A stretch of DNA of 64,000 nt. Origin: Methanobacteriota archaeon (lineage in GTDB: Archaea > Thermoplasmatota > Thermoplasmata > SG8-5 > DAIRED01). Positions 1 through 64,000 of this stretch are shown here, piece after piece. The position numbers and the translations under genes are program-made. Within the stretch, counting starts at the first letter, position 1, and each line of letters begins with the position of its first letter. The stretch is taken from positions 1-64,000 of the forward strand of contig JAZDNO010000002.1 in assembly GCA_043799545.1 (NCBI GenBank). The letters are read 5' to 3'. The notes beneath the pieces are model-generated. The model made no database searches. It was not told where the DNA came from and saw only the letters and a program-made list of their open reading frames with translations.

Positions 1-595
1 TGCCCGCTTTCTCGTAGGCTATCTTCGCCTCCGTGTCGCCCAGGTACTGCGTGTGCTCCAACCCTATCGAGGTTATGACGGAGACCTCGGGGACGATGTG
101 GTTCGTCGAATCCAGCCGCCCGCCCATTCCGACCTCGATGACGGCAACATCGACTTTCCTCTCTGCGAAATGCTTGAACGCCAGCGCAGTCGTCGCCTCG
201 AAGAAGGTGCACTGCTGGTTTTCCGACCCTTTTGCCATCTCGACAACGTGGCGCTTGACTTCACCGGCCAGTCGGGCTACGTCCTCGCGCGGGATTGCCT
301 CCCCGTTCACTCGCGTGCGCTCGGTGAAGTCGACCAGGTGCGGCGATGTGTAGAGCCCGGTTTTGTAGCCAGCTGCCCTCAGAGCGGACTCGACGAAAGC
401 GCAGACCGACCCCTTTCCGTTCGTTCCAGTGACGTGGACCGTCTTGTACCCAAGGTGCGGGTTGCCAAACCTTCGAAGGAGCTCGCGGGTGTTCTCCAGG
501 CCGAACTTCACGCCGAAGAATTCAAGGTCGTACAGATACGAGATTGCCGAATCGTAATCTCCGAATTCGGGGTTATCATCCGCACCTTTGGCCAT
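1..595 (-). CDS. folC: Folylpolyglutamate/dihydrofolate synthase, N-terminal part (runs off left edge)
   Basis: Manual translation (not in ORF track): MAKGADDNPEFGDYDSAISYLYDLEFFGVKFGLENTREL...VTGTNGKGS...YTSPHL...EVGMGGRLDSTN...SIGLEHTQYLG. Confidence 0.92.
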   Translation of the reverse strand, partial: MAKGADDNPEFGDYDSAISYLYDLEFFGVKFGLENTRELLRRFGNPHLGYKTVHVTGTNGKGSVCAFVESALRAAGYKTGLYTSPHLVDFTERTRVNGEAIPREDVARLAGEVKRHVVEMAKGSENQQCTFFEATTALAFKHFAERKVDVAVIEVGMGGRLDSTNHIVPEVSVITSIGLEHTQYLGDTEAKIAYEKAG

Positions 596-605
596 TTCAT
601 CGCCT

Positions 606-2183
606 TCAGTGTTTGAATTCCCGCAGGTTCGTGAACGCCATCGCCATCCCGCGCTCGTCCGCGGCGTCTATCGCTTCCTGGTCGCGGATGGAGCCCCCTG
701 GGTGAATGGCCGCGGTCACGCCTCCCTTCGCGGCCTCGATTATGCCGTCCGGGAACGGGAAGTATGCGTCGGACGCCATGACGGAGCCCGCGCTCGCCCC
801 CCTGGACTTCTTCACAGCCAGCTCGACCGCGTCCACGCGGCTCATCTGGCCCGCGCCGATACCCACGGCGGTTTCGCCCTTCGCCAGGACTATCGAGTTC
901 GATTTGACGTGCTTCACGACCCTGTAGGCGAACTCCATACCGACTAGTTCGTCGGGCGTCGGTTGGCGCTTCGAGACAACCTTGAGCGCCGACATGTCGA
1001 GGCGCTTGAGGTTCCTGTCCTGGACGAGGATGCCCCCCACCACTTTGCGCATGTCCATCTCTGTCGCGTCGTACTTTCCGAAAGGCCCGGTCTCCAGTAT
1101 GCGGAGGTTCTTCTTCTTTTGGAGCTGGGCGAGGGCGTCCGGCTCGTACGACGGGGCGATGACGACCTCCAGAAATATCGGCTTCAATTCCGTCGCAACT
1201 TCCAGCGTCATCGGGCGGTTAACCGCGACTATTCCGCCGTATACGGACAGGGGGTCGACGGCCACGGCGCTCTTGTAGGCCGCGAGTATGTCGTCGGCGG
1301 ATGCAATCCCGCACGGGTTGGTGTGCTTGACGGCCGAAGCAGTGGGCCTGTCGAAGTCCTTGACCATCTCCAGCGTGTCGTTGGCGTCGAGGATGTTGTT
1401 GTACGAGAGCTGCTTGCCGTGCAATTGCTTCGCTGTCGTGATGGAGGGCTCGGTCAGGGTTCTGGCCTCGCGGTAGAAGCACCCGCGCTGGTAGGGGTTC
1501 TCCCCGTAGCGGAGCTCGAGCTGCTTCCTGAAGACAGGAACCAGGGTCCGGGGGAACGGCTCGTTCACATATGCAGAGTATAGATACGAATATATTGCGG
1601 CGTCGTAAGCCGCCGTGGTTTCGAACGCCTCCACCGCGAGCCTCTTGCGGGTCTCATGGGATATGGCTCCTTTGGAGCTGAGCTCTTCGAGGACCGACGG
1701 ATACTGGGACGGCGAAACTACGATAGCAACGCGCTCGTGGTTCTTCGCCGCGGCCCTTACGAGCGACGGCCCGCCGATGTCGATGTTCTCGACGGCTTCG
1801 TCCAGCGCGCAGCCTCGTGCGACCACGCTTTCGAACGGATACAGATTGACCGCGACCATCTCGAACGGCTCTATCCCGTGGGCGCCGATTTGAGCCATGT
1901 GGTCGGGCGTGCACCGGGCGAGAATGCCAGCGTGAATCTTGGGGTGGAGCGTCTTGACTCGCCCCTCGAGCATCTCGGGAAACCCGGTCACCTCGGAGAC
2001 CTGGGCGACCCGGATTCCGGCCTTGTTTATCTCGGCGTGCGTTCCGCCCGAAGAAACCAGCTCGAAGCCCATCCCTGACAGCCCGCGCGCGAAATCGACC
2101 AGACCCGTCTTGTCGTGGACGCTGAGAAGCGCCCTCCTGACCTGTTTCAGAGTGTCACCCCGACCCCGAAGGGGCTCTCCCAT
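606..2183 (-). CDS. purH: Bifunctional AICAR transformylase/IMP cyclohydrolase (bacterial type)
   Basis: ALLSVHDKTG, GRVKTLHP, ENIDIGGPS, LRYGENP, GIGAGQMSRVD, ASDAYFPF motifs. Confidence 0.97.
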   Translation of the reverse strand: MGEPLRGRGDTLKQVRRALLSVHDKTGLVDFARGLSGMGFELVSSGGTHAEINKAGIRVAQVSEVTGFPEMLEGRVKTLHPKIHAGILARCTPDHMAQIGAHGIEPFEMVAVNLYPFESVVARGCALDEAVENIDIGGPSLVRAAAKNHERVAIVVSPSQYPSVLEELSSKGAISHETRKRLAVEAFETTAAYDAAIYSYLYSAYVNEPFPRTLVPVFRKQLELRYGENPYQRGCFYREARTLTEPSITTAKQLHGKQLSYNNILDANDTLEMVKDFDRPTASAVKHTNPCGIASADDILAAYKSAVAVDPLSVYGGIVAVNRPMTLEVATELKPIFLEVVIAPSYEPDALAQLQKKKNLRILETGPFGKYDATEMDMRKVVGGILVQDRNLKRLDMSALKVVSKRQPTPDELVGMEFAYRVVKHVKSNSIVLAKGETAVGIGAGQMSRVDAVELAVKKSRGASAGSVMASDAYFPFPDGIIEAAKGGVTAAIHPGGSIRDQEAIDAADERGMAMAFTNLREFKH

Positions 2184-2196
2184 GAAAAGGGTTGCG

Positions 2197-3423
2197 CTAT
2201 CCCAAGATGTAGTCGAACGCCTTTAAACAGCGAAGAACGAGCGCCTCCTCCGGCGTCAGGCCGCTGTCGTCCACCAGCGCCCGAATCTCCTCGGAGTTCA
2301 CCAGCTCCAGCACGAGCGGATGCCCGGAAGTGATCGCGTAAACCCTTTCGAAGTCCGGAAGCTCGCCGCCGACCGCCTCGACCAGCTCCCGGGCGCTTTC
2401 CCTGTCGAGGCCCTGGAGTTGCAACTCCGCCACCGCGCTGGAAGACGCATACGCCCTGAACCATTGGCGGAGCCCAGCGTCCCTGGTTGTCACGATGAGC
2501 TTCGCCCCGGGGGTCGATGCGAAAACCTCGATGAGATGATGGCATAGATTCGCCGTGTCTTCCCTGAGCTCGAAAAGGTTGTCGAAAACCGCGACGGCGT
2601 TGAACTTTGGAATAAGGGCTCGTATGGTCTCGGGCAGCTTGGTCGCGCTCGCATCCAGCTTCGGCGCACTTTTCATCGCTGCGTTCGAAAATGCCTGGAA
2701 CGCCTGGACGACGACGTCCGGCGAGTCCCAAGCATGGAACGTGTGCCAGAAGACGTTTTTCCCCCTGGCGTGCGCCAGCGCCTTGTGGACAAGCGCCGTC
2801 TTTCCCATCCCCTTCACCCCAGATATAATTCCGACTCGCGGGCCGTCGGAGGAGAGCCAGCCCTCGATGCATTGGAGCTCCTCAGTCCTGCCGAAGAATG
2901 ATTGAGGCTTTGGCGAATTGACGGACTGGTCCACGATGCCCTCGGCGTGGACTTGCTGGCCGTCCGAATCGTGCATCCTCACGATTCCATCCTCCCCGAG
3001 GGCCCTCAGCAGGCGCGTTATTCCAGGCTTCCCCGGCAGGTAGTACTGGGCGTCCTGGAAGGTGAAACGCTTCCTTTCCCCGTCTTCGGTTTCGACCTCA
3101 ATGGCAGTGGCCGACAAGCGCTTCAGTACTCCCTCCGCGATGCTCAGCCCCTTCTCGGTCAGGAAATAGACCTTCCTGCGCCTGGCGAAACCGGAAACGT
3201 GGGACACTTGCTCGTTCACGGCCCCGTCGTCCAGCAGCCTCCTGACAGCGCGCGGAACGTGGTTGGGCCTTATGCCAAGCGCCTCGGCTATTCCTTCCTG
3301 GGTCACCTGCGGGGGAACGTCCTCCCGGTATCTTGGCAGGGCGTAGTCCCTGAGGTGCAGAAGCAGGCGCTCGTTCACAGTGACCAGGCGCCCGGCTGAA
3401 TCCTGCGTTCCATTCTCGGGCAT
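2197..3423 (-). CDS. Winged-HTH plus P-loop (NB-ARC/STAND-like) ATPase regulator, ~408 aa
   Basis: Start placed at MPENGTQ (the longer ORF-track N-terminus is antisense to the peptidase); QEGIAEALGI...RKVYFLTEKG wHTH; FFGRTEEL, GVKGMGKT Walker A, VFDN Walker B, SGHPLVLEL. Confidence 0.85.
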   Translation of the reverse strand: MPENGTQDSAGRLVTVNERLLLHLRDYALPRYREDVPPQVTQEGIAEALGIRPNHVPRAVRRLLDDGAVNEQVSHVSGFARRRKVYFLTEKGLSIAEGVLKRLSATAIEVETEDGERKRFTFQDAQYYLPGKPGITRLLRALGEDGIVRMHDSDGQQVHAEGIVDQSVNSPKPQSFFGRTEELQCIEGWLSSDGPRVGIISGVKGMGKTALVHKALAHARGKNVFWHTFHAWDSPDVVVQAFQAFSNAAMKSAPKLDASATKLPETIRALIPKFNAVAVFDNLFELREDTANLCHHLIEVFASTPGAKLIVTTRDAGLRQWFRAYASSSAVAELQLQGLDRESARELVEAVGGELPDFERVYAITSGHPLVLELVNSEEIRALVDDSGLTPEEALVLRCLKAFDYILG

Positions 3424-3498
3424 CGTGGGCACACAATCACCATCTGAGTATAATAATCGAGCGCATGAAATAAATACGCTTGCGGGTATCCGGGGCAC

Positions 3499-4587
3499 AT
3501 GAAGCAAAGGGTGAAGGGCGTCTTCGGCCACTCGAAGGGAAAGGCGGAAGCGATAGTCCTGCTGAACTCGGTCGACCCGCATCTGGACATGAGCTTCTTC
3601 TACGCGACCGGCGCGGAGAACGGGCTCTTCGAGGGGTCCGCAGCGGTGCTGTACCCGGATGGAAATTGCACGCTGATATGCTCCGAGCTGGAGCACGAGA
3701 GCGCTTCGCAGACGGACTGCGATATAGTGACATGCGCCAAAAAGGAAGAATTCGTGGCCTCGCTCAGGAAGGCGCTGAAGGGCTGCAAGGTCGTCGGCTT
3801 CAATCCGCCCGAGACCACTCACAAAGCGTACTTGACGATTAAGGAATGCGCTGGCAAATCGAAGCTCGTCGACGCCTCCGAGGCGCTGGTTTCCGCACGC
3901 CTGGTCAAGGACGCATCCGAGATAGAGCTGATGCGCGAGGCTTGCTCGATCGCTTCCGAGGCCGCCGTCGAGGTCCAGGACTGCATCAAGGCCGGTGTCA
4001 GGGAGTACCATATTGCCGCGGAGCTGTGCTACATCATGCAGAAGAAGGGGGCCATCGGTCCGGCATTCGAGACCATAGTGGGTTCGGGGCCGAACAGCGC
4101 GGAGCCGCACTATCACGCAGGAGCCAGGAAGATAAACAAAGGCGATTTCGTCCTTCTGGACTTCGGGGCGCTCTACAAGCGCTACAGGTCGGACATCACC
4201 AGGACCTACTTCCTCGGCAAGGCCGACGCCAGGAAGAGGGAGATGTACAAGGTTGTGCTGGAGGCACAGAGGCGCGCCCTGGCGGCAATAAAGCCAGGCG
4301 CCAAGGGCGGGCTTGCACACCTGGCCGCTGCGAAGTACATCGATTCCACCGAGTACAAGGGCAAGTTCATACATGGCGTGGGGCACAGCCTGGGACTGGC
4401 CACCCACGACGGGAGCGGCCTGAACCCCCGCATCGACGTCACGCTGAAGCCGGGAATGGTTTTCACGGTGGAGCCAGGCGTTTACGTTCCGGGCTACGGA
4501 GGCGTGCGCATCGAGGACGACATCGTGGTGACGAAGAGGGGCTGCGAGCTCCTCACTAGCGCTCCGAAGGAGCTCACCGAGCTCTGA
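3499..4587 (+). CDS. Xaa-Pro aminopeptidase (M24 family)
   Basis: PHY, DFGALY, SDITRT, HGVGHSLGL, TVEPGVY, RIEDD metal-binding motifs. Confidence 0.95.
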   Translation: MKQRVKGVFGHSKGKAEAIVLLNSVDPHLDMSFFYATGAENGLFEGSAAVLYPDGNCTLICSELEHESASQTDCDIVTCAKKEEFVASLRKALKGCKVVGFNPPETTHKAYLTIKECAGKSKLVDASEALVSARLVKDASEIELMREACSIASEAAVEVQDCIKAGVREYHIAAELCYIMQKKGAIGPAFETIVGSGPNSAEPHYHAGARKINKGDFVLLDFGALYKRYRSDITRTYFLGKADARKREMYKVVLEAQRRALAAIKPGAKGGLAHLAAAKYIDSTEYKGKFIHGVGHSLGLATHDGSGLNPRIDVTLKPGMVFTVEPGVYVPGYGGVRIEDDIVVTKRGCELLTSAPKELTEL

Positions 4588-5026
4588 CGGGCCTGCGCTT
4601 CGGCGGCCTTTCGAGGGTGCACTTCACGTTGCTGGCAATTTCAGATATATATCCTCCGATGCCCGCGAATGAGAGGGCTAGCGAGCATGCGGCAAGGAGA
4701 ATGAACGCCGGCGTTTCCCGCAGGATTCCGCGCTCCGCCAGAAGGGAGACGAAGTACATGACGAAGCCGCCGCCGGCGTAGAGAATAATCATGGAGGGCA
4801 TGTCGAGCGACGCCTTCTTAAGCGGTCGCTTGGCTGCCACGAGGAGGTGCCCGATGCCGAAAACCATGGCGATGCTTGTCATCGACACGAGGAAGATGGC
4901 TAGGGACCGGTCGGGGAGGAAGCCGAAGACTTGGAGCGCCACGATGGATGCCACGACAGCGTAGCCTCTCACCAGGAGCCCGACCACGGGCGGCATTCTC
5001 AGACCGGTTCCGTTCATTTCTTGCAC
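4574..5026 (-). CDS. Hypothetical membrane protein (~4 TM)
   Basis: Four hydrophobic stretches; fills the gap between peptidase and gap. Confidence 0.6.
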   Translation of the reverse strand: MQEMNGTGLRMPPVVGLLVRGYAVVASIVALQVFGFLPDRSLAIFLVSMTSIAMVFGIGHLLVAAKRPLKKASLDMPSMIILYAGGGFVMYFVSLLAERGILRETPAFILLAACSLALSFAGIGGYISEIASNVKCTLERPPKRRPVRAR

Positions 5027-5180
5027 CTCCTATGCCAACTGAGCCACGTTTCCGTGTCATTCGTTAGCATGGCGATATTGCCCCCGCTGGATATAAAGGT
5101 TGCTTGGACTACACCATGTTACACACCAAAACCATGGCACATTTTTTATGCGGCTTAGCGGATACGGGGTCGGTGTCAAG

Positions 5181-6212
5181 ATGTCCATAAAAGTCGCCAT
5201 AAATGGCTACGGCACGATAGGCAAACGAGTTGCGGACGCTGTCTCCAAGCAGGACGACATGAAGGTCGCCGGCGTCGTCAAGACACGCCCGACCTCCGAG
5301 GCCAGGCTCGCGGTGAGGAAGGGCTACAAGCTCTTCGTCGCAAAGGACGGGAGGCAGACCTTCGCCGATGCTGGCTTAGAAGTCGCAGGCACCGCGGACG
5401 AGCTGTTCGAGGACGCCGACGTCATTGTGGACTGCACGCCCGGCAAGAAGAAGGAGGGGGGCACCACCGGCGAGGATTACCTTAAGGTTTACGATGCCAT
5501 ATGCAAGAAGGCGCTCTTCCAGGGAGGGGAGAAGCACAAGCTCACTGGCCTGTCGTTCAACTCCACGGCGAACTACGCGGACTCGGTCGGCAAGCATTAC
5601 GCCCGCGTGGTCTCGTGCAACACCACGGGGCTCTGCCGCACCCTGTTCCCCATCCAGCAGGCGTTTGGAATCGAGAACGTCATGGCCGTCATGATAAGGC
5701 GTGCGGCGGACCCGTACGACTCGAAGACCGGACCGATAAACGCCATCGAGCCCGAAGTGAAGGTGCCGTCTCACCACGGCCCCGACGCGCAGAGCTGCAT
5801 GCCAGGCCTGAACATCCAGTCGATGGCGGTCAAGGTTCCGACGACGATAATGCACCTCCACCAGCTCGCTGTGAAGCTGAAGAAGCCCGCGACGACTGCG
5901 GATGTCTTGAAGGTCTGGGAGTCGGCTCCGCGCGTGATGTTCGTCTCGACCAAGGACGGTGTCAAATCGACCGCGCAGGTGATGGAGCTGGCGCGCGACA
6001 TGGGACGGGACCGCTCGGACCTATACGAAATCGCGGTCTGGAAGGACGGCGTGAACGTCGTCGGGGACATGCTCTACTACACCCAGGCCATCCACCAGGA
6101 GTCGGACGTCGTTCCGGAGAACGTCGACTGCATCAGGGCGCTGTGCGGGCTCGAAACCGACGGAAGGAAGAGCGTGGAGAAGACCAACAGGGCGATGGGG
6201 ATTCCGAAATAA
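5181..6212 (+). CDS. gap: Glyceraldehyde-3-phosphate dehydrogenase, archaeal type II
   Basis: MSIKVAINGYGTIGKRVADAV, RVVSCNTTGL, SHHGPD, IHQESDVVPENVD; start at ATG 5181. Confidence 0.96.
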   Translation: MSIKVAINGYGTIGKRVADAVSKQDDMKVAGVVKTRPTSEARLAVRKGYKLFVAKDGRQTFADAGLEVAGTADELFEDADVIVDCTPGKKKEGGTTGEDYLKVYDAICKKALFQGGEKHKLTGLSFNSTANYADSVGKHYARVVSCNTTGLCRTLFPIQQAFGIENVMAVMIRRAADPYDSKTGPINAIEPEVKVPSHHGPDAQSCMPGLNIQSMAVKVPTTIMHLHQLAVKLKKPATTADVLKVWESAPRVMFVSTKDGVKSTAQVMELARDMGRDRSDLYEIAVWKDGVNVVGDMLYYTQAIHQESDVVPENVDCIRALCGLETDGRKSVEKTNRAMGIPK

Positions 6213-6240
6213 CCCATGCGACCAAAACCTTTCCATATCG

Positions 6241-6681
6241 TTATTTTCCTTTTGATTTGTCACGATTCGCATGAAGCCTTTTGCGCGCCATCTCCTGGTG
6301 CATCTCCCCGCATCTGTCCAGCCACAACCGCTGGTACGCATCGGGTTCAACAACCCTGCCTTCCAGGCCAGCAATCGTCCTGATTCCCTCGGCCAGGCAC
6401 CACTCGACGCAGACCTCGTACTCGTCCCAGTCGAGCGGTTCGTCCTCCCAGCAGCATAGAATTTCTTTCGCGCCCAGCCTGTGGAGCGCGAACGCCCGGG
6501 TGTGACCGTCCGAGTAAATCAGTCGCCCGTTCAACTCCCTGACGGGCACGGGCTCGTACTCGAACGGTCCGGACGGGCCAAGCTGGCGCACGACGTTCGC
6601 CAGCTTCTCGGTGCTTATGTAAAGCTGCGTGGGCTGGATGTCCTTGAGCGCCTTGTGGAACCGTTCCCCTTTCTCGACCAT
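6241..6681 (-). CDS. Hypothetical protein, ParB/Srx-like fold
   Basis: DIQPTQLYIS...YSDGHTRAFAL pattern. Confidence 0.6.
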   Translation of the reverse strand: MVEKGERFHKALKDIQPTQLYISTEKLANVVRQLGPSGPFEYEPVPVRELNGRLIYSDGHTRAFALHRLGAKEILCCWEDEPLDWDEYEVCVEWCLAEGIRTIAGLEGRVVEPDAYQRLWLDRCGEMHQEMARKRLHANRDKSKGK

Positions 6682-6693
6682 TTTCGCACCCGC

Positions 6694-7443
6694 TCATGCG
6701 CATTTCTTCTTTCTGGCATCCCTGGCCTTTTTAACTTTCGCGCCGCGCCCCCGTCCCTTCGCCGCGTCCTTCAGCACCCCGGCCAGCGTGTAGAACTCCC
6801 ACTTCGTAGGCACCGCGCGGCCCATCATCCTGCGCCACATCAGCCTCGTGTTCGCCCTGCGGTGCGCGGGATAATCAATGGAGGCCAGCAGCTCGTCGAA
6901 GAACTCGTTGAGCTTCTCCTTCTCGACGGGAGCCGCCGTCAAGGGACGCACCCTCTCCGAGGTCGGCTGGAACAGTTCGTACATCACTACAGCGACCGCG
7001 TGCGAGAGGTTCATTATCGGGTATTCGTCGCCCGTGGGGATGTTCACGAAGGCGTCTGCCAGCTCCATCTCGTCGTTGTAGAGGCCGTAGTCCTCGCGCC
7101 CGAAGACTAGCGCGACCTCCCCTTTGACGCCGCCCAGCTTGGTGGCGAGTTCGCGCGGCGTCATGGGATGCCTGCCGTACTGGTTGTCGTTCTCGCTGGT
7201 GATGCCACTCGTGGCCACGACGAAACCGCTCTTCTTTGTGGCCGCCTTGAGCGACTTGTAGGTTTTGGCGTTCGCCAGCACGCGCTTGGCATGCATCGCC
7301 CTCGCAATCGCCACGTCGTCCACCTCGCACTGGGGGTTCACCAGCGCGAGGCGCTCGAATCCGAAATTCAGCATCGCCCTCGCCACGGCCCCCAGGTTCC
7401 CGGGGTGCTGGGGCTCCACAAGGACCACCAAGTAATCGGGCAC
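6694..7443 (-). CDS. trmJ: tRNA/rRNA 2'-O-methyltransferase, TrmJ/SpoU family
   Basis: VVLVEPQHPGNLGAVARAMLNFG, FGREDYGL, YPIMNLSHAV; GTG start inferred. Confidence 0.88.
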   Translation of the reverse strand: MPDYLVVLVEPQHPGNLGAVARAMLNFGFERLALVNPQCEVDDVAIARAMHAKRVLANAKTYKSLKAATKKSGFVVATSGITSENDNQYGRHPMTPRELATKLGGVKGEVALVFGREDYGLYNDEMELADAFVNIPTGDEYPIMNLSHAVAVVMYELFQPTSERVRPLTAAPVEKEKLNEFFDELLASIDYPAHRRANTRLMWRRMMGRAVPTKWEFYTLAGVLKDAAKGRGRGAKVKKARDARKKKCA

Positions 7444-7494
7444 GCGGGGGGATAGCTCACCAAATTTATAAAGGGAGCGCGCCATCGGACGCCG

Positions 7495-8295
7495 ATGCCC
7501 CGCTACGCCATGAAAATCGCCTACGACGGCTCCGCCTTCAGCGGAAGCCAGCGCCAGCCCGATGCCAGGACGGTCGAGGGTGAGCTGGCTCGCGCCGCCC
7601 GGGAGATTGGCGCGATAGGGGATGAGGAATGGATTCCCATTGGAAGCCGGACGGACGCCGGAGTCAGCGCGACCGGGAACGTCTGCGCTATCGACACCGG
7701 CTTCGACCGCGAGGCGCTCGTCCCGGCCATAAATTCTCAAACCGATGACGTATGGATATGCGGCCTGGCTGACGTGAGCGAGGGGTTCAACCCCAGGCAC
7801 GCGAAGGCGAGGTGGTACAGATACCTCCTGCCTGCCGAAGATTTGGACATTGAGCTTGCCGGGGAGGTCTTGCCCGCGTTCGTGGGCGAGCGCGACTTCA
7901 CGCATTTCTCCAAGTACGACGACACGGCGGACCGCTCGCCTCTGCGCACGCTGCATCTCGTCACACTCAAGCCCGCAGGGGATTTCCTGGCGCTGGACGT
8001 CATGGGCGAGAGCTTCCTGTGGCAGATGGTGCGGAGAATCGCCGGAGCGGTGAGGATGGTCGGAACCGGGAGCGCCACAGCCGCCGAGGTGAGGGAGGCC
8101 CTTTCAGCCCCGGGCGCATACAAAAGGCCAGTCTTCACGCCGCTGCCTCCCGAAGGGCTGGTTCTCATGGACGCAGAGTACGGAATCGAGTTCGCCCTCG
8201 AACCCCTGCCAGAGAGGTTCCATAGGGCATGCCTCCAGGCCAAGCTCAAATCCGGTTTCTACGCCGAGCTTGAGAAGAGGCTTTCAGGCGTTTAG
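7495..8295 (+). CDS. truA: tRNA pseudouridine(38-40) synthase
   Basis: KIAYDGSAFSGSQRQPD, SRTDAGVSA, GESFLWQMVRRI, PPEGLVL. Confidence 0.93.
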   Translation: MPRYAMKIAYDGSAFSGSQRQPDARTVEGELARAAREIGAIGDEEWIPIGSRTDAGVSATGNVCAIDTGFDREALVPAINSQTDDVWICGLADVSEGFNPRHAKARWYRYLLPAEDLDIELAGEVLPAFVGERDFTHFSKYDDTADRSPLRTLHLVTLKPAGDFLALDVMGESFLWQMVRRIAGAVRMVGTGSATAAEVREALSAPGAYKRPVFTPLPPEGLVLMDAEYGIEFALEPLPERFHRACLQAKLKSGFYAELEKRLSGV

Positions 8296-9611
8296 GCCAG
8301 ACACTTTCCAAGTTTCCAATCCGTCCTTTTCAATGGCTTGGCCAGATGCCTCCTCGCGCACGCAGGAGGTTCGTACCAGCCGGTGGTCAGCGGGCGGGGA
8401 GCGATTTCGTAAGTCCCGGCGCGCTTGCCAGCCTTTGCGCCGCACCGCTCGCACCTGAAGCCCATGCCCTTTCCCTCGGACTTCATCGCCTTGTCGCATT
8501 TCGCGCAGCGTGGGTTTGCGGTCTTTCTTTTCATCACAGCCAGCTTCAAAACCTGAATCTTCTCGACGTTGAGGGTGAGGGGCTTCTCGCGGACCCCTCC
8601 GCTCACGACCAGTCGGTCGCCGGGAACAAGCGCCCTCAGAACCTTGCGGAAGCCTTTGGCTGGCTCGTAGACCGCGACGTCTATCTCGCCGGAGGAATCG
8701 CGCACGCGGGCTATGACATGCCCGCCAGGAATAGTGCGTGGCTCCGATGCGATAGTGCCACTGATTGTCGCAGACGAGAAGGGCCTGACATCGGCGACGC
8801 GCGCGGCCAACAGGTGATCGTCCGTGCCCTGGTTGCTCTCGTAGATGAGCCAGCGGTCGAATTTTTCCCCTTTCAATGCGCGCATCGCTTCCGGCAGCGC
8901 CTTGGGGTCGTCGCCGCGTATCCCGAAAAGGATCGGGCAGGGCGAGCCAGGTGCCAGCACGACCTTGTCTTCGGCATAATCGTAATTGTTGAAAGTCGAT
9001 GGGAAGGCCTTGTCCATCTCCGAGACGCTCTCGGGGATGACGCGCCTGGGGGTTCCCCACATCCCGCACCCGCGGTAGGCGATGACCTCGTAAGTGCGGT
9101 CGCGCGGCCGCCAGGCCACGGAAGCGCAGGCCCCGACAAGGCCGCGCCCGTTTCCCCTTACGGTGAAAAGCCCTTTCGATGCCAGCTTCCTACCCTCAAC
9201 AATCGGAACGACCTCGCGCACGGCCATCCAATAGAAGCTGGCAGGCGGCTTTTTATCGAGGACGACCAACCCGGGATTCGTCATCTCCTCCCCTATGACA
9301 GCCCATTTGTCGAGCACGGATTTCGCGCGCGCCAGATATTCCTCGCTGGCTTTCGCGTGCGTTCCCCTGGCGAATGCGAAAACGTCCTTGCCGGCGACGT
9401 TGCCGACGAGCGTTTTGCGACCGTGGCCTTTGCCGAGAGCGACCGATAGAGCGGCATTGCCCCGCGTCTTCCAGGGGATTTGGGGGTTCAGGCGCACCAG
9501 GCGCGGGTACCCGACGACGTCGAGCTCGGAAAACTCGCGCACCAGCTCCGTCAGTAGGAAGGTGGTGCACATTCCCGAAACTGAGTCGGTATCGTCGACG
9601 CCGATGTAGAT
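8292..9611 (-). CDS. tiaS: tRNA(Ile2) agmatinylcytidine synthetase
   Basis: IYIGVDDTDSVSGMCTT, WKTRGN, PCPILFGIRG, SNQGTDDH, OB fold, C-terminal CxxC zinc ribbon, RRHLAKP; no canonical in-frame start (see findings). Confidence 0.93.
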   Translation of the reverse strand: MYIGVDDTDSVSGMCTTFLLTELVREFSELDVVGYPRLVRLNPQIPWKTRGNAALSVALGKGHGRKTLVGNVAGKDVFAFARGTHAKASEEYLARAKSVLDKWAVIGEEMTNPGLVVLDKKPPASFYWMAVREVVPIVEGRKLASKGLFTVRGNGRGLVGACASVAWRPRDRTYEVIAYRGCGMWGTPRRVIPESVSEMDKAFPSTFNNYDYAEDKVVLAPGSPCPILFGIRGDDPKALPEAMRALKGEKFDRWLIYESNQGTDDHLLAARVADVRPFSSATISGTIASEPRTIPGGHVIARVRDSSGEIDVAVYEPAKGFRKVLRALVPGDRLVVSGGVREKPLTLNVEKIQVLKLAVMKRKTANPRCAKCDKAMKSEGKGMGFRCERCGAKAGKRAGTYEIAPRPLTTGWYEPPACARRHLAKPLKRTDWKLGKCLA

Positions 9612-9615
9612 GCCA

Positions 9616-10131
9616 TCACCTCTGTTTCAATCTGGCTTTGACCTCCTTGACCGTGGTGCTTCTCCCGTAAATCTTCGGCTCGAAAGACAGTGAGTCCCAG
9701 AACCTCTCCGAAAGGTTGTTGCCAACGACGCTGCGGAGCGTGAGATGCTTGATTCCTAGCTCATCGAAACGTTCGGTGCAGGCGGAAACGAGCATCCTGC
9801 CGATCCCGCGCCCCCGCCATTCTTCCCTCACAAATAGAAGGCCTATCGTACCTATCCTTCGGTATTCCTCGTGGACCGTTTCCCGCTCGACGACTTCCGC
9901 CGTGGCAAAGCCGACGAGAATGCCCGCCTGTCCTGTGGCCACGAAGACCGTCCCCCTTTGGTCCTTCAGGTGTCGCCTCATGGTGCGGGAGGCCTCCCCC
10001 ATGTCGCATTCGGGTGGCCAAATCGGCAATTCGCTGTGGAAAACGTCCCCCTCGTACTTCATCTTCGCCAATTCCCCGAGGTCGGTCATCCTGGCCCGCC
10101 TGAGCGAGATCTCAGACTTTTCGCCTTTCAT
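9616..10131 (-). CDS. GNAT-family acetyltransferase
   Basis: LFVREEWRGRGIGRML acetyl-CoA motif; N..SERFWDSLSF. Confidence 0.85.
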   Translation of the reverse strand: MKGEKSEISLRRARMTDLGELAKMKYEGDVFHSELPIWPPECDMGEASRTMRRHLKDQRGTVFVATGQAGILVGFATAEVVERETVHEEYRRIGTIGLLFVREEWRGRGIGRMLVSACTERFDELGIKHLTLRSVVGNNLSERFWDSLSFEPKIYGRSTTVKEVKARLKQR

Positions 10132-10284
10132 GGTGTTTCGGGATGGCGTCGGGATATTTTAATGCCGCCTCCCCGCGCTCACAACGACCGAAAGTCACCG
10201 ATGATGCGCGGTTGGCGCGTTGCGCTGCACTGATGCACCGGACCTTCTTCCCCCCCCGCCCCCCTCCGTGAAGGGTGCCGCCCA

Positions 10285-13200
10285 TCACCTCCAAACAATC
10301 CATACGGAGTCCACAGGGACGTGCACCCAGTATGCATCCCCTGGCCGCATGACGTAATCGCCGCTCGCCGTGCGGGTCATGTACGGCATGGCCGGGTCGA
10401 AGACCTCGACCGCATCCGCACCAGTCCCCCAAAGCGCCACGGCGACGGTCGTATTCCCGTTCAGCGAGGGGTAGCCGACGAGGTTCCACCCGGCCCTCAG
10501 GACCATGCTCGTGGAATTCCGCGGGACTCCGGCAACGTCTATGCGCCCGTCTCCGAGCTCGGTGACATACAGCCACACTCCCATGGACGCGGTGACGTCC
10601 AGCAGGTCGTTCATTTCATACGGCCAAGCAGAATTGAACTGCTTCCATGGATCTGACGGGCATGAAGGGTCGTACCACATCGCCCTCGTCCAAACCGTGT
10701 CCCCGCCGAGGTCGGACAAAGCGAGGCCGATGCCGCAATCCAGCGGCTCGAAAGGCAAAGAAACGAGATTCCACCCGTGTCCAACATCGATGGAGAAGTG
10801 CTCGTGGACGGGTTGAGCTTTTCCATAAGGTACGGCAAGCGGGTAGGCGTCGAACGACGCCTGGACGAAATTCCCGGTGCAATTGTAGAAGGCGTGAAGA
10901 GAGTCCCCCGCTTCCAGCGGGTATGCCAATGTGATTTCCCCAGACTGGAAATTCAGGTCGAACCAAATACCCTGCATTATCGTTGCCCATGCCCCTCCGC
11001 GGTCCAGATACAGTGTCATGTTGCGGAGGTCTCGCGTGGCGAGGCAAAACGGTCCGGTCTCGCCACCCGAAGCCGGGCCGAATACAGTCTCGTTCGCCAC
11101 CTCGTCGAAATGCCTTCCAGGTCCGGCAATATCGTAGAAAGGCGCATCGCCGATCCCGTCCGGTCCAGTCAGATTCTGACCCGGCCCCATGAGGTCGTCG
11201 GCGACATGTGGCGCGCCCCAGTAGTTGCCGCCTGAAGGATATCCGTCGTCCCATCTGTTCCCGCCGTCGTCGAAGGCCTGCCTCGTGTTGCCATCGATTG
11301 TGTTGTGGAACAAGGCATTGCCTGCGGATTGCGAGAGGTAAACGCCCCATCCCCCCAGCCTTATCTCGAGGAAACTCGCGCTGTACATCCCGAAAATCCG
11401 TCCGGCAATCATCGGGCCGAAAACGTACCAGTGGTACCGCATGTCCCACGTGTTCAGGCAGGCGTAAACGCGGACCCCGTCATCCGTCACGCCATATCCA
11501 ATGGCCACGCTCCCGTGGTCTGTCCGGCCATTGCCGTCACAATCGACTATGAGCGCTATGGGGCGTCCCCGGTCAAGCTCCGCCTTGAAAGCCTCCCACG
11601 TGATGTCACCCCATGCCAGGGTTCTCTGCTGTACCGAGTAGTCATGGGCCATGTACTCGATGTACCTGTACATCTCGTCCGAGACCGCATTTGCTTCCCC
11701 CCAACCGAAGTACAGCCCCTGGGCGCTCTGGGAAATGTTCGAAAAATCAGCTATCGAATCGCTCGTGTGCTCGTCGCCGAGGGGCAACTCAGACTTGTCT
11801 GGGGCCAAATATGGATAATCGTCCATGGGAACGCAATAGTCATAGTAGTTGCCAGGACTGGCAATCATGTCGTACGCCGCGGGGCTCGGGCGGCTCGCAT
11901 CGCCAGACACGAGGCGTCCGTAGCCTGCCACGTCCCAGTAGCCGACCACCATGCCCTTCGAGGTTGGCGAGCACCCGCGGTACCAAAGGTACATCGGCAC
12001 CCCCGGAATGATGGCCCGCTCAACGACGGACTGATTGACTATCTCCACATATCCCTTTGAAAGATTGAATCTTTGAAGGCCGATTGGCGGAAATCCTCCT
12101 AGTGACTGCTCCGAAACCGGTTCGAAGCCTTTGTCTTTATTGCCAGTGATTTCGTTCCCCTCGACAACGTTGCCGTCCGACCCCTCCAGCCTGATGCCGC
12201 ATTCGTTCCCGACTATGGCGTTGAAGGATATCCGGTTCGAATCAGATGACGCGAGGTACACGCCGCACTCGTTGCCCGTCATGGTGTTGTTCTCCAGGCT
12301 GACGTTCTCGGCCCTGTAGAGCAGGATTCCAGAGTTCCGGTAGTACATCCCCTGGTTGCCGCTGGCGCCGCAAAGCGCCGAATCCCTCACAACGATATGG
12401 TCGGTCGTGTTCCCTATGAAAACGCACGCGCCCCGCCCGGTCCCGTCGATGTTAAGCCTCTCGATTATCCAAGGATCGCCCTCAGTTCCCGAGCCACCAG
12501 ACACATAGTGCGCAGCGTCGAGGTCGGTATCGCCATTTATCCTCACCGCGCTGCAGACTCCGATGCGGCGGGGCTCGGCCAACGGATATCTGTCCGATGA
12601 AGATGGCGATAAATCGTACTTCGAATCAACGAAACCGTCTTCACCGGTCTCCGTCTGGTTCTCCCCCGCCATGATGTCCTCCCCCGTCCAGTCAGACCAG
12701 TAATTCCCCCCGACAAGCAAGTTCCACGAGTATTCCGCCCACAACTCGTTGCGGAAAGGGGGCAGCGGATGTTCGAACGCCACCTCTCCGGTCGTATAAT
12801 CTAGATGGTACTCGTCATGGTTCATTTCCCGGGATTCCTCGTACGTGTAGTTGGCGTATATCGATTCGGTCGCCCAACCATCAAAGGAGAGTACCGTAAC
12901 GATACCAGTACAGTAATCTATGGAGTAATCCACCCCCTCGGCCAATTCGTACCAGTTGAAATCATTCCAGTAATCGTCCGATTCATCCGACGGCGTTCCG
13001 GAATCCCCGTAGAGGCTGAGCACGACCGCACTGGTTATCTCGTCGTGGGCCAGCTTGAATTCCCACGGGATGGTTTCTGTGCCGTCCATGACGTACTGCG
13101 CGTTGTTGTCCGATCCACTTTTCCTGTATGATATCGACATCCCGCTCTCGCACACCGCGATATGCTCGGACGAAGGCTGGATTCCTCCGTGGGCGAGCTC

Positions 13201-14637
13201 CGCCCCCGCCGTTCTGCCATAGCCCATCGTCAGGTTGAAGTGGCCGGGCGATCCCGAGACGTTGTATCCAAAGACCTTCACAATGTATTGTCCATTCGGC
13301 GGATGGAAGAGCCTTATCGACTCGTCGGAGTCGTCGTCGTTCGAGAACGCCGTCTGGTCGTATCCCCAATCGTAGTGGTAGGGGCCTATGGTCGTGAAGT
13401 TGCGGTTCGCGCACTCGCTCCACTGCGCGGCCCCGTCCCTGGGATTGCCGCCGTACCCGTCGAGGAAAATGCCCAAATCCAGGTTAGGGGCATCCGCCCA
13501 CCCGGTTGCCCGGACGTCCAAGGTCTGGAGATCCGTTGCGTTTATTAGATACGTGAAATTTCCATCGGCGATTTCCTTCATCTGTTCTACGTAGTCGTTC
13601 CAACCGTAGTCCCTTAACTCGTCCTGGAATATCTCCTGACCGACCATCTCAGTCTCCTCGATGCAGTTGAAAATCGTCCGGGTCGCGTTCTCGCATTGCA
13701 CTGTTGTTTGACGCATGTAACCTCCGTCCCAGGCGTTCTCAGACGAGTCCTCTGTGACCTGGATCGCGTTGCCAATCATGTTATTATTGTAAATCGAATT
13801 GCCATACGAACCCTCGGCCGAGATACCGGCACCGTTCCCACCGATGGTATTGTCGTTGACGATATTCCCGATGGAGCTGTGGAGTACGAGCCCTGCCTTG
13901 CTGTTGCCTTCGATGATGTTGTTCGTTACAGCGTTGCCGGACGAGAAACCAAGCGCGACGCCCACGCTCCCCCCGCAAGGCCTGAGCCCCTCCACCAAAA
14001 CGCCCGTGCAGTTGGCCAGGATGACCTGGCCGGCCCATCGCTGGACCGTGCCACCGTTCTGGTCGTGAACGTATCGCAGCGGCAGACCGTTCACAGTGTT
14101 CGAAGCATCGATTATATCGGAGCTCCAGTCGCCCACCGAGTCGCCGGCCATCACCACCCCGCATCCGAGCATCGTGTTGTTGGACATGACGACACATCTG
14201 GCGAATTCAAGGGCGACGGCAGCTGCGCTGCCGTATATCGTGTTGTTGAATAATCCCCCGCCCAACACTCCGTTGAGAGCGAGCGCTGAATCGGGGAAAA
14301 ATACCGAGCCATCCCCGCCCGTCGCGTTCCATAGGACGCAATCCCTTACCGCGAACTGCTCCGTGGTGTTCCCGATGTAGATGCAATACCCGCACCCGCC
14401 TCCGTCTATCTCCAACCCGCCAATCATCCACGGATCGGCCTCGCTGCCGTTTCCGCCAACCACGCCGTGCGCCGCGTCGAAGTCTGCGTTCGAATCTATT
14501 CGTATCGGCAGATGTGTTGTTGAGGCGGAAGGATGGACGGCCCCGCCGGAGCCTGTGCTTACGGCGTCCGATGGTATTGCCAATGACCCGAAAACGACAA
14601 AAATAACCACCGAGATTGTTGCCCAAGGTTTCCGCAT
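10285..14637 (-). CDS. Large secreted surface protein: NosD/CASH beta-helix repeats, papain-like (C39/C10-like) domain, GWNL C-terminal domain
   Basis: Signal peptide; repeated N-x-I-x-x-N strands; GNYW modules; YRGCSPTS...DHGSVAIGY...LNTWD; GWNLVSLP/GWNLVGYP. Confidence 0.85.
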   Translation of the reverse strand: MRKPWATISVVIFVVFGSLAIPSDAVSTGSGGAVHPSASTTHLPIRIDSNADFDAAHGVVGGNGSEADPWMIGGLEIDGGGCGYCIYIGNTTEQFAVRDCVLWNATGGDGSVFFPDSALALNGVLGGGLFNNTIYGSAAAVALEFARCVVMSNNTMLGCGVVMAGDSVGDWSSDIIDASNTVNGLPLRYVHDQNGGTVQRWAGQVILANCTGVLVEGLRPCGGSVGVALGFSSGNAVTNNIIEGNSKAGLVLHSSIGNIVNDNTIGGNGAGISAEGSYGNSIYNNNMIGNAIQVTEDSSENAWDGGYMRQTTVQCENATRTIFNCIEETEMVGQEIFQDELRDYGWNDYVEQMKEIADGNFTYLINATDLQTLDVRATGWADAPNLDLGIFLDGYGGNPRDGAAQWSECANRNFTTIGPYHYDWGYDQTAFSNDDDSDESIRLFHPPNGQYIVKVFGYNVSGSPGHFNLTMGYGRTAGAELAHGGIQPSSEHIAVCESGMSISYRKSGSDNNAQYVMDGTETIPWEFKLAHDEITSAVVLSLYGDSGTPSDESDDYWNDFNWYELAEGVDYSIDYCTGIVTVLSFDGWATESIYANYTYEESREMNHDEYHLDYTTGEVAFEHPLPPFRNELWAEYSWNLLVGGNYWSDWTGEDIMAGENQTETGEDGFVDSKYDLSPSSSDRYPLAEPRRIGVCSAVRINGDTDLDAAHYVSGGSGTEGDPWIIERLNIDGTGRGACVFIGNTTDHIVVRDSALCGASGNQGMYYRNSGILLYRAENVSLENNTMTGNECGVYLASSDSNRISFNAIVGNECGIRLEGSDGNVVEGNEITGNKDKGFEPVSEQSLGGFPPIGLQRFNLSKGYVEIVNQSVVERAIIPGVPMYLWYRGCSPTSKGMVVGYWDVAGYGRLVSGDASRPSPAAYDMIASPGNYYDYCVPMDDYPYLAPDKSELPLGDEHTSDSIADFSNISQSAQGLYFGWGEANAVSDEMYRYIEYMAHDYSVQQRTLAWGDITWEAFKAELDRGRPIALIVDCDGNGRTDHGSVAIGYGVTDDGVRVYACLNTWDMRYHWYVFGPMIAGRIFGMYSASFLEIRLGGWGVYLSQSAGNALFHNTIDGNTRQAFDDGGNRWDDGYPSGGNYWGAPHVADDLMGPGQNLTGPDGIGDAPFYDIAGPGRHFDEVANETVFGPASGGETGPFCLATRDLRNMTLYLDRGGAWATIMQGIWFDLNFQSGEITLAYPLEAGDSLHAFYNCTGNFVQASFDAYPLAVPYGKAQPVHEHFSIDVGHGWNLVSLPFEPLDCGIGLALSDLGGDTVWTRAMWYDPSCPSDPWKQFNSAWPYEMNDLLDVTASMGVWLYVTELGDGRIDVAGVPRNSTSMVLRAGWNLVGYPSLNGNTTVAVALWGTGADAVEVFDPAMPYMTRTASGDYVMRPGDAYWVHVPVDSVWIVWR

Positions 14638-14788
14638 CCGAATTTCTCCGATTTATACCTTTTGCTGTCGTCGTTATAAATATTTTGGGGGTTGCCCCCC
14701 AACTTGCACACCAAATAATTGACATCGACGCCGATGTAGATGTCAATCGCCCTGAACACATATCGCCTGCTGGGAGAAAAGGGTTATC

Positions 14789-16177
14789 CTACATCAAATG
14801 TTTACGTACAAATTCTTCCACATCCGGCAACCCGCCCTGCAGAATGATGTAACCGTTCGGAGGCTCCCTCTCCGTTATCTCTCCAGCAATCGGCGTTAAC
14901 ATGAGCTTCTTCAGCTCCTCGCGCTCCTGGGTGTGGCCGAGGGCCCAGCACATCTTCATGTATGCGACTTCGGGCAGCATGTTCGCCCCCGGGACGATTC
15001 CGATGTCCATTAGGTCGCGCCCGGTGTCGTAGACGAACATCTGGACGTATCCCCAGAGCGTCTGGACCGTCATGTAGACGGCGATTCCCTGCTCGCACGC
15101 CCGTCGTATCGGCTCGTAGAGAGGCTTGTTGATGTGGCCAAGGCCCGTCCCGGCGATGACTATGCCATGGTAGCCCTTGTCTATGAAGTGCTCCACCATG
15201 TCGGGCTGCATGTTTGGATAGTAATACAGTATTCCGACCTTTGGGTCGAACTTCGTGTCTATTGTCACATCGGTGTCCTTTCGCCGGCGCTTGTAGTCAT
15301 CGCGCAGATGTGTGAAGCCCTTGGTCGGCGACACCGTGGCCAGCGGGATGTCACCGATTGTCCGGAACGTCGAGCGGTAAGACGAATGCATCTTTCGCAC
15401 CCTAGTCCCGCGGTGCAGCAGGCAGTACTGGTCGCTCGTCGGCCCGTACATGCATACCATCGTCTCGGCGATGTCCGATTCCGCCGCGGTCTTGGTCGCA
15501 CAAACCAGATTGAAAGCGGCGTCCGACGACGGGCGGTCGGAAGAGCGCTGGCTGCCGACCATCACTATCGGCACCGGGGAGTTCTGGACCATGAAAGATA
15601 GTATTGCCGACGTGTGGTGCATGGTGTCAGTTCCGTGGCCGATGCATATCCCGCTCACGCCACCCTGGATTTCCTTGCCGATGGCCTCGGCGGTCCCGCG
15701 CCACTGGTCCGGCCCCATATTCTCGCTGAAAACGCCGTAGAGCTTGATGGTCTTGAGGTTGCATATGTCCGCCAGCTCGGGCACGGCGCCGTAGAGCTCG
15801 CCGGGCGAGAATGCGGGGATGACGGCCCCGGTCCTGTAATCCAGGCGGCTGGCGATTGTCCCGCCCGTTCCCAGCAACGTCACGTTGCCCTTTTTGGGGT
15901 CCGAGGGGAACTCCTTCTCTGGAATCTTGTACTTGGCTTCCTTGTAGCCGACGATTTCGATGCTCTTTATGGAGTCCACGCGCACGCCGACGTTGTAGCC
16001 AGTCTTCAGCTTGAGCACCACGTGCCGGTCGTCGGCGTTCTCCGACCGCGGAAGGATAATCCCCTTGAAAACGCCGCGCGTGGATTGGACGACCACGTCG
16101 CTCCAGACCTTCGCCCCCTTTTCCTCCAGGAGCTTCCGGGACTGGCCCTTGTAGCCCTTGAAATCGTCGTCTGACAT
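14789..16177 (-). CDS. gatD: Glu-tRNA(Gln) amidotransferase subunit D
   Basis: KLKTGYNVG, TGGTIASRLDYRTG, HGTDTM, GSQRSSDRPSSD, KMHSSYRSTF. Confidence 0.96.
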   Translation of the reverse strand: MSDDDFKGYKGQSRKLLEEKGAKVWSDVVVQSTRGVFKGIILPRSENADDRHVVLKLKTGYNVGVRVDSIKSIEIVGYKEAKYKIPEKEFPSDPKKGNVTLLGTGGTIASRLDYRTGAVIPAFSPGELYGAVPELADICNLKTIKLYGVFSENMGPDQWRGTAEAIGKEIQGGVSGICIGHGTDTMHHTSAILSFMVQNSPVPIVMVGSQRSSDRPSSDAAFNLVCATKTAAESDIAETMVCMYGPTSDQYCLLHRGTRVRKMHSSYRSTFRTIGDIPLATVSPTKGFTHLRDDYKRRRKDTDVTIDTKFDPKVGILYYYPNMQPDMVEHFIDKGYHGIVIAGTGLGHINKPLYEPIRRACEQGIAVYMTVQTLWGYVQMFVYDTGRDLMDIGIVPGANMLPEVAYMKMCWALGHTQEREELKKLMLTPIAGEITEREPPNGYIILQGGLPDVEEFVRKHLM

Positions 16178-16258
16178 CCTGCCATGTATCCTGGAAGGTG
16201 TGGATAAACCTTTCCCGTAAGACAATCGTTATATCCGAACAGCGCATGCACCCCGGCG

Positions 16259-18103
16259 ATGCCAGGCGACCTGGACTATAAAGGTCTCGGATTCAAGTGC
16301 GGGCTGGAGATACACCAGCAGCTGGACACGGAGCGCAAGCTCTTCTGCAAATGCAAGGTCCAGCTGCGCCGGGACGCGGCGCACGCCGCGATCCTCCGCC
16401 ACATGCGCCCAACCCTTTCCGAGATGGGAACCTACGACGGCACGGCGCTGATGGAGTTCAAGACCAGGAAGAACGTCACGTACCAGCTCTACGAGGACGG
16501 CATATGCACCTACGAGATGGACGACACCCCGCCGTTCCCGATAAACCAGAAGGCCGTGGACATAGGCCTGGAGATTGCCCTGATGCTGGGCTGCAGCGTC
16601 GTGGACGAGGTGCACGTCTCCAGGAAGCAGTATCTGGACGGCTCGATACCCACGGGATTCCAGCGCACGGCAATAATCGGCGTCGAGGGCTCCATGCCGT
16701 TCAAGGGGAGGCAGCTGGGAATTATCCAGCTCAGCATCGAGGAGGACGCCTGCAGGGAGGTCAGCGACAGGGGCCACGAAATCGTCTTCAAGACAGACAG
16801 GCTCAGCACGCCGCTGGTTGAGGTCGTGACAAAGGCCGAGATATTCTCCCCCTCTGAAGTTCCCGAAGCTGCCGAGCAGCTGGGCCGTTTCATGCGCGCC
16901 ACGGGAAAGGTCCGGCGCGGCATGGGGGCGACGCGCCAGGATGTCAACGTGAGCATCACGGGCGGAACCAGGGTTGAGATAAAGGGCGTGCCGAAACTGC
17001 AGTGGATGGAGGCGCTCACGCGCAACGAAGCCATCCGCCAGAAAGCCCTGCTGGGCATCAGGGATACCCTGAAGGCGAAGGGGATGGCAGAAGAAAACCT
17101 GCAGACGCCTGTGAAAGACCTCGCTCATCTTTTCAAAAAGACGAAATGCGAGCCCATCGCTGCGGCGCTGGCCAAGGGAGGCGCAGTTCAGGGAATCAGG
17201 CTTGGCGGTTTCGCTGGGATTCTCAACACCGAGGTCATGCCAGGCATCCCGCTCAAGCACGAATTCGCCGGCCGCGTGAAGGTGATAGCCTGCCTGGACG
17301 ACCCGCTCAACATAATTCATACGGACGAACTACCGGCGCACAACCTTTCGGAGAAAGACAAGGCAGCCATATTGAAAGAGATGGGCTGCGGGAGCGCGGA
17401 CGTCGCGGTGCTGGCATGGGGGCCGGCGCAGGACGTGGAGACCGCGATGAGGGAGATACGCCTGAGGGCGCTGGACGCGCTCGTCGGCGTGCCCTCTGAA
17501 ACGAGGCAGCCGTTCGCCGACGGCACCAGCGGTTTCGAGAGGATTCTGCCTGGCCCGGACAGGATGTACCCCGACACCGACTCTCCCCCCACCGAAGTCA
17601 CGCAGGAGCGCATAGACCGGATAAGGGCGATGATAGTCGAACCGCCGTGGGAGAGGGAGGAGCGCTACCTGAAGATGGGGGTCCCCGGAAGGGTCGCGCG
17701 GGACCTTGCAATCTCCCAACTGGCCAAGACGTTCGAGGAGCTCGTGGGGATTGGATTTCCCGCGCGCCAAACTGCGTCATTCCTCGTCGAAGGGCTGCGG
17801 TCTATCAGGAGGAGAGGTATGCTGGCCGATGGCATCGATGGCGCAGACATCACAGCGGCGTTCATGTTCGCCCGCGCGTCGGGGATGAGCCTGTCAGTCG
17901 TGCCCGCGATCGTCGCGGGCATGGGGCATGGCGAACTGGCCTCGGACGCAGCCGCAAGAGCCGGTGTGAGCCAGGTCGCGGAAGGCGAACTCCTGGCAGC
18001 CGCGAATGAGGTCTCCGCCTCCGATAAATTCCCGGCGCTTATGGCGCGATTCCGCGGTATGGCGAGCGCAGAGCGCGTGCGCAAGGCATTGCAACCGGAG
18101 TGA
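16259..18103 (+). CDS. gatE: Glu-tRNA(Gln) amidotransferase subunit E
   Basis: GLEIHQQLDT..KLFC, DGSIPTGFQRT, QDVNVSI, PGPDRMYPDTD. Confidence 0.96.
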   Translation: MPGDLDYKGLGFKCGLEIHQQLDTERKLFCKCKVQLRRDAAHAAILRHMRPTLSEMGTYDGTALMEFKTRKNVTYQLYEDGICTYEMDDTPPFPINQKAVDIGLEIALMLGCSVVDEVHVSRKQYLDGSIPTGFQRTAIIGVEGSMPFKGRQLGIIQLSIEEDACREVSDRGHEIVFKTDRLSTPLVEVVTKAEIFSPSEVPEAAEQLGRFMRATGKVRRGMGATRQDVNVSITGGTRVEIKGVPKLQWMEALTRNEAIRQKALLGIRDTLKAKGMAEENLQTPVKDLAHLFKKTKCEPIAAALAKGGAVQGIRLGGFAGILNTEVMPGIPLKHEFAGRVKVIACLDDPLNIIHTDELPAHNLSEKDKAAILKEMGCGSADVAVLAWGPAQDVETAMREIRLRALDALVGVPSETRQPFADGTSGFERILPGPDRMYPDTDSPPTEVTQERIDRIRAMIVEPPWEREERYLKMGVPGRVARDLAISQLAKTFEELVGIGFPARQTASFLVEGLRSIRRRGMLADGIDGADITAAFMFARASGMSLSVVPAIVAGMGHGELASDAAARAGVSQVAEGELLAAANEVSASDKFPALMARFRGMASAERVRKALQPE

Positions 18104-18170
18104 GCCAAGCGTTTTTACGATTTTGTCAGAATTGGCGATTTTTGCGCTATCCTCAAATACGAGACTCTCG

Positions 18171-19553
18171 ATGAGGGCGCAGAGCGAGGATGAATTGCCC
18201 TTGGAGATAGACGAGCCGGGCGCCGTGGACCTCAATCTCGGGAGAGAGATAGAGACCATGCTCGACCGCGAGGTCGGTTTTGTGGGCGGGCTCATTCTCA
18301 AGAAGCAATGCAAGGACCTGGGAGTGCAGCTCGGAGACATAACACCAAACCACCTGAAACCGCTCGCTTATCAGATTTCCAAGGCCATAACCCCAGTCAC
18401 TGGCGAGGATAGGGCGAATAAAATCCAGCAGGGTATCATCGATTACATGAACGCCCTGAAAACAGTCAACGTCATGGAAAAGCCCAGATTGCACGGCGTC
18501 GATTCTCTCAGGGCCGAGCTGACGATTGTGGAAAGCAAGATTTCGATAGGTCGATTCGAAGACGCAGAGCTCACAATCCGTTGCACATGCAACCTTATCG
18601 AGAGGTCAGCGCCGGAAGTGCAGGCGGAGCTGGGCCCAAGAGCTTTCAGGCTGTTCGCGCGCGTGCTGAGCGCGAAAAAGGAGACGCACGAAGAAGCGTT
18701 CCGCAGATACGGGGAAGCTCTGCTGATGGCGGAGAAATCCGGGGACAGATACGAGCAGGTGCTCGCCCTGAGCGGCATAGGCGCCCTGGCATGGAGGACC
18801 GCCGACCACAAGCGGGCGCAAACGAATTACATGAAGGCACTATTGCAGATAAACCGCATAACAGCCGTGTCGAAGAAGGACAAGCAAAAGCTGGAGAGCG
18901 CGAAGGTCATTGTCCATTCCGGTCTGGGCAACGTTTACCTGGATCTCGTGGATATGAACCTGGCTGTGGAGCACAACGAGAAGGCTCTCGAGATATCCAT
19001 GAGAATGGAAAACTGGCCCGAGGTCGGAAGGATATACAACAACCTGGCCAGGGTCTACGAGGAGATGCGCGACCTCGAGAAGGCCATCGACAGCTACGAG
19101 CGCAGCGTGCAGTACTGCCAGAAAGGCAAGTCCCAGAGGATGGAGGGATGGACGCTCACGAACCTCGCCAGCGCGCTAGTCGAGAACGGCAGGGCAAATG
19201 AGGCAAAAATCCATCTGGAGAGGTCTGAGCGCATCTTGGCGGGATTCGCGGACCCCATCGCGCACTCGAAGCTCAATTGCATGTGGGGCAAGTACCACAG
19301 GGCGAGGATGGAGTGGGAGCCCGGCATCCAGAGGTTCGAGAAGAGCATCGCGGCCGTGGCCGACCAGAATTCGCCCGACTACCTCGCGACTGCGCAGGAG
19401 GAGTTCGGCACCCTCTGCCTCGAAATGGGCGACAAGGACAAGGCGAGGGAACTGCTGGGCGCGGCGCTGGACTGGCAGAAGAAAAAAGGCGACATCTATC
19501 GCGTGGGCAAAATCGATGCCCAACTTAAAGGCGTCGAAGGGAAGAAAAACTGA
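18171..19553 (+). CDS. TPR-repeat protein with small N-terminal helical domain
   Basis: Repeated HSGLGNVY/YNNLARVY/LTNLASAL TPR helices; start placed at MRAQSEDE. Confidence 0.85.
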   Translation: MRAQSEDELPLEIDEPGAVDLNLGREIETMLDREVGFVGGLILKKQCKDLGVQLGDITPNHLKPLAYQISKAITPVTGEDRANKIQQGIIDYMNALKTVNVMEKPRLHGVDSLRAELTIVESKISIGRFEDAELTIRCTCNLIERSAPEVQAELGPRAFRLFARVLSAKKETHEEAFRRYGEALLMAEKSGDRYEQVLALSGIGALAWRTADHKRAQTNYMKALLQINRITAVSKKDKQKLESAKVIVHSGLGNVYLDLVDMNLAVEHNEKALEISMRMENWPEVGRIYNNLARVYEEMRDLEKAIDSYERSVQYCQKGKSQRMEGWTLTNLASALVENGRANEAKIHLERSERILAGFADPIAHSKLNCMWGKYHRARMEWEPGIQRFEKSIAAVADQNSPDYLATAQEEFGTLCLEMGDKDKARELLGAALDWQKKKGDIYRVGKIDAQLKGVEGKKN

Positions 19554-19666
19554 GCCATCAAAGTAAATTCAAGGCATTTTACTGCGGATATGGGTCGAGC
19601 GAGCAGGCAGTTCTGAGCCTTTTTTCTGCGAGGAACTGCCAGCGGAGCGAGAACAGAAAAAAGGAT

Positions 19667-19721
19667 ATGGGCCCAGTCGGATTCTGACTAGCTGGACGAA
19701 GTCTGAATTTGGGCGCTAGTC
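19667..19721 (-). repeat. Duplicated tRNA-Ile2 3' end (17 bp) capped at the T-loop by a hairpin cassette
   Basis: atgggcccagtcggatt at 19667-19683 identical to 19768-19784; followed by GACTAGC...GCTAGTC (19686-19721). Confidence 0.85.
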
Positions 19722-19768
19722 TTCTCCTCCTGGCCCCATCAACCAAACCTAAAACAATAAAAAATTGA

Positions 19769-19842
19769 TGGGCCCAGTCGGATTTGAACCGACGACCATC
19801 TGGTTATGAGCCAGACGCTCCACCGGGCTAAGCTACGGGCCC
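19769..19842 (-). tRNA. tRNA-Ile2 (CAT anticodon, TiaS substrate)
   Basis: GGGCCCG acceptor, TCTGG-CTCATAA-CCAGA anticodon arm, GTCGG-TTCAAAT-CCGAC T arm; acceptor resembles archaeal Ile rather than Met tRNAs; CCA not encoded. Confidence 0.9.
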
Positions 19843-20104
19843 TTCAAATCAAATGTTTTCGCTCTCGAGCCCCCCGCTTAGCCCTTTCCTTGGCGAGGTT
19901 GCTGGATTGCCTTTCTCGCCTTCGGACCGGTCTATGCTACGGGTCTGCTCAGCAAATGTTTTTTAGTAATCGGAGAACTGGTATTTAACCCTGGGGGTTT
20001 GGTGTGCGGCATGGTGTTCACCAGCCCAGGTACATATACCATGTTGACCAAGGGGGGTAACGGGCATAACAATAGATGCGCGGCGCCTGAAAGGAGGTGA
20101 AACA

Positions 20105-20335
20105 ATGCAGAATGGAAAAAAGAAAGGATACGAGTACGAGCTTTGCATCGCGCGCCTCGACACGACGGGGCGAACGATCCGGGTCAGCTCCATCGATCTT
20201 TCGACTACCTCGGCGTTCGTCTTCGGCGGCGGTTTCGGTTTCTGCGGCCTTGGGATTTGCTCTATCCAGACCAAACCGAACCGTAAGGCTGAAAAGAACG
20301 ACGGTGCCATTGCCATCCCATTCGCAAGGCAATAG
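20105..20335 (+). CDS. Small hypothetical protein, 76 aa
   Basis: Perfect AGGAGGTGA Shine-Dalgarno 4 nt upstream of ATG; no recognisable family. Confidence 0.45.
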   Translation: MQNGKKKGYEYELCIARLDTTGRTIRVSSIDLSTTSAFVFGGGFGFCGLGICSIQTKPNRKAEKNDGAIAIPFARQ

Positions 20336-20438
20336 GATGCGATTGTAGTAAATTATTTATATCCGATTTTGACAAATTAATAAACTATTTCCACAGTTAA
20401 AATTAAATAGGCCGGCTCCCATTGATATCCGGTGAGGG

Positions 20439-21482
20439 ATGCGATTCACGGATAATGAGAAGGCAACCCTTTACGGGCTCGTGAAATACCCCGATTTGAA
20501 CGACCGTGAGTTGGCAGACAGGATAGATGCAAAGCTGTCGACCGTCACTGCCATCAGGCGCAGGCTTCTGGAGAACGGCGTCCTGAAGGACGTCACGCTC
20601 CCCATGATGGATGCTCTTGGTTCAGAGATTCTGGTAATTGGCTACGGCCCGCTCAACCCCTCCAACAAAAACGCGCACAGCGAGATGGCGAGAAAAATCT
20701 CCGGGACGTGCGGTTGCGCGTTCCTTCTGGCGGACGCGATGGATTACGGTTTTTTCGTCGGCTGCGCCAACAACTACACGGACATAAAAAGCGATCTGGA
20801 CGGGCTGAACCACTACCTCACCCATGCCGGATTGGGAAGCGAACCCTGGAACTACGCCCTCTTTCCGTTCGCAGTATCCAAGATTCTGAACTGTTTCGAT
20901 TTCTCGCCAACGCTCAGCAGCGCCATCGGCATCGAGCAGGAATCGGCTGCCCTGGACTTGGGGTTTAAAAAACTCAAACGCGCGGACCTCTCCCTAAAGG
21001 AGAAGGCAGTCCTGAAAGGGATTGTAAGCAACCCTGGCGTTCCCGATTCGCACCTTGCGGACATAGTCGACGTTTCGAGGCAGGCAATCGCAGAGATGAA
21101 GCGCCGATTCATCGACGAGGGCATCGTCAGGAACATCCGCGTTCCCGACCTCCGGCAAGTCGGCTGCGAGCTCGTCACGCTAACGCACAGCCAATTCAAC
21201 CCGCGCAGCCAGCTTGTTGAAAGGAAGGAAGGGATACGCCTCATGATGGATGAGTCGCCGCATCTGTTCGCCGTTTCGGGCAGCTTCGAAAACGTCATGC
21301 TGCATTCGCACGTCAGCTATTCACACCTCGACGCCGTGAAAAAGCGCCTGCTCGGATATTACAAGACGCACGATTTCATCCGCGGCGAACCGAGGATATC
21401 GATATTCCTGACCGCGAACATGAGCTTTCCAATATGGTTCAAATTCGACAATATTCTTGAAAAGACCCTGGGGACTAGCTGA
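20439..21482 (+). CDS. Transcription regulator with two tandem Lrp/AsnC-like HTH units
   Basis: EKATLYGLVKYPDLNDRELA...TVTAIRRRL and EKAVLKGIVSNPGVPDSHLA...AIAEMKRRF are mutually similar. Confidence 0.8.
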   Translation: MRFTDNEKATLYGLVKYPDLNDRELADRIDAKLSTVTAIRRRLLENGVLKDVTLPMMDALGSEILVIGYGPLNPSNKNAHSEMARKISGTCGCAFLLADAMDYGFFVGCANNYTDIKSDLDGLNHYLTHAGLGSEPWNYALFPFAVSKILNCFDFSPTLSSAIGIEQESAALDLGFKKLKRADLSLKEKAVLKGIVSNPGVPDSHLADIVDVSRQAIAEMKRRFIDEGIVRNIRVPDLRQVGCELVTLTHSQFNPRSQLVERKEGIRLMMDESPHLFAVSGSFENVMLHSHVSYSHLDAVKKRLLGYYKTHDFIRGEPRISIFLTANMSFPIWFKFDNILEKTLGTS

Positions 21483-24400
21483 GGACTAGGTCCACTTCCT
21501 TCTCCAGGTTGTTCAATTCGTTGCTGGACATCGTATCGGGGTTCACGGGCATCACGAGGATGGAACGGTTGATCGCCACCTGGTCCCTCAAGGACTGGAT
21601 GAGCCTCAGGACAGTTATGAAGCTGTTGTTGGTTATCAGGTACTCCAGCCCGTCCAGGAGTATTATTCCGCCCTGCTTCGCGAGGAACTGCTCTAGCGAA
21701 AGGCTGAGCTTCTCGAGGTCCTTGGGCCTGACGGAGTCCTTGGTCCCGACGTTGGAAAGCCACAGAATGGGCGTTTCTCCTAGGCCGTACATCTCGCGGA
21801 TTTTATCGGGGAAGTTCCTGGTCACGCAGAAGCCCTTCCTGCCCGATTCAATGTACTTCTTGAGCAACTTATAGGCGCGGAGCGACCGGTCCTCGCGAAC
21901 GAGGTACGTGAAGCCGTCCTTGAGGTCCATTTCTTCGGGCTCCGGCTTATCTTCTTCCGCCGCCTTCTGAACCCGTGCACCCGCCTGCGCTTCCGCGACA
22001 ATCACCTCGGGAGCGAGCTCCTCCGGCTGCGGCGCCCGGGATTGCTGGGGCTCCTTCGCCTCCACAATCAGGTCGGTCTTGGGAGAAAGCGAATCAAGAG
22101 CCTCTCGCGCCCTCTGATGGTTCGGCTCGCTGTCCAGCGCAGCCCTCAGCAGCTGCCTCGCCTCGTCGGCGTTTCCCTGCTCGAGCACCGTCATCGCTTT
22201 GGAGTACAGCAAATTCGGGTCCTCGGGCCTGGCAGAGAGCTTTTTGTCCAGGGCTTCCACGGTCTTCATCTGTTTCTCAATCAGCTTTGTCTCCTGCTCG
22301 TCGTCCCCCTCGAACTGGGTGCCGCACCTGGGGCATTTCTTAGCGCTCAGGCTCACGATTGCGTTGCACAGGGAGCACATCTGGGTCTCGGGCTTCGCCT
22401 TGGTAGAGAACGCCTCGATGACCTTCCTGGCCGTTACCTTGCCGACCTTGTCGACGCGCCTGAGGTCATCCTCCGAAGCGGCGCCGAGCTTCTCTGTCGT
22501 GTCATAGCCAGCCCGATACAGTGACCGGGCAACCTGCTTGCTGACGCTTGCGCCCTCCGTCACCGCCTGCACGAAAGAGTCCATGTCTTGGGACATGGCC
22601 TCCTCTTCCTCAGCCGGCTCGGGAGATGGCAATTGCACCGCGACTGTCACGATTTTCTGGGGAGCTGGCCTTGGCTCCTGCGCCGCAGCCTCTGGAACTG
22701 ATGCCAACTGCGGTTCCGGGACTTGCGGCGGCGCGCTGCCGATGTCTTTTGTGAGTTCCACCAACGCATCATCGCGCTGTTCCACCGGGCTTGGCTTCCT
22801 CATGTCTTCGATGACTTCGAGAAGCTTTCTCCCGCGCTCGGCGATCTTCGCGGGCGATGGAGCCCCATCCTCCTCTGAAAGGGTCTCCTCCAAGGCGCTT
22901 GTCAGCTCGCCCTCTACGTCGCCGTCTCCTTCCAGCCCCTCACCAGGGATGAGGCTGGCGCCGCACCGCTGACACTCGACGGCTCCCTGTCCCAATGTTT
23001 TCTCGCAGACGGGGCAGGTAATCTCCGTCGGCTCCTTCAGCCCGTCGGGCATCTCGAGCCAGTCGTGGATGCTTCGTATGACTGCGTGGCTCATACCAGG
23101 TATCTTGAGGGCGTCCTCCTTGGGAGCCTGCGTCACAGACTCCAGCGTCCAGAATCCCGACGTGAATATCGCCACAGCGAGTGACTTCTCGATTCCCGGC
23201 ACCTTCATGAACTCCTGGACGGCGACCTTCATCCGAATCGGTGTGATGCCTAACACGACATTGTGCCCGCCCATGGGCCACTCGACCACGTACTCCTCCT
23301 CCACGTCGACGCCGAAGGCCAGTTCCGAGCATCTGGTCTCGGCCAGTATCGTGTCCTCCCATCGCTCGAGCGAGGGCTGGACTTCGTCGTCTGCCGACAC
23401 TGTGGCCTTGATGAAATCCTCCACGTCCATTTCGATGTCCTTGCGCATCTCCTGCATGCGCCGGATTACGTCCCGAGCGAGACCCTCCGAGCGTATCTCG
23501 TCGTCGACCTCGACGTTCACGAACACGCTCCCCCCGGCTATTTCGCCCCTGACGATATTGCTCGGCAATTTTGTTGTGAAAGTGACCATCTCCGGGAGGA
23601 TTTCTATCAACTGCCCTTCGATACCGAGCTTGTAGACACCCTTCTCGATGTCCTCCTTAATCTTTTTAGCCGGGCGGATCTCCAGCATCCTAGCAATCTT
23701 CTTTTCCCAGAGCTTGTAGGCCTTGCCTATCACGTTGGGGTTCGGGTGGACCTGGATTTCTAGACCGGCCCACTCGTGTCCGGACGGGACGACCTCAATC
23801 TCCTTGGTGTTGGCCTGCTTTTTAATTACCTGCTCGAACATACCCACGGCATCGGCAATCTTTTGATCTTTAACCTCGACGGTTATCCTCTTGACAGGCC
23901 ACCTCAGCTTGTGGCCGACCAACTGTCGCGCCTGGTTTGCAGCAGAGGCGATTTCCCTGGCGACCAGCATCTGCTCCTCCAATTTCAAGTCGTGCCTTTC
24001 CTTGAAGCTAGCGGGCCAATCGCACATATGAACCGAAACCAGTTTGCCGTCGACATTTTGATATATATCTTCCGCCAAATACGGCGTGAACGGAGCCAAA
24101 AGCTTCGAGAGAGTGCCGAGGACTTCCGACATAGTCCAGTAGAGTGCCTTTTTATCCTCCGGCTGCCCAACGGACCAGGCCCTTTCCCTCACGAGCTTGA
24201 GATACCATCGCGAGAGGTCGGCGAGGACGTAATCCTCTATCGCGCCCAGCGCCTTGTGCATCGATTGCGCCTGCATCTCCGAGGCAACCGCGTCCTTCAA
24301 GGTTTCCAGCCTCGATAGCACCCAGCGGTCCTCCGGCGTCAGGCTCTTCTGGACTATCTCATGATTCGTCTCCATGTCGTACGCGTCCATGTTCATGTAC

Positions 24401-26394
24401 GAAGCCGCGAACCTGTACACGTTCCAAAGCGTGTTCAGGAATTTAACCGATGCGTGCACATCTTCCGGGTTGTACCGGATGTCCTCCCACGGCGCGACCT
24501 TCCCGATGAGGTACACGCGCAGGGCATCCCTCCCGTGGCCATCTATCGCCTCCATCGGCGAGACCGCGTTTCCCGATGTTTTGGACATCGGTTTTCCCGA
24601 CTGGTCGCAAATCCAGCCGTGAACGAGGGCCGACTTGTACGGCATCCGGTCGAAGACGAGCGACGATGCGACAATCTGGACGTATAGCCATCCTTTGGCC
24701 TGGTCGTGTGCCTCGGTGACCCAGTCGCACGGCCACCAGCGCTTGAACTCGTCGCGCTTCGAGGGATATCCCAGCTGGGCCCAGGTCGCCACGCTCGCGT
24801 CGAACCACACATCCAGCACGTCGGGCACGCGCTTCATCGCGCCGCCGCATTTGGGGCAGTCGAGCCTCACGCTGTCCAGAGCCGGCCTGTGCAGGTCCAT
24901 GCCGTCGCGGAATCCCGCTACGCCCTTGAGCTCTTTGACGCTGCCGACGATTTCCACGTGCCCGCACATGTCCGTGATGCACTCCCAGACGGGCATCGGA
25001 ATCCCCCAGTATCTCTGCCGGGATACGCACCAGTCCCTTGCCTTGTCCGCGAAGCAGTAAACGTTGGATGAGCCCGCATACTGCGGCGCCCAGTTGATCG
25101 CCTTGATACCGCGCATCATCTTTTCCCGGGCGTCCGAGGCCTTCACGAACCATTGCTTGCTCGCCCTGTGCATCAATGGGGTTCGGCATCTCCAGCACAT
25201 TCCCTGCCTGTGCGTCCCCTGACCCGCGTGAAGGAGGAACCTCATAGACGCCAGGTCGGATACCACCTGCTTCGAGGCCTCCGCCAATGTCTTTCCAGCG
25301 TACTTCAGGCCGCTCTCGGTCGTGAACACCGCCCTTTCGTCAACCGGAGAGAATGCAGGCAGACCGTGCGCCTTGGCGATGTCGAAATCGTCCGAGCTAA
25401 AACCGGGTGCCACGTGCACAACTCCCGTGTGGTTCTTCGTGACCTTTGCCGATGGAACCACTTTGTGGACCCATTCGCCCTTGACCCCCTTCAGGTACGG
25501 CACGTCCGCCATCAGCGGATGGAAATACTGGAGCCCGACGAGCCTGTCACCCTTCAATGTCTCAGTTATCTCGTAGGCCTCTATCCCTGTGGCATTGGCC
25601 ATCGCCTCCACGTTGTCCTCCAGAAGGTACATCGTCTCGACCTTGCCCCCTTTCCGAATCTTGACCTTCGCATAATTCAATTCCGGGTTGACGGCGACGG
25701 CCAGATTACCGATGATGGTCCACGGGGTCGTCACCCATATCAAAAGGTATTCGTCCCGCTTCCCACGCAGCGGGAGCTTGAAGAATATCGAATCGCCGGT
25801 CGCTCCAGCGTATGAAATTTCCTGCTCGGACAGGGCCGTCTCGCACCTGGGGCACCATGGGACAGCCCTCTCCTCGCGGACCAGGTGCTCGCTTGAATGC
25901 AATTTCTTTAACGTCCACCAGGCGCTCTCGATGTAGTCGTTCGATGAGCTGAGGTACGGCGCGTTCCAGTCCATCCATATGCCCAGGTCTGCGAACTCGG
26001 CGGTCATCTGCTTCTGGTTTGCATCCGCCATCTCCCGGCAGCGCATCACGAATTTATCCACGCCACCATCGTCAATCTGCCTCTTGCGCTCGAAGCCCAG
26101 CGCCTTTTCGATTTGAATCTCGATGGGGAGACCGTGCATGTCGAAGCCTGGCTGGTCGCGCACGTTGAACCCCTGCATCCGCCTGAATCTCAGCATGGCG
26201 TCCTTGAGAACCTTGTTCCTGGCGGTTCCCATGTGCACCGGCCCGCTGGCGTATGGAGGGCCGTCCACGAAGAAGAACTCTTTACCCTTTGAGCGCAGAT
26301 TCCTAGCGCGCTCGTAAGCCCTGGTTTTGCTCCAGAACTCGGCGTACTTCGGCTCTATGGATTTCGGGTCGTATCTCTTGTCAGGAACCTTCAA
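21475..26394 (-). CDS. ileS: Isoleucyl-tRNA synthetase-like protein fused to HhH, Zn-ribbon, TPR and DUF835-like domains (1639 aa)
   Basis: DGPPYASG.VHMGT, GFDMHGLPIE, CWRC, SRQRYWG, PDVLDVWFD; C-terminal LWLS...IILLDGLEYLITNNSF DUF835 pattern; TTG start. Confidence 0.9.
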   Translation of the reverse strand: MKVPDKRYDPKSIEPKYAEFWSKTRAYERARNLRSKGKEFFFVDGPPYASGPVHMGTARNKVLKDAMLRFRRMQGFNVRDQPGFDMHGLPIEIQIEKALGFERKRQIDDGGVDKFVMRCREMADANQKQMTAEFADLGIWMDWNAPYLSSSNDYIESAWWTLKKLHSSEHLVREERAVPWCPRCETALSEQEISYAGATGDSIFFKLPLRGKRDEYLLIWVTTPWTIIGNLAVAVNPELNYAKVKIRKGGKVETMYLLEDNVEAMANATGIEAYEITETLKGDRLVGLQYFHPLMADVPYLKGVKGEWVHKVVPSAKVTKNHTGVVHVAPGFSSDDFDIAKAHGLPAFSPVDERAVFTTESGLKYAGKTLAEASKQVVSDLASMRFLLHAGQGTHRQGMCWRCRTPLMHRASKQWFVKASDAREKMMRGIKAINWAPQYAGSSNVYCFADKARDWCVSRQRYWGIPMPVWECITDMCGHVEIVGSVKELKGVAGFRDGMDLHRPALDSVRLDCPKCGGAMKRVPDVLDVWFDASVATWAQLGYPSKRDEFKRWWPCDWVTEAHDQAKGWLYVQIVASSLVFDRMPYKSALVHGWICDQSGKPMSKTSGNAVSPMEAIDGHGRDALRVYLIGKVAPWEDIRYNPEDVHASVKFLNTLWNVYRFAASYMNMDAYDMETNHEIVQKSLTPEDRWVLSRLETLKDAVASEMQAQSMHKALGAIEDYVLADLSRWYLKLVRERAWSVGQPEDKKALYWTMSEVLGTLSKLLAPFTPYLAEDIYQNVDGKLVSVHMCDWPASFKERHDLKLEEQMLVAREIASAANQARQLVGHKLRWPVKRITVEVKDQKIADAVGMFEQVIKKQANTKEIEVVPSGHEWAGLEIQVHPNPNVIGKAYKLWEKKIARMLEIRPAKKIKEDIEKGVYKLGIEGQLIEILPEMVTFTTKLPSNIVRGEIAGGSVFVNVEVDDEIRSEGLARDVIRRMQEMRKDIEMDVEDFIKATVSADDEVQPSLERWEDTILAETRCSELAFGVDVEEEYVVEWPMGGHNVVLGITPIRMKVAVQEFMKVPGIEKSLAVAIFTSGFWTLESVTQAPKEDALKIPGMSHAVIRSIHDWLEMPDGLKEPTEITCPVCEKTLGQGAVECQRCGASLIPGEGLEGDGDVEGELTSALEETLSEEDGAPSPAKIAERGRKLLEVIEDMRKPSPVEQRDDALVELTKDIGSAPPQVPEPQLASVPEAAAQEPRPAPQKIVTVAVQLPSPEPAEEEEAMSQDMDSFVQAVTEGASVSKQVARSLYRAGYDTTEKLGAASEDDLRRVDKVGKVTARKVIEAFSTKAKPETQMCSLCNAIVSLSAKKCPRCGTQFEGDDEQETKLIEKQMKTVEALDKKLSARPEDPNLLYSKAMTVLEQGNADEARQLLRAALDSEPNHQRAREALDSLSPKTDLIVEAKEPQQSRAPQPEELAPEVIVAEAQAGARVQKAAEEDKPEPEEMDLKDGFTYLVREDRSLRAYKLLKKYIESGRKGFCVTRNFPDKIREMYGLGETPILWLSNVGTKDSVRPKDLEKLSLSLEQFLAKQGGIILLDGLEYLITNNSFITVLRLIQSLRDQVAINRSILVMPVNPDTMSSNELNNLEKEVDLVLS

Positions 26395-26526
26395 TATATT
26401 ACCGCTCCCTGCATTCTCGCCAACGTTCCAACACTGGTATGATGTACGTAATGCGTTAACATATTAAAAAGGTATCTTGCTTGCCCGCCAGAGTATAAAA
26501 TCCCAGCGAAAGATGCTCTGGCACGG

Positions 26527-26860
26527 TGGGGCCGGGACCTGAACCGAAGCGGTGAAGGTCCAGCCGCATCTGCCCCCGTACAAACTCCCAACAAAAGATG
26601 CGGCGTATATATTTTCCAAGATAGAAGCTAAATAAAAACTGGGACCGGGACCGAGATTCCAGGACGAAACGTCTGTTTCGTCCAGCTCGCGTTTTGCTTC
26701 GCAAAACTCTCGTGAACCCGGGTCAGAAATCCTTTTGAAAGCTGCTCTAGTAAAGAGGGGCCGGGACATGCGAAGCATGTCCAGCCGCATCTGCCCCCAT
26801 ACAAACTCCCAACAAAAGATGCGGCGTATATATTTTCCAAGATAGAAGCTAAATAAAAAC
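26527..26860 (-). repeat. Tandem array of tRNA-His 3'-end copies with hairpin cassettes
   Basis: 101-bp direct repeat 26558-26658 / 26779-26879 (2 mismatches); three extra ggg(g/a)ccgggac tRNA ends at 26527, 26640, 26757. Confidence 0.92.
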
Positions 26861-26938
26861 TGGGGCCGGGACCGAGATTTGAACCCGGGTCAGGGGATCC
26901 ACAGTCCCCAAGGATAACCAAGCTACCCCACCCCGGCC
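26861..26938 (-). tRNA. tRNA-His (GTG), G-1 and CCA encoded
   Basis: GCCGGGG/TCCCGGC acceptor, GGGGA-CTGTGGA-TCCCC anticodon arm, CCGGG-TTCAAAT-CTCGG T arm, C73 then CCA. Confidence 0.96.
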
Positions 26939-27075
26939 ATATTGTGGGAGTGTGGGATACATGGACTTGAATAAAAAGGTTGCTGATGCCTGACCAGAGG
27001 ATACGTGCACGTTGGATTGTGGTAAATAATCAAAATGGATTGTAAAGGATTTGAAACTTCTCCGGCGCTTCAGCC

Positions 27076-28854
27076 CTACGACCCGCCGCCGAAGAACCCT
27101 CTGAGCAGCGGATGCATCTCCATCATCTGCTCCCTGCCGATGGCCTCGTAGGTCTGTATCATGATGCCGACGGCCAGCAGAACGCCCGTTCCACTGGTAT
27201 TGCCAACAGTGCCCAGCAAATCGGCGAAGAATGCCAGACCTCCCACGATGGCTCCAGAGAGCACCGTCACCACCGGGATATACCTTTTCAACACCATCTC
27301 TGAAAGGACTCGGGGGTCCCGCCTGAACCCGGGTATCTGCATCCCGCTCTCCATTATCTGGTCGGCCACAGCCTCAGGACCCATGTTCGTCGTCTCAATC
27401 CAGAACTTGGCGAATAGGACGGAACCGATTATCATCACCCCGCCATAGACCGCAAGATGTATGCCCACCTGGACCACGCTCTTCCCTTCAGGCAGATAGC
27501 CGCTGTTGAAGAATGGCAGTAGCCAATCGCCAATGCCATTGATGGACGAGAGGTACCATGCCAGACCTCCGGCTGGCGTCGTCTGGCCTTCGATATAATA
27601 GCCTATGTTCGTCGCTTGCGACCACATCCCTTCCCTGCCGAGGATTGGCCAGTTGGCAAAGAACGGATTTGACCAGAATAGCAAAGAGAACATGCTGACG
27701 TTTGCCAGCACAGCGGCGATAAGGATGACGGGGATGTTCGAAGCGTAAATCAAACGTATCGGGTAACGACCGCGAGCCCCCCTGGCGCTCTCATGAGCAA
27801 GTGGAAGCTCTATGCGGCACGACTCGACGTAGGCGACGAAGAAGAATATGCTCAGCGTTCCCACGAGCGCGATGATTGGATTTGGCGGTTGTATCAGTAT
27901 CCTTTCATAACCACCACCGGCCATAGAACCTGACGACATCTCGCCGAAGAAATAAAACGTCTTCGGAAACGTCCCTACTGGCGGGTTGTTGATGCTGATG
28001 GGGGATGCCGTGTCTGCCGGCATCCAGTTCAAGGTCCCTGTGAATATCGATTCGGCGACTCCCGCAGCGATGAACAATGATATGCCGCTTCCAATCCCCC
28101 ACTTGGATACGGTCTCATCCATCAAGAAGACGAGATACGAGCCGAAGCACAACTGCGCGACGATGATGAATTTCGCAAGATTCTCACCATTGCCAGCCAT
28201 CATCCCGTCCATGTTGGAAATGAACTTTGTCGATGGCTGCAGGTACCCGTAGACCTGCGGTACCGCCTCGACTACAATCATTATCACGACCAGGAGCTTC
28301 TGCACGCTCTGGTAGACCGCCTTGTCGTCTTCGTCGGTGAGCTTGAGGTTGATAATCTTCGCGCCGACGAACAACTGCATGATGATCGAGCCTGTGACTA
28401 TCGGTCCGATTCCGAGGTGCATCAGCGAGCCCTGCGCCCCCGCCATAATGGCCCTGTAGCTCTCGAACAGGTCGACCGTCTCGGCCTGGTCAAGACCGTA
28501 TATCATCACGTTTGTCAGGATGAAATACAGGATGAGAATTACTATGAGCCAAACAAGCTTCGTGCGGAAGTGGACGTGTCCGTCCGGCTTCTTCACGGAT
28601 GGGAGTCTCGTAGCGAGCCCCTTGAGGCCGTAGAGCATGCTTTTCTTGCTGCCATCGGGCTTCGCGCCCTCGAAGGATAACATCAAGGCCAGAACCACGA
28701 AGAGGAAGAAGAAAGCCGTCCCCAACATGCCTAGGACGACCATGCTCGGCTTGGCCCACCAGTTGTAGGCCACCATCGTAACGGCGTAGATAGCCATGAT
28801 GGCTATTACCCAGCCCGGATTGTACCTCTCTCCTTCGTCTGGCATCGCAATCAC
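27076..28854 (-). CDS. secY: Preprotein translocase SecY with N-terminal 2-TM extension
   Basis: LPSVKKPDGHVHFRTKL, LGIGPIVTGSII, KWGIGSGISLFI, YASNIPVIL, IPGFRRDPR. Confidence 0.97.
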   Translation of the reverse strand: MIAMPDEGERYNPGWVIAIMAIYAVTMVAYNWWAKPSMVVLGMLGTAFFFLFVVLALMLSFEGAKPDGSKKSMLYGLKGLATRLPSVKKPDGHVHFRTKLVWLIVILILYFILTNVMIYGLDQAETVDLFESYRAIMAGAQGSLMHLGIGPIVTGSIIMQLFVGAKIINLKLTDEDDKAVYQSVQKLLVVIMIVVEAVPQVYGYLQPSTKFISNMDGMMAGNGENLAKFIIVAQLCFGSYLVFLMDETVSKWGIGSGISLFIAAGVAESIFTGTLNWMPADTASPISINNPPVGTFPKTFYFFGEMSSGSMAGGGYERILIQPPNPIIALVGTLSIFFFVAYVESCRIELPLAHESARGARGRYPIRLIYASNIPVILIAAVLANVSMFSLLFWSNPFFANWPILGREGMWSQATNIGYYIEGQTTPAGGLAWYLSSINGIGDWLLPFFNSGYLPEGKSVVQVGIHLAVYGGVMIIGSVLFAKFWIETTNMGPEAVADQIMESGMQIPGFRRDPRVLSEMVLKRYIPVVTVLSGAIVGGLAFFADLLGTVGNTSGTGVLLAVGIMIQTYEAIGREQMMEMHPLLRGFFGGGS

Positions 28855-29315
28855 TCACTTTTCTTCTTCTGCGGCTGCGGCGCAGCCGGCTTCGGCAGGA
28901 CGACCTCTCCGCCGGCGGCCTTGACCTTCGCCACGGCCTTTTCCGACGCCTCCGCCACGGTTATCTTCATCTTGTGCGTCACCGGACCGGTTCCCAAGAG
29001 CTTGTCTATGTGCATCGCCCCCAGGTCGATTGTGAACAGACCCTTGTCGTTCGCGGCCAATCCGCCCGCGACCCATTTAGCAAGGTTCATCTCAATGTCC
29101 GAGACGTTTATCGTGAATTTGCTCAAGACCGTGCACTGCGGCCTCTTGAAGCCGTGGCGCCCGAAGTGGTCCGGGTCGAACTTCAGCATGTGGATGTACT
29201 TGTGCTTGTGTAGGCCTGCGTTCCCGTGACCGCCGTGCTTTCCCGCGCCGCGACCGCCTTTCTTTCCCCTGCCGTGGGTCCTGCGGCCCCTGAATCTCTG
29301 GGTCTTGCTGACCAT
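28851..29315 (-). CDS. rpl15: 50S ribosomal protein uL15
   Basis: RGRRTHGRG, HFGRHGFKRP, KLLGTG. Confidence 0.96.
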   Translation of the reverse strand: MVSKTQRFRGRRTHGRGKKGGRGAGKHGGHGNAGLHKHKYIHMLKFDPDHFGRHGFKRPQCTVLSKFTINVSDIEMNLAKWVAGGLAANDKGLFTIDLGAMHIDKLLGTGPVTHKMKITVAEASEKAVAKVKAAGGEVVLPKPAAPQPQKKKSE

Positions 29316-29791
29316 TAATCCACCACCATGAGCATCCTGAGAAGCAGGGCGTTGATGTCTTTTCCCCTGTAACCCAACGCGCCACCGTTCCTGTACGACC
29401 TCTTGATTCCCTCGTACCCCTTCACTGGCGGGTGAAGCCGGATGAGCGGCTTCGCGTCCTTCAAGTCCTTCAGCCTGGCCTTGCCAGCGGAAATCTGCTG
29501 AGCGAATTCGTTTATGTCCTTGAATTTGGAGTTCGCCTTGACGTACTCGTCCGTTATCGGCTTTCTCCCCGCGAGCTGCCCCCTCGCCTTGATGACCTTT
29601 GCCAGCGTCGCCGCGTCGACCTCGCCCCAGGTGATGTAGTCCTTGGCCTTGTTCAGCATCCCCTTGTTCTGCGGGCTGTCCCACAGCAGGGCGCAGTGGT
29701 TCGCTCTGTTCAGGTGCATCAGCTCCATCGTTTCGCGGATGTCGTCCTTGACGTGCACCGAGCTCCGAATTCGTACGACCGCGAACGTCAC
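29315..29791 (-). CDS. rpl30: 50S ribosomal protein uL30
   Basis: AVVRIRS, YITWGE, RLHPPVKG, GGALGYRG. Confidence 0.96.
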   Translation of the reverse strand: MTFAVVRIRSSVHVKDDIRETMELMHLNRANHCALLWDSPQNKGMLNKAKDYITWGEVDAATLAKVIKARGQLAGRKPITDEYVKANSKFKDINEFAQQISAGKARLKDLKDAKPLIRLHPPVKGYEGIKRSYRNGGALGYRGKDINALLLRMLMVVD

Positions 29792-30666
29792 AGCTCGTCA
29801 CCCCCTTCGTCAACTCCATCTATCGGCAGCTCGACGTCCGAGGACTCGACCTTGGCGGATATCATCTTCTCGACCAGCTTCTCCTTCTCCTTGAGCCGCT
29901 CGCGCTTCTTAGCATCGTCCAGAAGCTTCGCCGCCGTCTGCGGGTCAATACCTATAGGCTTCACTTCCATCGCTCCGCTGATGATCTTCAGCCGCATGGC
30001 CTGCTCCTTCGAGATGCGCATGGACGCCGTCTTGCGCAGCGCATCGAAGGTCGCCAGCCCGTAATTGACCGTCGTCTTGGTGTGCCCGTCCGATATGCTC
30101 CAGGCGTCCTTGATGCCCGCGAGCCTCAGGACGTGCCTCGGAATCTCCGACACCGCCAGCCCGACGCCGCGCGGCGCAGGCTTGAATACGATGTCCACAG
30201 AGCCGCTCTTGCCTATGACCTCGAAAGGCAGAGTGTGGGGCTTACCGCAGCCGCACTCCCACGAGCCGCACCCGCGCTTGATTTCGACTATGCTCAGCTT
30301 GGCGCTGTCGATGGCCTTCCTGATTGCGGGGCCTACTTCCTTTCCGCGAGCCCTTCCGAGCCCGACGAAGCCGTCCGAGTTGCCCACGACCACCGTGATC
30401 GCGAAGCGCACCCTGCGCCCGGAATCCGTCATGCGCTGGACCATGTTCACGTCTATGACTTCGTCCGTCATCTCGGGCAGCAGTATGTCGACTATCTCCG
30501 GCTCCCTTATCCGGAGCCTCGTGGCCAGAGCCTCGCTCATGGTGGAGACCTTTCCTTCAGCCACCAAATCGCCCAGGCTTGTCTTGGGGACCCAGTCGCC
30601 GATGCGCCTGGACCCGCGCTCCTTGTCGCCCCTGTTGTCCCGTCCCCTTCCTCCTCTTGCCGGCAT
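29788..30666 (-). CDS. rps5: 30S ribosomal protein uS5
   Basis: WVPKTSLG, VQRMTDSGRR, RGCGSWEC. Confidence 0.97.
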   Translation of the reverse strand: MPARGGRGRDNRGDKERGSRRIGDWVPKTSLGDLVAEGKVSTMSEALATRLRIREPEIVDILLPEMTDEVIDVNMVQRMTDSGRRVRFAITVVVGNSDGFVGLGRARGKEVGPAIRKAIDSAKLSIVEIKRGCGSWECGCGKPHTLPFEVIGKSGSVDIVFKPAPRGVGLAVSEIPRHVLRLAGIKDAWSISDGHTKTTVNYGLATFDALRKTASMRISKEQAMRLKIISGAMEVKPIGIDPQTAAKLLDDAKKRERLKEKEKLVEKMISAKVESSDVELPIDGVDEGGDEL

Positions 30667-31169
30667 TATCGCGCCTCCATGATCTTGCTCTTTACCTGCT
30701 CGAACAGCTCTCCTGGCGGCGTCTTGAGGTGGGCGCCCTTTATGCGCTCCTCGCTCGGAAGAGCCGCGTCGTCGTGGGCGATTTCCACGCCCGCGTCGAC
30801 CATGCCCTTCAAGGCTGCGAAGACGCTGCTCCCGCGCGCCGGGCTCTGCAATCCGATGTCCAGTACGGCCTCTTCGACCTCTTTCGCCAACGCCCTCTTT
30901 CCCGCCAGCAAGCCGGCGAGGTAGGCCGCGGTCGTGTTGCCGTTCGCACCCTTCCAGCCGAACTTACCTAGCTCCTTGCTCGTTGCCGTCGCCAGGACGC
31001 TGTCGCCCTTGTCGTCGTACGAGATGAACTGGACCGTGACGTACCTCAGCGTGTGGCGAACGACCGCCCTGGGCAGTTCGCCCCTCAGCATGTTTCGCCT
31101 GCTGCGGTAGTCGGTCTTGCCCTCCCGCCTGCGCCTGAAATGCACCCTGTACCTCGGACCGTGCGCCAT
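30666..31169 (-). CDS. rpl18: 50S ribosomal protein uL18
   Basis: GPRYRVHFRRRREGKTDY, NTTAAYLAG, LDIGL. Confidence 0.97.
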   Translation of the reverse strand: MAHGPRYRVHFRRRREGKTDYRSRRNMLRGELPRAVVRHTLRYVTVQFISYDDKGDSVLATATSKELGKFGWKGANGNTTAAYLAGLLAGKRALAKEVEEAVLDIGLQSPARGSSVFAALKGMVDAGVEIAHDDAALPSEERIKGAHLKTPPGELFEQVKSKIMEAR

Positions 31170-31170
31170 C

Positions 31171-31626
31171 TCAATCACCTTCCTTTATGAATCCCTGGGT
31201 TCTCATCTGGGTCATCATGTGCGGCACGTTTTTATACATGCCTCCTTTCGCCCAGAGGTACAGCTTGCGGTACATGTGCGCGTCTATCTTCTTCGCCTCG
31301 CGAAGCTCTCGAAGCTTCGCCCGCATGGGCCGTATCTTCTGTATCCAGCCGCGCTTGGTCGGCGTGCGGGCGTTCTTCCCGCCCTTCCGGCTGCCAGGGC
31401 CGCGCCTGCGGCCGCCCTTCTTCTGGGCGCTCCTTTCCCTCGTCCGTCCGCGCGAAATCCCCTTTTTCTGCTTTATCTGGATGGCGCCATAGCCAATCGC
31501 GGCCCTGACGCTGCTGCGGGTGATGGAGTCCGCTATGTCCTCGACGCGCTCGGGGTTCATCTTTATCCTGTTCTCCCCGATTCCCAGAATCTGGGCAGCC
31601 ATGCGCCTCTGCGATTTCAAGTTCAT
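31171..31626 (-). CDS. rpl19e: 50S ribosomal protein eL19
   Basis: QRRMAAQIL, GPGSRKG, YRKLYLWAKGG. Confidence 0.97.
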   Translation of the reverse strand: MNLKSQRRMAAQILGIGENRIKMNPERVEDIADSITRSSVRAAIGYGAIQIKQKKGISRGRTRERSAQKKGGRRRGPGSRKGGKNARTPTKRGWIQKIRPMRAKLRELREAKKIDAHMYRKLYLWAKGGMYKNVPHMMTQMRTQGFIKEGD

Positions 31627-32651
31627 TCTACCGCCCCCGTCTCCGGAAGCTTGACGCCCTCTTCCTTCGCCCTCTTCCGGGCCAAGGTCTGCTTCTCCGC
31701 GCTGATGTTGAGGAGCCTTATTCCTTTATTGTCCGCCATGAGCACTATCCGCATCAGCTTCGCGAAACCCACGCCGTGGGCCACGCGCGCCGCCTCGGCC
31801 TTAGGGTTTATGAATTCCATCTCTTTGATGTTGTGTACCATTATCTCCTTGAACCCAGACGGGTGGAGGTTCCTGGTCTCCTTCGGCGAGCGGTAGCCTA
31901 TCGAAACGACCGGCGGGCGCTTGATGTAGTGCCTGCGCATCTTTGAGTGTATGCCCTTCGGCTTGCGCCACTTGTCGCCAAGCTTCTGGTACCTGAACCA
32001 CTCCTGGCGGTGGAATGCCGGGCGCTTGGCGTTCATGTCGTTCTTCAGCGAGAGGGCTAGCCTCTTTTCCGCGCTGAGCTCCGGCTTCGCCTTCGCCTTG
32101 TAGACGTCTTCTTCGTCCTTCTCGTCCACTATCTCGACATCGGGGTCGCCAGCCTTGGCCGGGGCCTCGTACTTGACCTTTTTGGCCTTCGGCGCGGCCT
32201 TCTTCTCCGGAGCGGCCTCAACGATTTCAGTTTCCGCTTCGGACTTGACAACGGGTTTCGTCGGCCTAGGAGCCGGTTTGGGCGCCTCCTCTTTCGGTGC
32301 GGATGCGGCCCTGGCTGGCTCGGGAGCCATCCCCTGCGGCACTTCCGGCCTTAGCTCTTTCAGCTCCTGGTAAGCCGTCTTCTTCTTCAGCTCCGCCGCT
32401 GGGGCGGGCTTCGGGGTCTGCGCCTTGGGCGCGGCCGGCTTGGCAACGGCGGTTTTCGCAGCTGTCCCTGCGGCAGCCGCCGGTTTCGCCGCGGGCTTTG
32501 CCGCTGGCTTGGCTGCAGCGGCCTTGGGCGCGGCTGGTTTGGCAGCGGTTGCTGCCTTTGGCGCAACCGCAGGCTTCGCCTTGGCGTCATCCTGGGCCTT
32601 CGGTTTGGCGGTCTTCTTCGCTTCCTTCGGTTCGACGTTTTCTGCGACCAT
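31623..32651 (-). CDS. rpl32e: 50S ribosomal protein eL32 with ~185-aa Ala/Lys/Pro-rich N-terminal extension
   Basis: RPAFHRQEW, WRKPKGIHSKMR, LHPSG core; start MVAENVEP after an SD-like GGGGTGA. Confidence 0.93.
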   Translation of the reverse strand: MVAENVEPKEAKKTAKPKAQDDAKAKPAVAPKAATAAKPAAPKAAAAKPAAKPAAKPAAAAGTAAKTAVAKPAAPKAQTPKPAPAAELKKKTAYQELKELRPEVPQGMAPEPARAASAPKEEAPKPAPRPTKPVVKSEAETEIVEAAPEKKAAPKAKKVKYEAPAKAGDPDVEIVDEKDEEDVYKAKAKPELSAEKRLALSLKNDMNAKRPAFHRQEWFRYQKLGDKWRKPKGIHSKMRRHYIKRPPVVSIGYRSPKETRNLHPSGFKEIMVHNIKEMEFINPKAEAARVAHGVGFAKLMRIVLMADNKGIRLLNISAEKQTLARKRAKEEGVKLPETGAVE

Positions 32652-32665
32652 CTTTTTCACCCCGT

Positions 32666-33208
32666 TCAACGGCTCCCCTTCTTCGTGATGAAGACGCCGT
32701 CCTGGAATATCCTCAAATCCCTGTCCTTTATCCGCGTGGCCTTCTCGATGTTGGCTGCAGTCTGGCTCACGTTCTCGACATCGGGCCCTGTGAGAAAGAC
32801 CTCGTCCCCCTTGACCACGATTTTGGTGTCGCTGAGTATTTTTGCCTTCCTCGGCGCCTTCTCGCCAAGGAAGTTCTCCACGTGGAAGAAGTTGCCCTTC
32901 ACAGCCGTCTTTATCGGAAAGTGCGAGTACACGATTTTCATCTTGTATTCGTACGGCTGGGCTGCCCCGTGGAGCATGTTTAGTATGTGAGACATTATCG
33001 TTCCAGCGACCGCGGCTTCGCGCCTTTTCGGCTCCTCGCACGAGATGTGTATCTCCTTTCCGGAGAGTTCAACCTTCACGCGGGGGTGCGCCAGCTTGCG
33101 GGTCAGCGTGCCGGCCTTGCCCTTCACCGTGAGGACGCCTTCCTTGTAGGTGACTGTCACCCCGGCGGGGATGGCTATCTTCTCGTCGATCATTCCTACT
33201 CTCGTCAT
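32666..33208 (-). CDS. rpl6: 50S ribosomal protein uL6
   Basis: YSHFPI, NFLGEK, VSQTAANIE, RIFQDG. Confidence 0.97.
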   Translation of the reverse strand: MTRVGMIDEKIAIPAGVTVTYKEGVLTVKGKAGTLTRKLAHPRVKVELSGKEIHISCEEPKRREAAVAGTIMSHILNMLHGAAQPYEYKMKIVYSHFPIKTAVKGNFFHVENFLGEKAPRKAKILSDTKIVVKGDEVFLTGPDVENVSQTAANIEKATRIKDRDLRIFQDGVFITKKGSR

Positions 33209-33218
33209 TTATTTCACC

Positions 33219-33608
33219 TCAGTAGACGTAGGCCAGGAGTTTTCCCCCTATGCCCATCTCCTTGGCCTTTGCATTCGTTATCACGCCCTGGGTCGTCGTC
33301 AGAATGAGAACCCCGAAGTCCTGGGCCGGCAAATACCTGGCCTCGAACCTGTCGAGCTCGTCCTTCCCGACGGCGAACCGCGGCTTGATTATCCCGCAGT
33401 TGTTGATGCTCCCCATTAGGAGCACCTTGAAGGTCCCGGCCTTGCCATCGTCCTGGTATTCGAACTGGGCGATGTAGCCGGCGTCCTGCATAACCTTGAG
33501 CACCCTGCCGATGAGCTTGGAGGAGGGCATTATCACGCACTCGCGCTTCCCCTTCAGCTCGGCATTCTTTAACATCGACATCGCATCGTTCAAAGGATCG
33601 TGCAGCAT
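33219..33608 (-). CDS. rps8: 30S ribosomal protein uS8
   Basis: [34 protein letters not shown]. Confidence 0.97.
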
Positions 33609-33618
33609 TTTATCCCTC

Positions 33619-33765
33619 CTACGAATACTTCTTGAACCCGATGTTCGGGGCCATTTCCCTGAAGCACTGCCTGCAGACGTGCATGCCGTACCTGCGGACT
33701 ATGCCGCGTTTCCTGCCGCACCTGTGGCAGCCTTCCTTGCGCCCGAACTTCTTCCGAGTCATCAT
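33619..33765 (-). CDS. rps14: 30S ribosomal protein uS14 (Zn-binding, 48 aa)
   Basis: Manual translation [48 protein letters not shown]; too short for the ORF track. Confidence 0.95.
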
Positions 33766-34277
33766 TCTATCACCTCGACCTTGAACCGGTTCCTGATAAA
33801 CTCGATGCCCTCAACCTTGGTTATCCGGTGCTTGGGCGGAATCTTGGCCGGTTTTCGCTTCCTTATCCTGACGCGCTTCCCCGCTCTCGCCAGCGTGACC
33901 GTGACGTCCATCCCGAAAACGCCTATGTCGGGGTCGTACTTCATGCCCTCGAACTCCGTGTAGTCGGGGACGCCGAAGCTGAAGTTGCCGCTCGGGTCGA
34001 ACGAATATCCGGTTATCCTGTTGTTCTTGACCCAGAGAGCCTTCTTTATGAACTCCTCTGCGTCGGTGCCGCGGATGGTGACCTTGCAGCCGATTGGCTG
34101 GTCCTTGCGGATGTTCAGGTCCTTGCTCGTCGTCTTCGAAATCGTCTCTATGGGCTTGCGCTTGGTCAGCATCTGGAGCACCTTCTGGGCTTTGACGAGC
34201 CGCTCTCCGGATTCGCCGACTCCGATGTTGACGACTATCTTGTCTATCTTGATTACCCTCATCTTGCCAGACTTCAT
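33762..34277 (-). CDS. rpl5: 50S ribosomal protein uL5
   Basis: [38 protein letters not shown]. Confidence 0.97.
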
Positions 34278-34984
34278 AGCACGCTCACCTCTGGCAGTTT
34301 GACGTCCGGGCTCTCCTTGCCGACTATGAAGACGTTGGCCTTGACCGTGGAGCCGCCGTCCTCGAACTCGACCACGTTCGCCTTCGGGTTGTGGGAAACG
34401 AGGTAGCCCTTTACCTTCCTTACCTCGCCAACGTGCGAGCCTGCGGTGAGGAGCGCCATGAACCCCTTCTCGAGCGGGTATTTGGCAACGACCTTCTGCG
34501 ACGGGACCTCGATTTTCAGAACGTCGCCTGTCTTGTACTGGCTCTTGTCGAGCAGTAGATTGCGCCCGTCGTGCAGGGTAATCTGGTATTTGCCGCTCTT
34601 CACGGATGTCTTGCGCTCTATCCTTCCGAGCTTCCACTTCGCCTCGTCCTCGCCGATGCGCGTGAGGCGGAGCTTGCCCCTGCGGTCGACCATCATCCTG
34701 AAGTTCTCCTTCGTCTTGGGAATCGTGAGGACGTCCATGATGCCTATCGGGCGCTTCGGGTCAGTGACTATCTTCCCGTCGATGAGCACCTCTCTGGCCC
34801 CTATGATGCGCTTTGCCTCGCGAGCCGTGTCGCAGCACTTCACCATGTCTCTGAGCACGACTGCCAACGGCATGCCCATCTCGACCGGGTGCGGGCCCGG
34901 GGACGGCTTCGTCGCCCAGTAGGCGGTCTTCTTCTCCATGCCCCACGACTTCGGCGTGGTCAGCCGCTTCATGTGAAGGCTCAT
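34274..34984 (-). CDS. rps4e: 30S ribosomal protein eS4
   Basis: HMKRLTTP, PSPGPH, PIGIMDV, HDGRN. Confidence 0.97.
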   Translation of the reverse strand: MSLHMKRLTTPKSWGMEKKTAYWATKPSPGPHPVEMGMPLAVVLRDMVKCCDTAREAKRIIGAREVLIDGKIVTDPKRPIGIMDVLTIPKTKENFRMMVDRRGKLRLTRIGEDEAKWKLGRIERKTSVKSGKYQITLHDGRNLLLDKSQYKTGDVLKIEVPSQKVVAKYPLEKGFMALLTAGSHVGEVRKVKGYLVSHNPKANVVEFEDGGSTVKANVFIVGKESPDVKLPEVSVL

Positions 34985-35394
34985 TGCGCTCCCTCCGGTT
35001 TGGCAATCTTCGCCTCGACCTTCTCCCTTCTCTTCGGGTCGGTCAGGTCGAGCCTGATTATCATGACGCTGGACGGGTGAATCTTCCTCACGACCTCCTT
35101 GTTGTCGGCCTTCTTGAAGTTCACGCCCTCGACGGCGATTTTAAGGTCGCGCCTGAAGACGTCGGTCACGCGGCCTTCCTTGCCTTTGATGACCTTCTTC
35201 TCGTCGCGCCCGGCCCTTGCCCCATCGCCGCGCATTATCTTGACAACGTCGCCCTTCCTGACAGGCAGTGACCTGATGTCGTACTTGGCCCTCAGCTCCG
35301 GCGAGAGGTGCGACGACATGAGCTTCCTGCGCGTGTGCGACGGCGCGTCGTAGTTCGCTTTTCTCTGCTTCCTGGGCATTTTTGAGTTCGTCAT
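34981..35394 (-). CDS. rpl24: 50S ribosomal protein uL24
   Basis: PRKQRK, HLSPELR, VRKGDVVKIMRG, IHPSSV. Confidence 0.97.
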   Translation of the reverse strand: MTNSKMPRKQRKANYDAPSHTRRKLMSSHLSPELRAKYDIRSLPVRKGDVVKIMRGDGARAGRDEKKVIKGKEGRVTDVFRRDLKIAVEGVNFKKADNKEVVRKIHPSSVMIIRLDLTDPKRREKVEAKIAKPEGAQ

Positions 35395-35403
35395 GCTATC
35401 ACC

Positions 35404-35802
35404 TTAAATTATTGTCGAAGCCTTGGAGGCAATCATCGGCCACCTCTCGGCGGCCTCGCGAGCCACTGGCCCCTTTATCTCCGAACCTTTCGTCTCCCCC
35501 GTGTCCGTGACCAGGACGACCGCGTTGTCGTCGAACCTGACCATCGTCCCGTCGGACCTGCGGAACGGCCTGCGCTGCCTCACGAGGACCGCGTGGAACA
35601 TCTGCTTCCTCATCTCGGGCGTTCCCCTCTTGACTGTGACTATCATCATCTCGCCTATCCCTGCCGCCGGGAGGCGCCTGAGCTTGCCGTGGTAACGAGG
35701 CACGTCCATGACCTCGACTATCTTCGCCCCGGTGTTGTCGATGCAATCGACGCGTGCGCCCTTGGGTATCCCGCGGGTCTGCCTGCCTGCTACTCCCTTC
35801 AT
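35404..35802 (-). CDS. rpl14: 50S ribosomal protein uL14
   Basis: DNTGAK, AVLVRQR, FDDNAVV, IKGPVAREAAERW. Confidence 0.97.
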   Translation of the reverse strand: MKGVAGRQTRGIPKGARVDCIDNTGAKIVEVMDVPRYHGKLRRLPAAGIGEMMIVTVKRGTPEMRKQMFHAVLVRQRRPFRRSDGTMVRFDDNAVVLVTDTGETKGSEIKGPVAREAAERWPMIASKASTII

Positions 35803-35816
35803 CTCTATTCACACTC

Positions 35817-36155
35817 CTACTTTTTCTGCACGACTACGAAAGAGACCGTCTTGCTGAGCGGCCTGCATTCGATGATGGTCACGCTGTCCCCAGCCTTTAT
35901 CCCCAGGCATGGCGGGCTGTGAGCCCTGTGCTTGCTAGTGCGCTTCTCGATACGCTCGTATTTCGGTATCACGTGCTCGTACTCCCGCCTCACGACGACC
36001 GTCCTGTTCATCTTGTCCGAAACGACCGTCCCCTCCAGAATCGAGCCCCTGACGCGGAGCCTGCCGTGGAACGGGCAGTCCTCGTCGTCGCAGCCCTCGG
36101 TCGGCAGCGGCACGTCGAGCCCGATGTTCCTGGCCTTGAGCGACTTTTTCTTCAA
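35817..36155 (-). CDS. rps17: 30S ribosomal protein uS17 (true start possibly ATG 36295 via a frameshift)
   Basis: [27 protein letters not shown]; only in-frame start is TTG. Confidence 0.93.
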
Positions 36156-36299
36156 CGTCGCCCTCGCGAGGGTCTCGTTCTCGTCGACCTTTGCCTGCTT
36201 CTGGCCGTCTTCTTTGCCAGCTTCTTGTCGGCCTCGGCCTGGTTCGCCGCGACATTCTCTTCCACTGCAATGACTGTCTTCTCTTTTTCCGCCATTTTC

Positions 36300-36566
36300 T
36301 CACCCAGCCTTTTTGGTCCTGTCCTCTGGTCTGAACGCTATCGTCGAGCCTTCCAATGTGACGGCCTTGCCGTCCCTCAGGAACTCGAACGTCCCTCCGG
36401 TCTTCTGGACGACGCGCATCGTGCCGTTGCCGGCGACCGAGAGGGTGTTCTTCGTCTCGTCGACGACTGTGCCCTCGCAGCCCGCGATGGTCGGGTCCGG
36501 ATGCTTCGCTACCCTGACCCTGAGCCCGATCAGCTCGCCCTTCGCCATCGTTCGCGCGTCCGTCAT
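36300..36566 (-). CDS. rnp1: RNase P protein component 1 (Rpp29/POP4)
   Basis: ELIGLRVRV, GTVVDETKNTL, RPEDR. Confidence 0.93.
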   Translation of the reverse strand: MTDARTMAKGELIGLRVRVAKHPDPTIAGCEGTVVDETKNTLSVAGNGTMRVVQKTGGTFEFLRDGKAVTLEGSTIAFRPEDRTKKAG

Positions 36567-36574
36567 GTTCCCGC

Positions 36575-36874
36575 CTACTTGACCTCTACCGGGAAGCCCA
36601 TGTCCTCCAGGGTCTTCTGCACCTTCTTCCGGTGCTCCCCCTGGAGTTCAATCTTCCCGTCCTTCACAGTACCGCCCGCCGCGCACTTCGTCTTCAGCTT
36701 GCGCGCCAGGTCGTCGACGTCAATCTCGCCCGCGTTGAACCCGTCAACGACGGTCACGGTTTTTCCGTACCGCCTCTTATCGGAGTAAATCCTAATCTGC
36801 TGCTGCTCGCGAGCTATCTCCTCGCACATGCAGAGCTCTTCAGGCAGACCGCAGGTCGAACAGATTCCCGGCAT
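36575..36874 (-). CDS. Translation initiation factor aIF1 (SUI1)
   Basis: [29 protein letters not shown]. Confidence 0.95.
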
Positions 36875-37074
36875 TACTTCTTTGCCTCCCGTTCGATTGT
36901 CTTCAGCCTGGCGATGTTCGTCCTGATGGCCCGGAGCTTGCCCGGGTTGGCCGGCGCGCCGCCCATCGACGCCACGCCGCGCTCGTACATGAGGTCGTTC
37001 TTCAGCTCCGCGAGCTTCGCCTTCTGGTCCTCGATGCTCAGCGCCCTGATGTCCTTCGTCTTAAGCAGTGCCAT
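36874..37074 (-). CDS. rpl29: 50S ribosomal protein uL29
   Basis: [17 protein letters not shown]; operon position. Confidence 0.94.
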
Positions 37075-38044
37075 CGGTCTTCACCTCCGTACTCGGTTCC
37101 TTTGACTCCGCAGTTGGCTCCTGTGCTTTCGCCGGCTCAGTCTCGGGAGCCTTCTTCTGTTTCGCTTCTGGTTTCGGGGGTGCCGCGACCTCCGGTTTCG
37201 CTGCGGGGGATTTTCCCTCCGTTTTCTGCTTGATATCCTGATCTGGCGCCTTCTCCTTCTTCGTCTCTGGAGCCTTCTTCTGTTTGGACTCTGACTTCGG
37301 CGCCTTCTCCTTCTTCGGCTCGGCGACCGGCGCATTCGGCGCTACGGGCTCGGCCGCTGGCTTCGGCCCCTCGGTCGTTCCCTCGGCGGGAACCTCGGGC
37401 TTGGCCGCCTCTACCTTTTTGACCTCTGCCAGCTCCTTGTCCGAAACCATGCGCTCCTTGACCGTTATCTCGTCCGGCAGCTTGGCGTTCGGTTTCATTA
37501 TCTGGACCTTGACGCCGATGACGCCGGGCTTGAGCTTCGCCGTCGAGAAGCCTATGTCCATCCAAAGTATCTTGGTCTCTCCGCAGAACTTGATGTGGCC
37601 GTCCTTGAACTTCTCGGTCCTGTGGCGCTGGCCGGTGAGCTTTCCGGAGATGACGATGAGGCATCCCTTCGCTCCGGATTCCATTATCCTCCGGACCGTC
37701 GAGTGCCCCGCGCGCCTGAAGTGCCAGCCCATCTCGAGGGCCTGGGCGAGCTTCTCCGACATTATCTGCGCGTTGCAGCCAGGGTTTTCGACCTCCTGCA
37801 CCTCTATCTGCGGGTTGTCGAATTTGAACCTGTTCTGTATCTCGTCCGTGAGCGTCTTGATGGCGCTTCCCTTCCTTCCGATGACGAGGCCAGGCCTCTC
37901 GGTCAGCAGGGTGACGCGCGTGCCCATCGGGGTGCGCTGGATGTCCAGGCCTCCGAAACCGGCGCGTTTCGTCTGTTCCATCATGTATTCCCTGAGCAGC
38001 TCGCGCCTGACGTTCTCGATGACGAACTTCCTCTCGGATGCCAT
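37061..38044 (-). CDS. rps3: 30S ribosomal protein uS3 with long Lys/Pro/Glu-rich C-terminal tail
   Basis: RTPMGTRV, RPGLVIGRKG, HFRRAG, ISGKLTG, GVIGVKVQI. Confidence 0.96.
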   Translation of the reverse strand: MASERKFVIENVRRELLREYMMEQTKRAGFGGLDIQRTPMGTRVTLLTERPGLVIGRKGSAIKTLTDEIQNRFKFDNPQIEVQEVENPGCNAQIMSEKLAQALEMGWHFRRAGHSTVRRIMESGAKGCLIVISGKLTGQRHRTEKFKDGHIKFCGETKILWMDIGFSTAKLKPGVIGVKVQIMKPNAKLPDEITVKERMVSDKELAEVKKVEAAKPEVPAEGTTEGPKPAAEPVAPNAPVAEPKKEKAPKSESKQKKAPETKKEKAPDQDIKQKTEGKSPAAKPEVAAPPKPEAKQKKAPETEPAKAQEPTAESKEPSTEVKTDGTA

Positions 38045-38046
38045 GC

Positions 38047-38502
38047 TCAGTCCTCCATCTCTTCCATGACTATCTCGATGTTTACGCTGTGCTGGTCCCA
38101 CGGGGACGAGCTTCCGTGCGCCCTCGGCATGTAACCGGGGAACGTGCGGCCTCTGTGCGCTGCTGCCGTGATAATCTTCATGTTGTCCGTCATGAGTTTC
38201 TTGGCCGGACTCTCGGCGTTCGCTCCCGCGCTCTCCAGAACCTTGAGTATCGCCTTGCAAGCCTTCACCGGGTACCTTCCAGGGCCGATTCCCTTCTTGT
38301 GGTGTATCATCATTTTATACCTCTTGAAAGGGACCGCGCGCTTCATGTCTATGACGTCCTGGAGGTACTGCTTCGCGTCCTCGAACATCATCCCGCGGAT
38401 GGCGTGGCACACCTCGACGCTGTGCTTCGGCGATATCTTCAATTCCTTGCCAATCGCCCGCGCGATGTTCTCGCCGTTCTTCTGGTTGCTGTAACCTGCC
38501 AT
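38047..38502 (-). CDS. rpl22: 50S ribosomal protein uL22
   Basis: ISPKHSVEVC, AVPFKRY, GRYPVKA, PRAHG. Confidence 0.97.
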   Translation of the reverse strand: MAGYSNQKNGENIARAIGKELKISPKHSVEVCHAIRGMMFEDAKQYLQDVIDMKRAVPFKRYKMMIHHKKGIGPGRYPVKACKAILKVLESAGANAESPAKKLMTDNMKIITAAAHRGRTFPGYMPRAHGSSSPWDQHSVNIEIVMEEMED

Positions 38503-38511
38503 CTTTTCACC

Positions 38512-39039
38512 TCACTTGAGCGGCATGAACTTGGACGACCTGGTCGCGCCGACGCCCGGCCCGCTGTGCTTGCCGAACTGGCGCGTCATGGCGAACTCGC
38601 CGATGTAGTGCCCAATCATCTCCGGTTTTATATCGACAGTCCTGTATTCCTTGCCGTTGTAAATCTGGATCTGCTTGCCCACGAACGATGGCAATATGAC
38701 AACGTCCCTCCGGTGGGTCTTCAACTGGGGCTTGTCCCCCTTCAGGAGCCTCTTCACGAACGTCTGGTTCTCATCCGAGAGCCCGCGCTTGAGCGTGCGC
38801 CTCGACCTGGCGGGCAGAAGCGGCAGCACGTCTTCCATGCTGAGCGCCAGGAGCTCGGCGAGCGTCAGCCCGCGGTACGTGAACTCCTTGCGCCTCCTTG
38901 CCGATACCTGGCTCTTCTGCTTTCGCGTCCTGCGCCTTGCGGCCTTCGCCCCGCCGCTTCCGGCGTACTTGTCCTTCTTTGGCTTGTGAACTGCCGCAAT
39001 CGGCGCGCTGGTCGGTGCTGGAGCTGCTGGATCCGCCAT
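38512..39039 (-). CDS. rps19: 30S ribosomal protein uS19 with N-terminal extension
   Basis: FTYRG, LPARSRR, KTHRRD, MIGHYIGEF, GATRSS. Confidence 0.97.
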   Translation of the reverse strand: MADPAAPAPTSAPIAAVHKPKKDKYAGSGGAKAARRRTRKQKSQVSARRRKEFTYRGLTLAELLALSMEDVLPLLPARSRRTLKRGLSDENQTFVKRLLKGDKPQLKTHRRDVVILPSFVGKQIQIYNGKEYRTVDIKPEMIGHYIGEFAMTRQFGKHSGPGVGATRSSKFMPLK

Positions 39040-39040
39040 A

Positions 39041-39739
39041 TTAGACCCTCCTCTTCTTCTGCGGCGACAGGCGCCCTACCTTCCTTCCCGGAGGGGCGTT
39101 CCTGCCTACCGTGCTGGGCTTGCCGACGTGCGGATGGCCCCCGCCTCCGTGCGGGTGGTTGACCGCGTTCATCGCGACCCCCTTGACCTTGAAGTACCTC
39201 TTTGCCTTGCTCTGGTACGCGTAGAATTTCTTGCCGGCCTTGGTGTAGGGCTTCTCGCCCCTGCCGCCCGCGGCCACCAGGCCGATTGTCGCCTTGCATG
39301 AAGGGTTGATGTTCTTGAACTGCCCTGACGGCATCTGCAGCGTCGTCGTCACGCCGTGACCGACGATGACGGCGGACGTCCCGGCCGCGCGGATGAACTT
39401 ACCGCCGTCGCCTGGCCGGCTCTCGATGTTGTGAACGAGCGTGCCTTCCGGAATCAGCCCGACGGGCATGACGTTCCCCGGCTGGATCTCGGCGTCGTTG
39501 TCGAAATGTAGCTCCTGGCCGACGTGGACGCTCTCTGGGGCGAGCATGTAAAACTGCTTGCCCGCGGGTTTCACCAGCGCCACTGGCGCCGACCTGCCGG
39601 GCGCCTGCACGATGTCCATGATCTTGCCGGTCCCTGACAGGCCCCTCGGGTATTGAAGGTCCCCCAGATGCCTGTGGCTCGGCGAGCGGTATGTGGAGCC
39701 CCCGCAGCCCCTCCTCCTTGTAATTATGCGCTTACCCAT
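39041..39739 (-). CDS. rpl2: 50S ribosomal protein uL2
   Basis: MGKRIITRRRG, RAAGT, GVAMNAVNHPHGGG. Confidence 0.97.
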   Translation of the reverse strand: MGKRIITRRRGCGGSTYRSPSHRHLGDLQYPRGLSGTGKIMDIVQAPGRSAPVALVKPAGKQFYMLAPESVHVGQELHFDNDAEIQPGNVMPVGLIPEGTLVHNIESRPGDGGKFIRAAGTSAVIVGHGVTTTLQMPSGQFKNINPSCKATIGLVAAGGRGEKPYTKAGKKFYAYQSKAKRYFKVKGVAMNAVNHPHGGGGHPHVGKPSTVGRNAPPGRKVGRLSPQKKRRV

Positions 39740-39749
39740 AGTATCACCC

Positions 39750-40037
39750 TCAGAACACTCCGATTCTCATGCCGATGTCCTCGGCGGAGTATCCCTCCTT
39801 CATTTTTATTATCGCGTGCTTGCCAGTCTTGAGAATCCTCGTGTTCACGCTCGCGACCTTCACCTCGAAGCGCTTCTCGAACGCAGCCTTTATCTCAGCC
39901 TTGGTCGAGTCGCGGTTCACGATGAATTCAATTTTATTTCCATCTTTGTTCTTCAGCGCCGGCGTCCCGGAGATGTGCGTCATCGTCTTTTCCGTAACGT
40001 ACGGATGCAGCAGAACGTCTCCCTTTTTACCCATCAT
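39750..40037 (-). CDS. rpl23: 50S ribosomal protein uL23
   Basis: PYVTEKT, KAEIKAAFE, KHAIIK. Confidence 0.96.
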   Translation of the reverse strand: MMGKKGDVLLHPYVTEKTMTHISGTPALKNKDGNKIEFIVNRDSTKAEIKAAFEKRFEVKVASVNTRILKTGKHAIIKMKEGYSAEDIGMRIGVF

Positions 40038-40891
40038 GCCACCCCCTTCAAAGATTCTAGCGCCTTCTTGCTTATGACCATCAGCCGCCCCGGGTCACCG
40101 CCCGGCGCCAGCATCTCGAGGTTGAGCTCCCTGGGCGTCGCGATTTCGACCCCTGGCAGGTTCCTGAAGCAGCGCTCGATGGTGGTGCGGTTCGAAACGA
40201 CGACCAGCAGCGACTTCGGAGTCCTGTACCTCCGCCCGCGCATTTTTCCGCGGCCGGAGCGTATGTGCTTTCCTTCCTGAGCCCTGTCGACATCGCTTGA
40301 AACTCCGAGAAGCTCGAGAACCTTGGCTGTTTCCTTGACGTACTGCGGGACCTCGTTCGACTTCAGGTACATGTCGTCGACTATCTTCGGCAGGTCCTCG
40401 AAATCGTTCTCCGCCACGACTGGCAACGTGATTCCGTCCTTGAAGATGTGGCCGCGCGCCCTGACCGTCTCGACGTCGGCGCACGCCGCGAGAGCGCTCC
40501 TCCTGGCGAGCCTGCGCTCCTTGTGGTTGATTGACTTCGCCCAAATCGTCTCCACCGTCGGCGGGTGCGCCCTGCGCCCGCCAGGCGTGTTCGGGGACTG
40601 CGCGCCCTTTCCGGAGCCATGGTGAGTTCTCGGAGTCCTGGCCATTCCGCGACCCTTGCCCGGCCACGAGACCGCGTGCCTCATCCCGGCGCCCGGTTTC
40701 GGGCCGTAGGCCTGGCGCCTGTTGGCCCTGGCTGCTGTCACGGCCTTGCGGATTATGTCCGGCCTGAATTCCTCGTTGAATATTTCGGGCAGCTCCATCT
40801 GCGATTTGGCCTCTCCCTGGATGTCGTAGACGTTGACCTTGCGGGCTCCGGCGCGCGGAATCGCAGCTTTCACGTGCTTTGTTGCGACCAT
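40034..40891 (-). CDS. rpl4: 50S ribosomal protein uL4
   Basis: RPDIIRKAV, GKGRGMARTPR, GGRRAHPP, LAPGGDPGRL. Confidence 0.97.
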   Translation of the reverse strand: MVATKHVKAAIPRAGARKVNVYDIQGEAKSQMELPEIFNEEFRPDIIRKAVTAARANRRQAYGPKPGAGMRHAVSWPGKGRGMARTPRTHHGSGKGAQSPNTPGGRRAHPPTVETIWAKSINHKERRLARRSALAACADVETVRARGHIFKDGITLPVVAENDFEDLPKIVDDMYLKSNEVPQYVKETAKVLELLGVSSDVDRAQEGKHIRSGRGKMRGRRYRTPKSLLVVVSNRTTIERCFRNLPGVEIATPRELNLEMLAPGGDPGRLMVISKKALESLKGVA

Positions 40892-40893
40892 GT

Positions 40894-41874
40894 TCAGGCC
40901 CCCTGCTTGGAAGCTAGCGAAACGTACGTGATTTCGGGCGCCTTGTCCACCTTGACTCCTGACAGCCTGGCCGCGTCGCGGAAACCTATCAGGCGCTTTA
41001 TCGGCCCCGGGATGGAGCCGTGGAGCATGACGTAGCTGTTGCGCACCAGCCCGTAGTGGAGGAAGCCTCCCTTGGGGTTGATCTCGTCCGGTTTCTCGCC
41101 TATCCTGAGGACGCGCTTGTTGAACTCGGTCCTCTGGTGGTATCCCATCTGGCCGGCCTGCGGGACCGTCGGGCGGACGTACTTCGGGGACTTCGGCCCC
41201 AGGTTTCCAATCATCCTGCGGTGCTTGCTGTTCTTGTGCGAAAGGAGCTTGCACCCCCAGCGCTTGGTGTGTCCCTGGAAGCCCTTCCCGGTGGTGATGG
41301 ACGCGATGTCTATCAGCGCCCCCTCACCCGCAAAATCCTTGAACGTGATTTCCTTGCCGAGCAAGCCCTTGGCGAACTCGAGCCTCTCCTTGTACTTGCC
41401 GCCGCCGACCTGTATCTCCATGATGTCGGGGACGTGCTTCGGAATCCCCGTCACGAGGTTGGGCAGCGTGTGCATGAGCACCCTTACCTCCTCGAACTCC
41501 GAGCCTTCCAGCTTCGCCATGGCCTCCTCCTTGTATTCCGGAAGCGATATGCGCCTCTTGAGCTCCTTGTCCAAGTTCTTGGCCCATGCCTCTCCCACGG
41601 TCTTGAGCCCGTAGGGCGTTCTCTCGTAGACCCTGACCGCAGCGACCTTCATCGGCGGCACCTCGACGATGGTGACGGGAACCTGGAGTTCCTGGCCAGC
41701 CGTCGTGCTGGTCGGCCTGTAGTCGATGATGAAGGCGTGGGTCATCCCAGCCTTGTATCCCGCGAAGCCCTGCAGCTTCGGGCCCTCGGCGACCTCAGGC
41801 CAGCTGGAGAACCTCGCGATGTGGTCCCTTGCTCTCTTCCTTGGCGAATAGCCGCGCGAACCGCGTCGTGACAT
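40894..41874 (-). CDS. rpl3: 50S ribosomal protein uL3
   Basis: YSPRKRA, GYKAGMTH, GKGFQGHTKRWG, GQMGYHQRTEFNK. Confidence 0.97.
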   Translation of the reverse strand: MSRRGSRGYSPRKRARDHIARFSSWPEVAEGPKLQGFAGYKAGMTHAFIIDYRPTSTTAGQELQVPVTIVEVPPMKVAAVRVYERTPYGLKTVGEAWAKNLDKELKRRISLPEYKEEAMAKLEGSEFEEVRVLMHTLPNLVTGIPKHVPDIMEIQVGGGKYKERLEFAKGLLGKEITFKDFAGEGALIDIASITTGKGFQGHTKRWGCKLLSHKNSKHRRMIGNLGPKSPKYVRPTVPQAGQMGYHQRTEFNKRVLRIGEKPDEINPKGGFLHYGLVRNSYVMLHGSIPGPIKRLIGFRDAARLSGVKVDKAPEITYVSLASKQGA

Positions 41875-42055
41875 CTTATCCCTCTCTTGAGCGCGAGCGC
41901 TGCCCCTACCTGCTGGCTCGAGCAGATTCCGCGCCCCTTTCCTTGCATCCACCGTGACGCTTCAATCGCCGCCAGATAACATGGAAACCCATGGGCGGCG
42001 CGCGGGGAACAGGTAGCCCCTAGCGTCTGGTTAGACTTTGTGGATTGCGGTACCG
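41875..42055 (-). ncRNA. Candidate structured 5' leader of the rpl3 operon
   Basis: Nested helices CTACCTGTT/AGCAGGTAG, CGCCGCC/GGCGGCG, CATGG/CCATG between TATA box and rpl3 start. Confidence 0.55.
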
Positions 42056-42073
42056 CAGGCATACCGGTACTTG

Positions 42074-42080
42074 TATAAAA
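42074..42080 (-). promoter_or_regulatory. Putative TATA box of the ribosomal superoperon
   Basis: TTTTATA on minus strand ~200 nt upstream of rpl3. Confidence 0.5.
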
Positions 42081-42126
42081 CGCTTTGCCACTCCATTGTA
42101 CAGATGCCAGGCAACGGACATATACT

Positions 42127-42954
42127 TTATTGTTTATTGGCCAGCCGCTCCGCCGCCGCGCGCCCCAGCCACCTCGCGAAAGTCAGGTAGCCCGTGTGCC
42201 CGAGCATGTCGAAGGAGGGCCTTATGCCCATGTCCCCAACGACCATCTGGCGCTCGAGCGTTTCTATCGTGACGTCCTGCGCCCAGCCCCGCGCCCTCAA
42301 CTGTCGCACGAGCCTCTCCACCTGGTTCGCCGAAGGCGTGTAGAACGCGGCAGACGCCCCGGGCCTGAGAGAGCTCTCCGCGAATTCGAGCATGTCCCAC
42401 GGGTTCGGGACGTCGGCAACGAGAGCGTCGCTGTCCTCTTTCCCCCGGGATTTCGCGGCATCCCCTTCGACGAGCGAGACCCTTTCCGAGAGCCCCGCGC
42501 GCTCGAGATTTTTCCTGACGAGCTCTATCGATTTCGGCTCTATCTCATGAGTCGTAACATGGCCGTCCTTTCCCACGAAAGATGCCAGAGCAAGCGTCAT
42601 GTACCCCGAGCCAGCCCCAATTTCCACAACCCGCGCCTCGGGCCTTATTCCGAGCCTTGCCACGATTGGACCGGTGTCCTTGAGCGTTATTATCTGGGCG
42701 CGCCGCTCGCAAAGCGTCAGGATGTCTGCCAGCCCAGCTTCCCGGAGGACCACGTACGTCTCTCCGCAGAACTCGAATATCGCGCCGTCCGCCAGACCGG
42801 CGAGCTGGCGCGGGTCCAGTATCCCCAGGCCAGCGACCTTGACATGATCCCCGGTTGTCGTTACCAAGTGCGTCTTGAAGTCCTTCAACGAGACAAGCAG
42901 CCTGCGGTCATCGCCGTGCATCGACCTCGCGAACACACGCATCGATATATGCAT
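42127..42954 (-). CDS. trmI: tRNA (adenine-N1)-methyltransferase, TrmI/GCD14 family
   Basis: AQIITLKD, VVEIGAGSGYMT, DVPNPW, HTGYLTFAR. Confidence 0.93.
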   Translation of the reverse strand: MHISMRVFARSMHGDDRRLLVSLKDFKTHLVTTTGDHVKVAGLGILDPRQLAGLADGAIFEFCGETYVVLREAGLADILTLCERRAQIITLKDTGPIVARLGIRPEARVVEIGAGSGYMTLALASFVGKDGHVTTHEIEPKSIELVRKNLERAGLSERVSLVEGDAAKSRGKEDSDALVADVPNPWDMLEFAESSLRPGASAAFYTPSANQVERLVRQLRARGWAQDVTIETLERQMVVGDMGIRPSFDMLGHTGYLTFARWLGRAAAERLANKQ

Positions 42955-43216
42955 TGTGCAAACGGCACCTACGGCTTTTGCCGAAGAGCATGTGCGTCTT
43001 TCGCCGTATATAAAAAGACATTTTACTAATCCAACTCACGGACAAGTGATGTTATGTAATATTAGCTTGATTTATTATCAAAATTAATTGTTGTGCTTAT
43101 TTGTAATAATACTATATATAAAGGAGTGTTTTTAGAGAAAAGTTTATATATATCTATAACTCTCCCAGAAACAATGAGCCGCAAGTGGCGGCCATAAGAA
43201 AAATAGGAGGAATATA

Positions 43217-45958
43217 ATGGAAAAGATTTGGCAGAAGGGATGCGCCATGGTGCTGGCAAGCTTCATGGTAATGACGGCGCTGGCAGTCTTTGCGACACCG
43301 GTATTGGCGGACGAGTACGCCGCACGCACCGGCGGGCGCATGGGCTGGAATATCCACTGGGTGGACTACCGAATGGCGGACGACCCAGCTGTCGATGCTG
43401 AGGATGAGAAAATCATCTTCAACTACGACGGGGAAAACGGCAATATGTACTACCTGGGAGATGACGAGTCTAGCCTATCGTTCCGCCTATGGTCGAGCGG
43501 ATGGGACACGACCGCAGGTGGATCGAACGGGATTGACAACGACGGCACATGGGTTAACGTCACACTTGTGGACGGGAACGCGACCGATGCAGTGAAGCCT
43601 GGAGACGACTACTTCAGAAGCTTCAACGGCTTGTGGACAAACGACTCATACGACAGGATCTACTTCACAGTCGACATCGCCAACAACGGAACTGTCGAAA
43701 AATTCTACCCGCTCACTGTGAGGATTTCATACAGAAATGAAACCATGGCACCGACTGACGCCTACCTCATCGACACGATTGGCATCGACATCTACGTCTC
43801 GTCCGTCTTCCACGACGACGACGGCGATGACTCAAGAGACATGGCCGACACCCTGACCTACGACGGCGACGACGGCTCGTGGGACTGGGACAAGAACTTC
43901 CTCAAGGACGATGGCGGAGACTTCGGGTTCGAACCTGGCGACACGTTCGAGGACGGCTTGTTCGAGGCTGACTTCGACGCACCTTTCGACATGATAAACA
44001 CTATGCTGACACTGACCCCTCCGACAGGTGGCAACATCACATATGCCGCGAACTACGCCCAGAGCATGGGTCGGAACTCGGGCAACATCGACTTCAACTA
44101 CAGGGTAAACGTGGCACCGCAGACCCCCGCAGGGATATACCATGGAACGGCAGCCTTGGGATTCACCAGGGATGACCACGGATACAACCAGAACATCGTC
44201 GAAGGCGCAAGGTCTTACGACGTTTGCGTAGACTACACGTACGCCGACCGCGGCGCGTTCACCCGCGACGACCTGGGCAACTGGTACTCCGAGTACGCGA
44301 TGGTCGCGACCGAGGTCAATATAACGGACATCGGCGAGGTAATAGACGACGTGACGCCGACGAACGACACAGGCAACACCACCGGCAACGGCACGAGGCA
44401 GATCGACATCTTCGAGCTCCCGAGCGACACCTACGAGCAGAGCACCTTCAGCGACAAGCTGATTACCTTCGACGTGACGATACAGAACAACGGCAACACC
44501 GAGCTCTTCAACGTCGAGTTCTACTTCGACCCCCAGACCGGCACACCCGGGGAATGGGACTACTTTCGCAACCCTAACTTCTTCTATGACTCTTGGGATA
44601 TGCAGTATGATACTGCTAGGATGTTTATTGAGAGCTTCCCTGTGGGTGCGGAGGAAACGTTCACAATCCAGGCGACGGTAGTCAAGGAAATCCCGGTCGG
44701 CGAGCACAGGCTCCCGATATTCTACACGGGATACTACTTCGACGCAGGCGTGCTCCTGACAGACACCGACTTCGTCGAGACGGACGAATACACGGTCTAC
44801 TTCAGCATCTTCGTGACTGACGGACAGATGGACTGCAAGGTGGACGATGTCTGGACTCCGAACAACAACTACGGCACTGACGACACGACCGACATCTTCG
44901 TCAACGTGGACATCTGGAACCTAGAGGGTTACGCCTTCATCGATGTCATTGCGACAGCCGACTTCACAGGGACGCCATTCTACGACCCGATGATTGGTCA
45001 GAGCGCGAACCGCATCATCCCGGCAGAGCAGACCCCGTGGGACTACTGGGGACCAATAGACTCAGGTTGGGACGAGATGGACCTCGACTTCTGGGTCGAC
45101 ATGCAGACCGACCTCACACCAGACAAGTACCCGTTCACGATAACGCTGGTCGCGATAATCGAGACGACCCTAGAGGAGGTCACGACGACAATCCCAGCCA
45201 CGCTTGTCATAGAAGGCTACGGCCCGAGGATCTGGATTGAGGCATTCGCGACATCCGAGATCAAGGCCGGCAACTACTTCGACCTGAACCTCACGGTCAC
45301 GAACAGCGGCGACGACGACCTCAGGGACACCTGGGCCTACATCGGAGCTGACGGCGTCGAGCCGGCAGGGTACCTGTACGATGAAGTGATTTGCAATGTC
45401 ATCGGCCAGATACAGAGGGAGAGCGAGGAATTCAACGGATCTGGAGATTTCCTGGGCGAGGAATTTAACATCTCCGAGTCATATACCTGGGACGGAGCCG
45501 AAGTCACCCTCGAAGACCTGGACATCGACAGCGCCAAGGAAATCGTGGCACTGAACCTATACATCGACGGTGTCTACTCCTCGCCGAGCGCGGTCATCAC
45601 ACTGCTCTACATCGGCACAATCGCCGCTGGCGAGAGTGTCCAGGTGGACTACCAGATGATGGCGGACAAGGATATGGTCGACGGCAAGCCATACGTCATA
45701 ACTGTGGAAGTCTGGGGCATAGACTCAGAGGGAAACGGTTACGACATGGGCGAAGGCTACGGTGTTGACATTACTGTCAAGACCGCGAAAGAGGGAGCCG
45801 GTTCGTACAACCCCGTAGAGACGGACTACTTCATGGGCGGCATGCAGATAATGGGCCTCGTGCTCTTTATCATCATCGTCATCGCCATACTGTTCTACGT
45901 CCTCCGGAGGGTCGTCTTCCCGCCGAAGAAGGAGCAGCCACCGGTGCCACCGCAGTAA
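43217..45958 (+). CDS. Acidic S-layer-like cell-surface protein with C-terminal TM anchor
   Basis: Signal peptide, Ig-like repeats (VTIQNNGNT, LTVTNSGDD), many N-x-T/S sites, C-terminal hydrophobic helix with basic tail. Confidence 0.8.
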   Translation: MEKIWQKGCAMVLASFMVMTALAVFATPVLADEYAARTGGRMGWNIHWVDYRMADDPAVDAEDEKIIFNYDGENGNMYYLGDDESSLSFRLWSSGWDTTAGGSNGIDNDGTWVNVTLVDGNATDAVKPGDDYFRSFNGLWTNDSYDRIYFTVDIANNGTVEKFYPLTVRISYRNETMAPTDAYLIDTIGIDIYVSSVFHDDDGDDSRDMADTLTYDGDDGSWDWDKNFLKDDGGDFGFEPGDTFEDGLFEADFDAPFDMINTMLTLTPPTGGNITYAANYAQSMGRNSGNIDFNYRVNVAPQTPAGIYHGTAALGFTRDDHGYNQNIVEGARSYDVCVDYTYADRGAFTRDDLGNWYSEYAMVATEVNITDIGEVIDDVTPTNDTGNTTGNGTRQIDIFELPSDTYEQSTFSDKLITFDVTIQNNGNTELFNVEFYFDPQTGTPGEWDYFRNPNFFYDSWDMQYDTARMFIESFPVGAEETFTIQATVVKEIPVGEHRLPIFYTGYYFDAGVLLTDTDFVETDEYTVYFSIFVTDGQMDCKVDDVWTPNNNYGTDDTTDIFVNVDIWNLEGYAFIDVIATADFTGTPFYDPMIGQSANRIIPAEQTPWDYWGPIDSGWDEMDLDFWVDMQTDLTPDKYPFTITLVAIIETTLEEVTTTIPATLVIEGYGPRIWIEAFATSEIKAGNYFDLNLTVTNSGDDDLRDTWAYIGADGVEPAGYLYDEVICNVIGQIQRESEEFNGSGDFLGEEFNISESYTWDGAEVTLEDLDIDSAKEIVALNLYIDGVYSSPSAVITLLYIGTIAAGESVQVDYQMMADKDMVDGKPYVITVEVWGIDSEGNGYDMGEGYGVDITVKTAKEGAGSYNPVETDYFMGGMQIMGLVLFIIIVIAILFYVLRRVVFPPKKEQPPVPPQ

Positions 45959-45977
45959 ACACCATAGTACGACTGAT

Positions 45978-45995
45978 GGGCTCCGAAAGGAGCCC
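45978..45995 (+). terminator. Hairpin downstream of the S-layer-like gene
   Basis: GGGCTCC-GAAA-GGAGCCC perfect 7-bp stem 20 nt after the stop codon. Confidence 0.55.
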
Positions 45996-46102
45996 CTAAA
46001 ACTCTTAATCCACTTTTCATTTCTTCTTCTGTTGGCGGAAACGCTGCTCACCGAAATTTATATATCGGCATTTTCCTTACCTATTCCCTGGATGGATGCA
46101 CC

Positions 46103-47386
46103 ATGGTCGAGAAAGGGATAGCCCTAGGGATACTGATTATCGTCTACGCCCTGATGATATCCGAGAAGGTCCACCGCACGGTGGCCGTGCTGATGGGGGC
46201 GGCCATGATGGTCGGGCTCGGCATCGTCAGCGAGTTCCAGGTCATCAAGTTCATCCACTGGGAGGCGCTCGGGCTAATATTCGGGATGTTCATCATCGTC
46301 GGAGCCCTGGCCGAGACCGGGTTCTTCCGATGGGTAGGCCTCCACGCCCTAAAGTTCACCAAGTTCAATCCGCTCAAGATTTTCATCCTTTTCTCGGTGA
46401 TATCGGCGTTGCTGGCGGCATTCATGGACAGCATCACGGTCATGATTTTCATGGCGACCCTCACAATCGAGGCGTGCAGGGTGATGGACGTCAAGCCGAT
46501 TCCGTTCCTGATTGCGCAGATAGCATCCGCCAACATAGGCGGCGCTGCCACGATGGTGGGGGACCCGCCGAACGTGCTCATCGGCACTACGCTTGGATAC
46601 TCATTCATGGACTTCGTCGTCAACGTTGGCCCGATAGCCATCGTCCTCTTCATCGTCAACATCGTGCTCATGAGGTACATATTCCGCAAGTCGTTCATCA
46701 AGCACCCGGTGGACATGGATAAGATTTACAAGGAGCACGCGGAGCTCGTGCCGTTCAGCGCGGTCAAGGACGTCAGGCACATGCGCATAACGCTGGCCAT
46801 CTTCGCCTTCACGGTCACGATGCTGGTCCTGCACCAGTTCCTCGACATGGTTGTGGCGACGGTGGCGATGATTGGTGCCACGCTGGTCTTGCTGGCCGGA
46901 GGACCGAAGGCCCCCGAGCTCGTAGAGAAGATTGATTGGCATACAATCCTGTTCCTCGCGGGGCTATTCATAGTCGTCGGCGGCCTGGACGCCGTTGGCC
47001 TCCTCACGGACTTCGCCAGGTTCATCGTCTCCTCGACCGGCGGCAATCCGATAATCATAGTCTCCGCCCTGCTCTGGGTGTTCGCACCCATCTCGGCCTT
47101 CCTGGACAACGTGCCGTTCGCGGCGGCGATGATACCAGTCATTAAGACAATCAACGAGACCACGGGGATGCCCCTGCCGACGCTAGCCTGGACCCTGGCG
47201 ATAGTCGCGGACGTCAGCGGCAACGCCACGCCGATAGGCTCGAGCGCCAGCGTCGTGGGCGTGTCCGTGGCGAAGCGCGAAGGAATCCAAATCAGCTGGA
47301 AGGAATATTGCAGGACGGCCTTCCCCGCCATGCTTGTCTGCATAGCCGTGGCCAACGTCATGATAGTGGCGATATTCCTGCTCTGA
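46103..47386 (+). CDS. ArsB/NhaD (SLC13/CitMHS-like) ion transporter
   Basis: ~11 TM; ANIGGAATMVGDPPN, SAFLDNVPF, GNATPIGSSA. Confidence 0.9.
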   Translation: MVEKGIALGILIIVYALMISEKVHRTVAVLMGAAMMVGLGIVSEFQVIKFIHWEALGLIFGMFIIVGALAETGFFRWVGLHALKFTKFNPLKIFILFSVISALLAAFMDSITVMIFMATLTIEACRVMDVKPIPFLIAQIASANIGGAATMVGDPPNVLIGTTLGYSFMDFVVNVGPIAIVLFIVNIVLMRYIFRKSFIKHPVDMDKIYKEHAELVPFSAVKDVRHMRITLAIFAFTVTMLVLHQFLDMVVATVAMIGATLVLLAGGPKAPELVEKIDWHTILFLAGLFIVVGGLDAVGLLTDFARFIVSSTGGNPIIIVSALLWVFAPISAFLDNVPFAAAMIPVIKTINETTGMPLPTLAWTLAIVADVSGNATPIGSSASVVGVSVAKREGIQISWKEYCRTAFPAMLVCIAVANVMIVAIFLL

Positions 47387-47444
47387 ATCGGATGTGCCGC
47401 CTCAGAGCGATATCCTCATATATTGTCCTTGCATCCCAGGGGCG

Positions 47445-48104
47445 ATGGCCAAGAAAGTGAAGACCGACGAGGAGGAAGCCCCCGTCTTCAAATACCCTGA
47501 GTTCGACGAGAAGCAGTACCTCCGGGAGGAGATGCGGGACTCGAAGGCGATAATCGCATCGGCGCTGGTGGCCTTGCCGATGGCCGCGGTCGCTGCGATG
47601 ATAACGGCTTCTTTCAGCCCCACCGCAGGAATCGTCATGGGTCTCGCTGGCTTCGCCGTCATCTACTACATTTTCATCTTCCTGTTCAAGGACCTATCGG
47701 GCTTCAAAATCAAGCACTGGCTGATGTCGATTGGCGGATACTTCCTCACCTTCCTAGCGCTCTGGATACTTTTCATCAACCCGCCGTTCATGGACCTCTC
47801 CGGCCCAGTGATAGAGAAGCCGCAGTACACCACGGCGCTTCCAGACTTCGTCGCCGTCGAGGACGACCTCATCGACCTGCCAGACGGAACGGGCGACTGG
47901 ATAGTCCGCGTGCGCGTCGCAGACAACGTCGGGTTGGAGGGGCTGCCCCAGCTCATTGCAGGGAGCTCCGCGCCGGTCGGCATGACACCCGTCCCAGGGG
48001 AGAGAGGGGTGTATGAGGCAGCTGTGAGCGGCATAGTGGGAGTCACGATAACTGCGACAGATGTCAACGGCCACGAGACAAACTATTCGCTGAGCGTCTA
48101 TTGA
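47445..48104 (+). CDS. Hypothetical membrane protein (3-4 TM plus extracellular domain)
   Basis: FKYPEFDEKQYLREEMRD, TM helices, LWILFINPPFMDLSGP. Confidence 0.7.
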   Translation: MAKKVKTDEEEAPVFKYPEFDEKQYLREEMRDSKAIIASALVALPMAAVAAMITASFSPTAGIVMGLAGFAVIYYIFIFLFKDLSGFKIKHWLMSIGGYFLTFLALWILFINPPFMDLSGPVIEKPQYTTALPDFVAVEDDLIDLPDGTGDWIVRVRVADNVGLEGLPQLIAGSSAPVGMTPVPGERGVYEAAVSGIVGVTITATDVNGHETNYSLSVY

Positions 48105-48141
48105 GAAGTGTAACTCACGGCACATTCTCGCGGTACTGAGT

Positions 48142-49521
48142 TCAAACAGTCCACGGCATCCGCTTGTCCAGAAGGGCGCTCATCGCTCCCCGGTGCTCCT
48201 CCCGGAGCAGCTCGCTTAACCGCTTTATCTTGTAAGAGCCCTTCACGGGCTCGTTGAGGTGCTTGCCCAGGTCCAGGCCGGGAATGTTGGCTTCCAGCAG
48301 CGCCTTTGCATCGCAGTATTTCCTCGAGATGTCCACGTACCACCTCGCCCCGACGAGGAACGGCGGGCTGAGCGCAGCCTTGCTGTCACGCCACTTCTCC
48401 ACGAACTCCTTCGCGTTCGGCACGTCCACGGGCGGCCCCTCGTGCCTCAGCACTCCCGGAAGCTGCGCGGACTCCAGCTCCACTATCACCATCGTGTCCA
48501 ATCCTGACGCGTAAACTGCCGAGTCTATGACCTTGAAACCGTAGTGCGCGAACAGGTCGCAAAGGGCGCGCTCGCACTTCTTCACCTGCGGCCAGACCGT
48601 ATCGTCGCCAATGTCTGGCGCCCTGAATTGTATCGCTATCGGCTCCGTCCCCCGCTCGCCCATGAGGCGCTCTATATCGCCCAGGGGAAGGGGTTTCCTC
48701 TCGCGCGGGAAGAAGAAGCGCTCCGACTGCCTGCCCAGGTAGTCCCCCGCCGCCTGCATGAACTGGGCCATCATCCTGTCTCCCAGGGCCGCCGCGACGT
48801 TCCGCTTGTCGTCCACCGGGTCCACGAACACCAGAGGCTCGTCGAACTTCTTTGCCGGCCTCGTCTCAGGTAGGCTGATTGCCTCGCCCACGCGCCACTT
48901 GCTCGCGGCCTGGAGCACCCCTCTGAAAGTGCCGTACCTCAGGACTAGAAGTTCTACCAGGTATCCTGAAAAACCGCTTATCTTCGCCTCGGCGCCGTAC
49001 ACGCCCGTACCTTTCATGAAGAGCTTGAGCATGCGCACGTCGTCGCGCTGGCCGTCCTCGATTTTCCCGAGGACGAACTCGGTGTGGAACGGCGTGCGGT
49101 CCACGGCGGTCATGCGCTGCTCTGGAGAGTCAATTTTGTAAGACGGGACGATGTCCACTTCCATGCCGTCGTAGACTCCGTGCATGTAAGGATGCTCTGC
49201 GTACCTGGCCTCGCCCTTTACCACTGACTGCCCCAGCTCCAGGCCTACCTTTTCCAGCCGCTCGCGCTCCACCTTCGGAGGGAAGAGGAGGAACATGTCT
49301 ATGTCCGGCTCCCTCAGGTGGGTGCCCTTGGCTATGGAGCCGACGAGGATGGTTTCTACGTTTATTTCTGTCTTCGCGATTTCCCGCTTCAGCGCGCGCT
49401 GGAGCTTAGCCACAACCTCCTTGATTCTGCGGTCCTCCGTGGCCGTGGGCCTCGCCCGTTCCAGCGCCTTGAGCTCCAAATCCGTGAAAGACATGATGCG
49501 CCTCCCGAACGCTTCCTCCAT
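48142..49521 (-). CDS. cca: CCA-adding enzyme, archaeal class I
   Basis: VGSIAKGTHL..PDIDMF, YAEHPY, AVDRTPFH, GFSGYLVELL, DPVD..RNVAAA. Confidence 0.96.
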   Translation of the reverse strand: MEEAFGRRIMSFTDLELKALERARPTATEDRRIKEVVAKLQRALKREIAKTEINVETILVGSIAKGTHLREPDIDMFLLFPPKVERERLEKVGLELGQSVVKGEARYAEHPYMHGVYDGMEVDIVPSYKIDSPEQRMTAVDRTPFHTEFVLGKIEDGQRDDVRMLKLFMKGTGVYGAEAKISGFSGYLVELLVLRYGTFRGVLQAASKWRVGEAISLPETRPAKKFDEPLVFVDPVDDKRNVAAALGDRMMAQFMQAAGDYLGRQSERFFFPRERKPLPLGDIERLMGERGTEPIAIQFRAPDIGDDTVWPQVKKCERALCDLFAHYGFKVIDSAVYASGLDTMVIVELESAQLPGVLRHEGPPVDVPNAKEFVEKWRDSKAALSPPFLVGARWYVDISRKYCDAKALLEANIPGLDLGKHLNEPVKGSYKIKRLSELLREEHRGAMSALLDKRMPWTV

Positions 49522-49733
49522 TAAGGCTTTTTCGCGCCCCAAGCGAGGCCGAGCGCGGCGAGGACGGCACCGATTGAGAACATTGCTATCCACAATCCCC
49601 ACGTGCCCCAGTTGCCTTCGACCGCGCAGCTCGGGCAGTACTGGCCCAGGTAGGCGAAGAGCGTCAGGACCATGAGGAGCAGTCCCACGACGAACATCAG
49701 GGTGTGGGGCTTCATATTGCCGGTTTCGGCCAT
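49521..49733 (-). CDS. Small 2-TM membrane protein with CxxC
   Basis: Two hydrophobic helices flanking YCPSC; stop overlaps the cca ATG (TAATG). Confidence 0.6.
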   Translation of the reverse strand: MAETGNMKPHTLMFVVGLLLMVLTLFAYLGQYCPSCAVEGNWGTWGLWIAMFSIGAVLAALGLAWGAKKP

Positions 49734-49792
49734 TTATGCGGATTGGCCAGGGGGTATAAGAAGGGAGCGCCGGAGAAACAATGCTTCAGCGT

Positions 49793-52537
49793 TTATTTGC
49801 GTGGGGGAGACCGTACATATCTTCTCATTCCGAGGAAAAACGTGGATACAGCCACAGCTACGCAGATGACGCCAATGGCGACGACAAACTGCGTAGATAT
49901 AAATGGTTCCTTGGGTTCTGGCGGAGGCGGTGGAGGCGGTATACCAAAGTTGATTGTACCGGATGCTGAACCGAAATCGGGATGGCTGACAATAATATCC
50001 ACGGCGAACGTATGCATTTGTAAATAACTTGAATTGGCTCTAAACTCCAACACAGCGATTCCATCGGAATTTGTATCTGTGTCCCCAGAAATCGTCAGCC
50101 CAGCTTCGGATGGCACGGCTTCGACTGTCGCGCCTTCCACGGGATTGCCGACTTGATCTTTGACCGTGACCGTTATTTTCGTCGTTGTGCCAGGTTCCAG
50201 AACATCAGTCTCGACTTCTATTCTTAACCTTAGGAATGTTGCGCCTTCCTTTTTCACGATGATCACGCTGGCCTTCGACGGCGCCGGGTCGTAGTCTATC
50301 CCGATGCGTCCCTTCGTCGCCCCGAGAAGGCTTATCGCCACCTTCGTGTCGTTGCCCGCGTTCCGCGGAACATAAGGCGCGGTCCACTCGATCTTCGCCT
50401 GCCCGTTCCCCAGCGTTGTCGCGTTGCACTCGCGCAGCCCGTTTGCGAATGTGCCGTTGGCGCAACTCAGTTCAACCGTTGCACCTTCGACCAATGTACC
50501 ATTCTGGTCCTTCACGGTCACTATGATGTCACTCTCCGAAGCGGATGGGACTGGCGATTCGACCGACATCGTGGCCTTCAACCGATACTCGCCTGGCGGG
50601 TGGATGCCCATAATGGAGCGCCATGAGAAGATGGAACCTGTCGGGCCGACGGTCCAGTTGACGAAGCGGTCGGAACGGTAAGCCTCGATGTTAGTTTTGA
50701 AGTAGAGAACGTTGTACGGCTGGTCGTAGGCGATTGCGGCCTGGGCGTCCCTGATGGCTTTGTGCTTGACGGCTGTGTCGTTCGTGCTCCTGGCGAGGTC
50801 TAAAAGAGCGTCGAAAGATACATTCCTATACCCGGGATAATTCTGCCCCGATTCCGTATTGTCCGAGTGGAAGAAGGCGTACATGAAATCGGTCGGGTCA
50901 GAACCAATGCGCCATCCCATCTCAAACATGTCGAAGTTCCGCTGATCGACCCTGGTAACAATCGTGCCGAAATCAAGGGCGATGGATTCCGCGTTTATAC
51001 CGACGTTCTGCATCTGCGTCGCCATCATAATCCCAGGCTGCGCAGCTATCGGATCGTAATCGGCTGGCGGTGTGAGGATTTCGATTTTTCCACCGTCCCC
51101 ACTTCCTATCGGTGTACCGTCAGGGTTCTTCCACCAGTTTCCTCTTCCAGGGGGTTTTGTCGGGTCTGTGAGTTGATAGTCATCAGATGTTCCGTCAATT
51201 CCATCCGCCCCGTAATCGAGGGTTTCTTTCGCCTTCGTGATGTTGAATTCATATTGCGGTATGCTCTCGTTGAACCATTCAGTGTCGATTGCACTTATGG
51301 GTCCGTCAGCTGCTATGCCGAAGTTCTGGAGGATTCTTTCGACAATCTCCTTTTTGTTTATGCAATAAGCGATTGCCTGCCGCAAAGGCTTTCCGTAATC
51401 CCCTTTCGCAGGGTCGTTGTCCAGATAACCGAAAGACTTCTTCCGCATGTTGAATGCCAGGTATTTGAAACCTTTCTCAGCGGATTGTGAAATCCCGATA
51501 TTCTCATCGTTTATTAGGTCCGGCACGTACGTCGGCGGTATCGACCATGCGATGTAATCTACATCACCTTGTTGCAATGCCTGGACGGCCTGTTCGGCGG
51601 TTTTATAAATTTTAAAAACAATTGCGTCGATGTAGGGTTGCTGTCGGCTGAAATGCTCCCGCCATGTGTTTATCCGCGCCTGCTGCCCGGGCGTCCAGCT
51701 GTCGAACTTGAAAGGTCCGCTGCCGATGGCTTCTTTATTCTCGAACGCCAATGCTTTTGCCGTGCTCCAGCATCTCGGGTCTGTCGCAGGCAGGAACGGG
51801 TCCGCGTTGTCGTAGTCCTGCCCCCCGATTATGTTCGCCCAGATGTGCTGGGGGAGTATGAAAACCGATAGAGTGTTGCGGATGAAGTCTGCGAACGGTG
51901 TCTGGAGATAGAACCTCAGCGCCGCGATTTTGCCATCCGCGCTCTCGTAATATTTCTTCATACCGAGCCAGTGCGTGTCAGAATAGTTTGAACCTGCTTC
52001 TCCGCCCTTGTCCATCAAACACTTGACGCTGGCCGCCCAGTCAGGCTGGATTGCTTGGATGCCGAACGAGAACATGATGTCGTTGATGTCCATCTGATGC
52101 CCGTCGTGGAACTTGACGTTGGTGAAGTTGTAGTAAACAGTTATCTGACCCGCCTTAGCACTCGGTTCCCAGTCAGATTTGTTATCGAGATTGAATAGCG
52201 ACGATGTCGAATAATTCAGAGAGTGGATGGCTATATAAGGAATGAATTTCTCCGAATCGATGAGGTCGACGCTTAACGGGGTGTCATAGAGGTATCCCAG
52301 CACGTTCCACGTCCACACATCCCCAGCCACCAATGGATTCAGCGATTTCACATCGTCCTGCATCGCCACTCTCAAAACGATTTCCTCCCGCGTCCCCACG
52401 GTTGCGGGCAGGCCGTCGGGAGCGTCGTCCGCTACCTGGGAGGAGGCGATGGGCAATACACACGCCAGCAGCAGCGCGACCGCAATGATGCTGCCTACCC
52501 GCACACCGTACATGGACGAAAATCGATTGCGGAGCAT
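49793..52537 (-). CDS. ABC transporter substrate-binding protein family 5 with C-terminal Ig-like domains and TM anchor
   Basis: LNPL, FHDG, IGSGPFK, KPLRQAIAY, NYPGYRN; VKDQNG/VKDQVG Ig-like strands; poly-Pro linker. Confidence 0.92.
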   Translation of the reverse strand: MLRNRFSSMYGVRVGSIIAVALLLACVLPIASSQVADDAPDGLPATVGTREEIVLRVAMQDDVKSLNPLVAGDVWTWNVLGYLYDTPLSVDLIDSEKFIPYIAIHSLNYSTSSLFNLDNKSDWEPSAKAGQITVYYNFTNVKFHDGHQMDINDIMFSFGIQAIQPDWAASVKCLMDKGGEAGSNYSDTHWLGMKKYYESADGKIAALRFYLQTPFADFIRNTLSVFILPQHIWANIIGGQDYDNADPFLPATDPRCWSTAKALAFENKEAIGSGPFKFDSWTPGQQARINTWREHFSRQQPYIDAIVFKIYKTAEQAVQALQQGDVDYIAWSIPPTYVPDLINDENIGISQSAEKGFKYLAFNMRKKSFGYLDNDPAKGDYGKPLRQAIAYCINKKEIVERILQNFGIAADGPISAIDTEWFNESIPQYEFNITKAKETLDYGADGIDGTSDDYQLTDPTKPPGRGNWWKNPDGTPIGSGDGGKIEILTPPADYDPIAAQPGIMMATQMQNVGINAESIALDFGTIVTRVDQRNFDMFEMGWRIGSDPTDFMYAFFHSDNTESGQNYPGYRNVSFDALLDLARSTNDTAVKHKAIRDAQAAIAYDQPYNVLYFKTNIEAYRSDRFVNWTVGPTGSIFSWRSIMGIHPPGEYRLKATMSVESPVPSASESDIIVTVKDQNGTLVEGATVELSCANGTFANGLRECNATTLGNGQAKIEWTAPYVPRNAGNDTKVAISLLGATKGRIGIDYDPAPSKASVIIVKKEGATFLRLRIEVETDVLEPGTTTKITVTVKDQVGNPVEGATVEAVPSEAGLTISGDTDTNSDGIAVLEFRANSSYLQMHTFAVDIIVSHPDFGSASGTINFGIPPPPPPPEPKEPFISTQFVVAIGVICVAVAVSTFFLGMRRYVRSPPRK

Positions 52538-52601
52538 ATAAAGAGATTGGTTCGCCGTTTTGTCGGATATTTAAGAAGTCCGGTAAGGGTTTTGTGGAGC
52601 G

Positions 52602-53126
52602 TCACTTCAACGGTTTTCCGAATTCTTCCGCGCTCGTTATCTCCGCCAGCGCCTTCCTCCGCTTCCCGACCAGCGCTCTCGTGAGGTCAATTTTCTCGCG
52701 CGGATAGCCCAATGCCAGCAGCGCGACGACGCCGTAATTCTCGGGTATCTTAAGCAGCGCCTTCACCGCCACTTCGTCGAAGCTGCCAATCCAGCATGTT
52801 CCCAAGCCTTCGCTCGTCGCCTGCAGGACCATCGTCTGCATCGCAATCGAGACGTCCACGGCGTTCCACTTCGGCGACTTCTTCCTGTCCCCGCAACCGA
52901 CGATTACGACCGGCGCCTCCTTCAGAAATCGCGCCCACTTGCCCTCCGCCAGCGCGGCGCGCTTCTCTTTATCGCGAACGACGATGAAGTGCCACGGCTG
53001 GTAGTTGGCGGCGGAGGGGGAAATCCTCGCGGACTCCAGAATCCTCTCCAAGACCTCATCCGGGACTGGCTCGTCCCCGTAGGCGCGCACCGACTTCCTA
53101 GTCATTATCGCGTCGAAAACTTCCAT
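52602..53126 (-). CDS. Nitroreductase family protein
   Basis: RKSVRAY, SPSAANYQPWHF, GLGTCWIG, LGYP. Confidence 0.93.
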   Translation of the reverse strand: MEVFDAIMTRKSVRAYGDEPVPDEVLERILESARISPSAANYQPWHFIVVRDKEKRAALAEGKWARFLKEAPVVIVGCGDRKKSPKWNAVDVSIAMQTMVLQATSEGLGTCWIGSFDEVAVKALLKIPENYGVVALLALGYPREKIDLTRALVGKRRKALAEITSAEEFGKPLK

Positions 53127-53176
53127 GACTGCATCAAGGCGTGCGGACTATTTATCTCTTCCCGGACGGCTAGCGC

Positions 53177-53731
53177 TCACAATCCTCTGTTCCAGTACAG
53201 ATATAGCGCAATCGATATTATCCCCACAACTCCGGCCGCGGCCATCGCGACCCCTTCTGCCCCGTCCTTTGGAGTTGCCGCCTCCTCCTGCACGGGAGGC
53301 TCTGGCGTTTCCTCAACTATCGGAACCAGGATGCTGGCGTCGGTATGGTTGGCCTTCATCGCGCTCGCTATCACTGACATGCCGGCATAAGGCTCCACAG
53401 CAACTGAAAAGGCGAACCGCGCGACGCCGTTTTCATCCGTGGATTGCTTCGCGGCGTCAAACACGACCTCGCCCGACGAGAATGCGTAAACCGTGGCGTT
53501 CGCGACCGCCGTCCCGTTGAAATCCACGACCCGCAGAACCAGCACTCCCGTCGTGTTTGGACCGCCCACATCTGTGACCGAATCGACCGACATGGCCAAT
53601 TGGTTGTAGTCCACCGCCGGGGCGGTCGACCCCCTGGGCCATTCGAGCGACGCCGGCTTCGCGGAGCAGGACGCTGCCGCGGCTGCGATGATGAGTAGAA
53701 GGAGGAATGCCGCCAAACCCGAGCCGCGCAT
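53177..53731 (-). CDS. Secreted Ig-like domain protein with C-terminal TM
   Basis: Signal peptide, VVDFNGTAVANATV...TDENGVA, C-terminal hydrophobic helix. Confidence 0.7.
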   Translation of the reverse strand: MRGSGLAAFLLLLIIAAAAASCSAKPASLEWPRGSTAPAVDYNQLAMSVDSVTDVGGPNTTGVLVLRVVDFNGTAVANATVYAFSSGEVVFDAAKQSTDENGVARFAFSVAVEPYAGMSVIASAMKANHTDASILVPIVEETPEPPVQEEAATPKDGAEGVAMAAAGVVGIISIALYLYWNRGL

Positions 53732-53811
53732 GGGCTAACATTCCCGTCGAGAATATAAAAGCAGATTGGTAAACGGTTTTGTGAAGATTTGCCGGCGATC
53801 GGCATTCTGTA

Positions 53812-53960
53812 CAAATCCCAGCTTCAAATAAAAAACAAGTGGGGGCGCTGGGATTCACGACCGCGCTCCGGCGCGGTCTGGTCGCAAAACTGCGGTTTTG
53901 CTCCTGAACCTCCGGTTCAAATCTCAGCTTCAAATAATAAATAAGTGGGGGCGCTGGGAT
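53812..53960 (-). repeat. Two copies of an orphan tRNA 3' end (ATCCCAGCGCCCCCA), one with a T-loop hairpin insert; putative att site
   Basis: ~43-bp imperfect direct repeat 53812-53854 / 53918-53960; sits exactly where base composition shifts. Confidence 0.8.
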
Positions 53961-53982
53961 ATTCACTTACTCAGTGTAGCCA

Positions 53983-54324
53983 GTGTATGGCGTCTGGTAC
54001 CACCCAAAAGCAGAATTACGCCAGAATTCCCCATTTTTTAACGTGCGAACAGCAGATGCGCACAGGGGGATACCCTTGACGGCTACGATTGATGACTTAG
54101 TAAAAGCACATAATACTTTAGAATCAATGATTAAAACCATGTCATCATGCACTCGACCAGTGCAATGCCATAACTGCCCTAAAAATGAAAGATGTGTTAA
54201 TGACCTGCACGGATTTGCAGTTAATCTTCAACTATCCATGCAAAACTACGCTCGGATGCACGAAATCGAGATTTCTGGCTACGACCTCGAACCGATACGC
54301 CCAAGCGGAGAGCCACCATGCTAG
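53983..54324 (+). CDS. Small hypothetical protein with Cys cluster (true start may be ~54128)
   Basis: SCTRPVQCHNCPKNERC; 3' end overlaps the start of the Rep-like gene. Confidence 0.45.
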   Translation: MYGVWYHPKAELRQNSPFFNVRTADAHRGIPLTATIDDLVKAHNTLESMIKTMSSCTRPVQCHNCPKNERCVNDLHGFAVNLQLSMQNYARMHEIEISGYDLEPIRPSGEPPC

Positions 54325-56255
54325 TCACCATCGAACAAGTAAGAAAAATCATTAGCACCATTCCAATTCAACACCAGGACGACTGGAAATGGATTATCCA
54401 TTTTTGTGCTAAAGCAACCGATGATGAATTGGCTGACATTATCTACGATCTCCCGGTTCAGGATATTCAAGCAATCAATACGCGCATGATCAAAGGTAAG
54501 TATTTCGCCGAATTCGCCACAGTGATGAAGATAACATCGTCCTACGAGCGCAAGATACAGCAATTTCTCACGTTAGCACAGGAAACGCTAGAACATGCCG
54601 ACTTCTCGGGCATGGCCCTTAGAAAGCATATAAGGCGCATTTGCGCCTTGAAGATTCTAGCTATAAAGGATAAGAAAAAGAGGAAAATCCCAAAGGATGA
54701 CCTCATTAACACTGCCTGGGACTTGGAAAAGGCCGTATTATTGATTCCTAAGACTTTTCCCCAATGCCAATGGATTATCAACGGTAACAGAACGCCCGAG
54801 AAGATTAAATTCGCTCTGGGCGAACTCAAAGAGGAACTACAACGCTCCAGGATGCGCTTCTCGACCACCAGGAGAAGGTATTTCAGAAAGGCGATCTCCC
54901 TGAACTACGAAGCCATACTAAAGGAATTCCTGGACACCAAAGGACGTAACCTAAAGCTCCACAAAACACGCATCGACCGCCTGGTGATAGACGTTTACCA
55001 CCCCGAACTGATGACGTTCCATCCGGAGGTAATGTCCATCCTCTCCAGGAACGAAGCCGAGAGGAACGTAGAATTCGCCAAGTCCAGAATCATTCCACAA
55101 TCGAAAATTGACGCTCTGCGCAAAATCGAGGGAGAATTCACCGCAGAGGCCGATATCGATTCGATAACGAAACAATGGGAATCGGACCGCCAAGAACAGC
55201 TGGAAAAAGGCTTCGCCTCGAGGGGAAAGATTATTCAAAAGTATCCTTGGGGGAAAGTCGAATTCACTTACGAACCACACTCAATCGGGGCACCGATACG
55301 CTTACGCTTGATAACCAACGTCCAAAACTGCATTCGCCAGGAGCTATTCGACAGATATCCAGATAAAGAAGCCATGTACAAAGCTTCTAGCTGGGGCGGC
55401 AACAGTGAAATTAACTTCATACTGCCCCAGGACTACGATTACTATTATCAATCGGAACGCCCGAAATGCGACTGGCTTTACAGCAAGGCCAAAGAACTGT
55501 TCATGCAGCTTATCAAAGAAGCCCTGGACATGGCCGTTCAGAACCCAGACAAGCTCATTGTCTATGTATCCCAATTCGAAATATGCTGGGAAGAACCCCT
55601 TGAAAGAACCCACGCACTCAAACCGTTCACGAAACTCGAATATCCAGCACTATCAACCTACCTAAATGACAAAGCCGTAGAAATGAACGGTATTGGCAAC
55701 TACGTCAATTGCAAGATAGAAAACGGCAGACCGTCATTCTATTGCGATATCGCTTCGCTCGATCCTACAACGCCAGTCATGCAATATAAGATTTATCCTA
55801 AATTTCATATTGCTGGCAAGACCTACCTTCGACACGAACTGACGAATACTAAGTTCTCCAAATTAATCGACTCGTCGATAGACAGAGAACAAAGCGGGCT
55901 GAGTTATACGTTACTGAACGATCCAGAATTCGCTCGAAAGACATTCGAGGAAATCTTCTGGCTCGAAACGTATAACCATCGAGGAGACGGTTATAACCGC
56001 AGATACTCCCAGGACACAAGCGACGAAGCTCAACTGAACTTCTTTGCCACTCTCACGGCCAAGGCCGTGTTCAATCAATCCTACCTGTCCAGGACAGGAG
56101 ATATGATTCAACTTATGAGAACTGGCAGATGCCCCAAAACAATCCGGGGCAGGCCAAGGAGAACAATGGAGGAACTAGGTATAATCTCCAAGCAAAATAG
56201 AGGAAACTATCTTGCTACTCAACTATACCTCAAATACGCAAATGGAAACGGGTAG
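54318..56255 (+). CDS. Hypothetical 645-aa protein, candidate Rep_trans-family rolling-circle replication initiator
   Basis: C-terminal half has ordered motifs VSQFEICWE / NGRPSFY / KIYPK / YLRHEL resembling pT181-family Rep; ORF is solid, function is inferred. Confidence 0.5.
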   Translation: MLVTIEQVRKIISTIPIQHQDDWKWIIHFCAKATDDELADIIYDLPVQDIQAINTRMIKGKYFAEFATVMKITSSYERKIQQFLTLAQETLEHADFSGMALRKHIRRICALKILAIKDKKKRKIPKDDLINTAWDLEKAVLLIPKTFPQCQWIINGNRTPEKIKFALGELKEELQRSRMRFSTTRRRYFRKAISLNYEAILKEFLDTKGRNLKLHKTRIDRLVIDVYHPELMTFHPEVMSILSRNEAERNVEFAKSRIIPQSKIDALRKIEGEFTAEADIDSITKQWESDRQEQLEKGFASRGKIIQKYPWGKVEFTYEPHSIGAPIRLRLITNVQNCIRQELFDRYPDKEAMYKASSWGGNSEINFILPQDYDYYYQSERPKCDWLYSKAKELFMQLIKEALDMAVQNPDKLIVYVSQFEICWEEPLERTHALKPFTKLEYPALSTYLNDKAVEMNGIGNYVNCKIENGRPSFYCDIASLDPTTPVMQYKIYPKFHIAGKTYLRHELTNTKFSKLIDSSIDREQSGLSYTLLNDPEFARKTFEEIFWLETYNHRGDGYNRRYSQDTSDEAQLNFFATLTAKAVFNQSYLSRTGDMIQLMRTGRCPKTIRGRPRRTMEELGIISKQNRGNYLATQLYLKYANGNG

Positions 56256-56439
56256 ATACAAACACCATAGACAACCATCGCCAGCCCAGGCTACGCCGTT
56301 GGGCAGCTAAATGGTTTATATGGAAAGGTCTGCTCGACCATAGCAATCAGTTTAAACGCAGGCCATTTCTTCAAAATGGCATACACAATCAGACTTGAAT
56401 CAAGTCCGATTGACAGCTTAACTAGATAACCGTCAGCAC

Positions 56440-57070
56440 TTGACGGCTCGCCGGGCTGCGCCTCGGCTCGCCTCGAGATTAGAGGCGTTCCCGGCCTTTC
56501 GGCACAGTTTGGGGGCTTGCTGAGCAGCCCCACAAATCTTGGGCGCTACGCCCCCAACGCCCTACACCTATGGTGATGGGCTAAGGCCACCTTCCAGGTG
56601 GCTCAAAGGATTTGCTGGGGAACGTCCATATGGCGAAAATGATTTTCTACCTATGGTGGACCGTAATCCCACGTTGGATACCAACAATACAGAAGCACAC
56701 GTCTGAAATAACGTATAATGACGGACTTTCATAAAAGCCCCTCTTTAATGTTCCCGACTACTCTAGTTTGCCAGACAAAAAGCTTACTCATATCTATCAA
56801 TATGAGCCAAGATGCACTTAAATTCAATCATTACACTACGCTGCATTCATTCATAAGAGTTTATCACGGCGAATAAGAGACGATCAAAGTAAGCATTTGT
56901 CAAAGGCTAAGACAGTAATCTAGGAACGTTCAATCGAATAGGCTCTAAAAAGCCCATTCTAACTTATATTCAGACGTTTTAATGCTTCATGAATGGTAAC
57001 CAGGATAAGGATTACGTCCTTATGTGGCCTCTCGGCGGAGCCTTCGGCCATCCACATATGACATGCAATC
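56440..57070. other. Hairpin-rich non-coding region, candidate replication origin of the island
   Basis: Several GC hairpins (GGGGCT..AGCCCC, GCCACCT-TCC-AGGTGGC, TGGCC..GGCCA) directly downstream of the Rep-like gene; no convincing ORF. Confidence 0.35.
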
Positions 57071-57538
57071 GGTGAAAAATCTCCACGGCTACAGCTTAAG
57101 GACAGAAACTCAATCCTAACTATAGCCATCCAGCCGTAGTATTTTTAACTATACAACTGTGGCAATCCTATTTACGCAATTTCAGAACTTATGGCCTTCG
57201 GTACCCTCGGGCCAGATAATCATTTCCGGTTCCGGAAAAGATTTCAATGATGCTCAATGGAACGTATCAGGGAAGGCGATTACCGGAAATGTTATCAGGC
57301 CACGGCCATGCCGACCTTCTCCATTTCAGCCTATGCTCGAAGGTCCCACACTGTCAAAATTTCCTTGCCGTCTTTTCGGTCATTCCAGCACCCCCGATGG
57401 AATCGAGGTGCAGTAATGACACCATTGGTTAGGCCGTCCGGGGCGAATGACCGGAGAAGCGTGATAACATCCGAGCCGGGATGGGAATACTCCCATGCCT
57501 TTAAAATAAGGGAATTCAGCGACCAGGGGGTATTCTGA

Positions 57539-57832
57539 ATGAGTCCTCCCGTCTGGTTCAAGACACTCGACCACCTGGCAAGTGTGCCTGGGAATGGGTA
57601 CACGGACTTGACCGCTCCGAGAGGATGTAACCAGGACGGCATCGCTGCGGCCCTGGGGATAACCAGGGCGCACGTTGCACTGAATCTGAAGAACCTTGTC
57701 AATCGCGAGCTCGTGATGGTGCGTTTGCTACATGTTCCCGGTAAAAACCGGAAGGTCAGGACGTACCAGCTAACGTTTTACGGTTACAAATTCCTCCACG
57801 AGCTTCACACCAGGCGTGGTCAGGAGGTGTGA
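57539..57832 (+). CDS. Stand-alone winged-HTH protein homologous to the N-terminus of the 2197-3423 regulator
   Basis: QDGIAAALGITRAHV...HVPGKNRKVRTYQLTFYG. Confidence 0.8.
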   Translation: MSPPVWFKTLDHLASVPGNGYTDLTAPRGCNQDGIAAALGITRAHVALNLKNLVNRELVMVRLLHVPGKNRKVRTYQLTFYGYKFLHELHTRRGQEV

Positions 57833-57835
57833 GCG

Positions 57836-57997
57836 ATGTGCCGGTACGATAGGGGCTTCAACAAGGGCTTCATGTGGGCGATGCGCCACAGCGCCGAGGA
57901 GGTCGGGAGGTACCTGGCCTCCCGGCGAGCGAGACCGAAAAGGTCGTACTGGAAGGGGTACATGGACGGGGTGAGAGCTACGGAGAGGGAGGGATGA
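57836..57997 (+). CDS. Small hypothetical protein, 53 aa
   Basis: Manual translation MCRYDRGFNKGFMWAMRHSAEEVGRYLASRRARPKRSYWKGYMDGVRATEREG; GGAGGTG SD upstream. Confidence 0.6.
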   Translation: MCRYDRGFNKGFMWAMRHSAEEVGRYLASRRARPKRSYWKGYMDGVRATEREG

Positions 57998-58437
57998 GAT
58001 AATGCTTCTGGCTTATCCGATTAAATTCTTGTCTGGTAGTATGACCATGATACTATTATGTATTGTGATGATTATATGGGATATGATGATAATATGATGC
58101 GAAGGCAAGCTCTGTCAGAGTTACCAATCATAAATATTCGGTTTATAGGAGGGTATTATTAATGGAAAAATGGGAGTCAAAAAGAAAAATATTAATTTTT
58201 TATAGTTATTCCCATCTTGATAAATATGATGTTGGAAAATTAAAAAGTATACTTGAAATGCATGGATTTGCTGGGTTTTTAGCCCATGAAGATATTCAAC
58301 CATCGAGAGTATGGGAACAAGAAATTTGTGAGGCTATTCAATATTCTGATATCTTCATACCCTTTCTCACGAATAACTTTAAAACGTCCACATGGACTGA
58401 TCAAGAATGTGGGATGGCCATGGCTCAAAATAAAAAG

Positions 58438-59136
58438 CTAATGAGTGCTCCCAAGGCTAAAGCCTTGGGTATCCTCATCAGTTAGCTGGAGTAATCGTTC
58501 AGAGACCTTTGAGGAGTCATAATTTCAGGCATCATCTTACTGGGCCATGCCCTTGTCGGCGCATTGTCTGGGTGGTGCTTTTTCTGGGATGATTCGATGT
58601 AATGTTTGATGGTCTCCTCGTTCACTTCGCTGATTGGTCGAAAGAACTTGCCAGCGGACCATAGATGGCACCGGCTGTAGCCATCCAATTCGGGGAAGAC
58701 AAGTCTCAACTCTCTGGAACTGCAGCCCTTCAGATATTGTATCACCTGGCTAATCGCCTGGGAAGGGCGGATATTCAAGAACAAGTGTACGTGGTCTTCC
58801 ATTATTTCGTAAGCCTTGATTTCAAATCCGTGCCTCTCTGCAATCGCAAAGAATATAGCGGCCAATCGCCCTTTAATGTCTGCTCGGGCAAACATCTTAG
58901 AACGTTTGTAGGGCACAAGCACCACATGGTACTGGCAACATCCATAGGCATGGCTGAATGATCTGGCGGGATCCATTTGTGTCATACTCCTGGCGGTTCC
59001 AAGGCGCGCCGCGAAGCGGCGCGCGCCGTCAAAACGCCAGTATCGCGTGTATGGCTAAAAAGATGCCCCGGGTTAGCCGGTGCTTGCTCGCCCTACATCC
59101 CCAACCTAAAGGTTGCGGTATTAGGGCTAGGTCAGC
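58438..59136 (-). mobile_element. IS200/IS605-family element, tnpA only (699 bp)
   Basis: CTAAT at both junctions (58438-42, 59137-41); subterminal hairpins CCCAAGGC-TAAA-GCCTTGGG (58450-69) and CAACC-TAAA-GGTTG (59102-15). Confidence 0.9.
58482..58985 (-). CDS. tnpA: Y1 HUH transposase
   Basis: YHVVLVP, EDHVHLF (HUH), LKGCSS, LWS, HYIESSQ catalytic Tyr. Confidence 0.93.
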   Translation of the reverse strand: MTQMDPARSFSHAYGCCQYHVVLVPYKRSKMFARADIKGRLAAIFFAIAERHGFEIKAYEIMEDHVHLFLNIRPSQAISQVIQYLKGCSSRELRLVFPELDGYSRCHLWSAGKFFRPISEVNEETIKHYIESSQKKHHPDNAPTRAWPSKMMPEIMTPQRSLNDYSS

Positions 59137-59727
59137 CTAATAATGCCACTGGAAGTAGATATATTACCATATGGATTTTTAAATAAGTATCAAAGCTTTA
59201 GATACAATCGTCATTCACCTGAAGTAATGGCTGCTAAAATAATTAAAATCATTATGGGTTCAAATATAAAAGGTATAAAGAGCAATATGATTAACATGTT
59301 CTCGGAAAGTCCCTCATTTGATAAAGCAAAATGTAGGGCTAAAATGCTTAAAAAATTTAATAATTTTACCCGAGACGAAATTAATTATATCATTGAAAGT
59401 AGCATTAAAAATGACCAAATATATAATTCATTTGGTGCGAGGGATGTATTACTTGAATTTTTAAAGACATACGAAGGCCAAATCGTAGAAAAAAATATTG
59501 ATAAACTAAAGGATATTTTTTCAAAAAATCCTATAAGTGGTTAGTAATTTGTAATCACCGTATGCCACTCTGCCATTCCCTTCTGAAGCAATTTCCTTCG
59601 TGCGCTCCGCTGTTTGTATTCAATCGGTTCTGAAAGCCGGAGTTAGGTTATTAATAGGCGAATACCCATCATTGGACCGTGAGCGCGAATAGGAACCGTC
59701 ACTTGGGGGCGAACGGAGGGCGCGAGT

Positions 59728-60102
59728 ATGCCATTATTGTTAGCTAGCCATCGAATGCGAACACTTCTTGAGAACTTATCTGATTCATTACTTTCTAAAT
59801 GTCCAAGTATAGAATGGAACGACTCTGATCAATGGAGAACTTTTAAAACAAAACAAAATGGATTAGTTTTTGTTCGTATCAGACCATACAAAGATTCAAT
59901 TGCCATTTTTCCACATTTACCACTATCATATATGGAACAGATCGAATCTTTTAAGGTGTTTCCGGTGTCTGGCAAAAAATGGGAGAAGAAAAGACCATTT
60001 CGTTTTAATATCGTAAAACAGGAACAGATTCAGGAAACGATTCACATTTTAATGGATGCTAATTACTATACAATCAATGGAACGTTAGAGCACCCACCAT
60101 GA
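59728..60102 (+). CDS. Hypothetical protein (DUF5655-like fold possible)
   Basis: FVRIRPYKDSIAIF...FRFNI..QEQIQE pattern; weak. Confidence 0.5.
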   Translation: MPLLLASHRMRTLLENLSDSLLSKCPSIEWNDSDQWRTFKTKQNGLVFVRIRPYKDSIAIFPHLPLSYMEQIESFKVFPVSGKKWEKKRPFRFNIVKQEQIQETIHILMDANYYTINGTLEHPP

Positions 60103-60356
60103 GCCCCCTCCCCCGTGCATGCCATAGAACGACGAAAGGGGGCGTTGATGATGGTATGTTTAAGTCCGCCGAGGAGGATAGCGGATGCGGAGGCGACAAG
60201 TCATGCAATACTCGGGGTTGGACGTGCACAAGGAGTTTTGCCATGGGACAGTGCTGACGGTTCTGTTGCGTTGTAGAGTTATAGCAACCGCCAAGGATGG
60301 ACTGTTGCATCGCAGTTGCTGACGGATTGCTTCTCCTCACCTGGCCAAGTATAATC

Positions 60357-60629
60357 CTATTTCTCCAACTCTTCGTCCACTTTGCTCAGAAGGGTTGCCA
60401 CGCGCTTGCCTTTGTCGGTCAGGGAGATTAGCCGCCTCCCGCCGAACTTGTCCTCGGTTTTCTCGACAATCAGACCGTCGGCCCTCAGCTCGCCCAGCCT
60501 TGAGCTTATCGTGCTGATGCTGCCGCCCGTGGCTTCGGCTAGCTTGGAGAACGGGATGGCCTTTCCCTCTTGGTGAATGGCGATGAGTACGTCCATCGAT
60601 TTGCTACGTTCCAAATTTCTGAGACTCAT
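60357..60629 (-). CDS. Winged-HTH transcription regulator (ArsR/MarR-like)
   Basis: FSKLAEATGGSISTISSRLGELRADGLI...RRLISLTDKG. Confidence 0.85.
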   Translation of the reverse strand: MSLRNLERSKSMDVLIAIHQEGKAIPFSKLAEATGGSISTISSRLGELRADGLIVEKTEDKFGGRRLISLTDKGKRVATLLSKVDEELEK

Positions 60630-60742
60630 AGAACGGGTATCGACGGGGGCGCAAATATTCCTTGTTTTTACTATTATAGGAAATTAATATATCATTCTTC
60701 TGCCATAACCCTACTTATTGCAGAAACAAGTAGGTGGTCGGA

Positions 60743-60880
60743 ATGGCTGACGAAATGGACGAGATTATCGAGATGGTGGCCCGGTGGGTGAGGCCTAACG
60801 TTGACATGGCAGAGCTGAAGGCATCCCCGTTCTACGGCTCGGTCAAGAATAAGGTCGAGGAACTGATAGGCAGGGAGTAA
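60743..60880 (+). CDS. Small hypothetical protein, 45 aa, divergent from the wHTH regulator
   Basis: Manual translation MADEMDEIIEMVARWVRPNVDMAELKASPFYGSVKNKVEELIGRE; AGGTGG SD-like upstream. Confidence 0.55.
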   Translation: MADEMDEIIEMVARWVRPNVDMAELKASPFYGSVKNKVEELIGRE

Positions 60881-61075
60881 TCTCTGTGCGGTCACGTGGT
60901 GGCATCTTTTTATCTATCCTAGTTGTGCTAGAATTCGTTATCAAGTATCAGACTGTGCTCTCCTCGTCGGTCAACTGCCCTCCTTTTGCTTCCGTTCACA
61001 AATCAGTTTACAAAACAGATTATATACACCCTATCCTATCTCATCATCGCAATACGCTAGGAGAGAGGGGTCGCG

Positions 61076-64000
61076 ATGAGAACATTTACCAAGGCGCTGG
61101 CGACGGTGTGTGTAGGCGTAATGTGCTTGACCGCACTCCAGAACGTTTCTGCCGGAGCTTATGACGAGGGGGAAGACATGGATATTTTCACGGATTCCCT
61201 TGGGAACAGGCATATGGTCTGGAGGGAATTAGTCAACGGGGTTTATCAGGTATTCTATAGCCTAGAGATTGTCGATGATGAATACACGACAAACTATCAG
61301 TCTTATATGACACAGACCATTAACCAGAACTTAAATTTCGACGACGGGTACCTTACCATCCAGAATTGCCAAATTAATGGAAATTTAAAATTAACTCGCG
61401 CACAGGTCTCAATCATCAATTGTACGATAAATGGAAATGTTAAAATCGATATGGGAACGATGATAATCCGTTCAACTTCGTTACATGGAAACCTGGATAT
61501 TAAAAATGCGAATTTAGAATTACGGGTTAACGAAATCAATGGGAACGTTAAATCTCAGACAAATACGGATTTGTTTTTCCAAACTGTTATCACAGGCAAT
61601 GAGATTGATGGAAATCTAGATTTAAAGAGTGGTATCTGCTACGTGGTTGGTAACTCAGTAAATGGGAATCTCGATATCAAGTCTCCGGCCACAATTCAGT
61701 CGGTGAGTGATAACGATGTGAATGGAATGATCAAATTAACAAGCGATACAAGTGGTTTTAATGGAATCCAGATAACCAATTTAACGACCAATGCAGCATA
61801 TCCGCAATGTGCAATGGACCCAACAACTGGATTATTCTACATAATATGGGTCACGAATGAAGGTGGGTACAGGGCATGGTATAGCGGTAGTGACGATGTG
61901 GTCGAATGGAGCCTTCCTTATGTTACCGACGTTGTTATCAATACGTGTGACAATCCGCAGATGGATTTTATAGCGTATGGTGGAACCCTGAGCATCTCAT
62001 GGTTGCAGTATGGCAATGCTCAAATTGTTGCTGACTTGGACTTTGATATGATTCCAGACATTAGTGACGTTAATCCATTAACATATGATTCTCAAATCGG
62101 TATTGGAACGTTTAGCCCGGATGTTATCATGGCGGATGGTACGATGGGAATCAGTGTCGCTATTGATTACGCGACGAATTTGACTATCAAACCGACACTC
62201 GCCATAGCCTCGTGTCCGATTCTAAATGCTAATTATGGGCCTTATTTTAGCGTTACAATAGGGTCATCAGATAATTTCACCGCCATCATTAAAATGAAGT
62301 TTGACCCGAATGCACTCTCCACTGACACAATCAAATACCTGCGTATGTACTGGCTTAGGGACGATACGAATTGGAAAATATTAAAAAATGTTTCCGCTGG
62401 GGAGGATACAGGGGTTGATTTGGACAATGGATATGTTTGGGCAGTTACTGCTCATTTCAGTACATTCACAACCGCGGATTCTTCAATGGTGGATTCTGAT
62501 TCTGATGGACTTACCGATGCCCAGGAGATAAATGCTGATGGAAGCTTACCTATTGTTATCGATAAATTTTCAGACGATTCAGCGGAAAGAAGTTTGATAT
62601 TCAGCGGTTCAGACAGCCAAACTGTATGGTTGAAAGTTCCTATTAGCCAGATTGACATACTTCGCGCATCATCAACCCAGATGGATGTTACAAGTAAATT
62701 ATTCCAAATGTCAGTTCAGCAGATGTTATACAATGATGATGCTGCAGTTTATCAGTTAAGTCCCCAGATATATGAGGATAAGGTGATTTGGTGCGACAAT
62801 CGATACGATACAGTTTCAGGAAAATGCGCAGTATTTTTGAAAACAATTGGAACACCTGATGAAATACAATTATCTTCGATTAATGAAAATTCTGGAAACG
62901 CGAAAATATCGGGTAATTATGTAGTGTGGTCTACATATAGCTCAACAAGCAATAAGATTAGCGTTTATAATATTGAACGGAATGAGATAATCCAAAGTTT
63001 TGGGGTAAGTGCCGGTGATTTGGATATTTATGGTGATATAATGGTGTGGAGCGAAATGAGCGTTTACGGACCAGACTATCTATATACCTACAAAATCAGC
63101 ACACAAGAACTTCAACAAATTACTACAACGGATTGTGGAGCCACTCATATATATGGCGATTATATAGCATATCATGATCATACGCAGGGTGGATTGTGGC
63201 TATATCAGCTATCGACTCAACAATATACGAGAATCACGACTGCGGGTGTGAATCCCTGGATGCTCGATATTGATGACCGATATGTTGCATATTTAGATAT
63301 AACTTCAAATGATATATATGCCTATGTCCTAGCTACGGGTGATACGATTCGATTGACCAATACATTTTCGTATGAAAGCAATCCCTCAGTCGACGGTGGA
63401 ATTGTTCTCTGGACTGATTATAGAAATGGCGATCCGGACATATATGGTTTTGACATTCTAAAAAATTTTGAGATTCCAATATGTGTTGCATCAGGTAATC
63501 AGGGAGCTGCATCAAAATATGGAGATAATATCGTATGGCAAGACCAGCGAAATAGTCCACTTCCAAGAATATATAGGGGAACAATCGGAACTCCATCTAT
63601 TTCTATTGCTATTGGAGATAGAAACTTAGATAATATTGTGATGGACGGGACGAATTCAGAGTTCCCAGATTTTTCTGTGCCATTAAATTATTATCTTTCG
63701 ACACATAGTGATAGTGATGATGGGGTATCAGACAACTTTATCTCCGTGCCGCTGGCATTCTCAACAACAGCTGTGGGGGAATTGACATTTTCAAACCTGG
63801 AAATCAATATTTATCCTGCCCTTACAGATCCAGTGAATTGGGATACGGACGGCGAGGGTCTTTCCGATGGTGATGAAGTATTGATGTATTTTACGGATCC
63901 ATGCGACATTGATACAGACGACGATAAATTGTCTGACTATGATGAACTCATGGGAATCTATCATGGGTATATCAGCGACCCAAATAATCCTGACACAGAT
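61076..64000 (+). CDS. Large secreted protein (>975 aa, runs off right edge): beta-solenoid, beta-propeller, Ca-binding DxDxDG repeats
   Basis: Manual translation, open to the edge: signal peptide MRTFTKALATVCVGV; xNGNxxI repeats; VVW/IVW propeller blades; DSDSDGLTDAQE, DTDGEGLSDGDE, DTDDDKLSDYDE. Confidence 0.85.
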   Translation, partial: MRTFTKALATVCVGVMCLTALQNVSAGAYDEGEDMDIFTDSLGNRHMVWRELVNGVYQVFYSLEIVDDEYTTNYQSYMTQTINQNLNFDDGYLTIQNCQINGNLKLTRAQVSIINCTINGNVKIDMGTMIIRSTSLHGNLDIKNANLELRVNEINGNVKSQTNTDLFFQTVITGNEIDGNLDLKSGICYVVGNSVNGNLDIKSPATIQSVSDNDVNGMIKLTSDTSGFNGIQITNLTTNAAYPQCAMDPTTGLFYIIWVTNEGGYRAWYSGSDDVVEWSLPYVTDVVINTCDNPQMDFIAYGGTLSISWLQYGNAQIVADLDFDMIPDISDVNPLTYDSQIGIGTFSPDVIMADGTMGISVAIDYATNLTIKPTLAIASCPILNANYGPYFSVTIGSSDNFTAIIKMKFDPNALSTDTIKYLRMYWLRDDTNWKILKNVSAGEDTGVDLDNGYVWAVTAHFSTFTTADSSMVDSDSDGLTDAQEINADGSLPIVIDKFSDDSAERSLIFSGSDSQTVWLKVPISQIDILRASSTQMDVTSKLFQMSVQQMLYNDDAAVYQLSPQIYEDKVIWCDNRYDTVSGKCAVFLKTIGTPDEIQLSSINENSGNAKISGNYVVWSTYSSTSNKISVYNIERNEIIQSFGVSAGDLDIYGDIMVWSEMSVYGPDYLYTYKISTQELQQITTTDCGATHIYGDYIAYHDHTQGGLWLYQLSTQQYTRITTAGVNPWMLDIDDRYVAYLDITSNDIYAYVLATGDTIRLTNTFSYESNPSVDGGIVLWTDYRNGDPDIYGFDILKNFEIPICVASGNQGAASKYGDNIVWQDQRNSPLPRIYRGTIGTPSISIAIGDRNLDNIVMDGTNSEFPDFSVPLNYYLSTHSDSDDGVSDNFISVPLAFSTTAVGELTFSNLEINIYPALTDPVNWDTDGEGLSDGDEVLMYFTDPCDIDTDDDKLSDYDELMGIYHGYISDPNNPDTD

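Follow-up and report, generated by a model that had tools for sequence, protein, structure and literature searches.

The window, by which we mean the whole stretch of 64,000 nucleotides that was analysed, carries on its minus strand a gene in which an isoleucyl-tRNA synthetase (IleRS) is continued by a long C-terminal tail. The gene, its domains (with residue numbers of the fused protein) and its neighbours are:

21475..26394, minus strand: fused IleRS gene of 1,639 codons and a stop, beginning with TTG; IleRS of type A with an HhH/zinc-ribbon/TPR/DUF835 tail
24478..26343, minus strand: class I Rossmann-fold catalytic domain, including the CP1 editing insertion (residues 18-639; Pfam tRNA-synt_1, E 7.5e-106)
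23890..24330, minus strand: anticodon-binding helical domain (residues 689-835; Pfam Anticodon_1, E 1.3e-26)
23251..23835, minus strand: C-terminal domain of archaeal/eukaryote-type IleRS, DUF5915 (residues 854-1048; Pfam PF19302, E 3.1e-23)
22951..23220, minus strand: HhH and zinc-ribbon unit 1 (residues ~1059-1148; CPVC at 1127, CQRC at 1141)
22615..22950, minus strand: linker 1, acidic and with much Pro and Ala (residues 1149-1260; net charge -14, with 15% E and 14% P)
22312..22614, minus strand: HhH and zinc-ribbon unit 2 (residues 1261-1361; CSLC at 1340, CPRC at 1354)
22087..22305, minus strand: TPR-like four-helix segment (residues 1364-1436; Pfam TPR_19 at 1380-1433, E 2e-5)
21913..22086, minus strand: linker 2, acidic and by prediction disordered (residues 1437-1494; model residues 190-228 have a pLDDT below 50)
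21478..21912, minus strand: DUF835 domain (residues 1495-1639; Pfam PF05763 at 1506-1633, E 2.6e-31)
20439..21482, plus strand: tandem Lrp/AsnC-like gene of 347 aa, a convergent neighbour sharing 8 nt with the fused gene at the latter's 3' end
26861..26937, minus strand: tRNA-His (ARAGORN), between the fused gene and SecY, where the ribosomal-protein superoperon ends
19769..19842, minus strand: tRNA with anticodon CAU (ARAGORN), 1.6 kb from the fused gene

The reading frame is uninterrupted from 26394 to the stop codon at 21475-21477 and encodes 1,639 aa. As the original prediction had it, neither a stop nor a frameshift separates synthetase and tail, and the Pfam scan bore out the order HhH, zinc ribbon, linker, HhH, zinc ribbon, TPR and DUF835 within positions 21475-23240, which correspond to residues ~1052-1639 and hold everything beyond the IleRS C-terminal domain. 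The IleRS is joined to its tail in one real gene. An assembly or read-through artefact can be set aside, because the architecture is shared by at least 308 protein clusters and by 20 of the 28 sampled families of the Thermoplasmata, where similar fusions had indeed been expected, and because all of its parts are under purifying selection. Compared to the close relative L124 (86% identical), dN/dS was 0.065 for the fused protein overall, 0.043 in the catalytic part, 0.035 in the TPR-like segment, 0.15 and 0.17 in linkers 1 and 2 (the latter 53% identical), which are the fastest-evolving parts, and 0.016 in DUF835, the best-conserved part with 97% amino acid identity; all these ratios are rough, as dS was saturated in most of the pairs compared.

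The whole protein reached 806.7-809 bits with the NCBIfam ileS model TIGR00392 (NCBIfam search and genome scan), above the cut-off of 621.4. Residues 18-639 contain HMGT at the HIGH position (H54/G56), PMSKT at the KMSKS position (K605) and DQAKGWL, together with the editing motifs WVTTPWT and HTGVVHVAPG. Further along, 14 of 14 universally invariant columns are kept in residues 641-850, and the RRxQxxRK invariants are retained in the DUF5915 region.

Regarding the tail, HhH unit 1 is weak when taken alone: with NCBIfam, residues 1059-1115 matched no more than the C-terminal part of a model for an ATP-dependent DNA helicase (E 1e-5), and Pfam gave a weak match to Zn_Ribbon_1 at 1127-1148. Unit 2 is clearer, matching Pfam HHH_5 (E 7e-12, best stretch 1285-1329) and HHH_2 (E 2e-6), with weak zinc-ribbon matches at residues 1335-1361 that include DZR at 1335-1358. 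The HHH_5 matches of Pfam fall in two stretches of the tail, and the two HhH-zinc units are homologous and collinear (BLASTP E 2e-8). The AF2 model predicts for unit 2 a small beta ribbon that follows five helices (pLDDT above 86), and for the TPR-like segment helices at model residues 110-182 (pLDDT 88-98). By composition, Pro and Ala are abundant in both linkers, which are acidic; linker 2 has a net charge of -8.

The C-terminus matches DUF835, as predicted, with 108.6 bits against a gathering threshold of 33.1 for PF05763, and the match covers profile positions 7-135 of 136. DUF835 has been described as an inactivated KaiC/RecA-like domain, recorded as iKaiC among the output domains that response regulators of archaea carry, e.g. 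REC-DUF835 (Galperin et al. 2018, PMC5847659). Our results agree with this description, which the original prediction had also put forward. The model of the domain (AF2 pLDDT 88) gave as best Foldseek matches FlaH/ArlH (4yds, E 1.2e-5), PH0284, KaiC and RecA, each with probability 1.00. The Walker A motif [GA]xxxxGK[ST] is absent from the fused tail and from all 41 orthologous tails scanned, and the model places a three-residue turn at the P-loop position (CVT-RNF-PDK). Judged from this model, the DUF835 tail has the KaiC/RecA fold without a P-loop and is predicted to be ATPase-dead. No published account of an IleRS-DUF835 fusion was found in the literature searched; the primary description of iKaiC, reportedly by Makarova, Galperin & Koonin 2017 (mBio), lay outside this search and may mention the fusion.

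A phylogeny of fused and unfused copies, as had been proposed, placed all 32 of 32 fused sequences together with two nested tail-less ones in one clade (SH-aLRT 94), with the tail-less type A sequences of other classes outside it. The fusion was absent from about 90 genomes of other classes in the phylum. These sequence data indicate that the fusion is old and was gained once, at the base of a Thermoplasmata clade. The long branches of families f10 and f16 join each other; their exact placement in the tree is unsafe, and no claim is based on that placement. In ten families (f5, f6, f9, f13, f15, f17, f22, f23, f24 and f27) the fused protein is the only IleRS, with 905-987 bits, and must therefore charge tRNA there. 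A free-standing or split tail was also considered. Tail-only proteins were many in the search; the three examined, on contigs of 16 kb to 1.8 Mb, all lay at a fused-gene locus, namely an open 1,439-aa frame (L128), a broken gene call with a 398-aa IleRS piece (L129) and a frameshift (L130). No true split form of IleRS and tail was found among these three.

The genome of the window was checked for a second canonical ileS, which is present on contig 30 (C30:12925-15414). This copy has no tail; its score is 900 bits and its identity to the fused core 34%. It belongs to the other deep type of IleRS and is IleRS2-like, with 945 bits to 8c8u vs 603 for the fused copy, whose own best PDB match was 8c9d (605 bits). 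Both deep types of IleRS were found as sole IleRS in other classes across the phylum, and the type B IleRS of the class forms a single clade in the tree, leaving a recent bacterial import of type B unsupported. Within the order, both types have been co-inherited since its ancestor, with congruent trees.

One IleRS partner decays in most two-copy lineages. HIGH or KMSKS is lost from the fused copies of five families (f2, f3, f4, f16 and f26), and most of these copies are without the editing His327 as well; the f10 ortholog has likewise lost the ATP-binding signature motifs. The dead copies of the five families retain DUF835 at E 1e-30 to 1e-37, and the f10 copy has HhH units and no DUF835 in frame. 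Because dS was saturated in most pairs, dN/dS was set aside for the dead copies and selection was read from amino acid identity, which in f2, at saturated dS, was higher in DUF835 (89-94%) than in the body (80-88%). In the case of f2 and f10, universal invariants are kept at 93-100% in the anticodon-binding and C-terminal domains vs 44-92% in the catalytic and editing parts, and from these retained anticodon-side invariants we infer that dead copies may still bind tRNA. Since dead fused copies are conserved in sister families, scaffold and tail together would have a role apart from aminoacylation, and the fused protein very probably has a second, non-catalytic job, such as tRNA-sensing or docking. 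The predicted new role for a synthetase scaffold therefore stands for these dead, conserved copies of sister families and not for the window copy, nor can the fused family as a whole be called repurposed, being the sole IleRS in ten families.

The genome (2.06 Mb) contains 14 DUF835 and 35 KaiC-domain matches. Its other DUF835 proteins carry PAS and HTH, V4R, TPR or AAA+ domains, and four of them adjoin KaiC-like genes. Three or more DUF835 domains occur in each of the sampled genomes that carry a fused IleRS, compared to 0-1 in f8, a lineage with tail-less type A; DUF835 proteins occur in the absence of a fused IleRS in families f12, f14, f21 and f3, so that the co-occurrence is one-way, and relatives are not independent samples. 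On the contig of the window, PF06745 (KaiC) had no match. A KaiC gene beside the fused gene was looked for in four relatives: one lies 5 kb off in L125 and none in L126 and L127, and none is conserved in L124-L127. Support for a tie to KaiC-like ATPases thus lies in the co-occurrence of the two domains at genome level.

The gene abutting the 3' end encodes two tandem units, each of a wHTH followed by a beta-alpha-beta-beta-alpha-beta arrangement (Pfam HTH_24/TrmB/MarR). Its model (AF2 pLDDT 89.7, pTM 0.88) matched NirDL (4ch7, E 1.3e-8) and then AsnC/Lrp regulators in Foldseek. Orthologs abut the fused gene in 7 of 7 genomes of its own order with a continuing contig, and the pairing was seen in L124, L125 and L130; the tandem Lrp/AsnC-like gene is a conserved partner of the fused gene across the order. 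Upstream, SecY, L15, S5, L18, L19e and L32e lie on the same strand. In relatives, the fused gene was seen near S24e/S27/Rpb7. The nearby CAU tRNA is probably tRNA-Ile2, to judge from its comparison with the tRNA-Ile(GAU) of the genome: the acceptor stems are identical and the D arms differ by one base and one inserted base. A linkage between tRNA-Ile2 and the fused gene was rejected, as the adjacency is confined to the genus (the CAU tRNA is present in L124 and absent in L125-L127).

Taking these observations together, the reading that we favour, and to which we would give an even chance, is that the synthetase is bifunctional and is linked, through its tRNA-binding body and its iKaiC tail, to a KaiC/DUF835 network. 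A type-A IleRS would have gained, at the base of a Thermoplasmata clade, a C-terminal module of HhH/zinc ribbons and an ATPase-dead DUF835. Its first function would be ordinary tRNA-Ile charging, which is indispensable in genomes with no other IleRS; its second would be non-catalytic and would need the tRNA-recognising body and the tail together. The body would bind tRNA-Ile, and the flexible tail would present DUF835 to partners in the genome's large KaiC-like/DUF835 network, thereby coupling the binding or charging state of tRNA-Ile to signalling or regulation, much as the HisRS-like tRNA sensor of GCN2 does. The tail-less IleRS2-like enzyme would take part of the housekeeping load in the window genome. 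Here, we infer the sensing of Ile or tRNA and the feeding of a KaiC network that the original prediction proposed, contact with KaiC-like proteins, and the direction in which information would flow. A more specific version, which we hold to be somewhat unlikely, is a Thermoplasmata starvation sensor: the IleRS body would read uncharged tRNA-Ile, the iKaiC tail would signal to KaiC-like hubs and, in this order, to the adjacent Lrp/AsnC-like regulator, and the window protein would be an intermediate that is both enzyme and sensor.

Alternatively, the tail could be a catalytic helper only, i.e. a tRNA-binding appendage without signalling, comparable to the eukaryotic Arc1p/EMAPII/Trbp111-type or WHEP additions; its HhH and zinc-ribbon units, perhaps together with the RecA-like domain, would increase the affinity for tRNA. 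HhH domains are backbone-binding nucleic-acid modules, present in 1 to 3 units per fused protein depending on the lineage, and the HhH and zinc-ribbon units could be a mere aid to tRNA binding during catalysis; the role as sole, working IleRS in ten families and the setting among translation-related genes (where the r-protein superoperon ends here, and near S24e/S27/Rpb7 elsewhere) fit such a helper as well. However, it would leave unexplained why DUF835 is the best-conserved part and why the tail is kept, at E 1e-30 or better, on copies without HIGH, KMSKS or editing residues, and DUF835 otherwise occurs on sensor and regulator proteins (PMC5847659, and the other DUF835 proteins of this genome). 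We therefore consider this explanation unlikely.

Information could also flow in reverse, with the IleRS as the target that the KaiC-like/DUF835 network switches, sequesters or localises, throttling translation. DUF835 stands at the output end of response regulators (PMC5847659), where it can be read as a docking module, and a sole IleRS, as in many genomes, would make a good control point. A dead enzyme would be a pointless target, yet dead tailed copies are under selection in at least five families beside a working tail-less IleRS, which makes the reverse flow rather improbable.

The window copy itself is altered at 7 of 105 universal invariants (T149S, T221V, G333S, R444N, T566A, R567K and L989M), compared to at most 5 changes (median 0) among 56 working enzymes in a leave-one-family-out benchmark. 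R567K and changes at T566 are also present in dead copies of the order, and the TIGR00392 score of 809 bits compares with 905-987 for sole-copy fused enzymes. These points would suit a window copy that is already a pseudo-synthetase, with all charging done by the tail-less IleRS of contig 30. We regard this as quite improbable, because no known catalytic residue is missing and H54, G56, D85, H327, D336, Q565, W569 and K605 are all retained (motif table vs 80 relatives), of which H54, G56 and K605 are invariant in the 56 working enzymes; the dN/dS of the catalytic half is low and the score is far above the ileS cut-off. HMGT and PMSKT were considered as signs of decay and rejected: they are normal forms in the fused clade, whose sole-copy enzymes read H[MLIV]GT and [PRAK]MSKS. 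At the CP1 editing site, H327 and D336 are kept and T221V (in WVTTPWT) and G333S alter invariant columns. The ATP-binding signature motifs, whose loss marks a pseudo-synthetase, are kept. With these residues intact and both motifs normal for the clade, the term 'repurposed' fails for the window copy. It can probably still charge tRNA-Ile, and the best explanation of its sequence is an intermediate, partly relaxed state, because the second, tail-less IleRS would share the housekeeping load.

Finally, an inhibitor-resistance or condition-specific pair of IleRS genes with an incidental tail, as in Bacilli IleRS1/IleRS2 or mupA/mupB, is very improbable even though the tail-less copy is IleRS2-like and such paralog pairs are documented for natural IleRS inhibitors (PMC5388404; bioRxiv 10.1101/2022.02.09.479832), since it leaves the tail unexplained, the window copy scores 543 and 534 bits with the MupA (NF000257) and MupB (NF000258) models, below their cut-offs of 1900, both types occur as sole IleRS across the phylum and have been co-inherited in the order, and the decay of one partner in most two-copy lineages is unexpected for a maintained pair. 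Bacterial IleRS1/IleRS2 pairs (Bacillus; mupirocin resistance) likewise combine two deeply diverged types in a genome, one of them IleRS2-like, whereas here the other copy is archaeal with a signalling-like tail and one member decays in most lineages.

The closest known proteins are entries named 'isoleucine--tRNA ligase' of 1,350-2,560 aa from Thermoplasmata/Methanomassiliicoccales, with the same orthologous type A core, HhH, in part zinc ribbons, and DUF835 (core 45-48% and DUF835 60-70% identical to the window copy). Unlike these, the window copy is accompanied by a second IleRS and is changed at the 7 universally invariant positions; its tail, of 590 aa vs ~280-450 aa, contains a duplicated HhH-zinc unit, two acidic linkers of considerable length and a TPR-like segment. 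The DUF835 of the response regulators (PMC5847659) belongs to the same Pfam family, with a KaiC/RecA-like fold without P-loop placed C-terminally after a flexible linker; its input is a receiver or PAS sensor, compared to an essential translation enzyme in the fused IleRS. The tail also resembles RadA/Rad51 in having an (HhH)2-type domain before a RecA-superfamily core, with weak NCBIfam RadA and Hef HhH matches at 1279-1331 and RecA among the fold matches; it differs in the missing Walker A, in the inserted zinc ribbons and TPR, and in its best fold matches, which are the KaiC-like FlaH and PH0284 and not RadA.

In eukaryotes, the HisRS-like domain of GCN2 is a pseudo-synthetase through which the binding of uncharged tRNA leads to the activation of a kinase. 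The fused IleRS is similar in combining a synthetase body with a signalling domain and in the sister lineages whose bodies are dead with tRNA-facing parts kept. It differs in that there is no kinase, the partner domain is an inactive ATPase fold, homology to GCN2 is lacking, tRNA sensing is hypothetical, and the window copy and many relatives are probably active enzymes.

Concerning annotation, the hundreds of 'isoleucine--tRNA ligase' entries include proteins unable to be ligases, and across the phylum the two deep types of IleRS are found together or in place of one another. To our knowledge, neither the stringent response nor GCN2 has a known counterpart in archaea, and we know of almost no identified inputs to the proposed KaiC-like signalling hubs. 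If true, the starvation sensor would be an archaeal analogue of GCN2 or of the stringent response. An essential synthetase tethered to an inactivated KaiC domain would offer a testable entry point to the starvation response and to the inputs of the KaiC hubs. The relatives provide a natural separation-of-function series, from intact sole copies through the window intermediate to dead copies with anticodon side and tail, and would therefore strengthen the case for this entry point.

On the minus strand of the window, positions 21475-26394 form one open frame of 1,639 codons, along whose product Pfam places the following domains.

Pfam domains of the fused protein (window 21475-26394, minus strand)
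residues 18-639: tRNA-synt_1
residues 689-835: Anticodon_1
residues 854-1048: DUF5915
residues 1127-1148 and 1335-1361: zinc ribbons, both weak
residues 1285-1333: best match of HHH_5/HHH_2
residues 1380-1433: TPR_19
residues 1506-1633: DUF835 (E 2.6e-31)

NCBIfam identifies this protein as ileS (806.7 bits against a cut-off of 621.4). The original prediction, an IleRS and a tail in one gene, is thus confirmed in full by the single open frame and by the Pfam and NCBIfam domains. The tail range it gave, 21475-23240, corresponds to residues ~1052-1639, all beyond the IleRS C-terminal domain, and the four CxxC knuckles of the tail lie at the positions it had assigned. Regarding the two HhH-Zn units, the weak first unit aligns to the second by BLASTP at E 2e-8, collinear through the ribbon, and judged from this alignment it represents a duplicate copy of the second that has diverged.

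The genome, an assembly of 31 contigs totalling 2.06 Mb at 94% completeness, was also to be checked for a second ileS, and one is present on contig 30 (1,044 aa, 900 bits), with the canonical motifs HVGH and KMSKT. Its identity to the fused core is no more than 34%, as against 45-48% between the fused core and fused IleRS cores across the class. IleRS trees of 62 and 74 sequences show two fully supported clades: type A, archaeal-type, into which every fused protein falls, and type B, to which the contig-30 copy belongs and which is tail-less throughout. Type B lies much closer than type A to solved IleRS2 and T. thermophilus structures, scoring 945 and 843 bits, respectively; type A scores 603 bits to the IleRS2 chain 8c8u, 605 to 8c9d (its own best) and 526 to 1ile. 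Because each type is also found, tail-less, as the only IleRS of genomes in the phylum's other classes, neither is a recent import. Two genomes of family f20 (G043, G129) carry a third, tail-less and very divergent IleRS-like paralog of 982 aa (L079, L081), in which MGVHH stands in place of HIGH and AMHRS in place of KMSKS and which emerges, long-branched, at the base of type B; the fused copy of these genomes is slightly altered as well (PLSKS, EQTAGWF).

A search with the tail alone returned at least 308 clusters of proteins (1,350-2,560 aa) that combine IleRS, HhH and DUF835. All come from MAGs of Thermoplasmata or Methanomassiliicoccales type, and their annotation says no more than 'isoleucine--tRNA ligase'. 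Across 151 genomes sampled from the class, the fused form occurs in 20 of 28 families; the unpublished genome G089 contributes one row only to the family and DUF835 tallies, and no claim depends on it. In ten families (f5, f6, f9, f13, f15, f17, f22, f23, f24, f27) the fused form is the only IleRS (905-987 bits) and must therefore be the housekeeping enzyme there. The fusion was not found in ~90 genomes of the phylum's other classes, each with a single IleRS whose open frame does not exceed 1,281 aa. With these other classes as outgroups, 32/32 fused sequences group with two nested tail-less ones (f8, f28) in a single clade (SH-aLRT 94), which means one gain followed by losses. In the window's order, fused and type B copies each form one fully supported clade with the same topology (f1+f4, f2+f3), so that both genes have been co-inherited since the ancestor of this order. 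Literature searches found no paper mentioning the fusion; the primary iKaiC paper (Makarova et al. 2017) might mention it.

The key evidence on function is a decay series in the relatives. Judged from motifs and invariants, in genomes with both IleRS types one of the two tends to decay. In the case of f7, this is the tail-less type B copy: KMSKS is changed to KISRA, KITKD, KIKRG or RMGEH, the editing His is Ser in three of four copies, and the fused copy is pristine (0-1 of 185 type A invariants changed). In these f7 genomes (G003, G036, G046, G093; type B loci L071, L073, L075, L077) the pattern is the reverse of that in the window's order. In the case of f2, f3, f4 (window's order), f10, f16 and f26, the decayed partner is the fused copy. 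Here the HIGH position reads TLGM, NIGM, HMGL and similar, the residues at KMSKS are unrelated, and in f2 the editing His327 is Tyr. Of the 105 universal invariants (alignment columns identical across 56 type A and type B IleRSs presumed to work), 8-55 are changed, and TIGR00392 scores drop to 345-815 bits. Except in f10, whose dead copy has three HhH units and no DUF835 in frame, the dead copies retain DUF835 (E 1e-30 to 1e-37), HhH and zinc ribbons. Between species of f2, dead bodies are 80-88% and DUF835 domains 89-94% identical at saturated synonymous sites. Universal invariants are kept at 99% in the anticodon-binding, 96% in the C-terminal and 80-92% in the catalytic and editing parts of f2; the corresponding values in f10 are 93%, 100% and 44-60%. 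By these counts the losses are selective, with the anticodon side and the tail kept. Since the tRNA-facing body and the tail are maintained without catalysis, the fused protein very probably has a second, non-catalytic function. A rival account takes the tail as a purely catalytic tRNA-binding appendage, and it has to be weighed against tails maintained in just these dead copies. Another takes the two IleRSs as an inhibitor-resistance pair, to be set beside the tendency of one of them to decay.

Where the window copy stands in this series was assessed from its sequence. HMGT and KPMSKT, considered as signs of decay, were rejected as such: type A enzymes that are a genome's sole copy have H[MLIV]GT and [PRAK]MSKS at these positions. 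Seven of the 105 universal invariants are changed (T149S, T221V, G333S, R444N, T566A, R567K, L989M), and H54, G56, D85, H327, D336, Q565, W569 and K605 are retained. In a leave-one-family-out control, working enzymes showed 0 changes in the median and 5 at most, so that the seven represent a modest but real excess. Against L124, an 86%-identical relative from a JGI metagenome, dN/dS was 0.043 for the catalytic half, 0.076 for the anticodon and C-terminal part, 0.15-0.17 for the linkers and 0.016 for DUF835 (97% identity), ratios that are rough at a dS of ~1.2, yet clearly far below 1. By this measure all domains are under purifying selection. The window copy might already be dead, like its decayed orthologs, but in our reading its constraint is partly relaxed and it can probably still charge tRNA, with a likelihood of about two in three.

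To describe the tail structurally, residues 1255-1639 were modelled with AlphaFold2 on an alignment of 41 orthologous tails (mean pLDDT 88). The model runs from a five-helix (HhH)2-like bundle through a small beta ribbon with the four cysteines, four TPR-like helices and a disordered acidic linker of ~40 residues to a compact alpha/beta domain, for which Foldseek returned FlaH/ArlH (4yds, E 1.2e-5), KaiC-like PH0284, KaiC and RecA. A motif search found no Walker A in the window tail and none in the 41 orthologous tails. In DUF835 the P-loop site is replaced by a short turn, bordered by Arg1526 and Pro1529 (both invariant) and Lys1531 (nearly so), and the Walker-B-like strand ILLDGLEYL is retained. 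As modelled, the last domain is an ATPase-dead KaiC-like fold. This fold and the missing Walker A fit the literature, where DUF835 is classed as an inactivated KaiC-like domain ('iKaiC') that forms the output part of response regulators with REC-DUF835 and REC-PAS-PAS-DUF835 architecture in Methanomicrobia and Thermoplasmata (PMC5847659). The order of HhH followed by a RecA fold is shared with RadA, as a resemblance only. Tail length in the window's order ranges from 630 to 1,880 aa; the longest belongs to a dead fused IleRS of 2,919 aa in f2 (G074, L110:501-9300, minus strand), with three HhH units and several zinc-ribbon and TPR segments before DUF835.

With 14 DUF835 domains above cut-off and 35 KaiC-family (PF06745) matches in 2.06 Mb, the genome is rich in presumed partners of the tail. 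Its other DUF835 proteins contain PAS and HTH, V4R, TPR arrays, a DnaA-type AAA+ module or a KaiC-like region, and four DUF835 genes adjoin KaiC-like genes. Several PF06745 matches are clustered with DUF835 genes (e.g. contig 18: 59577-62782; contig 7: 12527-15371 and 67053-69085), and one KaiC-family frame has an internal TAG. In a 732-aa protein (L122:1-2199; contig 24: 80932-83130), a bacterial-DnaA-type AAA+ module (PF00308, E 1.3e-59) is combined with DUF835 at the C-terminus, which is unexpected in an archaeon. No KaiC gene is linked to the fused gene at its own locus, and none is a conserved neighbour in the relatives L124-L127. Class-wide, all sampled genomes that carry a fused IleRS have three or more DUF835 domains; lineages with a tail-less type A enzyme have 0-1 (f8) or two weak ones (f28). 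In f12, f14, f21 and f3, DUF835 occurs without a fused IleRS, so that the association is one-sided, and related genomes are non-independent samples.

Upstream of the fused gene, and on its strand, lie tRNA-His and the end of the ribosomal-protein superoperon (L32e ... L15, SecY). The features around it are:

19769-19842, minus strand: CAU tRNA
20439-21482, plus strand: convergent 347-aa gene, overlapping the 3' end of the fused gene by 8 nt
28851-29819, minus strand: L15 frame, 322 aa, Pfam domain only at 246-307
31623-33041, minus strand: L32e frame, 472 aa, Pfam domain only at 341-445

The over-long L15 and L32e frames suggest long N-terminal extensions or mis-set starts. The CAU tRNA is the only one in the assembly, ARAGORN having detected no further CAU tRNA (initiator or elongator Met). 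Its acceptor stem is that of tRNA-Ile(GAU) and its D arm differs by one base and one inserted base, a likeness that makes it probably tRNA-Ile2, not tRNA-Met. An ortholog of the 347-aa gene abuts the fused gene in 7/7 genomes of the order whose contig continues (G000, G049, G102, G157, G006, G058, G154). In three f3 genomes for which the ileS search returned no fused copy (G018, G029 and G088, the last only 83% complete), it is represented only by paralogs of 29-30% identity. The protein was modelled as two tandem Lrp/AsnC-like units (pLDDT 89.7, pTM 0.88), best matching a tandem NirDL protein (E 1.3e-8) and then AsnC/Lrp feast/famine regulators, including amino-acid complexes. It belongs to a Thermoplasmatota-specific family of ~350 aa with this tandem, NirDL-like architecture and at least three paralogs per genome. 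This neighbour is a lead on interaction with the fused IleRS, no more.

Mechanistically, the IleRS body may bind tRNA-Ile in all states, and the flexibly tethered DUF835 could dock on KaiC-like or DUF835 proteins. The fused protein and its partner would thus report, or respond to, tRNA-Ile status. Of these two directions the sensor is preferred, which would work like the HisRS-like domain of GCN2: an enzyme that is dead is of no use as a target, as the IleRS would have to be if it were the regulated partner. We consider this reading about evenly poised between right and wrong, and all that we say on function is inferred from sequence, predicted fold and comparative genomics.

Altogether, the window contributes an intermediate state, with motifs intact, invariants relaxed and a second ileS present. 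Its analysis adds that HMGT and PMSKT are clade-normal, that decay is reciprocal, striking either paralog in different families, that the tree with outgroups has a single gain, and that the Lrp-like neighbour is order-wide.

Follow-up and report, generated by a model that had tools for sequence, protein, structure and literature searches.

Gene-less hairpin cassettes behind tRNA genes of Thermoplasmata: a structure-conserved family and a candidate for a tiny mobile element

Several described systems come close to the short, hairpin-bearing units that lie behind tRNA genes in the archaeal genome analyzed here. IS200/IS605 insertion sequences and the gene-less PATEs insert without target duplication, as does the cassette core described below (filled in relative G015 and empty in relatives G003 and G006; contiguous flanks at tRNA-His). 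They also have one hairpin near each end and a strand-specific fold, both seen here, and gene-less copies would need a transposase in trans (Y1 transposase genes are present in the source genome, one of them inside an island at tRNA-Trp). Unlike these elements, the core is ~50 nt, roughly half of the known minimal ends, its two hairpins are dissimilar and their sequences unconserved between copies, no constant target tetranucleotide was seen outside tRNA contexts, and no Y1 gene was found in 11 of the 36 cassette-bearing genomes. The attL/attR sites of tyrosine integrases, and CIMEs, share with the cassettes a direct repeat of the tRNA 3' part, from T-loop to end (at tRNA-His, at the Trp island, and at tRNA-Leu where cassettes were compared with empty sites), inserted DNA that rebuilds the tRNA end and supplies a T-run of its own, tandem accumulation at a single tRNA, and a repeat extent as in the real tRNA-Trp and tRNA-Glu islands. 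They differ in that the cassette units are of ~100 nt and gene-less, with a shared folded core and an inverted target copy, and in that a bare core can insert without any repeat. An integrase within the inserted DNA, by the att site, holds only for the 20.6-kb Trp island and not for the modules at tRNA-His and tRNA-CAT.

Integron attC sites and the Xer-exploiting CTX-phi attP(+) keep their structure while the sequence varies, fold on one specific strand, pair two inverted target-like arms into a duplex that resembles the target, and form arrays that grow by repeated insertion at one site. The cassettes parallel them in each of these respects, but their target is the tRNA T-arm rather than attI or dif, they carry no cargo, and nothing in attC or attP(+) corresponds to their pair of conserved internal hairpins with G.A junctions. 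Archaeal bulge-helix-bulge introns can share the T-loop location, and a true example occurs in the same order (G003 tRNA-Leu, nt 59/60) and acts as a positive control; the core, in contrast, is without the motif geometry and is mostly found outside functional tRNA genes. Insertion with long target duplication reportedly occurs with bacterial restriction-modification genes. Here too a short insert is bracketed by 60-110 nt direct repeats of local sequence (the His units; a filled site in G004 compared with an empty one in G011), but the known cases are not ~100-nt hairpin modules tied to tRNA ends.

The window is a 64,000-nt stretch of one contig of the source assembly (G000), a 2.06-Mb metagenome assembly of 31 contigs with 40 tRNAs. 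Contigs of G000 are labelled C##, relatives G001, G002 etc., and loci in relatives L###; window features are on the minus strand unless stated otherwise. An intact tRNA-His(GTG) lies at 26861-26937, with G-1 at 26938 and CCA encoded (ARAGORN; 46.6 bits with the Rfam tRNA model). Three additional tRNA-His 3' ends were found downstream: nt 65-75, 94 nt past the tRNA end; nt 58-76 at 26640-26658, with one mismatch; and nt 64-76 at about 26527-26539. The original prediction had claimed a 101-bp duplication with three extra tRNA ends; the duplication and the three ends were confirmed, but the direct repeat (family D1) measures 110 nt at 95% identity, with a proximal copy at 26770-26879, a distal copy at 26549-26658 and a start-to-start spacing of 221 nt. 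The proximal copy consists of tRNA-His nt 58-76 and 91 nt of flank (T-run, ATATAC and stem 1 of a module termed module B). Beyond the 110 nt another 44 nt match at 75%, for a total of ~1.7 copies of a 221-nt unit.

Each His unit contains, in order, a T-run, a conserved ATATAC, stem 1, and a hairpin with a GGCTGG/CCGGCC base followed by CC(A). Module B1 (26755-26831) folds into stem 1 (GCCGCATC/GATGCGGC), GGCTGG, the hairpin ACATGC-TTC-GCATGT and CCCGGCCCC; module B2 (26526-26610) folds in the same frame with another hairpin interior, including a CTTCGG loop, and ends in GGTCCCGGCCCCA. The base of the hairpin imitates the tRNA-His acceptor stem on both strands, down to the G-1:C73 pair. The two-hairpin layout was also present behind tRNA-His in G001, G005, G004 and G007 with different stem sequences, G011 had an empty site there with no module B, and a C-to-T change in the tRNA-His acceptor strand between G004 and G007 was mirrored on both module B strands. 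The two GGAC-capped tRNA ends, earlier grouped with the cassette described next, belong to a separate, older module that mimics the acceptor stem. Unit 1 and the beginning of unit 2 are common to G000 and G001, so the duplication predates the split of these two genomes. The inserted DNA at the His and tRNA-CAT modules is ~85-220 nt and holds no gene remnant, although a few mechanical ORFs (≤108 aa) cross the region. The His locus is best read as a short series of hairpin-forming modules, devoid of genes, that accumulated in tandem at the 3' end of tRNA-His.

In the distal copy of the tRNA end the break falls precisely at T-loop nt 57/58, as had been predicted: CTGACCCGGGTTCA (26713-26726) and AATCTCGGTCCCGGTCCCA (26640-26658), adjacent in tRNA-His, are here 54 nt apart, with zero bases duplicated. 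Aligned with 12 other cassettes, the 54-nt core insert (26659-26712) reads CGAGA, hp1 (26691-26707), GCGAGCT, hp2 (26662-26683), TGG, and folding reproduced both of the proposed hairpins, GTTTTGC-GAA-GCAAAAC and GGACGAAAC-AGAC-GTTTCGTCC (z = -2.5). The displaced nt 58-76 copy forms the sense arm of a cassette with a degenerate head (26637-26741; GGATTT, tRNA-like nt 44-57, the core, tRNA nt 58-76), which scored 55 bits (E = 1e-15) with the covariance model R1, its own sequence being in the training set. The His insert is a weak member of a conserved cassette family.

A stronger member lies behind a copy of the tRNA-Trp end. The Trp cassette (53834-53933) is composed of the head GAGATTTGAACC-GGA-GGTTCA, a 49-nt core (53856-53904) and a copy of tRNA-Trp nt 58-73 (53839-53855), and scored 87.7 bits with R1 (E = 9e-27). 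The break seen at tRNA-His had also been placed at 53855 and at 19683; copies that start at A58, each after a GAC..GTC hairpin, do exist there (53839-53855 and 19668-19683), but these are not three cases of one event type. His and Trp are homologous cassettes in which the split T-loop is built in, whereas the module behind tRNA-CAT (19769-19842) is simpler. It spans 19668-19745 (fold z = -3.0) and has an antisense arm GGGGCCAGGAGGA, a hairpin GACTAGC..GCTAGTC and a sense arm equal to tRNA nt 58-73 (the exact 16-nt copy at 19668-19683), with no two-hairpin core. The interiors of the His and Trp modules had no sequence relatives elsewhere in G000, and the exact 40-nt 3' sequence of tRNA-His had zero matches in metagenome contigs.

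Copies of tRNA ends were then counted across G000. An inverted copy of the tRNA's own 3' region was found for 21 of the 40 tRNAs, starting 17-37 nt past the gene end in 19 and farther out in two. Direct 3'-end copies numbered 27, behind 19 tRNAs, and started at nt 60 (n = 8), 58 (n = 5), 59 (n = 4), 57 (n = 1), 52/53 (n = 4) or elsewhere (n = 5). Starts within nt 57-60 account for 18 of the 27, two thirds, with others at 52/53 and 62-65, so that the break falls mostly at nt 57-60 and not at the single fixed position originally proposed. Together with the model E values of 1e-15 and 9e-27, these 27 direct copies argue that the window cassettes are not chance resemblances. Many G000 tRNAs also have upstream copies of nt 1-10 up to nt 1-24, each with a promoter and a hairpin, and the copy number of module arrays differs between G000 and G001. 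Upstream of tRNA-Glu(UUC), for instance, G000 has one unit of promoter, tRNA nt 1-10 and GACG..CGTC hairpin (C10:218780-218938), and G001 has three (L049) with differing hairpin interiors.

The inserts at tRNA-His, tRNA-Trp and tRNA-Ser(GCT), the three cassettes of G000, share the frame GGGATTTGwACC-GrA-GGTTCA | CGAG-hp1-GCGAGC-hp2-NNG | AAYCC, followed by the tRNA end; the order is thus antisense arm, TTCA|CGAG-hp1-GCGAGC-hp2-G|AAYCC, tRNA nt 58-73. The head motif was present in 11 of 22 genomes of the order. Model R1, built from an alignment of 13 cassettes, matched 36 of the 151 sampled Thermoplasmata genomes, including 14 of 17 in one other family and nil in several large families. The 22 matches outside the training set whose flanks were inspected were all next to or within tRNA sequence: one was inside a tRNA gene, and the others directly followed a tRNA gene or tRNA 3' end; their arms correspond to the local tRNA, and ten tRNA identities were called beside them (eleven counting Tyr). 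Cassettes always have the orientation of the tRNA; they end with the discriminator, and a T-run comes next. Among species-representative genomes, an exact-motif scan returned 14 Thermoplasmata records (including an Aciduliprofundum MAG, a Methanomassiliicoccales MAG and Candidatus Proteinoplasmatales SG8-5) and five bacterial records that resemble chance matches. The same motif gave 14 matches in metagenome contigs (5 true cassettes behind tRNAs, the remainder apparently chance) and no match in viral contigs.

A match to an already described family had been named beforehand as counter-evidence. In a search of Rfam 15, small ribozymes included, only tRNAs exceeded the gathering threshold and nothing relevant appeared up to E = 10; no description of such modules was met in a limited full-text literature search. 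The gene-less cassette family found behind many Thermoplasmata tRNA genes is apparently undescribed. A hammerhead or other small ribozyme was rejected, as there was no Rfam match at E = 10 and the junction sequences misfit the hammerhead core by eye.

Base pairing was compared between aligned cassettes and randomized controls. For the 13 aligned cassettes, 89% of cells were paired, vs. 76% for shuffled and ~37% for slid partners. For 37 distinct copies the values were 89.6%, 68.9% and 32-55%, with the reservation that this alignment was fitted to the model, which favours pairing (the margin is large). Of the 29 pairs, 24 showed compensatory changes among the 37 copies; hp1 and hp2 contribute 15 pairs, and every one of these did so. 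The stems covary, the linkers are conserved, and tandem G.A motifs are seen at the junctions (CGAG/CGAG, with UGAG..CGAA at the hp2 apex). G.U pairs exceeded A.C pairs overall (46 vs. 12) and in hp2 (24 vs. 2), which indicates that the fold forms on one strand, of tRNA polarity. Selection on structure rather than sequence, proposed at the outset from stems alike in geometry only, is supported by these compensatory changes, and the model, its matches in 36 of 151 genomes and the covarying pairs bear out a gene-less, structure-conserved family tied to the T-loop.

Filled and empty sites were compared in relatives. At tRNA-Leu(UAA) the cassette was absent from G006, G018 and G015, of the same genus. 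In G008 two units of 98 nt are bordered by nt 58-73 and nothing else, and the ancestral flank resumes after the last copy; these sites differ by gain or loss of whole units. A bare core was found in G015, where a tRNA with long variable arm and anticodon GAA (L120:1403-1489) contains a 49-nt core exactly at nt 57/58, with no target duplication and no spare tRNA end. G003 (L170) and G006 (L172) have the same tRNA with an intact T-loop, and the G015 gene is the only copy of that tRNA found in an assembly that is 79% complete. G008 contains a core 93% identical to this one in an unrelated context, and cores also occur within loops of non-tRNA palindromes. The bases 5' of the core are TTCA in all tRNA contexts and TGTA, GCTG or TTGC elsewhere, so a single target motif is doubtful. 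Taken together, the G015 insertion, the near-identical G008 core and the palindrome-loop cores mark the core as a discrete inserted unit for which the T-loop is favoured but not exclusive. The proposed T-loop targeting accordingly stands for the bare core in a genuine tRNA, at a site empty in two relatives, but does not extend to the cores in non-tRNA hairpin loops. At five loci in G008 and G015 (L173-L175, L179, L181) the two-hairpin core lies inside CCCCGGG/CCCGGGG palindromes, beside CCCCGCC..GGGCGGGG hairpins; the palindrome-borne cores may represent a second repeat family that uses the core.

The copy at 53855, first described as an orphan tRNA copy, is the tRNA-Trp end together with one cassette, separated from its gene by a 20.6-kb integrase island. 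The tRNA-Trp gene itself (C12:74519-74695, minus) lies 20.7 kb away on the same strand. Between the two is an integrated low-GC island, the window part of which is 53961-64000 (no strand assigned) and which continues to C12:74518. GC content drops exactly at 53,960, from 58% to 38-46%. The distal att repeat (53943-53960) is ATCCCAGCGCCCCCACTT, tRNA-Trp nt 59-73 plus CTT, and this 18-nt direct repeat, beginning at nt 59, brackets the island. A tyrosine integrase gene (C12:73575-74495; Pfam PF00589, E = 3.8e-12) ends 24 nt from tRNA-Trp. In G001, G002 and G005 orthologous Trp cassettes lie directly behind tRNA-Trp, from which it follows that the island entered between tRNA-Trp and the cassette. 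Besides the integrase, the island encodes a caspase-domain protein, a winged-helix regulator and a 3591-aa ORF (C12:61076-71851), and an IS200-like Y1 transposase lies at 58482-58985 of the window (minus, E = 2.6e-30).

A second island is associated with tRNA-Glu(UUC), its flanking repeat beginning at nt 60. An integrase lies beside this tRNA (C10:218939-219668) and a tRNA-end copy from nt 60 at C22:685-715; this matching copy near the start of another contig implies that the island spans a contig break. As the island repeats begin at nt 59 (Trp) and nt 60 (Glu), integrase att cores and module repeats use the same tRNA segment. Three of the four tyrosine recombinase genes in G000 adjoin tRNA genes. 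The Y1 transposase family, with three matches in G000, was detected in 25 of 36 cassette-bearing genomes vs. 29 of 115 others, counts that come from related genomes and not from independent samples; it was also present in 9 of 12 genomes of one family, all without cassette. The association of Y1 genes with cassettes is positive but leaky and does not decide the enzyme question. At C25:29915-30582 of G000, a small IS200-like Y1 gene at 29915-30367 sits immediately upstream of a stretch similar to tRNA-Leu nt 6-58, which is followed by a promoter and an intact tRNA-Leu(GAG). A Y1 gene ~200 nt upstream of a tRNA in G001, in the same orientation, looks like this C25 arrangement.

The reading we prefer, at even confidence, is that the cassettes derive from a very small mobile DNA element that is non-autonomous and moves by way of a folded single strand. 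A ~50-nt core (CGAG-hp1-GCGAGC-hp2-NNG) would be pasted into a hairpin loop with no target duplication, its preferred target being the T-loop TTCA|AAYC, whether of a tRNA gene itself or of a tRNA 3' end copied as a fold-back. Insertions in essential tRNAs would be lost, and the survivors would be insertions in spare tRNA-end copies, as at tRNA-His, and composite cassettes. A composite cassette would consist of an antisense arm, the core, and a sense arm of tRNA nt 58-73 with its own T-run, and would enter or leave tRNA 3' ends as a whole unit bracketed by the nt 58-73 direct repeat, the same segment that the tRNA-targeting tyrosine integrases of G000 take as att core. Movement via the folded single strand is what we infer from these features, and candidates for the mobilizing enzyme, supplied in trans, are a Y1/HUH transposase and a tyrosine integrase. 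Several observations speak against this reading. Besides the leaky Y1 association, the varying bases 5' of the core outside tRNA contexts and the absence of matches from the viral contigs scanned, the three G000 copies are diverged, so that recent transposition in this genome is not supported, and the His repeat runs 91 nt past the tRNA, for which neither simple cut-and-paste nor an att core accounts.

Perfect pairing of the Trp cassettes was kept at the orthologous site across two families, which would fit host-level RNA selection as well as element turnover. The cassette might then be a host structured RNA that is produced together with the tRNA or shortly afterwards and whose copies arise by local duplication only, a reading that we regard as the main rival, possible though doubtful. 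Its action would depend on a three- or four-way junction and on a 3' tail that matches the tRNA acceptor strand exactly. It might serve as a protein-binding handle (L7Ae, for example, could bind the tandem G.A motifs), in processing or termination, or as a decoy. Conserved linkers with covarying stems and tandem G.A junctions are as expected of such an RNA, as are the G.U excess on the tRNA-sense strand, the constant orientation with discriminator and T-run at the end, the survival of Trp pairing through many changes, and the way module B follows the acceptor-stem change between G004 and G007. However, presence is patchy even within one genus at one tRNA, the G015 copy sits inside a tRNA T-loop without a splicing motif and should damage that tRNA, near-identical cores occur in unrelated contexts, the T-run between tRNA and cassette should halt transcription, and no Rfam family matched.

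A bolder form of the mobile-element reading, which we consider unlikely, takes the ~50-nt core as a new, smallest known mobile unit whose insertion sites are hairpin loops in single-stranded nucleic acid, tRNA T-loops being the natural target and the antisense arm a base-pairing guide that chooses the tRNA; or else T-loops would lose the core at the RNA level, through splicing independent of the bulge-helix-bulge motif.

The integrase islands suggest instead that the modules could be inert scars, stacked att leftovers of tRNA-targeting integrative elements with deleted interiors. Three of the four G000 tyrosine recombinase genes are beside tRNA genes, the Trp and Glu repeats begin at nt 59 and 60 as in the modules, and the first Trp-end copy (53943-53960) is exactly such an att site. 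In scars, however, one would not find a conserved core, common to several orders, in which 24 of 29 pairs covary, nor would scars lie in non-tRNA hairpins or, repeat-free, inside a T-loop; module interiors are moreover without gene remnants. We regard the scar reading as improbable, and it is the covariation that disfavours it.

That T-loop introns exist in archaea, an earlier premise, is borne out within the same order. In G003, tRNA-Leu(UAA) (L151:1541-1693) contains, besides the usual anticodon intron, an insert of 44 nt at T-loop nt 59/60 that folds into a perfect bulge-helix-bulge (T-stem, ACU bulge, UUCA:UGAA helix, AAC bulge, 8-bp helix); by its predicted fold this insert is a true intron. 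Non-canonical T-loop introns are unusual outside Thermoproteales. This example, and the core within a full tRNA gene in G015, would favour the 54-nt His insert being a present or former splicing-endonuclease intron, with the split copy part of a split or alternative tRNA-His. Such an origin is nonetheless rejected as very improbable: the His copy begins at about nt 38-44 and is without acceptor 5' strand, D arm and anticodon; its fold has a 4x2 internal loop and two separate hairpins in place of the 3-nt/4-bp/3-nt motif, for which a check of the insert ends had been proposed; the G015 junctions cannot form a bulge-helix-bulge (by hand); and a T-run separates tRNA from cassette.

G000 is a metagenome assembly in 31 contigs, and contigs often break at repeats near tRNAs. 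An assembly artefact is nevertheless hardly credible as the source of the tandem duplication: the two His units are 5% different with different hairpins, unit 1 and the first part of unit 2 recur in G001, and independent assemblies commonly show tandem units as well. Reverse-transcribed mature tRNA, with synthesis stopping at modified A58, was rejected because copies are without CCA wherever the gene is without CCA (e.g., tRNA-CAT, tRNA-Leu), and a MITE because the core has no terminal inverted repeats and no target duplication.

If the mobile-element reading holds, an element of only ~50-100 nt, devoid of genes and resident at tRNA gene ends, is widespread in Thermoplasmata and would be among the smallest mobile units known. 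It would show the tolerance of tRNA genes to invasion, with the invader restoring or sparing the gene end, and would account for tRNA flanks that break many metagenome assemblies and for odd fragments reported by tRNA finders in Thermoplasmata. The element would further offer a simple test system, requiring oligonucleotides and a single small transposase or integrase, to study how a universally conserved sequence is targeted by what may be a new mechanism. Should the cassette be a functional RNA, it would constitute a new conserved RNA family attached to many different tRNAs in several orders. For annotation, R1 is a direct handle.

Split genes with long introns called by ARAGORN in G000 were rejected as false positives inside coding DNA. 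A tRNA gene at C30:75686-75800 has an extra GC-rich segment in the D-loop region and was fused by ARAGORN with coding DNA into a false 606-nt gene. In the family termed f3, a different module type lies behind tRNA-His (L079, L075, L076, L080): the T-run pairs with a downstream A-run in an 18-bp palindrome, which is followed by a GGACGAG..CTCGTCC hairpin and then a GCCGGCAAAC..GTTTGCCGG hairpin, often twice in tandem.
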